This document shows, in pieces, positions 1 to 64,000 of a stretch of 64,000 nucleotides of DNA. Numbering within the stretch: the first letter of the stretch is position 1; every line of letters begins with the position of its first letter. The position numbers were made by a program, and so were the translations under genes. The DNA is from Chrysemys picta bellii (taxonomy: Eukaryota): the NCBI RefSeq assembly GCF_011386835.1, contig NC_088793.1, positions 128,464,001 to 128,528,000 on the forward strand, in the 5' to 3' direction. The notes beneath the pieces were generated by a model. The model did not search any database and was not told the origin of the DNA. It worked only from the letters and a program-made list of their open reading frames with translations.

Positions 1-11963: not shown

Positions 11964-12930
11964 TCATAGAATCATAGGACTGGAAGAGACCTCAAGAAGT
12001 CATCTGTGCCAGTCCCCTACACTCATGGCAGGACTATGTATTATTTCTAGACCATCCCTGACAGGTGTTTGTCTAACCTGCTCTTTAAAATCTCCAATGA
12101 TGGAGATTCCACAACCTCTCTGGGCAATTTATTCCAGTACTTAACCACACTGAGAGGAAGTTTTTCCTAATGTCCAATATAAACTGCCATTGCTGCCGTT
12201 TAAGCCCCTTGCTTAAAGAGGCTAAGGAGAACAATTTTTCTCCCTCCTCTTTGTAACAACCTTTTATGTATTTGAAAACTGTTGTCATGACCCCTCTTGT
12301 TCTCTCTTCTCTAGAGTAAATGATTTTTTCAATTTTCCCTCATAGGTCATGTTTTCTAGACCTTTAATCATTGTTGTTGCTCTTCTCTGGACTTTCTTCA
12401 ATTTGTTCACATTTTTCCTAAATGTGGCCCCCAGAACTGACCACAATACTCCAATTGAGGCCAAATCAGTGTGACGTAGAGCAGAAGAATTACTGCTTGT
12501 GTCTTGCTACAACACTCCTGCTAATACACCCCAGAATATTTGGGGTTTTTTGCAACAGTGTTACACTGTTGACTCATATTTAGTTTGTGATCCACTATGA
12601 CCCCCAGATCCTTTTCTGCAGTACTGTACTCCTTTCTAGGCAGTCATTTCCCATTTTGTGTGTGTGCAACTGATTGTTCCTTCCTAAGTGTAGTACTTTG
12701 TATTTGTCCTTATTGAAGTTCATCCTATTTACTTCAGACCATTTCTCCAGATCATTTTGAATTTTATTCCTATCCTCCAAAGCACTTACAATCCCTCCCA
12801 GCTTGGTGTCATCCACAAACTTTAAAAGTGTACCCTCTCTGCCATCATCTAAATCATCAGTGAAGATATTGAACAGAATCAAACCCAGAACTGATCTCTG
12901 CGGACCCCACTCAATATGCCCTCCAGATTG
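11964..12930 (-). mobile_element. CR1 LINE 3' fragment, degraded
   Basis: TCATAGAATCATAG tail. RT C-terminal peptides (LFNIFTDDLD..KFVDDTKLGG; FKYIKGCYKEEGEKLFS) with frameshifts. Confidence 0.9.
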
Positions 12931-13995
12931 ACTGTTTAATTATAAATGTTTAATTTTAGAAAGCTAGGTGAAATTTGTACAAAAACTTTGATTGAAATCT
13001 CTTGAAGACAGGGACTCTCCTGTATGAGTGGAAAGCACCTAATCCATTTTGGGTACTACTATAATGCAAATAACTGCTTACATTAATATTCAATTATAAC
13101 TGTTGTAGTTTTTTATGAAGGCGATAAAGTCTAAATCAAGAGTGGTGACAAACATTTTGGGCTGAAATATGACACTTGGTAGATTTAGAATAGTTAATTT
13201 TAAATGCAAAAAAAAATTGATATGGTCAACTTTATATTCTGAAACCAGGCATGGTACTTTGAACTGAAATGTTGCCTCTTTGTACGTGGCCTTTTCACAT
13301 TCAATATGACAATTTGTTATGAGAAACATACCCTTGAATTTCACTTATGTACACCAACTTAGCTGTTACATTAGCAGTTTTTACACTTATTTGAATAGCT
13401 CCATGATTTCTTTAACTAACTATTTATATGTTTTGATAGAGCCACTAACTTGTTTACTTATATATGTAATCAATCATAATTCTCAATATGCAGGGGTCCC
13501 TGTATATATTTCTATATGCAAATCCAGATCTGTACCTCAGTATGCTACTAAAACTAGATGGAAAAACCAAATGACACATGCCCCAAACTATTCTAATACA
13601 AACTAAGTTAAGCTTCTTCAAACACAAAGGCCTTAATTGAATACTTTTTCCAAACCATAAAATCACTACTGTAGCTTATCCTTTTTTGACAAAAGGTCTA
13701 ATTCCACCCACCTACATGTTAAGTTTATTAATTTGAAATAAGATATTCACCCAATACTATAAGTTCACATCAGCAAGCTAATGTGTTTGCTGAGCACTTG
13801 ATACTTAAAACTGTTTATGCTTTATCTAGTTAAGCAAATCAAGTATATTAAACCTCACATTTACATTTTTGATAATAGTTATTGGTCCCATATAAGATAT
13901 CAAAGAATACACTTCACTTAAGTTAATTTTATAAAGATTTGGGTACTTTAAAGAAAGGAATTTAAGAGATCTTTTCCAAGAGTGGACCACATTGA

Positions 13996-14634
<639 letters not shown>

Positions 14635-16209
14635 AATAATCAACTGGACATACACTGGACTAGAGTGCACTTATAGCCTGTGACATTGAACATGAATGGC
14701 TTGCTGTGAGCATTGGTACTCTTTTTTGTAAAGTTACCTGAAGAGGTATTCGGGTTACTTTTTCTATGCTGAAGAGGGGAAAAGCAAAGCCATATTTAAT
14801 TTTGTATTGAAGCCCCCTTCCCACCTTCCAGAAGTAAAATGAGCAGAAAGCACAGTATTTGTATAGTTTTCTTTATAAATCAGGGTTAAAGTGAATGTAC
14901 AATAAAGGGAATCTTATTAAAATGTATCAGTTTGAACAGGTGCATAAGAAAATGGACCTTGATAATTCACTGTATTTTCTATTAAAGTGACACTTAATTT
15001 CATACAAAGAAAAAGTTGTAAAATCTGAAAGGTGCAGTTTTAACAACCCCGTCCAATTTAAAATAAAGAACTAATTTTCTAATCTCTTTGCACTGTGAAC
15101 AGCTCTTTAGCAAGTGGCACTTTAAAATGCTGGCAACTATTGGAACTTGAAAGTAGTGTAACAAAGACCAGGAAATATCAAGGTCAAGATTTAAGGTGAA
15201 CAGTGATTTTAGGTGCCTAGTTAGATCCAATTTAAAGGAGCCTGACTTTTCAAAGTATAGGTGCTCAGTGCTTTCTCAATCTGCTCTCTAAGGTATCAAG
15301 TTGCGCATTTAAACTGAAGCACCCAAAATCACTTAATCACTTTTTAATATCATGACCTGAATCAAGTTTGCCATCTTCTTTATTATCTCTGCAGGTAGAG
15401 GCTGATCTTTCTAGTCAGGGAAAGAATTATAATGAATCAGTTATTCAGCTATTTTTGTATCTGTAAATAGATATAAGCAATATTGTCACTGCTCATTAAA
15501 AGCAACTCAGCCTGCATTATCATAAGCAGGAAAAGGTTTTTCTCCATATATGTACCCCTTTTCTTAAGTGTAACCACAATTTTAGTGCCACTTCCACAGT
15601 ATCATCTGTTCTTTATGGTTGTTGGTGCATCTTTATGAAAATTAGATGCATTTAACTCTTGGAGTGCACGCTATTTTCAGTTATAGGGACTTAAAGTAGT
15701 TCATAATAAAGGAGACTGGATTTTCTGGCAATGCATTGAAACTTTTAGATATTATTCCTACAAGCTTCAAAGTCATGGCGTTTTTAAATTAAAGCAACAC
15801 TGATTATTTAAAAGTAATTGAATGCTTTGCTTTGATTGAATCATGGGGAATAAAACTGAGTGCTATGCAAATATCTAAACTTTTGTGTAGCTTTCTCTCC
15901 ATGTAGAAGTTATTGCTATAGAACATTGGCATTTACAAGTGTGTTGCTATAAACTACCTCTTTGAGAGGACTTTCTGAAAGTTTTCCCTCTTGAATGGAA
16001 ATTTGAGTTGTCAATCTAAACTGCTATGACAGAATACATGCTCAATTACTGCCATCATAGGAAAACCCATAGTCAAAATTATAAAAATTTTATTTGGTAA
16101 AAGATGCTTAAGTGGTTTTGTTCCATATACAGAGTGGTTGGTTAAATAGCACCAAATTTATCACTTCAATTTGTGCAGTTAATCGTATTGGAAGGTAAAC
16201 ATTATTCCT

Positions 16210-16295
16210 TTAGCCCTCTTTGCTGTTTTTCCCCCTTCTTCCTCCTCTTCTAGGTGTGGGGGGGTCTTTTTGACAACAGTCACAAATCCAGCGAC
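16210..16295 (-). CDS. PHF10: PHF10 exon 12 ([27 protein letters not shown])
   Basis: Acceptor CTTAG|GT, stop TAA; minus-strand AATAAA at 16089-16094. Confidence 0.95.
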
Positions 16296-19200
16296 CTAAG
16301 AAAGAAAAAAGTTGACATTAGTTAATATTTTTATTAACTGTAGAACCCATGACTAGTTTACAAGATGAGTAAATACTTTTATTTTTGCACTACCTGTGCT
16401 GGTAACATGCAAAATATAAACCAATGTCTAGAAGTTTATATTTCTTCCTTTAAATTTGAAGACAATGCAAGTACATAGAGTAATAATACTGAGCAGAAAC
16501 AGGTGGTGGTATATACATTCCCACATACTCACTGTATCTCAAACTGGCCTGTGATCACATGACTGGGCTTCACAACAATTAAGAAGGTCCAATGCTACTG
16601 TAGGATGGTTTTGAGATAAGAATAAACACTACCCATACTTCACTTCTGACTCAAGTAAAATTGAGTGCATTAGATCAAAGCATTTTAATTTGTTGACTGA
16701 CTGACTACTTTAGAGGAATATCAACTGCTTCTACTTATGTTCTACCTTTAATATGGCTCAGTTAGTGTAGATCCTAGTGTAAATCAATCACAGAACTTGA
16801 ATGGAAGAGAGGTCAGCAGCAATGGAACAACTGTCAACTCTACTGCAGCTCACAACATTTTCAAGACTTGAGTATCGGTGTTACAGCAATGCTAGCACTG
16901 CAGAACTTACTAGGTACATGCATCAATACAGTAGCTGTATTTTGCGACATGGATTTAGTCTTACACAATCGGACTGACTACTCCTGTCAATGATCTAGTT
17001 CTTTAATTCTGATTCTACACTGCCTTACACCTTGTGCAGTCATTTACAAGGGAGCAAAATAAGTGAAAAATGCTACTAAATCAGTATCTTTTATATTAAT
17101 GTAAAATAGGTATAAATGACTGCACATAGTGCAAAGCACCAGCTTTGTTTTAGTTTCAAGTTTAAGCATGTTACTGGGTTTATTTAGTTGAACATGCAAG
17201 TTGTGATGTAAAAAAAGGGGTCAAGTGTATTTACACAGATGGAGTGGAGCACACACTTTTTTCTTCTACTTTAATAAAGCAGTTGTACTGTTAAAGCTTC
17301 TAAAACAATGCAAAGGTTATACTCTATCAATAGGGAGAAATGTTGGTAAAGTTTATACATCCTTCATTTATGGATGGAGGTAGCTATTCAATATCTTGTG
17401 GGAATCCTGAAAAAGTGCGGTTCTGAGCCATAGCTCTACTTGAGTTTTGACAGGAACAGTTATAGGGTTGTAAAACGGTGAAGCTGCCAATCCTATACTC
17501 TGTACATTACTAAAATATACAGAAATTTTAAAAAAAACCCTCATTTCTGCTGTTTTGGATAATTCAATGAATGCCATCTTACACTGTAGATGCTACTTAA
17601 TGTTTACAGTCAACTAATTCATACACCCCTATGGAAGTATAATCTTGTAACAGTAGAAAACACCAGCCCTTAAAGACTAATTTCTGTTTCATTACCTGAA
17701 GGGATAGCACCAAGCCCCACACAAAAGGTATGATAACCTCGGTCACACACATCACAGAACATCATTTCTTCTTCATGGTGAGGCTGCCCACATATAATGC
17801 ATGTTTTACACTCCATACACTGCCAAGGGTAGGTCTTAATCATAGCAACAAGCTCCATGGTCATATCAAGACAAGAAGGGTGGCCTAGATTAAAACCAAT
17901 ATTATTAATAGCACCTTTAGAAATGAAGTTGTAAAATAATTAGTATAACTTAATAGCTATTCTACAAAAATCAAGTTTAGCTCACCTAAGAGACTCAGTG
18001 CAGTGAATGTGTTCTAGTACATACTTAAGTACAATTAAGGAAATTTTAAAGGGAAAAAGTCAGTTTCTAGGAAGACTGAAATGTTTGTATGCAAATTTAG
18101 TATTATACAAAATATTTCCACTGAACGTAGTAAGACGTGGCAATTAAAACTCCCAGCATTCCAGTTAAAGTGTATATAGATACTTACCACTGTTGTCACA
18201 TTGGGAGCAGTGTATAAGTGCTTCAGTCTTTCCTTTCTTGTTGGACTCCTTACCCTTCAGACAAATTCCACATATAGCATTTGGAGTGACCTTTGGCTGG
18301 AAGGGTAGAAGAGGGCTATAAATTCATCCCAGAAGAATTTATAATGGATTTAACAGGAAATTTGTTAAGGTATCTCCATTTTAACTTTTGTAAATTACTA
18401 ATGAACTTTTTGTTATCATGTGATTGAAGTGAATCTTAAGACATAAGGTGATATTGACATAACGTGACATTGACAAATACTGGTTATTTTAAAATCTTAG
18501 GAAAGATGCATACAAATTTGATATTTAGAGCATGTGCAGTGAGCTATATGTAAATCATTTTACAAAAAATGAAACCAGAACAAAAGTGTATGCTAGATCC
18601 TCCTGCAAGCTTGTCAGCTAGCACTTCCCTTAATAGTGAATACAAATAATTTACACTATATTGTAACTTTAAAGCTAAATCAAATTTGTTCAAATATAGA
18701 AGGAATAGGAGAATATATTTATATGAATCTCCAAATTCACAAGCTTCCATGTACACAAGAGAACATAAATATCCTTTAAGAAATGCAAAATTACTTAACT
18801 CATCTGAATGGAAGCTTAAAATGAATACCATAAAATAAGATACAATTTAATACACTTAATTTGTATGGTTTAAGCTTCCAAAATGTCTAATAGACAAGTT
18901 AGTTGTGTTGCTTTAATCAGTTTTACTGTTCCTTTCTTCTATATCTAAAGTCATGATTGCTGTTGCTATAGAAAACACTACAATTCTACACTTACAACAC
19001 TGCTAGGAGAAAGTGAACTGAGAAAGAAAGGAACTGAGTGTTCATAACATCTATTTAAGGCAAAGAAATCCCAGGTGCTTAAATTGGCTGTGCAGTTCCC
19101 AGTATTTGTGTAGTAATTTTATGACCAAACCCAAAAGATAAGCTAGTAGTAGCTTTGCTTAGAGGAAAAGAAAACATATAATTAAGGTATCAAATTGTTT

Positions 19201-22200
19201 ATCAAAGGGCCATTCAAATAGCTTTAATGTCAGACTTCAACCTACTGCATCTTAATGAAGGTTTGGATTCAAATACAACACTTACTGATGTTGAATCCAC
19301 TACTGCCAGAGATTTTTAAAAATCTGTCTCAGTGATATTTTAGTTCTGTTGTACAGAAGCAGCCATCTAGTCAATGGAGGAATTTTGAATTAAAAGCCTA
19401 CTCCCTAAGGAACTGTGTGATTGCTGACAAATAGTTACAATGGGACTTGCTCCATTTAAAAACAAAAACAAAAAAAAACTTGCCAAATGAAAGAATAAAA
19501 GTGGTAGAGTATTTTCAACCTAAGATGGTATTAATAAAAATGGCAGTGAACATAAAACTATTAAAAAGAAAAAAGTATTCAATACTGCCCCTTTTAAAAC
19601 AAAATGTTATTTACCAGCCAGCTCTTTTCTAACATTTAGCAAGATAATTAATGTCTTCAGCAATTCTTAATCTGTCAGAATTCATTGCCCTACTTCGAAA
19701 ATGTTTGAAGTTACTAAACCCCATTTATGGCTATAGTCTGCTTAACTTGTCTGGCCTGAGGAGATTTAAATAAAACAAAACCCATCGGATGTTTATATAT
19801 AACTTCCTTTTCAAAAGATGACAGAGGCATTCATAAAGACTTTTTTTGCTTATTTATTTTAAAAAAGCATAGTCAAACCTGTTTTATACATAAATATAGT
19901 AAAACTGTAAAAGAAGTCTAACATTCACAAATGTCTCTACAAAATAAATATCATGGAAGTGAAAGCATACATAGAAAATTCTTACCGGTAACTATTCTAT
20001 GTCTCCTACATATATACCTTGTATACCCTGCTCCTCCCAACAAAAGGATAGTGGCACATACTTAAACCTCAGTCTTGCTGTGTTTATTTACCCTCTTGTT
20101 GCTTACTGCTACATTCTAAGAGTAAGGTTTTTGTTGTGTTCTTTTACTATAGCTAAGTAAAACAAACCTCTCTAAAATAGCAAGTGCACTTCTCTAATCC
20201 AAATTCTATTTCAGCTATTAATTATTCATACTATACTGCCATAATATACAGCAGCAAACTCCCTCTCACTCCACTGAAACTAAAGTGAACTAACTTTCAG
20301 TTACTGTACCTGTGTTAGTGTATGTGTAGTTAATACTTTGATACATATAATTATAAAATTAGACACTGACTTATGTGTATTTATTAATACTTCCCTCTAC
20401 TTCCACTCCACTAACTTGTGTTCACTAGAAACAGTGAAATAATCACAGCATATTAAAAACAGAGAGCCCCAAGGTATGGAAGCACTCTAGGTTTTTGTTT
20501 TTTTTTAAAAGAAAAAACAAAAAACAAAACACAAGGTATTCACATTTCAAAGCAATTCAAGTTCTACCATCCTAAAGAAATTAAATGGCTTTTAGGGAAC
20601 ACTATGAAAATATCTGTCTATCCTGTATGGGAAATCATAATATCCCATCTGACCATTTTACTTTCCAAATCACCTTCATCTTATTTTGAAGGAGAGTGAG
20701 GCAGAGGGACTCCTTTGTAACTAACTTCCATGCTGCTGTGCTGCAGCTCAGAGTCTCAAATCAAGCATTGCAACCACTCAGACAAGCATGAGTTTTCTCT
20801 GAGGTCCTACTGCCTGTGAGCAAGGCATTTAATTTTCATATATAATGAACCCAAAGCAAAATGTTTTGGATACCTTGTATCTCAACACATGGCAGATTTA
20901 TTATGTGCAAAAACCTCCTGAACTATGAGAACAGAACCCTGTGTGTGCAACTGTAGTAGCCAGTCCTGCATCAATTGCAGCAACATCCAAGACACACTAC
21001 ACTTTGTGATGTAACGAAATGTAAAACATGCGAACCATAATATATCAATTAAAAGGCTGACACTTAATAAAAATGGCTTCATACAAAATACACCAGTTTT
21101 CCTGCTTTAAAAAAGTAAATATGAGAATTCCATTGTATCATTTATACTGTATTGACTATAGCTATTCACTTATATATGTTGATGTTACAGCAATTATCCT
21201 TCAATTTTAATTAAATGTAACCTAAAGATTATCCTATAAAATGTGGACAAACTGAATAATACAGAGGAAAAATATTACCAAAAAACCCAGAATTTAAAGG
21301 GACATTTAAGATCCTTTTATAGCCTTCAACTTAAAGTGCCTTCATATTTAGGCACGTTCTGGTGTATTAATAGCTGTTAAATCTTTTTATAGACCACTTC
21401 TAACAAGAATGTTCACATCTAATCAGTTTTAAGATATTTAATGTAATGGGGCATATTAAAAATGTTCTAAAATTCCCATTTTAAAAAATGCACAGCTGTG
21501 CCACCTCTGAGGTATCAACAGCCTGACACATCACCTTTGAGTAATGCTAGGTATTGTGAAGACGTGCCATACAAATATTTTGGCACTGTAAGTTATCAAG
21601 TTAGCTTGCACTAATTGCTTTGTTACTAACATAACTGGTAGTTTTAAACTAATGGGTAATAGCCATTTGGGTCCATTTTCAAACTGCAGTACTGCATTAC
21701 TTGTACAGCTCTACATTTAGGAGTTCAGAACCTTAGAAATGGTTCTGTTTCATTAGTTCTCTCTATGTATTCAAAAGGCCACTAGACAGAGCAGACTAAC
21801 CAAACAGACACTGTACTTTGTGGTCTTCATACCTAAATGAAGCTCCTTTTTCTGTCAGACCAGTCGCATACCATCTCTAATATAAAGTTAAACAAAGCTA
21901 ACACTTTTTCAAGCTTCATCTTTGGATTTCATATTCTTGAAAATATTGGCATGAGTGTGGGTCTGTAATAAGCAATTCGCAAAGTTACATATATAAAAAG
22001 ATATGTATATTACACAGTTCAAATATCCATAATTTGCATCTATCTTAAGCAACTCCTCAAAAGAGGAGAGATGGCTGAAGCTTGACAGTTGTTATAAACT
22101 GCAAAAAATATGTATTGTGCAATTATAGAATCTACAGAAACCTTTTCCAATCAACTGACGCTGTCCAATTCTTGTTGACGACTAACATCTAAGTTTGATG

Positions 22201-25200
22201 TATAGCTTCTTTACCAACCAACAGTAAATTCAGATTGTTAGCAAACATTCCTGAATTATAAAATTCAAACCATTAACAGCCCACAATTACCTTTGCTGCT
22301 GCAAGATTTCCCAAAACATATGATCTTGACATCATTAAAAAAAAAAAAAAAAAGCAAGAATTTTTTCTAACAGCATCTTTTAGCAAACACTCCCAATCAC
22401 TATGTTTACACCCTTCCTTACTGTAGCCCACACAATGGGCCTGATCCTGCTCCCACTGAAGTCAATGGCAAACTTACTGAATTCAATGGGACCAGGATTG
22501 GACCACATGTATTTTTGAAGGTGTACAATCAAGACCCCTTTCCTGTACAAAGTTCCATAGACTAAAATTTAAATCATGCATATGAACTCCAATTTCTCTT
22601 GAAATATATTTAATCCTCATTTGACTAATGGGAAAGTGTTACATTATTAGTATTGATTATTCTATCCTGGGTTTGGTAATCACTGCTTTACAGATGTTAA
22701 AGTGCCTTATTATCGTAGCCAAATTTTAGCGTAAGAACATTCTGCCGACAGAAATTCCTCTTGTAACATGAATTAGATAAATTGTTATTCTCCATATCTG
22801 TCCTAAGTGGTTGGGTAGTGTTGCTTAAACTGTAGTTAGTTTTGCATTCCGCCCCAAAGGTGGCTGCACTTATTGGTAAGTGAAGTAAAACCTATAAATA
22901 GTCTAATACTTTGGGATCCTTCAGGATGAAAGGCCCTATTTAAGTGCATGTTATGACAATATATTCAGCCATATCGCTGCGCTTTACGCACTGGTCTCAT
23001 GGTCTGCTGCCATACTAACTACTACTAAGACAAAAACAGCGAATACTCAATGCCGGTTTTACACTGACAGGAAATTCTGACTGCTATTTTAAAGCAGTCA
23101 GGAAAATATAAAATTCTCTTTATAACAGCCATAATTTTTTTTGCTGTAATTGCCCAGAAATCAATTATGACACAGAAACAGAAGCCACTCCATAGCCAGG
23201 GTAACAGAAAAGCCCCTAGTGAAATAAAGCCAAAAAAGGAAGGAAAGAAGCAAACAGTTGAGAGCACAACAGGAGAGCAGCTAGTGAAGTACAGCAAGCA
23301 GAACTTCCATATTTTTGAAAAACAAAGTTAAATATTTCAGGGAGAGAGGCTGGTCAGTAAAGAAGCGGAGTCAGGGGCTTTTTTCTTCTACCTTGTACCC
23401 AGGAACTGATTTGGATAGTACAGAACGTTTGGAACCATCTTTTCTTGGAGTAGCACTTTTGTCTCTTGGTTTTTGTCTTCCCTGAAAAGAATCCTCCTGG
23501 TTGTCATTGGCGCATTCACCTTCAGATACATTGCCGGACGAGTTGTCCTATAATAAAAACATAACTTTTTTTTGAGAGGGAAACTAGTCTTTTCTAAGTT
23601 CCAATGACAACAAGGGTTAGTAGCTTCCTATCTACAGGAGCACAGGTGAAATTTAAATATGATATGGCCTGTTTTATTGTAACCTTTTATGCTTATATGT
23701 CTCACACAGAGGCTGGCATCACAGCACAAGGGTTCCAGTATTTTCCAGGGGATCATGATGCAAAACCAAGGGTGGAGCAGCATTTATCCTTTGTTCTAAA
23801 TTGTTTTAATTTAAGACTTGTCAAAACCAATATGCTGGATGTTCAACATCTATCAAGTCTTTCACAGATACAGGCCAGAAAAGCAGATAAATTGCCCACC
23901 ACATGTTTGAAATATGCTACCAAACTGCATGAAATGTAATAAGTGAACATTTTTCTGTCACCCTCATTTAATATTTTTACCAGGAACAACTTGATTATCA
24001 TCTTTGGATCACAGCACAGGAATGTCAAAAGCGAAAGATACCCACAGCTACATAACAGAATTTATGCAGCAGGTGTTCAAGGAGATTTATGGGGAGGGGG
24101 AACCCTCAGGGTCAGAGTCTATAAGTATTGGGTGTCATTTTTTAAAAAAAAAAGGGCAGCACAGGGTTAGGTTGGTTTTTGGGGGGAGGAGAGGAAGAGG
24201 GGGAATGGAATGGAGAGGGGCATTAATGGCCTTCAAGAGGTTCCCGCAAAAACAGCAGTAAGTATCCACCTCACTAACACTGAAGAGGGAATACCTTAGA
24301 ATTCCTTCAACATGTAGGAGGGTAGGTAACATGAGGCAGCTGTAGCTGTTGGGAAATGGAAACCATTCTGCTGTTTTGGAAGCGGGGAAATAGAGAAGAG
24401 GTAAGGCAAGAATCAGCAAATCTCTCCCTCGGAGGTACTCAACACAACTAGCTGTTCCCAAAAATAGAAGTTTCACCCCACCCGCAATGCTCTGCCTCTC
24501 TCTGTGGGGGAAATTGGGGGGTGGGGGGTGGGGGGGGGAAGACGTCTGCTGGTCACAATCTATGTCCCATTAATAATTTAGCCACATGGGAGCTGAAGAG
24601 CTGGTAGAACCACCGTCAAACCAGCTGCCTGGTCTGATTTTGTCTGCTCCTTCCAAATGCAGGCATGACCTCTCTGGCTTCTGCACTCCTGGATAGCCTT
24701 CTGAAGTACTGTGCAGAGGGAGAGGATAGTGTCTGCTCAGCCCCAGTTCCTTCTCATATTTCCCTACTGGTGGAGAGGCACCAAGACCAGAAAAAGGAAC
24801 TGAGTAGACATAGCCTGCAGTATTAAGGGAAGACTGATGCTTTTTTTTTTTTTTAAACAGAATAAGGAGCAGCAATACAGACACATTTTGCGATGAATTT
24901 TTAATATTTGTGAAATTCTTAGAGCTTACTCTAAAGACTCAAAGGGAAAAAACACATTAACAGCTACCTCTCCTTTTTCAGGCTACCAAGGCAGCCGTTT
25001 CATCCTGTTTTTTCTTTAGTTATAAAAGCTTTAATTGCAAATACTTAAACAAAATTAACATTTACATGGCTAAGTTCAATATTTTAGCTACTCCATATTT
25101 AAACATTTTCTAGTTGTTAGGCCATTATTTTATACGAGGCTCTCCTTATTGTGGTGTTACAAATATCATACTTCTGGAAGCTGGTTGCCACCAGTAATAG

Positions 25201-28200
25201 GCACAAACAACTTAAAGATATCTCTATTGCACTTTGCAATGTATGCAAGCTGAAACTGCTTTGAACATTAAGAACACTGTGATATTCAAAATGGACATAG
25301 CTTTCCTTTAACTTCCAATACATGATGGTTTAATGTTTGGATTAAACAAATGAGTATGACGTAGTTAATTTAGATAAAAGAAAGAAGGGAGAATGGTTAA
25401 AGCTCCACTGTAAAGAAAAAAACAGCCTCTCCCTTTTACTATTTTTACGATGTAGAATGATAGTCTCAAGCTATTTTTCTGTTTTAAAGGCACTTTCCTG
25501 TTTCTATTTTACATTAGAAATATCAGGCTCGCACTTACTTATCTTTAATGAAGGACTTTTAGAGGACTGGAGTAGTGAAATCACACAAAACTATGATCTG
25601 AATTGCAACTCTCCCTCCCCACAACTGTTAGCATCCTCTCCCTTCAACTCAGAGGAAAGAGTGGGGTGGAAAACTACAGTGTGGGTCACAGATCTATATA
25701 AATCAGATTATTCCGCTTCTCCAAAGGTTCTGCAGCAAAGAAGAAAGGGAGGGCCAGGGCCTGGGCCTGGCATTTTCAGCATAAAACAGAAGCAGGAAAA
25801 CAGTTTTAAAAGAAGTTAGATGCCAAATTTCATAAGTCAAAAAGAAGCATTCAAATGGTAAAACCAAAATTTTTTTTTTTTTTGCTTTTGCCTCACAGTT
25901 CTCCTTTAACCTAAACTCTACTGGACACAGATGTTAAAAATGCCAGTGAAGCAACTACTGAAACTGACCAAAGGGAAGGGGAAGAAAGAGAATCTCTTTT
26001 TTGTTAAAGATCACTTTTCAATTTATCTCACCGAATTGCCTTTGATTTTTCGTTTGTCATCACCTCGACCCTCTTCTGCATCATCCGAATCTCCATCACT
26101 GTCCAGTGCAGGCAGTTCCGGATCCAAAGGTGGTTCATAAAGGGCTGTGTTTAATGGCAAATAACGAAGTTCATCTGGAGAGTATCTAAAATCAAGAAAT
26201 ACTTGTTTACTACCATATACTTATATACACACACACACCATCAACAAAAGATAAAAACACTTAATTGCCAATGAAAAATAAAAAAAGTCTGGATAAGCTC
26301 AAAGCCCATTTTTAATTGCATATACAGACACTCCCTGGGTTACGCAAACCCGACTTACGCAAATCCGCACTTACGGAAAAAGTTCCATAAGCTAGAAAGG
26401 TTTTTGGGGGCTTTTTTTGGCGTAAGTTGGGGAGCGTCTGTAACATTACCACAATTGTGTACACATGCACAGTAATTATGTACACAATTCTGAAAGTCTG
26501 GGTCACAAATGCATCTCCTCTCCTTGCTCATAAATGTTACTCCATGTTAAACAATATCTGGTTACATTTTAAAAAATACTTCAGCTACTCAATCCAGTAA
26601 AAGGTGCGTGTTCCCTCACACCCTATGGACCAAGGCTTGATCCAAAGCTCACTGAAAACAATGAAGTCTTTCCATTGATTTTAATGAGCTTTGGATCAAG
26701 CTCGAAATCCTAGTGTCTGAGCAATCAACTAAATAGGTCTCCCAACTGTTTGAGACATTCATACAGAGACAAAGTATAGGAAATTATTCAACATCACATG
26801 AAGCTGCATGAAAAAGAACTTTCTAAGACTTCAAGCCTGCACTGGAACCTGTTATTCAGGACCCCCTTTGCCATTGTACAGTTCCGTTGAAGTCAACAGG
26901 TATCTGCACAGCCAAAGAGATTGTACCTAGCAGATACTACGCAGCATCAGGGCCTAGATGAGTACAGTAAAAGAAGTAGAACCAACAGTCTGCTAAATAC
27001 CCAGAGATAGATTTAACAAGTTTGTTGGTTCAAGATGCTTTATTCTAGCTGGTAGACTCAGGATAGCTTTAATTATTTTTAACTAGGGCTGTCAATCGCA
27101 GTTAACTCAAGTGATTAATACAAAACAAATTAACTAGATTTAAAAAATTAGGCACGATTAATCACAGTTTTTTTTAACAAGCGTCGTCAGCATGGAAGCA
27201 TGTACTCTGAAATAGTGGTCGAAGCATGTACAAATGTTTAGCATATCTGGCTACACCAGTGCCATGCGAATGCTTGTTCTCACTTTCAGATGACATTGTA
27301 AATAAAAAGTGGGCAGCATTACCTCTCATAAATGTAAACAAACTTGTTTGTCTTAGCGACTAGCTGAACAAGAAGTAGGACTGAGTGACTTGTAGGCTCT
27401 AAAGTTTTACATTTTTTATTAAATAACTTGACTCAAAAACAAAACAATAAGTCTATATTTGTAGGTTACACTTTCATGATAAAGAGATTTCAATTCACCT
27501 CATACAAGTACTGTAATGCAAAATACTATTTCTTTTATCTTTTTACAGAGCAAATATTTGTAATAAAAATAATAGAAAGTGAGCACTGTACACTTTGTAT
27601 TCTGTGTTGTAATTAAAAACAATATATTTGAAAATGTAGAAAACATCCAAAAATATTTAAATAAATGGTATTCTATTATTGTTTAACAATGCGGTTAAAA
27701 CTGCCATTAATTGTGACTATTTTTTTTAAATCTCATGATTAATCGTTTTAATCATTTGACAACCCTATTTTTAACCAAAATTAATACAGAACAGCATCTT
27801 AATGGGGACTAATACATTAACTATATTTATATTTGTGTTGGAAGATGATTATGACAATTAATCTAAGAGGTGTTCCATGGATTATGCCAAACATTTCTCA
27901 CCCACATATTCACCAAAGATCAAACAATGCATACACTGAACCCTCCAGTAAGTCATGTTTACTATCCCCAAGAAGCTATTTATTTTATATTATATAAAAT
28001 AGCATATGGACACATGTATAAATATAAAACAAGTTTCATGATTATTAATTAGGTTCCAAAAGAAAGCAGTAAGGGCCACAGAATTATGTGGATTGTGTCA
28101 ATTCTCAGATCTGAAATTTCAAAAATATGCCAATTATATTTAGTGCACATTTCATATGTTAATTATGAAAGGTACTTCCTTTAAAAATGAGTGTGCTCGT

Positions 28201-31200
28201 TTCAGCAAAATGGGCAATTTTTTTAACGCACGTGAAATCTGTGGCACAGGATTAATACGCCACAGAATATCAAACATTTTAATGAAGTTATAATTCTTCA
28301 GTTATTGACTCAATTTCTAATATTTAAGTGTTTTTTCACTGGGAACATACAACGCATGGTGCAGGTATACAACCTCCATACTCCTAACAACTAAATACCT
28401 GAGAAGGCTGCTATGCATTAGTTATTCCACTTAAATTATCTTTACTTTCAGTCAGCATTAGGAAAGATGAATGGAAAGTACTGGTGCATTAGGTGTGGCC
28501 ATAACCTTTTTTGGTAAAACCACACCCTTTTGGAAATCATTTTGCACTTATATAGCAATTCTGACCTGAGGATCTCAAAGCACTTTACCAAGGTGACCAC
28601 TATTCCTGTTTTACCAATAGTGAAACTGAGGCCTACTGTGAATAAGTGACTTGCCTATGGTCACACTGCAATCCAGTGGCAATCAGGAATAAAATCTTGG
28701 CTCCCAGTTATCTGTTCTAATAACCAAATCAAGCTGCATCTCCATTTGCTTCACTCTGGAGGTGATGCACATTGAGTCAAGCCTTACATATAACATGGAA
28801 GTTTCAGGAGAAAACATTTCCATGATAATCTTGGGCAATACAACATATTAATATTATGTGCCACAGGCCAGAGGTTTTAAAAGCTTATACACACAGTGAA
28901 GCATTGGCATTTTGGGAGGGAGAAGAGTCCGTTTACCAAAACTTTCCCTCCTCTCACACACATCCAATTTCATCTAAATTCTTAGGCCATGCAAAAATCA
29001 ATCAAAATTAGCTGTTAGCAGTGATCAGTCTTAGAAAAACCATCTCCTAAAACTGTTTCTCTGCATTCATGCAAAATTGCTGCATAGAAAGCATTTGACC
29101 ACGAGCCTGCAATACAAAATTTAGACATACCATAAATACTCTTAAGTATCAGAGGGGTAGCCGTGTTAGTCTGAATCTGTAAAAAGCAACAGAGGGTCCT
29201 GTGGCACCCATAAGCTTTCATGGGTAAGAACCTCACTTCTTCAGATGTAAGTCAAGAAGTGAGGTTCTTACCCACGAAAGCTTATGCTCCCAATACTTCT
29301 GTTAGTCTTAAAGGTACCACAGGACCCTCTGTTGCTTTTCACAAATACTCTTGACAGTCTCTGTAGAGCCCTAGTATTGAATGGACACAGAGTGAACTAC
29401 TCCCCTGTTGCATGTCAAATTGGTCCCTCTAGAACAGTGGTGGGCAACCTGCGGCCCGTTAGAGTAATCCACTGGTGGGCTGCGAGACAGTTTGTTTATA
29501 TTGGCCGTTCGCAGGCACGGCCACCCGCAGCCCCCAGTGGCCACAGTTTGCCGTTCCCAGCCAATGGGAGCTGTGGGAAGCGACGAACAGCACGTCCCTG
29601 TGGCCCACGCTGCTTCCCACAGCTCCCATTGCCCGGGAACGGCGAACCGCGACCACTGGGAGCTGCGGACGGCCGTGCCTGCGGACAGCCAAGGTAAACA
29701 AACTGTCTCGCAGCCCACCAGCAGATTACGCTGACAGGCCGCGTGCAGCCCGCGAGCTGCAGGTTGCCCATCACTGCTCTAGAACAAGGCTGAGGCACGC
29801 TGACAGAGCAGTGTGGAGAAGCTTGCACTGCTGCTGCCACTGCCAAACTTGTTGAGTGGAGAATGCACTTCAGTCTTTTGGTCAGTCAGACTCACATATC
29901 TCACGGACACAAAATTCACTCAAAATTATTTTGTAAGTATATCACTACTACTCTTCCCAGCTAGTTTCCTGGGATATACAAGCAAGTAGATGTAATATAG
30001 ACAGCAACTGTGATATCTTTTTAAGTACCTTTTGTAGTACTCCTGGAACTGGCCTGGTATGAGAGCCACTGGATAAGGACTAACCTTTGTTCTCTCTGTA
30101 GGTAATATTTTGTATTTTCCTTGAGGCACCTGGATAATCTGTATTGTTTAATACAAAACAAAAATCTCATTTTCCACACAAGCAAATCTTTTTTTATTTC
30201 ATTTGTCTTTTCCACATTTTTGAACTCAGCCTTTATTATGCTGGAACAGTCACCTGATTTTTCCCAGATTCACTCCAGCACTTAAGGGCGTATATTATAT
30301 ACAGCATACTTTATAGTTTTACTGTCAAAATAATATTCTATAAAAATCTAAATAATAAATGTCTATTTAACTAGGGCTGTCAATTAATCACAGTTAACTA
30401 ACGTGATTAACTCAAAAAAGTTAATCGTGATACTGTTAAACAATAGAACAACAACTGAAATGTATTAAATATTTTGGATATTTTTCTACATTTTCAAATA
30501 TATTGGTTTATATTACAACATAGAATACAAAGTGTACAGTGATCACTTTATATTATTTTTTATTACAAATATTTGCACCGTAAAAATGATAAACAAAAGA
30601 AATAGTATTTTTCTATTGACCTCAGACAAGTACTGTAGCGCAATCTCTTTATACTGAAAGTGTAACTTACAAATGCAGATTTTTCTTTTTGTTACATAAC
30701 TGCACTCAAAAACAAAACAATGTAAAAATTTAGAGCCTACAAGTTCACTCATTTCTACTTCTTGTTCAGCCAATCGTTAAGACAAACAAGTTTGTTTACA
30801 TTTACAGGAGATGTCTGCTTCTTATTTCCAATGTGACCTGAAAGTGAGAACAGGTGTTTGCATGGCACTTTTGTAGCTGGCGTTGCAAGGTATTTACATG
30901 CCAGATATGCTAAACATTCGTATGCCCCTTCATGCTTCGGCCACCATTCCAGAGGATATGCTTCCATGCTGATGATGCTCGTTAAAAAATAATGTGTTAA
31001 TTAAATTTGTGACTGAACTCCTTGGGGGAGAACTGTATGTCTTTGGCTCTGTTTTACCTGCATTCTGCCATATATTTCATGTTACAGCAGTCTCATATGA
31101 TGACCCAGCACATGTTCGTTTTAACAACACTTTCACAGCAGATTTGATAAAACGCAAAAAAGATACCAATGTGAGATTTCTAAAAATAGCTACAGCACTC

Positions 31201-34200
31201 GACCCAAGGTTTAAGAATCAGAAGTGCCTTCCAAAATCTGAGAGGGACAAGGTATGGAGCAATCTTTCAGAAGTCTTAAAAAAGCAACACTCAGATGCGG
31301 AAACTATAGAACTCAAACCACCAAAAAAGAAAATCAACCTTCTGCTGGTGGCATCTGACTCAGATGATGAAAACGAACATGCATCAGTCTGCTCTGCTTT
31401 GGATCATTATCGAGCAGAACCCATCATCAGCATGGACGCATCTCCTATGGAATGGTGGTTGAAGCATGAAGGGACATATGAATCTTTAGTGCATCTGGCA
31501 CATAAATATCTTGTGATGCCGGCTATAACAGTGCCATGTGAATGCCTGTTCTCACTTTCAGGTGACATTGTAAACAAAAGCGGGCAGCATTATCTCATGT
31601 AAATTGTAACCAAATTTGGTTGTCTGAGCGGACTTGTAGGCTCTAAAGTTTTACATTGTTTTATTTTTGAATGCAGTTATTTTTTATACATAATTCTACA
31701 TTTGTAAGTTCAACTTTCATGATAAAGAGATTGCACTACACTACTTGTATGAGGTGAATTGAAAAATACTATTTTTGTTTTTTACAATGCAAATATTTGT
31801 AATCAAAAATAAATATAAAGTGAGCACTATATGCTTTGTATTCTGTGTTGTAATTGAAATCAATATTTTTGAAAATGTAGAAAACATCCAAAAATATTTA
31901 AATAAATGGTATTCTATTGTTGTTTAATAGCGCGATTCATTTTTTTTAATCGCTTGACAGCCCTATATTTAACCCAATGGACACCTAATCTCCTTTATGG
32001 CACTATGATTCTGTAATAAGATAGAAAAATAAAAAATACACCCTTTTATTACATTTACATTACCATACAAGCTGCTAAATAAAGTAAAACATAAATTAGT
32101 TTTCATATTGAGCATCTTTAAAATGAAATTTTACCAGAGCAGCATAATAGTAGAAAGTAGTAAGAACAAGGAACTCTAACTTTGAAAGCAGACTTTTGTG
32201 TACAAAAGCATCAGGTATGATGAGCATATACAAAATAGAAGCTCATAAGAACAGCCATAAAAGATCAGATCAATGGTCTAGTATCCTGTCCCTGACGGGA
32301 GCCAAAATCAGAAAAGTCTAAAACCTTCAAATGGACTATTATGCAATAATTTATCTATGGGGAAAGCTTCTGCTTAACTGGTCTCTGGCAAGTAGTGCTT
32401 GGCTTAAATTCTGAAGCAAGACTGATACATACTTTTATCCTTTCAGTTGAACTATATAAAATATTTTTATTCATAAATGTCTAAACCTTTCTAGAATACT
32501 ACTAAAATTTTTGCATCAAGAAGAATTTATAGAATTTACTATCACAAGCTAACTTTTTGACAATCAGTAATTATCAATTTTAAATTGCTTGCCTTTTAAT
32601 TTCATTAGGTGTCCCCTTATTCTTGTGTTATGAGAAATGGTAATAGGAGCATCCAAATGACATGACCTCCTTTATGCTATTTTATATACTACTACCGCAA
32701 CACTTATTTGTCTCATGTCTACACTAGGTAGTGCTAATAGCGCTTCGTCACGTGGAAGTCTTTCCAGCTTGAGAAATCAATTAATTAAAAAAACTAAAGT
32801 GGAAAGCTCTACTCTATTTGGTAAAATAACTTTTTAAAATGTATATATTCAAATCTATTTATTTCTAACCCAAATTAATTCTAATCCAATATTATGATAA
32901 AAATGGTTACAACAATATGTTTTCAGAAAAAGCACCAAAAAGACTGATATCTTTACTATAATAAACAAGGAACTACCTATCATTGTCAAGCAATAAATTT
33001 AAGTCAACCTACATGTGTCTGTAAATCAAAATAGGCTCTTCTTTCTTCCATTCGTTCCCGATTTAAATTGCTGTTAAACTCTGCAGCTTTCTTGGCAGCT
33101 TTCTTAATATATTCTGGAACTTTACTAGCTTCTACTTTTTGTGTGTTCTGCTGTTGCATTTGCTGAAATAAAAATAATTGTATTAATTTACAAGACAAAT
33201 TTGAAAAATCAGATATTGCAAAAGGAACTTAATCCACATGCCCAGTATGTTCTAGATCTGGTTCATTAAAGTCTGAGGGGTTACTTACTGAGTACTCTTT
33301 ATAATGATCTGTTATTCGCTGGCGTTCTTTTTCTTGCAGTATTACAGAATACTCAGCATGTTTGGCAGGATATTCTTTAATCATCAAATCAATCACTTCA
33401 TCACTGCGTAAGGCAGTTAGACCTAGATTAGATAAAAACCACTAATAATGCTACATTGCAAAACAAATTGTAAGTCATTTACCATTTTGACCCATAGTCT
33501 ACTGTAAAGTTTGCCATTAAAGCAGACAGCCTAACATAAACAATACTTTTCACTGAACATAGAAATTATGCTGCAACGACACTCTTTTTAAAAAATTCTA
33601 AAACAAACCACTCCTCCATTTTCAAAACATTTTTGGGGGGTTTGCTGTGTGATTCTCATTGAATTTAATGGAAGATGTACGTCTAAAGCCTCATGTTTTG
33701 CTTTAAAAAAAAAAAAAAAGATTAGGGAAAGTCAGCAGCCCAAAATATTATGCAGCTGATATTCTGTTTCTAGATTCTGTCATATGTCAAATAAACCACT
33801 GACAAATCAAAAGACACAGAATACAGGAAAGCAATGAAAGTGATTTTATAAAAGTCAACTTCCTGTATCAAATGAGAGTGCAGAGTTACATAGATTTGTG
33901 ATATCAAAGAGAATAGAACTGAGATAGGCATTAATCAATCAGTACGTCAATCCAAGCTAATGTTTATTATAAGTGAAAGAAGAAAATATTAAGATTTTAA
34001 TTCTGATATGAATATACTCAAGTACTTTAATCTAATTCACATGACCTTGAACCTGCAAACTGATCAACATAGGCAGACCTTTAGAGCTGCACAAAGCCCC
34101 ATCTAAGCCAATGGGTCTTCATGCCGACACAGAGGTTCTCTTGATCAGCTTGGAAAAGCAGGGCCTACGTTAATAAAATATCCTCTTTAGCAAATGAAGT

Positions 34201-37200
34201 CATTAGAACTGGTAAAAATAACATAAAGATCTAATAGTCTGTTGAAGACCTTAGACTCAAAATGTTACACATTCTTAACTTTCCATTACATTTTAAAAGG
34301 TAAAATAAATAACCTTATTGCAATCAAAACCAATTTAAATGTCTAGTCAAGAATTACTTGATGCTATCATTTTAAGGCAGGAATCAAATATTCTAGCCTA
34401 ATCCAAATGCATCAGAAAGCTGAAAATTCATTTTGTTTTCTTACCTAAAGTACACTGAGTCTCTGTGATGACATTTAGTTCTCTGAGGTAGAGTTTTTCC
34501 TTGTGAGACAGATCTCGTCTCTCTAAATCTCCAAGAAAAGACAAAACAGCAGTAAAACCGTGTAGTGTTATACATTTCCAAATCCATCATAAAAGAAGTT
34601 CCAACTAGGCCAAAAACTAGTTTACAACTTCTTTTCCACATGATGAAAAAGGAAGACTGTACAATAAAATGTCTATTTGTAGTTAATATTTAGTTTAGCG
34701 GTAGTATAATCCAGGGATGATAACAGAAAGTCTGAAAAAAATTACATTAATAAAATGTAATCTAAGGGGATATTAGTTTAACAGACACAAAATTATTCCA
34801 AACAAAAGTATTACACCACTATAGAAAAAGATGTTAATGTTTCTTTTATAAATAGTTTAAAACATTAGATTTTCCCCAAGAAATTGCATTAAAATGACAC
34901 TGACAAAAAGTAAAGGCAGAAAGTAAGTTTTTGAAAAGTGTTTTACAAATTCTAATGTAAGGATTATAATAGTTAATGATGGAGAAGACAGACTGTCATC
35001 AATTCTCACATAAGTGAAGCAGAGATCCCCCTGAGTATTCTGGTATTTTCACTCCACATGGAAATAATGTAGTGCACCATTTTGCAAGAACTGGAAACTG
35101 AAACTGACCAACTTAGTTCACTATCCAAGTTGAGCAAAATTCAGAAAGTTCCCAATAATAACAAACACTCAAAAATAAATTAAGGCCAAGATTAACAAAA
35201 GTCACTTAAGCACCCCATCCTCTGAAAAGCAGGCTCCTTTACATAATTTCAAGATAGGCACCCAAAAATCACTAGTCACTTTTGAAATCTCAGCCCACAT
35301 TTTCAGCTAATTATTAGTAACAAAGATAGAAAAATTGGTAAGCTTGATTTTTATGTTGACTGTGTCCTCTTAACTAAAAGATCTATGTTATATTCCAAAA
35401 GATGAGAGTTGCCAGTTTGTACACATTTGAATCGACAGATTTTTATTCACACGCTTTTTCAACCTGGATACCTGGATATTTTCGTTTAAATGAGGTCACA
35501 CCCAAGTATTCACTGACTTGCTCCTGAAGCATATAGTATTCTCCCGTTTCATCAGGTGGCCATTTGTATTCTATCAAATTTTCAGCAGGAAAGTAGCTAA
35601 AGCTAAACACAAAAACAACGGGCTTGAAATAATAATAGTACATTTTGCTAAAAAAATATACATTGCGTAAAAAAAGTTAGAATACTCAAAGTAATCGTTA
35701 ACAATGCCATGCTTCTAGAACTTGATCTAATTCCCATTTAAGTCAACACAACACTCCTGTAGAAAGTTGGTTCAGCCCCTTAGAATATATCCTCCTATCC
35801 CATCTCAAAATTACACACATTCAATGTGTTTCATTTTACTAGTGTTTCACAAAACTAGTATTTATCAATGAATCACTGGACATGAAATCAAGGACTGTGT
35901 AATCCTTGACAAGAATAAGAATAAGAAAACAGGCATTCATACTGAAAGATAGATATTTAAAAAGCCATAAAATTATAAAATGCAAAAAGTCAAATGTACA
36001 AGTAAAGTCAGTCCTCAGGATAACTGAAGCACACTTTGGCATAATTTGCATTAAATAAACACACCTTTACACTACATTAAAAGCAATGTTGAAGCAAGGA
36101 AGTTGCTCACATGCCACTTTAATTCACCGTGCCTCAGCACGGCAGAGGTCAGAGAAATGCATGAGCAACATATAAGCAAAGAAAGAAGAGTTAATGTTAA
36201 AACTTATGGAAAAACACAACAAAATAGTGTTTAAAAAATATAAAACCTCAGTAAAGTGATATTACCCAAGATCTTGACTAGAAGTTTCACAACTTCGAGA
36301 ACTGTCCCCCGAGCCCATACGTCGTCTTTTCGATGGCTGGCTGCTATCATTTGAATTTTCTTCTGTGTCATCCTGAAATAAACACAGAGAGCAAGCATTA
36401 AAAATAAAGCCAAGAAGTCCTGCATGTACTTAATGTATTAGGATATCACAATGTAAAGCCTCACCAAGATGTAATAAACTATTTTGGGATTGTGAAAGGT
36501 GGCTGTGACTAGAATGAACGTGCTCCCTCGAAGTACTGCGCTATTTCAAAAGGGTTCTCTGAGCCAAATCATGGGCTGGCTTGCACAGTTCCTTACTCCC
36601 TTGTGCTGGCTACTCATCATGCTTAGCAGCACAGAAGGGGAACCAGGTTCTGCAGAGGCACTATGTTTCCCCCCACTGTCACACAGATGGGCAGGAAGGG
36701 GTGGCAAGTGAGCAGATCTTTGCCTCTGCCCACCAGCACCAACATGTCTACAGATGTAACTGTGTCTGCACATTATCTGCTAATGTTCTGGGACAGTTTA
36801 TTCAATTCCTGGAGCAGTGAAGAAACTTGGAGCACGACTGTGACTCTCAAAGTTATTGTATCCCTCTTCGGCTGCTCCAAGAGCAGTGCAACACCACATT
36901 ACCCTTTGCTATTACTGATACTTACAAATCAAGGATCGTATCATCAATGGCAAAGAGGATTTACATGAACAGAGTTAAAGTAATAGAAAAATATATTTTC
37001 TCAGATGTGAGTATAAAAGAAGCTGTGTCTAGTTTACATAAAGCTTTGAACATAGTACTACAAAAGAGCTGCTTTTCATGAAGAAGATAGATAGATGTAG
37101 GGAGAAAAACTGATGCAGTAGAGTTGAAATATATAGGGAGGGCAGAAGTCATCTTCAAAATGAGTTGTTACAAAAGTGAAGTTACTCTATCAGTGGTGCC

Positions 37201-40200
37201 TTTCCCCAGTCAGATTTAAAGAGACCTATGGCAAGAGAAAAGATGATATTTAGAATGTGTTGTGATGAGATTTGCTCATACTTGAGGGTCATGCCCTAAA
37301 ATGGGGGGGGGGGGGGAGGACGAAAAAATATACAATTTTAAGGTGTTACCAAAGTGAAGGATCAATGAAACCAATTGGTCTTATTGCTGGGATATCCACT
37401 AAATAAGTCAACTATATCTAAAAGATGAAGATTATTATAATATTAATTGATTGAAATCCTGTATAGTTTGTTATTCAGCCTGTAAATAAATGTAGGAACC
37501 ACTGAATATCAGTCATACACCATCTTAGTAGCTGCAACTCTGTGTCACATTACAAATCATTGGAAGAAAACAAAAGACTTCATCTTAATAACATTTGTGA
37601 AATACTGCTGATGGAAGAACTAACCCATCAAAAACAGTCAAGCCCACAGTTACACTTAGTATTTGTTTATTAATTAATAACAGGTACAATTATTAGGCCT
37701 TGTTTAGTGAATGTCTTTCCACTTATATTGATATGTTAATCTCAAATATAACACTTTAAGCATGGATTTAAGAGACAACAGTGATCAACTAATTTTCCCT
37801 ACTTTAGCTACATAACACTTTTAAGATCAATTCAATCAAAAGATTAGAAAAAACATGTCTGTCTTCCTCTCTGTTTTTGTTTTACTTTATATATTTGACA
37901 ACTCTTTATGTCTAGTCTTTTTCCCCTTTTGCTTGTGTGGGTCTTCACATAGCAAAAAAGAAGAGAAAAAAATTAAATTAGGAAAAAAATTAGTAAAAAG
38001 TTTGAAGCAGGTGCAACTAGATCAATTTTAAAAACTTTTTTTTTTAAATTGACTGTCTCAATCTGATGGAGTCCTTTTAAAAGAGGTGGTTTTCATGAAA
38101 AGAAACATAGGGAAGTAGAAAAAGAAACTTGTGAGAGCATCAGATCTTATGGTTTTATTACAAAAAATATTTCTATGGAAAAATAATATTCATTGATCAA
38201 AATCCTGTTTTGTTTGTTATTCAGCCTGTAAATGTACCGGTAGGAACCACCGGGTATCACCCATGTAGCTTCAGCAGTAAAATAAATTGCAATGAAGGAG
38301 AGCACAGAGGTAATGAGTCACCTAATATTAAATACTAGGAGCACAGACTTAATACTCTGACAATTTCTGTAACTGTGCTGAACATTGTTTTATCCCATCT
38401 CCACCACAACCACACCATTTTCGACAATAGTTGAGAGTGTGGCAGGGGACCCCAACACTGACAACTGATGTCTACCCAGTTTCTCTGTTTAGATCCATGC
38501 TTTCTAATGCTAGATTTGGCATTGCCCCAAAAGTAGCTGCTGAGCACCCTGAGAGTAGTAAAGGAGAAAGAGTTATTTACTCACCTCTCCATTTTCATTA
38601 TTTTTAAGCCCAAAATGATTTCAGGAGATGCTATCTCAGAAACTTCTAGTTAGAAACTAAGGCTCTGTCTACACTAGCACTTTTGTCAGCAAAACCTTTG
38701 TCGGTCAGGGCTGTGAAAACACACCTCCCTGACTGACAGAAGTTTCACCGAGAAAAGCACTGTTGAGGGTGGTTTAATTATGTCAGCAGGAGAGAGCTCT
38801 CCTGTCGGCAGAGCAGCTACATAGGACCCCTTACAGCGGAGCAGCTGCAGCGGTACAGCTGTGCCACTATAAGGTCCATAGTGCAGACACTGCCTAAGAG
38901 ATAAAAGGATGTGGTGTGATACATAGGACATGGCTCTGGACTGACAGTGAATAGATCTGGGTTTCAGCCAAACATAAGGTCATACTGATTGGACAGGGGA
39001 CTCTATTATGGGAAGCAACGATTCTGAAAAAAAGAGGTTCATGGTGGGTAATAGCTGAACATGAGATTACAGTGCGACGGTGTAGCTCAAAGAACTAAAT
39101 TGGAGAGGAGTCAAAGAAGGGCCATGAGAATGATTAAAAGATTGGAAAACATGCCTCCACAGTGAGAGACTCGAGAGGCTCAATCTATTTAGTTTATCAT
39201 CAAAAAGATTAAGAGGTTATTTCATGACTGTCCACAAGTACGGGGAACAGAAATTTGATTATTAAGAATTTTTCAATCTAGCAGACAAAGGTGTATCAAA
39301 TTCAGACTAGAAATGAAGTGCAAAATTAAAAGCAGGAAATCAGCCATCACCAGAAACTTTTATATCGAATGTTGCCCCTTTTCAACCTGAGCAGCTAGTC
39401 AAAGTTTGGGACCCTGGAGGTGTTCCAAATGGGAGTAGAAATTAGTGATAGGTATTTTTCAATGCAGGTTTATTTCTAAAGAATGTACAAAAATCCTGTC
39501 TCTCTGAATGAAGAAATCAAAAAGGAGGAAACAGCTTCTTTAGCTCACTGCACCAAGTGCACTCTTTTCATCCTGCACCTCAACCCAAAAACCTGTCCCC
39601 AGTTTCTTCAGGTCAGCCACCATGCTTTCAGCTGCTCTTTCAGGCTCTCTGTCTTTTCCAGTTTTTCCCATCTGTTCTGCCTCCCCTCCACACACACACA
39701 CTCCTCCCCAAAAGCAATACTCAGCAAAAGCTCTAGGGCACATGCACACTCTCCTTTTCTTTTATTTGGGGGTATATGCTTACAGTTATGTTAACTGAAC
39801 GGTGAATTTACACTTATCAATCTCAATGGGGTTTTAAACTCAACCCAAAACAAATTTTCATCCAGCTCATAACAGGATTTTTTCCAGAGGAGATGGTCTA
39901 GTTCAACAACAGCTATTAGACTTGAAAAGGGAATTCATTCGCCGAAAGCCTATGACTTAGGTTACACAGGAGACTAAATGATACCAGATAATCAAAATGG
40001 TCCTTTCTGGGCTTAAAATATACAATTCTACTCTCAGCTCTGCCATGCACATCCTGTGTGACTGTAAGTCACTTATCTTCTATGTACCTTTGTTTCCCCA
40101 TCTATATAAATAAGATAATACTTAGCCTCCTGTGTATTGATTAAAGGTGCTATGTATTAAGAATAATATCAATCCTTTAGACCATTTGCAAACTTGAGTT

Positions 40201-40900
40201 TTCCAAGATACTTTCACACAGCATTTGCTAAAGTCACCCCTGAATTTGAGGGAAGGGGAGAAACAGGAAACAAATGCTGGAAACATTGGAAAGCCCAGAC
40301 CCTTTGCAGAGATATTAGTCTGGCCCACGGATGCTGTTTTCGGCCTGCTGCAGGACTGTACAGGTCCAGTCCCAAATCTTGGACCTGGGCAACTTTCGGA
40401 CCTGGAACCCAACACTGGATGAGACCCAGGAGCTCTATCCGTGCTTGGCCCCTCTGGCTGTAGCCCGTTCACTTGAAGGGGCGTCCAGGGCTCTGTATCC
40501 CAGCCCCTGCTGAGCTCAGCGCCCGGTGCAGAGGGCTCTGAGGCCCGGCCCGTGGACTGGGGGACGGGCCGGGTTTGGGGGCGCGGAGAGGGACCAAGGG
40601 CACATACTGGGCGGGGAGGTGGCAGAGCTGCAGCCTGTTCTCCCCCAGGGGCTGGCTGCCCGCCCCGCATAACACCGGGAGGGGGAGAGGGGAACAGAGC
40701 TGACTCCCCCCGCTGCGGGTCTCCCTCTGCCCCCACTTGCCCCCGGCCGCCGCCGCCGCTCCCCCTGGGGCTCCCTGCGAAAGACCCGCTGAGCCGCGGC
40801 GACAGGGGGTTCCCAGCCCGGCCTCTCTCACCTTCAGGGACTGGGCCCCGGGCGTGGCCGGGTCGCTGTCACAGACCCGCGGGGACAGAACCGCCGCCAT
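16210..40900 (-). CDS. PHF10: PHD finger protein 10 (BAF45A, PBAF subunit); 12 coding exons, 1479 nt, 492 aa
   Basis: Exons 40832-40900, 36266-36372, 35472-35602, 34445-34528, 33289-33422, 33013-33162, 30029-30138, 26032-26185, 23392-23547, 18188-18296, 17696-17884, 16210-16295. All introns GT-AG with consistent phases; SAY region and double PHD finger recognisable. Confidence 0.97.
17696..17884 (-). CDS. PHF10: PHF10 exon 11 (PHD1 end and PHD2)
   Basis: [62 protein letters not shown]; AG/GT boundaries. Confidence 0.97.
18188..18296 (-). CDS. PHF10: PHF10 exon 10 (PHD1 start)
   Basis: [36 protein letters not shown]; CCAG| and |GTAAGT. Confidence 0.96.
23392..23547 (-). CDS. PHF10: PHF10 exon 9
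   Basis: [52 protein letters not shown]; TAG| and |GTAGAA. Confidence 0.95.
26032..26185 (-). CDS. PHF10: PHF10 exon 8
   Basis: [51 protein letters not shown]; |GTGAGA donor. Confidence 0.96.
26325..26440. mobile_element. Tc1/mariner (Tigger-like) MITE
   Basis: Imperfect TIRs CAGACACTCCC..TTACGC / GCGTAA..GGGGAGCGTCTG; TA TSD on both sides. Confidence 0.65.
27084..27767. mobile_element. hAT non-autonomous element, TAGGGCTGTCAA-TIR family
   Basis: TIRs TAGGGCTGTCAA / TTGACAACCCTA; perfect TSD TTTTTAAC (27076-27083 / 27768-27775). Confidence 0.85.
28560..28720 (-). mobile_element. MIR/CORE-SINE fragment
   Basis: CCTGTTTTAC..GAAACTGAGGC..AAGTGACTTGCC..GGTCACAC CORE signature. A similar fragment lies at ~40030-40110. 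Confidence 0.6.
29145..29342. mobile_element. Penelope-like hairpin insertion, same subfamily as 6418-6633, in PHF10 intron 7
   Basis: Same TATCAGAGGGGTAGCCGTGTTAG start and inverted arms, with a deletion in the left arm; flanking duplication AAATACTCTT. Confidence 0.8.
29435..29776. mobile_element. Charlie/Buster-type hAT MITE, internally palindromic
   Basis: TIR CAGTGGTGGGCAACCT / AGGTTGCCCATCACTG; perfect TSD CTCTAGAA. Confidence 0.9.
30029..30138 (-). CDS. PHF10: PHF10 exon 7
   Basis: [36 protein letters not shown]; CAG| and |GTACTT. Confidence 0.96.
30372..31965. mobile_element. hAT element with degraded transposase C-terminus present twice in inverted orientation
   Basis: TIR TAGGGCTGTCAA / TTGACAGCCCTA, perfect TSD TATTTAAC. 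hATC dimerisation peptides EWW.KHEG.YE.L..LA.KYL..PA..VPC..LFSLSG occur on both strands (30755-30967 -, 30994-31602 +). Confidence 0.9.
33013..33162 (-). CDS. PHF10: PHF10 exon 6
   Basis: [50 protein letters not shown]. Confidence 0.96.
33289..33422 (-). CDS. PHF10: PHF10 exon 5
   Basis: [44 protein letters not shown]; |GTAAGT donor. Confidence 0.96.
34445..34528 (-). CDS. PHF10: PHF10 exon 4
   Basis: (D)[27 protein letters not shown]; GAG acceptor, |GTAAG donor. Confidence 0.94.
35472..35602 (-). CDS. PHF10: PHF10 exon 3
   Basis: [43 protein letters not shown]. Confidence 0.96.
36266..36372 (-). CDS. PHF10: PHF10 exon 2
   Basis: [35 protein letters not shown]; internal Met at 36318. Confidence 0.96.
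38661..38894. mobile_element. PIF/Harbinger-like MITE
   Basis: GGCTCTGTCTACACTA ... TAGTGCAGACACTGCC with TAA TSD on both sides. Confidence 0.75.
38990..39330 (+). mobile_element. Old CR1 fragment
   Basis: Degenerate CR1 RT C-terminal sequence (..AGAAGGGCCATGAGAATGATTAAAAGATTGGAAAAC..GAGAGACTC..CTATTTAGTTTA). Confidence 0.55.
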
Positions 40901-41300
40901 GGCCGCCGCCCGCTCCCTCCGCTGGGCGGGGCGAGAAGCCGCAGCGTCCCCGGCGTCACGCCCGCCTCGTTTGACCCCGTAGCGCCATCTGCCGGCCGGA
41001 TCCGGAGCGCGCGCCCCTTGCCTGCTCCCAGGGCCTCGCGGGGCGCCCGTGGGCCTGTTCCCGAGTCTCCTTCTCACCGCGTCTCCACCCCCGCTGTTCT
41101 CCAGCCTGCTTCGCCTCTGCCCCGCACCCCCGCCACCACCTGCCTCCCCCTCTCCTCATTTTCTAGTTATCCCCAGATTCCGCTCCCCCGCCCGGGGAGC
41201 GCCCAGAGCCCCAGTGGCCCCTGGTGGTTTTCTAGTCTCAGCCACGAGACAAGCCAACTCTCGAGAATGTATCGCCAGAGACTCGATTTCCAAGTAAAAT
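40480..41300 (-). promoter_or_regulatory. CpG island 3; PHF10 promoter and exon 1
   Basis: CpG-rich; contains the PHF10 ATG in GCC ATG G context; YY1-like AGATGGCG on the minus strand at ~40983-40990. Confidence 0.9.
40832..40900 (-). CDS. PHF10: PHF10 exon 1 ([23 protein letters not shown])
   Basis: Matches the [17 protein letters not shown] N-terminus; donor AAG|GTGAGA. Confidence 0.95.
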
Positions 41301-44300
41301 TAAGCCTAACTCGGGCTCTCCTGATAGAACTCGCAAATGTCCAGATTGATTTATTTTTCAGGCCCCGGTTCTCCCTCTCCTGCAATGGGAGAGTTCTATT
41401 GCCAGATCACGCGAAGCTGGGATGACCAGACATCAAATGTGAAAAATCGGGACGGGGGTGGGGGGTTAAGCTTAATTGTTCTTCCAAATTGCTGTCAGTC
41501 CTGGGCGAGGCAGAGCACCTGCTTTCAGCCCCGTCCACTGGGGGCTCTCACTGTCAGCCCCAGGAGGAGGGGCTCCTACTGTTAGCCCAAGAAGTGGGAG
41601 AGGGACCCCACTTAGGGCTGGCCCTAGCCCAAATGATGCCCCACACAAGGAGCGTCTTTGGCCCCTCCCCTCCTGCCCCCCCCTTTGTTAAACATTTGAA
41701 TACCTTATTTTAATTGCATTTGTAGTCCATTTCACAGCTTTGATGCATGATGTGCATGAATGATTTATCCCTGTCATGTAAGGCAATAGTTTGCGTCCTA
41801 GGATCTGGAAGTCTGTATTTATTCATGCCATATATAAACAAATAAAAAAAATTCATTTCCTCAAAGCTTATAGAAACTTTTTTTATTTTAAGAATAACTG
41901 AAATGTACTAACATCAAGAAATTGAACTGTGCACCAACATTGGGTGGACCAGTATTACATAATGTTACAGTAGATGACAGCCTTAGAATATTAAAGTGTC
42001 AGCCAGTGACTTTTTATATATTTACATACTGCACAATTTCTTCTCCATAAAAAAACAACACTTCTATGAAAGGAGAAATCTTTGAAGCTAATTTGTTCTA
42101 CAGTGTGTTGTATAGAGAAAATATTGAACACATAGCCCCACCATACACTATACAAAGTTTGGATTCTAGCTTCACATCAGTTCCAATCATTAAAGGGTGG
42201 ATTACTTCCTCCATGTTAACGTATGACTTATATTACCATTCAAGTTGTTCAAATGAAGAACAAAATATGGATAAACCCTTATAGATAGCGTTGAAAGATT
42301 TTTATCGGTAAATGTTGATTTCACTGTACACACAGAAACTGACATAAAATAATTCCATCAATAATGGAAATGTACACAGGCAAAGTAATAAAAATGGTGC
42401 TTAAGAACTTAAGTTTGATTTAAGGATATTTACTTTATATATTTTGACATTATGTTGACAATGTGTTTTTATTGTTATAAAGATTTAACTTTTTAAATCT
42501 CAACATTTGTTGTCATTAAATAATAATTTTCTGTCACCCCATAATTTCCTGCAACTGTGAAAATGTAAATCAATGAAAATAAAAAATGCTTAAAATCCAT
42601 AATTTGGTGCAACTGTGAAAATGCAAATAGAAAAAAAGCTTAAAAATAAACATTGATAGTATCCATCAAAATTATAAAAAATTCAATTCTGCCAAGCCTA
42701 CTTATAGAAAAGGCCCTGATTCTGCAAGGTCTTAAGCATGTGTGTATATTTGTTTACTCATGGAAGTAGTCCCATTGAGTTCTCTGGGACCACTCACATG
42801 TGCAAAGTTATTATGTCTGTTAGCATTTGCAGGATAAGAATTTTATATATGTATTTATATTTACACATATGAATACTCCCATGGCTTAAGTGTTTACTGG
42901 ATTGGAGTCCAAGTTTATTAAGCTTGAAGAAGCCAGCTGTTACCATGTACAGGTGAAATTTCCATTCTGATGCTTTGTCTATGTAAGAAGTATTTGCTTT
43001 GTAGCAGGGAGGATGTAGCCTCCTGATTCAATGCATGCACTATACTAAACTGAAGAGGGGACGGGTACTGATGACCACCCACAGCAGCACACTCTGCCCA
43101 ACACCACAACCCTAATGGGGAGGAGAAGTCCTGGGTGAGAGAAGGCAGGGGGCTTGAAGAGCAAGACAGCACTACACTTGTCCAGTAGTAGCAATTCCTG
43201 TCCCACGGGGCTGGGCATGGCTCCCTGCTCTGGACATTGTAACCTGGCTCATGGGGTCACAATGCCCAGAGCAGGGAATATGGCCCAGCCCCATGGGACA
43301 AGAGCCAGCACTGCAGATGATTTCTACAGGGACAATTGAACCCATGAACCCTGACACTAAAGCCACCCTTGCTTTGTGGTATAAGGAATTAACTACAACC
43401 TTACATTACCAAGCCATCAGGCATTTTAACAGAAAATTAAACATGATCTGTATTATTTTGAAAACAAATACTATTTATTTTCTTCTAAATTGTTATGTTT
43501 GAACAACATCAATGAAATAATAGCAGATTTGAGTCAGTTAGGTTAATATAGCAGCAATTCTAACATTCTTTATAAATACTTTGCAAATTTTGTCTTAGCC
43601 ATTCTTTTCAATATAGATATATGTATTGTTGTCATTAACTGTCAATTACATATCCATCTCCTAAGATTTTAGGTTGTCACTGAATGGATTTTACAGCTCT
43701 TCTGGCTTTGTTGTCATTAGGAACCAGTCTGATGAAATGAAAAAAAGTAACTGAATCCAGTAAATACAATATATCAGCCTCCAGACTAAGGATTATAAAA
43801 CAGTTGATGGTTTGTAATTTGGGGTCCATCCTGGTATCAGTGAAGTCAATGACAACACTCCCACTGACTTCAACAGGAGCAGGACTGGGACCTTAAATGG
43901 AATGTTCCAAACTTCAAAATACAAAAATGAGAGTTTAACAGGCATAAGAAAAAAACAGCTGGTTACAGTGGGGAAAATGTATTTAATCTAAGAAAAGCTT
44001 TTAAAAATAAGCCACATTACAGTGGCTTTCCTTATTACTAGATCTCTGAAGAGATTATTGCTGTGGAATTTGATGAATATGACAACAACTGAGAGTAAAT
44101 ACAATGTTACTTTTTTGTTTCAGAGTCACCTCAAAGAGTAGAATATTTCCCTTTTATGAACGGAATTGTCACTTGTAATATGTTGGAACCCCATCCTTTA
44201 GAATGTGCGAGGCCACATTCAGCACCTTGCAAAAAGTGTTCTTAGCACCTGTCATAAATTCATAAACATAGCATTATGACAGATGTATATAGTATGCACT

Positions 44301-44495
44301 CACCCATACATATTTTTTAAAAAAAATTATAGACAAGAATTGGTAAAATTTGTTTAAATTTATGTGCATTTCAATGTATCAACTGTTTTTAACTTAACAA
44401 AGAAAGTGTTCTAAAATAACTATAACTTTATGAAGATTTTTGAACAATTATACAGAGTATTGTGATGATCGTTAACAGAGGTTGCTTTTCGAAAA

Positions 44496-44606
44496 CTACT
44501 CATAGTAACAAGCCATTATCAAAGCCAATGAAACAAAGGATTCTGTTTCACATTTAGCTGAAACCCAGTTGTCCCTTGCAACATCCCAGACCCATCTGCT
44601 GGAGAT
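44496..44606 (-). CDS. DYNLT2: DYNLT2 exon 4 ([36 protein letters not shown])
   Basis: Acceptor TTTCTCCCCCATAG|; Tctex-1 domain C-terminus. Confidence 0.93.
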
Positions 44607-47600
44607 CTATGGGGGAGAAAAGAACAAAGTACTATTACATTGATTAAAAGAGCACAAGTCTTAAGGAAATATTTTTCAGATTAGAACTTTACAATGAACA
44701 TGTAGCATTACATAGGTGCAGCTAGTTTATATTAATTTATTTAAAATAGTAAGAATGTATATAAAACTGCAAATTAAAAGGAAATGAATGTTTTATTACT
44801 TATTGAATGCATTTTATTTTCCTTTAGAGAAAATTTACCTTAAGAGCTCTGAAAATCTGGTAGTCACAAAATGTTGTTCAGTGATTTTCCTTATCACTTT
44901 AAAAATATCTACTGAAACATACACTGGGGCTAAATCTGTAATACTTACTCAGGCAAACCTCTTGTGTCCTCTTCACACTGACCAGCAGTGTTAGTCAGCC
45001 ATGGTGAGGTGTACATGCTGCAGTCCATTGAGACAGAGCAGCTGAGCTTCCTCTGCACCTCGGAGCTCCAAGGGGTAGCTCACCCTAAAGCAATGCAGAT
45101 CTGGACCACAGTGAATGTGGTGGTATCCCCAAGAGGCACAATAGGGCCCCAAATGTCTAACTCAGTTTGTGAAAATATTATGAGTAAATTAATTTGTCTA
45201 CTCACTTTTATTGCCTGACCAGTCTTTTGCAAGATTAGGACTGTTACTACGTACTTATAGCGATCAAAGCCCATGTCCTTGACAGCTGTTAATATTTCTT
45301 CTGAGATTGAATTACACAAGAAGCTACTAGTCGCACCATTATACTTGGTTTCTTGAAGTCGTTGCTATCAAAAGAGTTTAAAAAAAATTGTAATCTCCAT
45401 CCTAACAAGCTTTTGTATAAAAAAATCTTACTTTTAGCTATAAAGAAAAAGGAAGTAAACTACTGGAATGTTTGTACACAATAGATGATGTCCCCAAATA
45501 AAAAGTTAATCATTTTTACTGCGAAACACTTTATCCGTCAAAATATTGAAATATTTCACTTTAAAACATTTTTAACAAATCTTTTAATTTTCTTTGAACT
45601 GAACAGAAGTGTACTTTTTTCCTTTTGACTCAGTTTCATGGAAAATAGCCTAGGGAGCATCGGTCTGCATATCCACAACACGTCTCCTGCACTACAGAGT
45701 CAATGGGATTAGTTCTTAGTTTTCAGGGTAAATAGTATAATTTCCCTGCTCTTTGGCAACTATAGACTGTCTTAGTAGATTCTCCAGAGCAGAGTCCCTC
45801 ATTCCATTTAACTTGATTTCATATACGGCAATCAGACTGCTGTTAATAATACCAGAGGGACTCCACCAGGAATACTTTGCTCTCATGTCATGAAATGTTA
45901 CCCGAATCAATTAAGGGAATAAAATTCAATAAATCCAAAATGTCCTATTATTTATTTTATTTTGGATAGTTCTCTGACCCTTTTTAATCTATTAACAGAA
46001 AAAAGATCCAATCCCGTAAGGAGCTGAAAACCCTCAACTTTCACCTTCACTCTGGTGCTCAGCAAGCACCCTGCAAAAGACATTCAGTATCTTACAGTAT
46101 AGAGCCTGTGATGAGCATGAGGATGGACTTATGGATATGCTTAACTTTATAGTAACTTTGTAGTAACCCCAGGGCTGTCTTTGAGGGACTGGGGCCTAAC
46201 AGTTACACTAAAATTAAATATCTTACATACAATTTAAACAAAAAGTATTACTCTACCGTTAGTATATGTTGAGCTTTGTTTCTTACTAAATGAGCCTGGA
46301 ATTTCCTATATGGCTCCATTTTGTATGTATTGGCATATCTTATTTTTGCCATGCTAGTCTTCAATGTAAATATTTCACTTCTCCCAAACTCTGCAAACGA
46401 TTCATCATCCATTGGTTCCGTACCGTGAACTTCATGGCTTGAACTTCTCATTCTGTCTTTTACGATCTGTGTATACTTTTTAAAACAAAAGAAAAAATAA
46501 AGCTTAGTATTATGCTTTGGTATTTGATTGTTGAAAGTTTTCTGACACTTCAAAATGGTATCGCTAGAGGGAAAGACTGAAATTTTGTTTGGGATCATCA
46601 GAAATATCTGAAAAAAACTAAACTGTGAATTGTTCACCTCTATTATGGATAACTGAGGAGTGTGCTAGTTATCTGATGCTCCTTCTGGGAAAAGGGCCAG
46701 AGGGATATCCTCTCACCTAAACTCTGATTCTGCTTCCCCTGAAGTCTATGCAAATTTTGCAGTTGACTTCAGTGCAGGCAGAATTGGGTACTCCAGGGAG
46801 AAGAAACCCTTGATCAATCTGTCAATAAATCCTTTTCACTATCTTTCAAAAGTTTTAGAAAGCATAATCCCAGCCACTTATCTAAACACCTGTGTTACCA
46901 GTAGAAACTTTTCAGTACTGATGCTGATGTTGTATACAATACCAATATAATAAACGTTATAACTGATTTATTGATCTTTTATGTGATTATATTCTGAAAA
47001 ACTACTGTACAAATTGCACTGCAGAGTTGCCTATATGTGGTGTCTCAATGACTTCCAGATAAAATTTGCTCAATTTTAAGCAGAAATGTATTTTTTTCTA
47101 TTTGCAAGAACTAAAAGCTCAGTTTCGGATCTGTGGCACTCTGTGCCTGAAAGCAGCACCCTGGAACCCTCATATTCACCACTTTCATATAATTATGTTT
47201 TGTACAAAGTATACCTTGTAAGGTATCATTGTAAAAGTCTTGATCTGTTGAACATGAATATCCTGTTGGACTGTAAGTGCTACCATTGTATGGGAAGTTA
47301 TGAATTTTTGTTATATGTGTGATACTGAAATATCTTGTGAGCTTGGGAACACCCACAACCAGCCTTTCAGTTATAACGATGGAGTAGCCAGACACTGATG
47401 ATGGCCCACTGAGGGGAATCCACACTCACAAGGACTACCCCAGGAACTGTATACAATGGAGACCTCTTAGAGAGAGCACGTAGACAATGGAGACTGTTTG
47501 ACTCATCATAGCAAAGGATCTTTCCAGCAAGCTGGAAGAAATTATAAAAGAGGGGAAGTGACATCATCACTTGGCCTCACTCCCTCCCACAACTCAACAC

Positions 47601-50600
47601 CTGGAAACACATCTGGAGGACAAAGACTGAACTGGGGAGGTGGTCCCAGGCTGGAAAGGAGAATCCCAGCTTGTGTATTAAGGAACTATACCATCAGGAC
47701 GAGACACAGCTTGATTCAAATCCTATCTAATTTATCAGATTGTGATTTTACTTTTATTTCGTAGGTAACCAACTTTGATCTGTATGCTTATAACTTATAA
47801 TCACTTAGATTTTGTTTTATATTTTACCTTAAACAGTGTGTTTTGGTTGAAATGCTTGGGAAATCTGCAGTGTACAATGTGGAGAGCGTGTCCTGTCTAC
47901 ATTGAGGGAGGGGCAGACTTGGTATTAAATTTACACTGGTCAGGCTTCTGACCAGTGCAGGACGATACAGCCCTGAGGTCCTAGGCTGGGGAGCTGGGGG
48001 AATTGGCTGGAGCCTCTCTATTGTTAGTTCATGAGTGGCTTGGAGAAGCATTCATGTTACTCAGCTGGGTGCGTCCCTGTATGTGGATTGCTGTGTAAGT
48101 GCAGTACCTGGTGAGGTTTGCAGCTTGTCACAGCATCACAGTGTGAGAGGGAGCCCAGGTTGGTGCCAGAGGGCTCAGCGATATCCCAGTTCCAGGTTGC
48201 ACCCCGGGGAGCCCGTTACAGGCTCTGAAAGTGAAGAAGTGATCATTTTTGTTTATTTATCTTTATCATTAATAAAGATTCCGCACCACCAAATTCTGCC
48301 CTCAGTTACACTAGTATAATGTCATTCTCTTCAATAGTAACTGAGGGCAGAATCTGGCACTGCAGATGAAACTTAAGTAGTCGTACTAATGATGCAGAGA
48401 CAAAATGGAATCAAAATCAGTCTCCCAGAGGTGTGTTGACTTTGCAGTTCTAGCAGGAGTCAAAAGTAGTATAAACATATTTTTGCCACTACAATGAATG
48501 TATATGATCCTGAATATATACAGAGTGATAAAGCAGATTTGTTGAGTAAGAAAGTGACATTTCCCCAGCCATGATTAGAGTGATTTCTCCATGTGCAGGT
48601 CTCACCTCTCCTACCCAGAAGGTGGGTCTGCTGCCACTATGGTACCAACCCCCAATTCTATGGAGATACAGACATGGGTTTGGGATCTGTTCTGAGGAGG
48701 TGGTAGGGAACAAGGAGTGGGCTGCCCCATGATGGATGGGGTCAAGAGGGACACACATCATCCCTAGACTAACCCCTTGTATCCTTAGGAAATGTAATTA
48801 GTAGTGGTATTTGTATTGCAGTAGTACCTAGAGCCTTCTGTCACAGACCAGGGCCCCTACTGAACTAGGTGCTGTACAAACACTGAACAAAAAGACAGTC
48901 CGCGCCCTAAAGAGTTTACAATCAAAATATAAAAAAAGACAAGTGACTACACACAACCAGGGAGCACAAGGAATCAATGAGACAATAACAGTGGGCAGGA
49001 TAGGCAGTGGTCTCAACACACCAGCTAACCATTTTTGTAGGCATCATGACAAAAGAGAGTTTTAAGGAGGGATTTCACGGAGGACAATGAGGTAGCTTTA
49101 CAGATGTTTTCAGGGGAGTTCCCCCCCAAAATCTGTATAGTCTGGAACTATATTACCTTTCCCACAAAGCCCTCTACAAAGTGTGGAGCTTTTTTAAAGA
49201 GGAATAAGGGTCAGCCACAGCCAGGGAGAAGGAGGTGGAGTGCCCAGGGGAAGAAAGTTCACACTGAGGCACAAGGTCTTCATACTGATGACCCTGACCT
49301 CCCACTGATCCTTCAACATTGGTGTGGATCCACAGGACTCAAAAGGTTTAGTAGCAGACCCTGCGTCTTCTTCAGTGAGTGAGTAGATCCCACCCTCTGA
49401 TGAAACAAAATAGGAAATTTTCCACAAGGGGAACCTCCAGTTTTCTTCTCTCTTTATTCCCTTCAGGGATTTTATTGTGGAAGGGAGCAATCCAGCCCTA
49501 AACATTAATTCATAGGGCAGGGAGACAAGCTTTTGAGCTTCCAACAACAGAAGTTGGTCCAATAAAAGGTGATAGCTCACCCACCTTGTCTAATATCCTG
49601 GGAGTGAAACAGCTACAATACTGCATACAATTTATATGGCAATAATTTTAGATTTCTTAATCTCTGTGTTGTCATACTGTATTAGTTTTGTAAAAAAACA
49701 TGATCTGATATAGTATTCGTTATAGTAGTTATCTGTGTAACTGACAGGATATTCTGTTGTCTAAGAAAGAGATCTGGACATTAAGTTCATCTCGCAGGTG
49801 CCATGAAACCAAAGTTCAATGGGCTCAGCTGAAAACAATGTCCTTCCATTTACTAATCTGAACTTTTTTCCAGCAGCATTTTAAGCTACCAAAACCCAAT
49901 GCACATATATCACCAAAAATGTAAATGTGGATACATGCATTTATTTGGGTATATATTAAATTATAAACAGTGGTCTTGGAATGCTAAAGTCAAGGAGTTA
50001 TATTCAAGGGGTGTGGGATTGGAGAATAGCTGTTGAAATGAAGCCCAGTTGCTCGGCTGTGGAGCCAAATGCCTGATCGACCCACCTGGCATGAGCACCG
50101 ATTCACCACTGCTGCTGAGTGGGGCACCCTGCCCCTGAGACTCAAAGAACCTTATAAGGACCCATTAGAACAGCTAGCACAATGTGGAGATCCCAAGGCA
50201 ACTACCCATCCTTCACTGGGGGAAAAGCCGAACAATCCTCTTTGAAAATCTAGAAACTATTGGTTTAGAAAAATCTGATCTGTCCTGGGTTGATGGATGA
50301 ATTGCTGAGATCGTTCCTAATGGACCCTCTGGGAAACTAGAGAACACTTGAGGATTTCAGATGTAACAGGTACTATAAAATATCCTGTATTCTAGCTTCT
50401 GTTGCAGGTACAACATGGGGAATAGACCAGGCTGAAAACCACTACCACTTGGCTAAATAAACAGATAAAGTGGATTAGTTTCTGCTGCAATACTTCCTGA
50501 ACTGCCCATGAACAATCTTTATCTGCCTAATTTAGCCCCTCAATACCCATGCTGTGAGATGCAGGCTGTCCAGATCTGGGTATAATAATTGACTGTTCTT

Positions 50601-53600
50601 GGGACAGTAGATCTGGAAATGAAGGCAGAGTCCATGGAGGTCAAATAGAGGCTGTGAAGATTCATGAACCCAGCACTGTCACAACCGTGCTGGAGCTATA
50701 AGAATTATTTTGGTATGGTCTTGTTTTAATTTGAAAATCACCTGTGTGATGAGAGGAATGGTGAGAAATATGTACATGAGGCTTGGCCCCTGCTGAAGGA
50801 GAAAAGCAGGGGTCAAAAAAGCCTGGGCTGTGACCCACTTGACACTAAAACTGATGGCATTTCCTGTTGTCTTTTGTTGCAAATAGTCTGACTGATTGGA
50901 TACGCCAGGCATGAAAGATGGTTCTGAGCACACTGTTCTTCAGAGACCACTCATGGTTTTGTGAAAATCTCCTGCTGAGATGATCAGCCAAGAGGTCCTG
51001 GGAGCCTAGTAAGTGGGAGGCAATAAAAGTAATATCATCCGTGATGCATAAGTCCCATTATTTCACAGCTTCTTGACAAAGCTGACTGGACCTTGCTCCT
51101 GCCTGTCTGTTTAGGCAGTACATCGTAGCTGTAATGTCAGTCAGAATCTGAACTGACAATCCCTTAATATGAGGAAGAAAAGTGTGACAGGCCTTGTGAA
51201 CTGCCTGAAGTTTGAGCACATTGACGTGAAGGGTTACCTCTTGTTCTGTCCATAAAGCTTGGGTTAGTAAACCCTCCAGGAGAGCACACTATCCTATCAG
51301 GGATGCATTGGTGATATCTGTTTTGGATGCAAGGGAACAAGAGAATGGAATGCCCCTGCACACATTGTTCTGATCCACTCATCGTTCCAAAGATGCCAGG
51401 ACCACAACAGGTACACAGAGCAACATGTCTAAGGGCTAGCTGATCAGTCAATAAACTGACTTCAGCCGCCCCTGGTGGCTGCGCAGGCACAGCCTCGCAT
51501 ATTAGGTCAGGTGTATACAATCCAGCACTACCCTCACACATTTGATGAATACTCATGGGCCAATGACCGGCCAAAAGGAAGTACTTATGTTGGTCTTTTA
51601 TCAGAAATTTTAGAAACTTCCTGTGACTTGGCAAAACCACCGCATGAAAGTAAGTACCTGTAATAGGGTGGCTTAGCCTGGGGCTAAGCCAACCTGATTA
51701 CAGATGGGCCCCACTTGAGAGGAATCAGGTGATTTTTACAATAAAAGGAGCCAGGCTTAAGTAGTGATAAAGTCCAGATGAGGACCGACCTGCAGGAAGA
51801 TTCCCATAGAGGCAGGATGCTCAAAGCTGTAGGTTGCAATATAAAGGGGGAAGCCCAGAAAATTGCTACTATAGCTGTAGAGACTGCAGTGATCAAGAAA
51901 GACTCCTGCAGGGCCCTGAATCAACAGGGTAAAAGCTCTTCAGGAAGGAGGAGAGACTGGAAAAGCTCTCCAAGCAGGGATGCCTGGGAGAGACTCTGAT
52001 CAAACAGGAAAGAGGCTGAGAAATAGAACCTTCTGCCTTCTCTGGGGCTATTTTCGTGTTAAGACATTTTTGGAATTTTAGTTTGGGACAACTGTGACCC
52101 AAACCAAAGACTGTGAACTAGTCAAAGGGCTGAGTCACTGGACAAGCTACCAGGCAGAAAAACTACCACGGCGCCAGAGAGACTATCAATAGGGGTAATA
52201 GCCTAGTGAAGAGCTGTTACTCCACACCCAGTCGTGACGGGGTGCCTAGCAGTGAATAAACTCTCTTACAATGTCCTATAAATCGAGGGCAGCAAACCAG
52301 CCATTATGACCTAAGGAAGGAATAATCAATGCTAGCGAGACCATGTGAAATCTTATGTATTTTTATGAACTTATTGAAATTTTGAAGATCTAGAATGGGT
52401 CTCAAATCGCCCTTCGACTTGGGAATGGGCAACTATCGTGAAGAAAAATCCTATCCACCACACTGAAGGAGAACTTCCTCTACAGTTTCCAGATGGACCA
52501 AAGTATGAACCTTTTGAAGAAGCATTGATTAGCGAGAAGAGTCCCTGAAGAAAGACTGGGTGTGTGCAGAGGAGTGAGGATGGGGAAAAGAAAGAAACTG
52601 GATGGAATATTCCAGTCCCACAATGCTTAGGACCCACTTGTCTATGCAATGCTTGAGTTAGATGATCTACTTAGTTGAGATTTGCGCTTTCTCTTTGAAA
52701 AGTCTGTGTCTTATGGTAAAAATGCTGTCTATAATAGTTTCTGTTGCTGCTGCTGAGCCCTGTACTGGTGTCTCCTGGTGGATAGAATATACACTGCTAA
52801 TGAGCTAAGGGCAGCTTGTGAGTCCTCAAATAAATGTAAGGTCTCATCTGTTTTGTCCAAAAAAAGGGACAACCATCAAAAGGAAAGTCTTCGATAGGGA
52901 TAGTCAACAAACTAGCTATGCCCAGAACTCTCTCCTCATTGTTACTGCAGAGGCCATCACTCTAGAAAAAGCATCAGCTGCATCAAATACAGACTGGAGA
53001 GACGTCCTGGTCACAATGTAACTTTCTGGCAGGAAAGCCTTAAATTCCTCCCTAAAATTTTCAGATAATTTTTCAATAAACTTAGACATTGCATCTCAGC
53101 TTACAAAGTCATATTTAGCTAAAACCACCTGCTGATTTGCTATGAACATTTGAAGAGAGGAGGAGTAGTAATTTTTTCTCCTAAGTAAATCAAGTCTCAT
53201 GGGTTCTCTCTCTTTGGGAGTTGACTTAAGTCTTCCTGGTCCTGATCTCTCATTGGCAGCCAACATTACTACAGAATTAGATACAGAATGAGAATAAAAA
53301 CACTCAAATCTTTGCATTTATCCATGCACATAGCTATAGGGGCTAAGAAGGCTGGTGTATGCCATAAGGTCTATGCCAGTTCTAGTAGTGCCTTATTCAT
53401 AGAATCATAGAGTTGGAAGGGACCTCAAGAGGTCATCTAGTCCAACCCCCTGCTCAAAGCAGGACCAATTCCCAGCTAAATCATCCCAGCCAGGGCTTTG
53501 TCAAGCCGGGCCTTAAAAACCTCCAAGGAAGGAGATTCCACCACCTCCCTAGGTAACGCATTCCAGTGTTTCACCACCCTCCTAGTGAAATAGTTTTTCT

Positions 53601-56600
53601 TGATATCCAACCTGGACCTCCCCCACTGCAACTTGAGACCATTGCTCCTTGTTCTATCATCTGCCACCACTGAGAACAGCCGAGCTCCATCCTCTTTGGA
53701 ACCCCCCTTCAGGTAGTTGAAGGCTGCTATCAAATCCCCCCTCATTCTTCTCTTCTGGAGACTAAACAATCCCAGTTCCCTCAGCCTCTCCTCATAAGTC
53801 ATGTGCTCCAGACCCCTAATCATTTTTGTTGCCCTCCGCTGGACTCTTTCCAATTTCTCCACATCCTTCTTGTAGTGTGGGGCCCAAAACTGGACACTGT
53901 ATTCCAGATGAGGCCTCACCAATGTCGAATAAAGGGGAACGATCACGTTCCTCGATCTGCTGGCAATGCCCCTACTTATACAGCCCAAAATGCCGTTAGC
54001 CTTCTTGGCAACAAGAGCACACTGTTGATTAATAGGTAGTGCTCCCTACCCAGGGGCAGAACCCTGTAGAATGTCCAAAAGCTTATGTTTTCTTGCAAAA
54101 GGTCTGCTTGAATGCCCAAAGCTGCAAGCATTCTTCTCAGAAGCTCCTGATGATATAGTCATCTAGAACTGGAGAAGTGTCTGGGATCACAGAATTATCA
54201 GGCAAGGAGGCGGGACGATTAACAGGAGCAGATGGATCCTCCTATGGTAAAATCAACTCCTAAGGCAATAGTTCCTCCTGATGCACAGGCTGGTCATGGG
54301 GAACAGTGTCTTTCTGTATCTCCAAAGCAGGCAACTCCAGAAGCTTTGTTACCGTGTGCTCTGGAGAGCTTCCTCTAGTCTAGACCAGTGATCAGGCTCT
54401 GGACAAATGAGAGAACCCAGAGGCTCCAAAACAGCCCCAGGGAAGAGCACAGGGCATCTAGAATCAGCAAGAATTCAGCCACAGTGATCTGTCCCTGCTG
54501 TCATAAGAGCTGTCCTCCTTCTGGAGGCAGTCTGCTAGACCATCTGTGCCTGGGAGGAGATGGTGAACTATTGGAAGACTCCAAACCAGTCTGTGAGGAG
54601 TCACCAAAATAGTCAATTGGCATTGGGGGTGCAAAGCCTGATGGGACTAGTAGACAACTTGAATGATCTCACCCATTGTGAAGAGGACAACATTGGTACT
54701 GAAGTAAGTATGGTAGTCAGTACCATAAAGGCTTCACAAGAAGTTGATAGCACAGCATCTTGAGGTAGTGCTGAGAAAGACCCCATAGCCAGGACCATAG
54801 TAGAAAGTGGAGTCAGTACCAAGGAAGATGACCATAAAGATACTGAGAGTGTCAGTGCTGAGAATGTGTTGTTTCAGACTCTGTGCCCTGGTATCAAAGT
54901 TGGCATCAGAGAAGGAGCCAAGCCCCCACCATGCTTCTTAGCTGGTACTAGTCAATACAACTAATAGTTTCTGCACTGGAGCTGATGACAAAGACAGGCC
55001 CAGTACTAAAGGAGGTGCTGACAAAGCAATCATCTCCTGAACCACAGGAAAGTCTGGAAGTGGAAGACAAAGCAAATCCTTTGCTGTGTCATAAGTTTGT
55101 GGGATTGTAGGTACCAAAGAGATCAGCGCTGAAACAGTGTGTGTTGATCCCAGACTCAACAGTTGTCCTGCAGAAGTGCCAGTCGATAGTACATTACTAA
55201 AGTCATCCCAGTGTGGTGCCAGGGAGTCACAGGTTGACAGCCCAGCTGTATGTTGGCTATTAGATGAGTCCTCCAAGGATCTCCTTATAGCCAGATGATG
55301 TTTGAGTCCTTTTTTGAAGAACTCTTCAACTTTGAGTGACCTCAGTCTAACTTGTGTATCTTTTTCTGGGGAGGTCCTGGAGAAGAACAACTCCTTCCTC
55401 CATGGAGAAGAGTCCAGGGGATCTACTGAAGAAAACTGCACACACACTGATAGCCAGCATGTGAGAAGACAAATGCTCCCCTGGGAGGCCAGGAGCTGAC
55501 AGAGGCCTCATTGCCTGCTCTATCAGATGGTGCTTGAGATGCAGGAAATCTGTTCTTTTCCTGAACTGTGGCAAATACTGTACCTCTCCTTAATATGCCC
55601 CTCCCAGAGGCACAAAAGGCAGCCCATCTGGGGGGGGAGGGGTACATTGTGTAAACACTTCAGAAGATGGGCAGTGATTAAAGCCCAGAGAGCACCACAT
55701 AGCAACAGTGCCTAGCACTGAAACTGAAAGAATAAACTAACTAATTGGTACTAATAGCTAACTATTAAAAATAAAGGGAAAGCTAAACTAGCTAACTATG
55801 CAGATGAAAAACACAGCGAGGTAAACCACATGGGAAGCTCCAAATCAGGCCACAGGTGGTGAGAAGGACCTGAGGGGGGCAGGGTGCTGCTGCCCTTATA
55901 TAGCCTCAGGAGGAACCACGAAGATGTGCAGCAGGGGTGTCAAACTCAATTGCACAGGGGGCCAAAACTCAAAACTCGCGGGCCGAACAGTATAACCATT
56001 TATTTAACAGACTAAATATTTATGTTTTTTAACCATTAATATGAACCAAAATACAGGATATCATTCCAAAATAAATACATTTCAACTTAAAATATTTTGC
56101 TCTTCATAAAAAAATATCCTGTCAATACAATACATTCAAAATCTGTACATGCTGGAATATTAAAAAATCTGAAAATATAAATAAAAAATTGAATTTAAAG
56201 CAAAAGTATAATCGTAACAAATCATAACATTCCATTTTCTTGTCCTATTTAGTCAGAGCCTGATACTTGGAGTCTTTTCTTTGCAACAAGTTCGTTTATG
56301 TTTGGGGTTAGGTTCTGTGTTGTGAAGATTCTCAGGATCGATTGCAGGTGTTCATCAGTGAGGCGACTCCTGTGTGACGTTTTGTTAATTTTCATCACAG
56401 AGAACAGCTGCTCGCACAGATATATGCTGCCAAACATGGACAGGATTCGAGCCGCATGTTGGCGGAGCTGCGGCATCGCTTCAGGAATGAAGCGAGTGAA
56501 CTGTGCTGGCCCCGCAGTGTCGTACTTTGCCTTCAGTGTCCCGTTACATTGCAGTTCTATCAGCTCCATCTGCATTTCTACAGGTGCGGTTTCCACATCG

Positions 56601-59600
56601 ACTGCAAATGGGTTGCGAAGCAGCTCGAAGTTACTTTTCTGTGCCTCAAAGTCACTGAAGCGCCGTGCGAACTCAGTGCGCAGCGCGCTGAGTTTTTCAG
56701 CAAAGGTGGCATTTGGGAAAACTGTGGCACTTTCTTGGTTCCGTATTACTTGGCAACAGGGAAAGTGAGACAAGTTGCATTGGTGCATTTGTGTCTCCCA
56801 TAAGCGCAGCTTCACTTGAAATGCCTTCACTGCATCATGCATATCGGTTATTATGTGCTCCCGTCCCTGGAGTTGAAGGTTTAAAGCGCTAAGATGCGAC
56901 GTTATGTCAGCCAGGAACGCCAACTCACATTTCCACTTTTCATCCCGCAGAACTGTGCAGTCTTTCCCCTTACTGTCCATGAACTGGCAGATTTCCTCTC
57001 GCAGCTCAAAGTGTCTTTTGAGAACTTTTCCCCGACTTAGCCACCGGACCTCCGTATGATATGGCATATCGCCAAACTCGCTATCTATTTCCCGCAGAAA
57101 AGACTGGAATTGGCGGTGATTTAAACCGTGGGCTCTGATAAAGTTGACGGTTTGTGTTACAGTGTTCATCACATGATCCATTTTTAGGACTTTAGCACTC
57201 AGCGATTCCTGGTGTATGATGCAGTGATACACTGTCAACTCACCGGCACAGTTCTCCTCCCGCATCTTTGAGCGCATCCTTCCCACCAGTCCATTTTTTT
57301 CACCACACATAGCAGGTGCGCCATCTGTTGTAAGTCCAACGAGTTTTTCCCACGGCAGTTTCATGTCGGTTACACTTTGAAATACATTTCCAAAGATGTC
57401 TTCTCCTTTCGTTGTCCCGTGCATCGATTTAATGTCCAGTATTTCCTCTGTTACGCACAAATTGGAATCCACACCACGGATAAATATCGCCAGCTGTGCA
57501 GTGTCAGTCGCGTCAGTAGTTTCATCCACGGCAAGGGAGTATGCAACAAAATCTTTTGCTCTTTCAATCAACTGTGTTTTCAAATCAGTCGCCATCTCAC
57601 AAACCCGATTAGCAACAGTGTTTCTGCTGAGGCTTACATTTGCAAACGCTCGCGTTTTATCTGGACAAAGGACGTCGCACACTTTCATCATACAATTCTT
57701 TACGAATTCCCCCTCGGTAAACGGCCGTCCTGATTTGGCGATCTCTTCGGCCACAATGAAACTTGCTTTCACAGCAGCTTCACTTTGTGATTTTGCTTTG
57801 GTGAAAAACGTCTGCTGGGATGTCAAATTCTTCTTCAACTCCTCTACCTTTTGTAGCTTCTGTCCTGCGCTCAGGTTTTTGAATTTGTTCTCATGTTTCG
57901 TCTCGTAGTGCCGTCTTAGGTTATACTCCTTCATTACAGCGATATTACTCCCGCAAAGGAGACACACTGGTTTACCTGCAATTTCAGTAAACATATACTC
58001 ATTCTCCCACCGGCTTTGAAAGCCTCGGTTTTCAGAATCAATTTTTCTCTTGGCCATTGTTGGGGTCTAGCTTTGATTTGAGATTAGCGTTGTATACATC
58101 AACAGACCGCGAACTTGAACCGCGGCTTGCCGTTGGCGGCAATTGCACTGCATCATGGGATTTGTAGTGTGTGTTATTGGGGCGTCATATCACAGGGCCA
58201 TTAAAAACAGATATATAAAACGATTTCGCGGGCCGGATATAATTGTATGGCGGGCCGGATGTGGCCCGCGGGCCTTGAGTTTGACACATGTGATGTGCAG
58301 GGTCACATGCATTCCCGACAGTACTACTGCAGAAAACTCTCCAGCTGTGGTGTGCTGGGCATGCAGACACCTGAGTGAAATACATGCATGCAACATATTT
58401 TGAAGAACAATTTAATCAAATGGTGTTGCTATTCTGAAAACACATTTTTATAGTAAAACTCAATTTTTAACATGTTCAAAAAAAGACTATTTTGAGATCA
58501 ATTTAGCTGTTTCCTCAGTCCCTAGCTCCAATTTCTGGTTGCAGGGATAGTTTAGGGCAGATAGAGTCATCAGCTGCTTAATCGGGCAGCAGAATGGAAC
58601 GAGCACCTGAGCAGAAAGTGGCCCAGCTGCTAGGCTGTGATGCTAAGAGGTGAATAAAAATAACTAAGAATATGGAGGACATACAGATATGCTGAAGAGA
58701 TTAAGTCACAGAAAAGACCTATAAAGATGTCCAGTCAGGGGCTCACAAAAACTTTCATTTAAGTCCTTGGAGAGAGGAAAGGACATTCTCTGAGTAGGTT
58801 ACATGAGGCAATGTTAAAAATATCAGTGGCAGCCAGCAGCCTGTCTACACTAAAGCTCCCAACAATGCTAATACCAATTGCGCTGAACTATTGTTACCAA
58901 CGTTGGGAAATTGTTAGAAATTCTCCTTATGCTGGAAGGGCCATTGAAGGAGGAGGCGAACCTAAGTCTTTTAAAGATCTCTGGCCATGGACCAGTTTCA
59001 CTAAGTCTTATCTTTATCATTCTCTGTACCAAAAACTTTTCAATGGTCATAAATAAGTCTACTACTACGAAGAAATGCAATTACTAATACCATTTTACTT
59101 CATATTTGCTGTACTTTTGGCATTGTAAGTAGTGTTAGTAAATGTTATAGCAATCATTTTCTCTGATTGTGTTACATTTTAAGTGTGGTCCCTTTCAGAG
59201 CATCTCTCAAAAGTACATGACCCAATTTAGAACCAGTCTATTGTTGTGTATGGAGCTATTCTGACCTCATTGGCTGGGAAAACAGAATCAGATCCCCGAG
59301 CACAGAGAACTTTTGTTCCAAGACAAGCCAGTAACACTGTACCATTGTGAGGTAAACATGAAGGTCTATGGAAGATTCATGCTTCAAGGGTAAGTACTGA
59401 ATGAAGCTGGCATTGAGGTGCTTAAGAGAGAAGCTTGCAGCATTGTCAACTTTTCTTTTTTTGAGTAACAAGATTTCAGAGGGTTCTGGAGCCTGTCTTG
59501 TAATGATACTAGAACCTCCAGGCCCCTCGTGAAGTTCAGCCCTGCTGAAAGCCAACAGTCTCTTCGCTACAGCTTGCTATTCTCACAGGAAGGAGCAAAG

Positions 59601-60977
59601 AACCCAGCAGTTCATCACAATTCTGCTCCCTTCACCTGTGAGAAACAGAATGGTGCCTCTGCTCCTCTTCCCACTCTCCACTATAGCACCTGGCCTAGGA
59701 AGGGGCAGGGGGGGGGTAAGGACCACCCCTGGAGCTGCCCCCATCCCAGCACGGGAAGTGGAATCCTGTTGCACCCCCCAAGCCTAAGGTGAATTACCCT
59801 AGGAAGAGCTGATATGAGGCTGCGGGGTGGTACAGAACTGATGGGAGGATTGCATGACCGGATTAATTTCTGGGCAGGAGACAGGCAGACATGGGAGTGA
59901 GAGTTCCTGCAACATGGGCCAAGATCACCCCATATATTTGGGACACTGGGCAACACTAACAGTTATGCACACACCCTGGGGATCTGCAGAGTTAAAAAAA
60001 ACGTAAAACACAGACCACAAAACCACACAATATAATTTTTTTTTAAAGTAGTCACATTTCTGAAGGCCAATCTTGTGATTTCTTGGGCAGCTGCCCTAGA
60101 TGCCAACTTCAAGTGGTGCCAAGTTGCTGTGCTGCTTCCCCCCCACCGCCCCTTTTTGCTCTGCTGCTGGGGGGAGAGGGATGAAGACACAGTGTTTTCT
60201 TCCCTGGTTTGGAAAAGGGCTAGGGCCTCTCCTGAGTGAGGTAGAACAACCTGATGTGCGAGTGTGTGTCAAGTCCCAGAGGGTGGTGATACAGCAGGAG
60301 AGGGATTAGTGTGAAGGGTCTTATAAAAGACCAGGTTTTGATTAACACTGATCAAGCAGAGCAGACAGCTTATGGATCCGAAACCTTGGCCAGAAGCAGG
60401 TCATAACCTGCGACCAGGAGCCAAGCACAGTCCATGAGCAGTAGTGAGTCTCAGAGGAGCATCTAAATTAAGAACAGGAGGTGCAATGAACCAGCCTACA
60501 TACCAGGAAGCTGGCGGTCAGGGTGCACCGACTCCTGCCGCAGCCCAGGCCCGCTCCCTGCCGCATGGAGGCGCCTATGACATTTTGCAGAGCCGGAGGT
60601 AAGCTGGGCCTGGGCAGACAGGCAGGTGCGCTCTAAATAGGCACGTGCTGGAACCTCAGCCTCCCACCCGCTCTGCGCTAAGAGGCAGGAGACGCCCATT
60701 GACTCCCTCTTCCCTCCCCCCGCCCCGGGAGGCTAATCGCAAGTGATATGCACTCAGAGCGCGAGGACCTGCGCCACAGGTGCTCGACCCGCCACTCCGG
60801 TCCAAGCGCGTGCACAACTCCCCTCCCGTCCACCTCCACCTGACCGCACCGTGGCCCAGCTCCCCAATCCGCGCCTGCGCACTGCCTGCTGCTCACGTTG
60901 TCTTTCTCGAACATGCTTAAACGCCGCTCCCCCTTCCCCCCCGAAGGAAGTTTCGACGCCTTCGCGTGTTTGTCCAT
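44496..60977 (-). CDS. DYNLT2: Dynein light chain Tctex-type 2 (TCTE3); 4 coding exons, 570 nt, 189 aa
   Basis: Exons 60897-60977, 46257-46475, 45206-45364, 44496-44606, all phase 0 GT-AG. Motifs ERRLSMFEK|[47 protein letters not shown]. Confidence 0.92.
45206..45364 (-). CDS. DYNLT2: DYNLT2 exon 3
   Basis: [53 protein letters not shown]; |GTGAGT. Confidence 0.93.
46257..46475 (-). CDS. DYNLT2: DYNLT2 exon 2
   Basis: [10 protein letters not shown]...[32 protein letters not shown]; AAG| and |GTAGAG. Confidence 0.9.
47132..48220 (+). mobile_element. Solo LTR (Gypsy-like)
   Basis: TGT...ACA termini; 5-bp TSD GGATC/GGCTC with one mismatch. Confidence 0.75.
48810..49100 (-). mobile_element. L2 LINE 3'-end fragment
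   Basis: CTAGGTGCTGTACAAACAC..GACAGTCC..CCCTAAAGAGTTTACAATC, a typical L2 tail in reverse. Confidence 0.55.
51659..52270 (+). mobile_element. Solo LTR-like insertion within the DIRS RT region
   Basis: TGTAAT...CTTACA termini; DIRS-like sequence on both sides. TSD not clear. Confidence 0.5.
53397..54028 (-). mobile_element. CR1 LINE 3' fragment, well preserved
   Basis: Uninterrupted 170-aa RT C-terminus ([25 protein letters not shown]...) and TCATAGAATCATAG tail. Confidence 0.93.
55932..58292 (-). mobile_element. Full-length autonomous-type hAT DNA transposon (Buster/SPIN/Charlie group), 2361 bp
   Basis: 18-bp imperfect TIRs CAGGGGTGTCAAACTCAA / CACATGTGTCAAACTCAA; perfect 8-bp TSD ATGTGCAG (55924-55931 / 58293-58300); subterminal GCGGGCC repeats. 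Confidence 0.96.
56249..58057 (-). CDS. Intact hAT transposase, 602 aa (GTF2IRD2/SPIN-like)
   Basis: BED finger [16 protein letters not shown], catalytic D (AVDETTD), D (TTDGAPAM), [14 protein letters not shown] (YLCEQLFS) and hATC tail RSRLTDEHL. No stop codon or frameshift. Confidence 0.96.
   Translation of the reverse strand: MAKRKIDSENRGFQSRWENEYMFTEIAGKPVCLLCGSNIAVMKEYNLRRHYETKHENKFKNLSAGQKLQKVEELKKNLTSQQTFFTKAKSQSEAAVKASFIVAEEIAKSGRPFTEGEFVKNCMMKVCDVLCPDKTRAFANVSLSRNTVANRVCEMATDLKTQLIERAKDFVAYSLAVDETTDATDTAQLAIFIRGVDSNLCVTEEILDIKSMHGTTKGEDIFGNVFQSVTDMKLPWEKLVGLTTDGAPAMCGEKNGLVGRMRSKMREENCAGELTVYHCIIHQESLSAKVLKMDHVMNTVTQTVNFIRAHGLNHRQFQSFLREIDSEFGDMPYHTEVRWLSRGKVLKRHFELREEICQFMDSKGKDCTVLRDEKWKCELAFLADITSHLSALNLQLQGREHIITDMHDAVKAFQVKLRLWETQMHQCNLSHFPCCQVIRNQESATVFPNATFAEKLSALRTEFARRFSDFEAQKSNFELLRNPFAVDVETAPVEMQMELIELQCNGTLKAKYDTAGPAQFTRFIPEAMPQLRQHAARILSMFGSIYLCEQLFSVMKINKTSHRSRLTDEHLQSILRIFTTQNLTPNINELVAKKRLQVSGSD
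60897..60977 (-). CDS. DYNLT2: DYNLT2 exon 1 ([27 protein letters not shown])
   Basis: ERRLSMFEK matches the ERRPSMFEK motif of TCTE3; donor AAC|GTGAGC; phase 0 join to exon 2. Confidence 0.88.
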
Positions 60978-61148
60978 GGCTTCCGCCCTGGCGCGTGGCG
61001 TCCCCCAACCGCCACTCAACGGCCACTAAGCAGTTCCAGCTTCGCGCTGCGCAGCCCTCGCTCAATCAGCAGCGCCAGGGCGAGGCTTTCCCGCACGTGC
61101 CATGATGTCGTCATTGGCTGCGGACGGCAGAGCGTCACTGGTTGTGAG

Positions 61149-61179
61149 ATGGCAGGAGAGGAAGGCGGAAGTAGGCGAG
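61149..61179 (+). other. Possible ERMARD first exon (ATG GCA GGA GAG...GAG|GTAGCT)
   Basis: ATG and donor in the island downstream of the DYNLT2 start; no exon 2 found in the window to confirm. Confidence 0.25.
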
Positions 61180-63247
61180 GTAGCTGCGCGCGGTCCGGGT
61201 GGGAGGAGGCGCGGTGCCTTTTCGGAGCGTGGGTTCCGCGCGGGCTGGGGCGGGCGATGGGGAGGGAAGCTGAAATACAGCGACGCGCCCTTCTCCGCTG
61301 GGGGTAACGTGCTTCACGCCCCTGCCCCCGATCTCTTGGGTGGCCCCGGCTGGAGTCACCCGCTGTCAGCCTCGCTGCCCCCCGTGTGGGCTGGGCGTGG
61401 GGTTCCGGCCGGGATTGGATCCAGGCGGCAGCCCCGGCCGGGATAACGGCTCCTGCTTCCAGGAAACCGTCGCCGTGCTCAGTCCCGCGGCCCGGTTAAC
61501 CGGATCTATTGGGGGTGGAGCTCGTGTGTGTGACACTGGCCATAAAGGTGCTGCGCCGCCATCTCGCTCCCTGGGACGCGGTCCCCTCGGGGGTTAGTTT
61601 CTTAGCTGGTGGTTAAAGCGTTTTTTCAGCGCTCTGTGGGTGTCGTTGAAACAGACATTAAACTCCTTGAGAGATTGACAGTCTAACCCTAGGAGAGATC
61701 ATATCGGGATATCTCCGTGATGCTTAAACTGGGCTAGTTTGAGACATAGCAGGTCCTGACTTGGTGAGGAGCATATGTCACTTCCAGGAAACCGGACTTT
61801 GACTTACATTGTTAAATACTACATTAAAGTGAGCATAGGGAGCAGCTTTCATTTTTAATATACTTAAAATGAATAAAGCGTGTAGGAAAAATGCACAAGG
61901 TAAAATGTAGTCTGCTAAGTACACTTTTTAACAGTGTGTCATCTAGTAGTACAGAAAGTTAATGTTTCAGGAAAATAAATATACTACCACTGGATAGATT
62001 GCTTCTGAACTTACCATATGTTTAGAGAGTGCTTCTAGGAATTTTGGTCAGTTAGATCCTTATAGTGAAAGATTCTGTCCTTTTCCGAGGAAGTGGCCCT
62101 TTTATTTCTTCCTCACTTACTTTAAGGAATGAGCCACTCTTAGAACAACACACCTTTGGAGGGTCTGTCGTCTGTTTGGCTGTCCTTCCTTAGATTCAGC
62201 TGGACATTCAGTAGCACTGGTGGAAGGCCCAGTAAAGTTGACATGACTGGGATAAAGCGGCCATTCCCTACTGCTTTACTGGGTATATCTTCACTGCAGA
62301 GTGATTTGAACCCAGTTTACCCTAAAGTGGGTGTGAGCATCACCACTGCAAAGCTATGCCCACATTACCATGTCACTGTTTCTGGACTTGCCTTTGTGTG
62401 TCAGCAGCATATGCCACCGTTCTTTGTAACAAGGTGCTCTAGAATTCTTTCCCAGTCAGTTGTGGGAAAACTTGTCTATCCTTCAGGAGGAACTGTGGGA
62501 AAGCATTGGATAATTATCAGCACTAGTGTGATTTTGCTTGTCCTCACTATAAAGTGTATGGGTTCCAGCCAGAATTAAATCAGAACTTGGACTCTAACCC
62601 AGCTGTGCTAGCTAGCTGGGGAAGAAAGCACCTCCAAACTCAAGTAAAAAGTTCTTGTGTATGAACCATAAGAGCATTGGGTTAAAACTTGGGTAATAGC
62701 AAGGGTTAACTCTGGGGTGAATATATTGGGGTATATGCTGGGACAGAGGGCTGAAGAAAGAAGAAAAGAGCAGAAGTTTTTCTTGGCAAGCACATATATG
62801 AGAGTGCACAAAAGTACCTTTAAACAAGGTGGGAGGTGTTTACAGGCTACTTGCTGCCTTTGCCCTAAATTTTGTCTACAGAGGAGTGGGGAGAAAATAA
62901 CTTCTTAAACATCTAGAGAAAAGCCTGGAAGCACAAATAAACGTGTGTCAATTCCTTACTCTCTTCTTATATGAGGGAGCAATTTTTATTGGATACCCTC
63001 CCTTCTGGCCATGCATAATACGTGAATTTCCCATACTAGTTTCAAGTACTAGAAGTCTGGACTTCTAGGAGCCATCTATCTGAAACTATTCTCCAGACAT
63101 GAAAGAACCCTCTATACAAGCTAAAGTGGACTTTTTACTGTTTAAAGTACGTGCAGAAAATGGTTCAGCCTGGTAACTTTTATTGCCTGGCTCTCTAAGG
63201 GAAAAATATAATGAAGTTAATATACAGCATAGTAAACTTCTATCACC

Positions 63248-63268
63248 TGTGTGTGTGTGTGTGTGTGT
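63248..63268 (+). repeat. (TG)n microsatellite
   Basis: TGTGTG... run seen directly. Confidence 0.9.
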
Positions 63269-64000
63269 TTCCTGTTGATTTACTAATTGTAAGTACAGTT
63301 CTCAAACAATATATGTAAAACAGTGTATGGCAATATTTTTGTATGTTTAATTTTTATAATTAATAAATCTTTTAAAATCTGTCACCCCTTTTCCCAAACA
63401 AAATCAAATGTTTGCCACATTTGCCTCTGATTTAGTTGGAACTATAGGAATTGCCATATTGGATTAGACTAATTGTCCATCTAGTCCAGTATCCTGTCTC
63501 TGAGAGTGGCCAGCAGCAGATGCCTAATGGGGGGTGGGGGGAAGCCAGTACCCCCGGTAAGCAGATGTGGAATAATCGGTCCCCATGAAAGTCTCATCCT
63601 AATAGCAAAAGAGCAGTTTAAAACATGAACCATGAGATTTTAATCCCTTCTAGAACTGTTTGCAATAATTGTTATAACTTGGTATTCTTGTTACTAAATG
63701 TTTGGCCTTAAGAAAGATTGATAAGAGTCAATATCCCATGACAGTGAGTTCCATGATCTAATTATCAGTTTTGAATTTGCCATCTTTCATTTTCCGGAAT
63801 GTCTCCTTTTGGTAGTGGGGTCTTTCTCATGTAGCTCCTAGTTAGTAGTTTCTCACCCCTACTAATTATTTTATATATTTTTATCAGACCCACTTTTGTT
63901 CATTTCCTTGCTAAAGGAAATTATCTTAATCTTTTCAATGTCTTCATAGGAGAGTTTTTCTATGCCTCTGATTATAGAGTTTAAGGCCAGAATGGACCAC

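Follow-up and report, generated by a model that had tools for sequence, protein, structure and literature searches.

The 64,000-nucleotide stretch of Chrysemys picta bellii DNA analysed here (the window) carries an element that is hAT-6_XT, a Buster-family hAT cut-and-paste DNA transposon in an emydid turtle genome. We consider it highly probable that this is a full-length, recently inserted and unfixed copy, and that the family reached emydids horizontally. A 2024 publication had already described the family, its horizontal transfer and its possible continued activity, and the element is not of a new kind. What goes beyond that description (PMC11008031) is an empty site within the species, a depth ratio, a full-length open Chrysemys picta copy and a copy in the fish Hoplias malabaricus.

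Boundaries, target site duplication and termini

The sequence-only reading had proposed both termini and a perfect 8-bp target site duplication (TSD), and these boundaries and the perfect ATGTGCAG duplication were borne out (Table 1). Three further full-length copies, 99.2-99.7% identical and with identical ends, occupy other loci in assemblies of Chrysemys picta and Trachemys scripta. Their flanks are all different, each has its own perfect 8-bp TSD (AGTTAGAG, GCATACAG and AGCTAGCA), and window positions 55932 and 58292 are the exact termini of these copies too. Because three copies with other flanks end at the same positions, the ends of the element are fixed independently of the TSD. The hAT hallmark of perfect 8-bp TSDs is present at four independent insertions (the window copy and the three others), and an 8-mer would match by chance at fixed positions with a probability of ~1.5e-5. 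The central dinucleotide is TA in three of the four copies and TG/CA in the window's TSD, a tally over four TSDs only; the Buster consensus is nnnTAnnn (PMC3499496).

The terminal inverted repeats (TIRs) are 18 nt long, start with CAG and CAC, match at 15 of 18 positions and share a perfect 13-nt core. Their GGG/CAT asymmetry, which had been guessed to be a family feature, is the same in all copies and in the published Xenopus, Malaclemys and Trachemys sequences, and is therefore a family feature. The subterminal repeat TCGCGGGCCG likely represents a putative transposase-binding motif. The 3' UTR of the transposase gene has a G+C content of 28%. The element holds 102 CpGs at an observed/expected ratio of 0.887, compared to 0.316 elsewhere in the window, in line with the abundance of CpGs noticed earlier. 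A search of the window for more copies or termini of the element revealed none besides its two ends.

Table 1. Features of the hAT-6_XT element in the window
Feature	Position	Strand	Basis
Full-length hAT-6_XT element, 2361 bp	55932..58292	- (transposase strand)	Ends identical in three independent copies
TSD, left copy, 8 bp, ATGTGCAG	55924..55931	.	Single copy in empty-site contigs
TSD, right copy, 8 bp, ATGTGCAG	58293..58300	.	Perfect duplicate of left copy
TIR at transposase 3' end, CAGGGGTGTCAAACTCAA	55932..55949	+	13-nt perfect core 55937-55949 / 58275-58287
TIR at transposase 5' end, CACATGTGTCAAACTCAA read on minus strand	58275..58292	-	13-nt perfect core
Subterminal repeat TCGCGGGCCG	55976..55985	+	Recurs at 58226-58235 and 58248-58257
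Subterminal repeats TCGCGGGCCG + TGGCGGGCCG, spacing 22 nt, then palindrome GGCCCGCGGGCC	58226..58274	+	
AATAAA polyadenylation signal	55999..56004	-	245 nt past stop codon, 67 nt from element's end
Transposase ORF, 602 aa, intronless	56249..58057	-	AF2 model pLDDT 83.3; best solved-structure match Hermes, E 3.6e-10
N-terminal C2H2 (SPIN-DOC / BED-like) zinc finger, residues 14-73	57839..58018	-	Pfam PF18658, E 4.7e-9, above cut-off
Catalytic D178 codon, motif AVDETTD	57524..57526	-	Homologue alignment
Catalytic D245 codon, motif TTDGAPAM	57323..57325	-	Homologue alignment
Catalytic E549 codon, motif CEQLFS	56411..56413	-	Invariant in homologue alignment
Codon 545, Ile here; Thr in every other copy and at least 90% of homologues	56423..56425	-	Private substitution at base 56424

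Identity with the published hAT-6_XT family

hAT-6_XT was described by Hassan, Galbraith and Adelson (2024, Mob DNA 15:7; PMC11008031), who reported that it was transferred horizontally into turtles (emydids and others), fishes and Xenopus, with divergence below 1% and intact catalytic residues. The Repbase entry comes from Xenopus tropicalis, and the turtle forms are named hAT-6_XT_MTT, _TSE and _CPB (PMC11008031). The published _MTT and _TSE sequences begin with the same termini as the window element, and a 31-mer of hAT-6_XT_MTT matches window 55977-56007 exactly; this comparison covers the termini and one 31-mer rather than the whole length. The published and window elements have in common the termini CAGGGGTGTCAAAC... 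and ...GTTTGACACATGTG, emydid hosts, less than 1% divergence among copies, intact DDE and RW residues and evidence of horizontal transfer. For C. p. bellii, the published survey of assembly 3.0.4 counted 200 fragments and zero full-length copies (PMC11008031). In contrast, there is a full-length open copy in GCA_011386835.2 (L001) and another in the window.

An empty site in other individuals

Assembled Logan contigs from X25, X37, X40 and X28, which represent three individuals of the window's species and one related species, join position 55922 directly to 58292. The joint skips 2369 bases, corresponding to the element and one TSD copy, and nine letters fit both sides. In X37 and X40 these contigs are ~7.1 kb each, with flanks 0-3 letters off the window. 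The window insertion is not fixed, because conspecifics and a related species carry a clean empty site, although in such assembled contigs a heterozygous insertion in the same individuals is possible. The sequence-only reading had suggested a search for empty sites; run on contigs, it returned a clean one within the species. Its claim of a very recent insertion also held, with the site empty in all four of these samples and only 3 of 2361 bases differing from the family majority sequence.

That a repeat copy was misplaced at this locus, making the element an artefact of assembly or a contaminant, is most improbable. Among the contigs listed, all four runs show the empty form only and none bridges the flank into the element, as such a misplacement would have it, but short-read graphs usually break at junctions into high-copy repeats. 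Moreover, the 8 bp present once at the empty site are perfectly duplicated around the element, the signature of real transposition, and the three private substitutions of the window copy show that it is not a pasted majority sequence.

Element contigs had a depth of ~6,500-10,200 compared to 13-22 for the flanks. The excess over single-copy flanks was ~340-550-fold in the window's species and ~30-46-fold in the relative. These ratios compare the depths of single contigs and are rough, contig depth not being a copy number; the ratio in the window's species suggests hundreds of near-identical copies.

The transposase and its relatives

The open 602-aa transposase that had been read from the sequence was confirmed, and it is the only ORF in the window longer than 205 aa. 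The DDE, CxxH and RW motifs ascribed to it are all present as D178/D245/E549, C279-x-x-H282 and R338-W339, each either invariant across 37 homologues or conserved in at least 90% of them. Its supposed BED finger stood in part: a zinc finger is present, but Pfam calls it a SPIN-DOC C2H2 finger (PF18658) and not BED. The finger residues C32, C35 and H50 are invariant and H55 is at least 90% conserved in the 37 homologues. The hAT dimerisation domain (PF05699) scored 18.1 bits, under the Pfam cut-off of 21.4; structural alignments of the predicted fold do extend over the C-terminus.

Searching the PDB by sequence recovered no transposase, the sole match being an RNA polymerase at E 0.57, attributable to chance, and the match to Hermes needed a fold search. 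The best 12 matches among solved structures were all Hermes transposase; no other hAT transposase is represented by a structure in the PDB set searched. The modelled fold resembles Hermes (Musca domestica) at a TM of ~0.5 over 530-570 columns, with the DDE, CxxH and RW motifs and the inserted helical domain in common. Hermes differs in being an Ac-family member, at 13-14% identity.

The best protein match of the transposase, at 99%, is from Chrysemys picta. The nearest reviewed proteins are GTF2IRD2, EPM2AIP1, ZBED5, SCAND3 and FAM200 at 25-41% identity; GTF2IRD2 is ~40% identical and ZBED5, SCAND3 and FAM200 25-28%, with E values of 1e-24 to 1e-40. ZBED5 is Buster1 (PMC3606216). Maize Ac is farther away than these Buster-derived proteins, at 13-14% identity and E ~1e-12. 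The earlier assignment to a Buster/SPIN/OC1 group was thus right only as to the Buster family; the element is hAT-6_XT rather than SPIN or OC1. SPIN and OposCharlie1 (OC1) are also Buster-family hATs with repeated horizontal transfer among tetrapods (PMC3499496, PMC11008031). They are different families, whereas the closest relatives of the window element are teleost GTF2IRD2-like transposases.

TcBuster, LlBT (from Lota lota) and AnBT are built alike, with a single ORF, 2.4-3 kb in length, a ~600-aa transposase, short TIRs and 8-bp TSDs tending to nnnTAnnn, and the fish Buster elements are also young, with near-identical copies (PMC3499496, PMC12637253). Transposition of TcBuster, LlBT and AnBT was shown in cultured cells (PMC3499496, PMC12637253); the likeness of the window element to them is one of overall structure.

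The domesticated mammalian genes GTF2IRD2, EPM2AIP1, ZBED5, SCAND3/ZBED9 and FAM200A-C have the same whole-length fold, domain order and Pfam families as the window element. They are fixed, single-copy and without TIRs, whereas the element is mobile, multi-copy and unfixed, and keeps all catalytic residues. That it is itself a domesticated GTF2IRD2-like host gene is a reading we regard as having next to no probability. In NCBI annotation the copies of Chrysemys and Trachemys do bear the name 'general transcription factor II-I repeat domain-containing protein 2A-like', and GTF2IRD2 is the nearest fold. However, TIRs and TSD are intact, unrelated loci carry copies 99% identical right through the non-coding ends, the site is empty in conspecifics and the sister species, and dN is close to dS among copies. 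The host-gene reading was rejected: the locus is not a fixed orthologous single copy, it has TIRs, and the copies do not bear the mark of purifying selection.

Divergence among copies and present mobility

The Trachemys and Chrysemys copies differ pairwise by 0.30-0.47%, and their flanks differ, so that the sites are non-orthologous. The window copy has three private substitutions and one private amino-acid change (I545); a variant at element position 1520 is common to it and a C. picta copy. The ORF is open in the window copy, L001 and L003. I545 lies four residues from E549 and, judged from its position, may impair the window copy's own transposase.

We think it possible, if on the doubtful side, that the family is inactive, the window copy being a neutral, recently dead and still segregating remnant, with no copy's transposase catalysing transposition. 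Differences among copies look neutral in that all 5 coding changes between the window copy and L001 are non-synonymous (0 synonymous), and dN is close to dS in other copy pairs. Four amino-acid changes are private to L001, L002 carries a 1-nt insertion near codon 4, and I545 of the window copy falls at a conserved site. Turtle mutation is slow, so that less than 0.5% divergence may span millions of years, a point also made in PMC11008031. Against inactivity, the insertion is unfixed, the whole ORF is open in at least three of the four sampled copies, the depth ratio points to near-identical copies in the hundreds, and the catalytic and zinc-finger residues are all intact.

It is plausible that the family is still mobile, given the open ORFs in the window copy, L001 and L003, the high depth ratio and the unfixed insertion. 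We infer that this copy or sister copies may still be able to move. Element words were present at 74% in one run recorded as RNA and at 97% in several runs guessed to be RNA; given hundreds of genomic copies, these could be DNA carry-over.

Horizontal transfer and a copy in Hoplias

The characiform fish Hoplias malabaricus, which is not among the hosts in PMC11008031, carries a decayed copy on one of its chromosomes, at 98.8% identity. This copy has 23 differences from the element, 11 of which are its own CpG decay, and it adjoins a fish NLR gene (FISNA-NACHT-SPRY) with no assembly gap between them. Contamination as the source of the Hoplias copy was ruled out, as it is truncated, frameshifted, decayed at its own CpGs and contiguous with the fish NLR gene. 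In the tree, the transposase falls among teleost rather than snake sequences, and forms a 100/100 clade with Scophthalmus maximus, which is among the hosts in PMC11008031. The horizontal acquisition put forward earlier is thus supported by the 98.8% fish copy and the teleost grouping, and PMC11008031 concludes likewise.

Proposed life history and significance

In all likelihood the family arrived in emydid turtles by horizontal transfer out of the aquatic vertebrate pool. End binding, DDE cutting and staggered insertion are established hAT biology. On this model, the 602-aa transposase would bind the termini and the GCGGGCCG subterminal repeats via its N-terminal zinc finger and DNA-binding region, and the RNase-H-like site D178/D245/E549 would cut both element ends. 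By analogy with other hATs, the element would then have been inserted at an 8-bp staggered target cut, repair of which would yield the ATGTGCAG duplication. We tentatively propose, with rather less than even confidence, that hAT-6_XT is transposing in the germ line now or has done so within the species' coalescent time, and that the Hoplias copy marks a Neotropical freshwater link in the transfer network.

Among amniotes, active cut-and-paste transposons are rare, and the repeats of the slowly evolving turtle genomes are for the most part ancient. The within-species empty site turns an element that looks young into one that is not fixed. Presence and absence were compared between species only in PMC11008031, and the depth ratio suggests hundreds of copies where that study had only fragments. 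Hoplias is an added fish host, at 98.8% identity. If still moving, hAT-6_XT would join the very small number of DNA transposons that are naturally active in amniotes, and would be a natural vertebrate Buster-type transposon of interest to turtle population genetics. It would also inform cross-species transposon transfer in fresh water and offer a comparison for TcBuster-type gene-transfer vectors.

An intact copy of the hAT-6_XT family

The element (2361 bp) had been read from sequence alone as an intact autonomous hAT transposon. This structure was confirmed: the target-site duplication (TSD) ATGTGCAG, both termini, the 602-aa ORF and a CpG o/e of 0.887 (102 CpGs), versus 0.316 in the remaining window, are all present. 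The termini, CAGGGGTGTCAAACTCAA and CACATGTGTCAAACTCAA (the latter read on the opposite strand), share a perfect core of 13 nt. TCGCGGGCCG-type repeats are present in both subterminal regions, and an AATAAA signal lies within the AT-rich 3' UTR. The transposase ORF is the sole ORF longer than 205 aa in the entire window. Two other CpG-rich stretches of the window, 8001-12000 (CpG o/e 0.61) and 60001-64000 (0.54), are probably CpG islands of host genes.

Coordinates of the element, its parts in the window and the copies compared with it
Feature	Position	Strand	Source	Description
Element	55932-58292		window	hAT-6_XT
TSD, left	55924-55931		window	ATGTGCAG, directly before element
TSD, right	58293-58300		window	ATGTGCAG, directly after element
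Transposase ORF	56249-58057	minus	window	602 aa, single open frame of element
L001 copy	L001:5766-8126		C. picta bellii GCA_011386835.2, CM062320.1	full-length 2361 bp, open 602-aa ORF, TSD AGTTAGAG
L002 copy	L002:9025-11385		Trachemys scripta GCA_013100865.1	1-nt insertion at about codon 4
L003 copy	L003:5766-8118		Trachemys scripta GCA_013100865.1	8-bp deletion in 3' UTR, ORF open
L004 copy	L004:7267-9216		Hoplias malabaricus GCA_029633855.2, CM080106.1	5'-truncated, frameshifted hAT-6_XT

To the Pfam models, the transposase scored above the cut-off for a SPIN-DOC C2H2 finger and below the cut-offs for DUF4371 and the hAT dimerisation domain. The window protein was aligned with 36 homologues (48-83% identity). 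C32, C35, H50 and H55, as well as the residues of the DDE (D178, D245, E549), CxxH (C279, H282) and RW (R338, W339) motifs picked out by the sequence-only reading, were invariant or at least 90% conserved. An AlphaFold model made from this alignment (mean pLDDT 83) gave Hermes transposase as all of its best 12 solved-structure matches (E down to 3.6e-10). The best reviewed-protein match was GTF2IRD2 (40% identity), followed by EPM2AIP1, ZMYM6, ZBED5, SCAND3 and FAM200A-C (25-30%); maize Ac was 13-14% identical. ZBED5 is Buster1 (PMC3606216), the Buster TSD consensus is nnnTAnnn (PMC3499496), and its central TA is found in three of the four TSDs of the window and turtle copies. From the protein matches and TSDs, together with the fold, we provisionally assign the element to the Buster side of hAT.

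The hAT-6_XT family was described by Hassan, Galbraith & Adelson (2024, Mob DNA 15:7; PMC11008031) in the turtles Malaclemys terrapin, Trachemys scripta elegans, Chrysemys picta bellii, Dermatemys, Sternotherus and Mesoclemmys, in five fish species and in the frog Xenopus tropicalis. Its turtle copies diverge by <1%, carry the DDD/E and RW residues and include no insertion common to different turtle species (PMC11008031). The published hAT-6_XT_MTT and _TSE sequences (supplement) have the same initial termini as the window element, and a 31-mer from them matches exactly at window 55977-56007, with 0 matches expected by chance. In the transposase tree, a clade with 100/100 support, separate from snake sequences, unites the window protein with one metagenome sequence and two teleosts, Leuresthes and Scophthalmus maximus, the latter a published host (PMC11008031). 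The window element is a copy of this already published family.

Turtle copies are nearly identical

The closest large-database protein to the transposase was 99% identical and from Chrysemys picta bellii, in a cluster that also contains two Trachemys scripta proteins. We retrieved the three loci of these proteins and compared them with the window. All three align from exactly 55932 to exactly 58292 (99.2-99.7% identity), none has flanking DNA in common with the window, and each has a private perfect 8-bp TSD (AGTTAGAG, GCATACAG, AGCTAGCA). The asymmetric termini are identical across all compared copies; the GGG/CAT difference between the terminal inverted repeats, suspected from the sequence to be a family feature, is therefore a family trait. 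The window copy, L001 and L003 each retain an open ORF. L001 carries four private amino-acid changes, the NCBI gene model of L002 is a spliced 613-aa prediction bridging the 1-nt insertion, and the annotated protein of L003 is just 420 aa despite the open ORF. The sole private amino-acid change of the window copy is I545, four residues before E549, at a position occupied by Thr in at least 90% of homologues. Any two of the four turtle copies diverge by 0.30-0.47%, nearly all of it singletons, with dN ~ dS: the signature of a recent burst and subsequent neutral decay.

The insertion is not fixed within the species

The best sequencing runs of organisms E and F contain 0.90-0.97 of the words of the left flank and junction, a share that marks both as the window's species. 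Several other organisms contain about half of these words, which identifies them as relatives. Contigs of X25 (F), of X37 and X40 (E, different samples) and of X28 (organism C, a related species) were placed on window 54300-60200. In all four runs, position 55922 is followed immediately by 58292 on a single contig, which omits 2369 bases, that is, the element and one TSD copy, with 9 letters ambiguous between the sides. The empty-site contig of X37 (7131 nt) has 0 flank differences from the window and that of X40 (7140 nt) has 3; flank differences in X28 are roughly 1.3-2%, the level expected for a sister species. An excision product was considered, but the empty site holds a single ATGTGCAG without footprint and the relative shows the same state; the empty site is therefore ancestral. 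Each of the three conspecifics has at least one empty allele, the contigs being blind to zygosity and frequency, and the window insertion is not fixed within the species. Empty sites in three conspecifics and a relative, with only 3 of 2361 bases differing from the majority sequence of the family, uphold the earlier claim of a very recent insertion, from a family that may still be mobile.

Many other contigs attach at 55836-55923 and 58321-58365 through loose ends and short-sided joints (e.g. 55879 to 58330). Given these contigs on both flanks, the target of the insertion seems to be an older interspersed repeat.

The family is probably abundant in the window's species

Depths of single element contigs were compared with those of flank contigs. 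The ratio was about 545 in X25 (7251-7334 against 13.4), about 360-465 in X37 (7946-10197 against 21.9), about 340-385 in X40 (6472-7420 against 19.2) and about 30-46 in X28 (2047-3146 against 65-69); contig depth is not copy number, so these ratios give an order of magnitude only. They agree with the 200 hAT-6_XT fragments, none full-length, reported in an older C. picta assembly, and with its incompleteness, suggested by the authors themselves (PMC11008031). The window copy differs from the high-depth contigs at exactly three sites, 56214, 56424 and 58082, which are also its private sites in the copy alignment. That the element is present as RNA is a tentative suggestion.

In X25 the terminal bin 55876-56072 has a summed depth of 13228, almost double the 7334 of the adjacent internal bins. 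This excess may reflect shorter non-autonomous derivatives sharing the terminus, such as those described in Etheostoma (PMC11008031), or may be a mere summing of variant contigs.

A decayed copy in a fish points to horizontal transfer

The annotation of Hoplias malabaricus, a characiform fish, includes a 93%-identical protein. The copy at this locus spans element positions 404-2361, ends at exactly the same terminus as the turtle element and is 98.3% identical to the window by BLAST. With the window's two private sites excluded, 23 substitutions in 1950 bases remain (98.8% identity), 11 of them CpG-to-TpG/CpA on the fish side, along with a 3-bp and a 5-bp deletion. The locus (13.8 kb) is gapless and has a FISNA-NACHT-PRY/SPRY gene ~4 kb from the copy. 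Turtle contamination is ruled out by the copy's own CpG decay and deletions and by the gapless fish locus; the copy is therefore a decayed fish insertion. Turtle and fish lineages separated >400 million years ago. An identity of 98.8% across that split is compatible with horizontal transfer only, in line with the acquisition that the sequence-only reading had proposed.

In the GTF2IRD2-like transposase tree (alignment A1), highly supported pairs discordant with their hosts unite bat with frog and stingray with rockfish, and a further such group with high support unites bryozoan, cichlid and bichir. These groupings suggest many further putative horizontal transfers. Related full-length elements (80-83% DNA identity, 5' terminus conserved, ORFs open) were found in environmental or unlabelled samples, L005 (JGI metagenome 3300043395) and L006 (Logan SRR23651569), whose hosts could be donors or vectors.

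Beyond the published account, this analysis adds an empty site within the species, the ratio of element to flank depth, full-length copies from C. picta, where fragments alone had been reported (PMC11008031), and, as a fish host, Hoplias, which is absent from that paper and its supplements.
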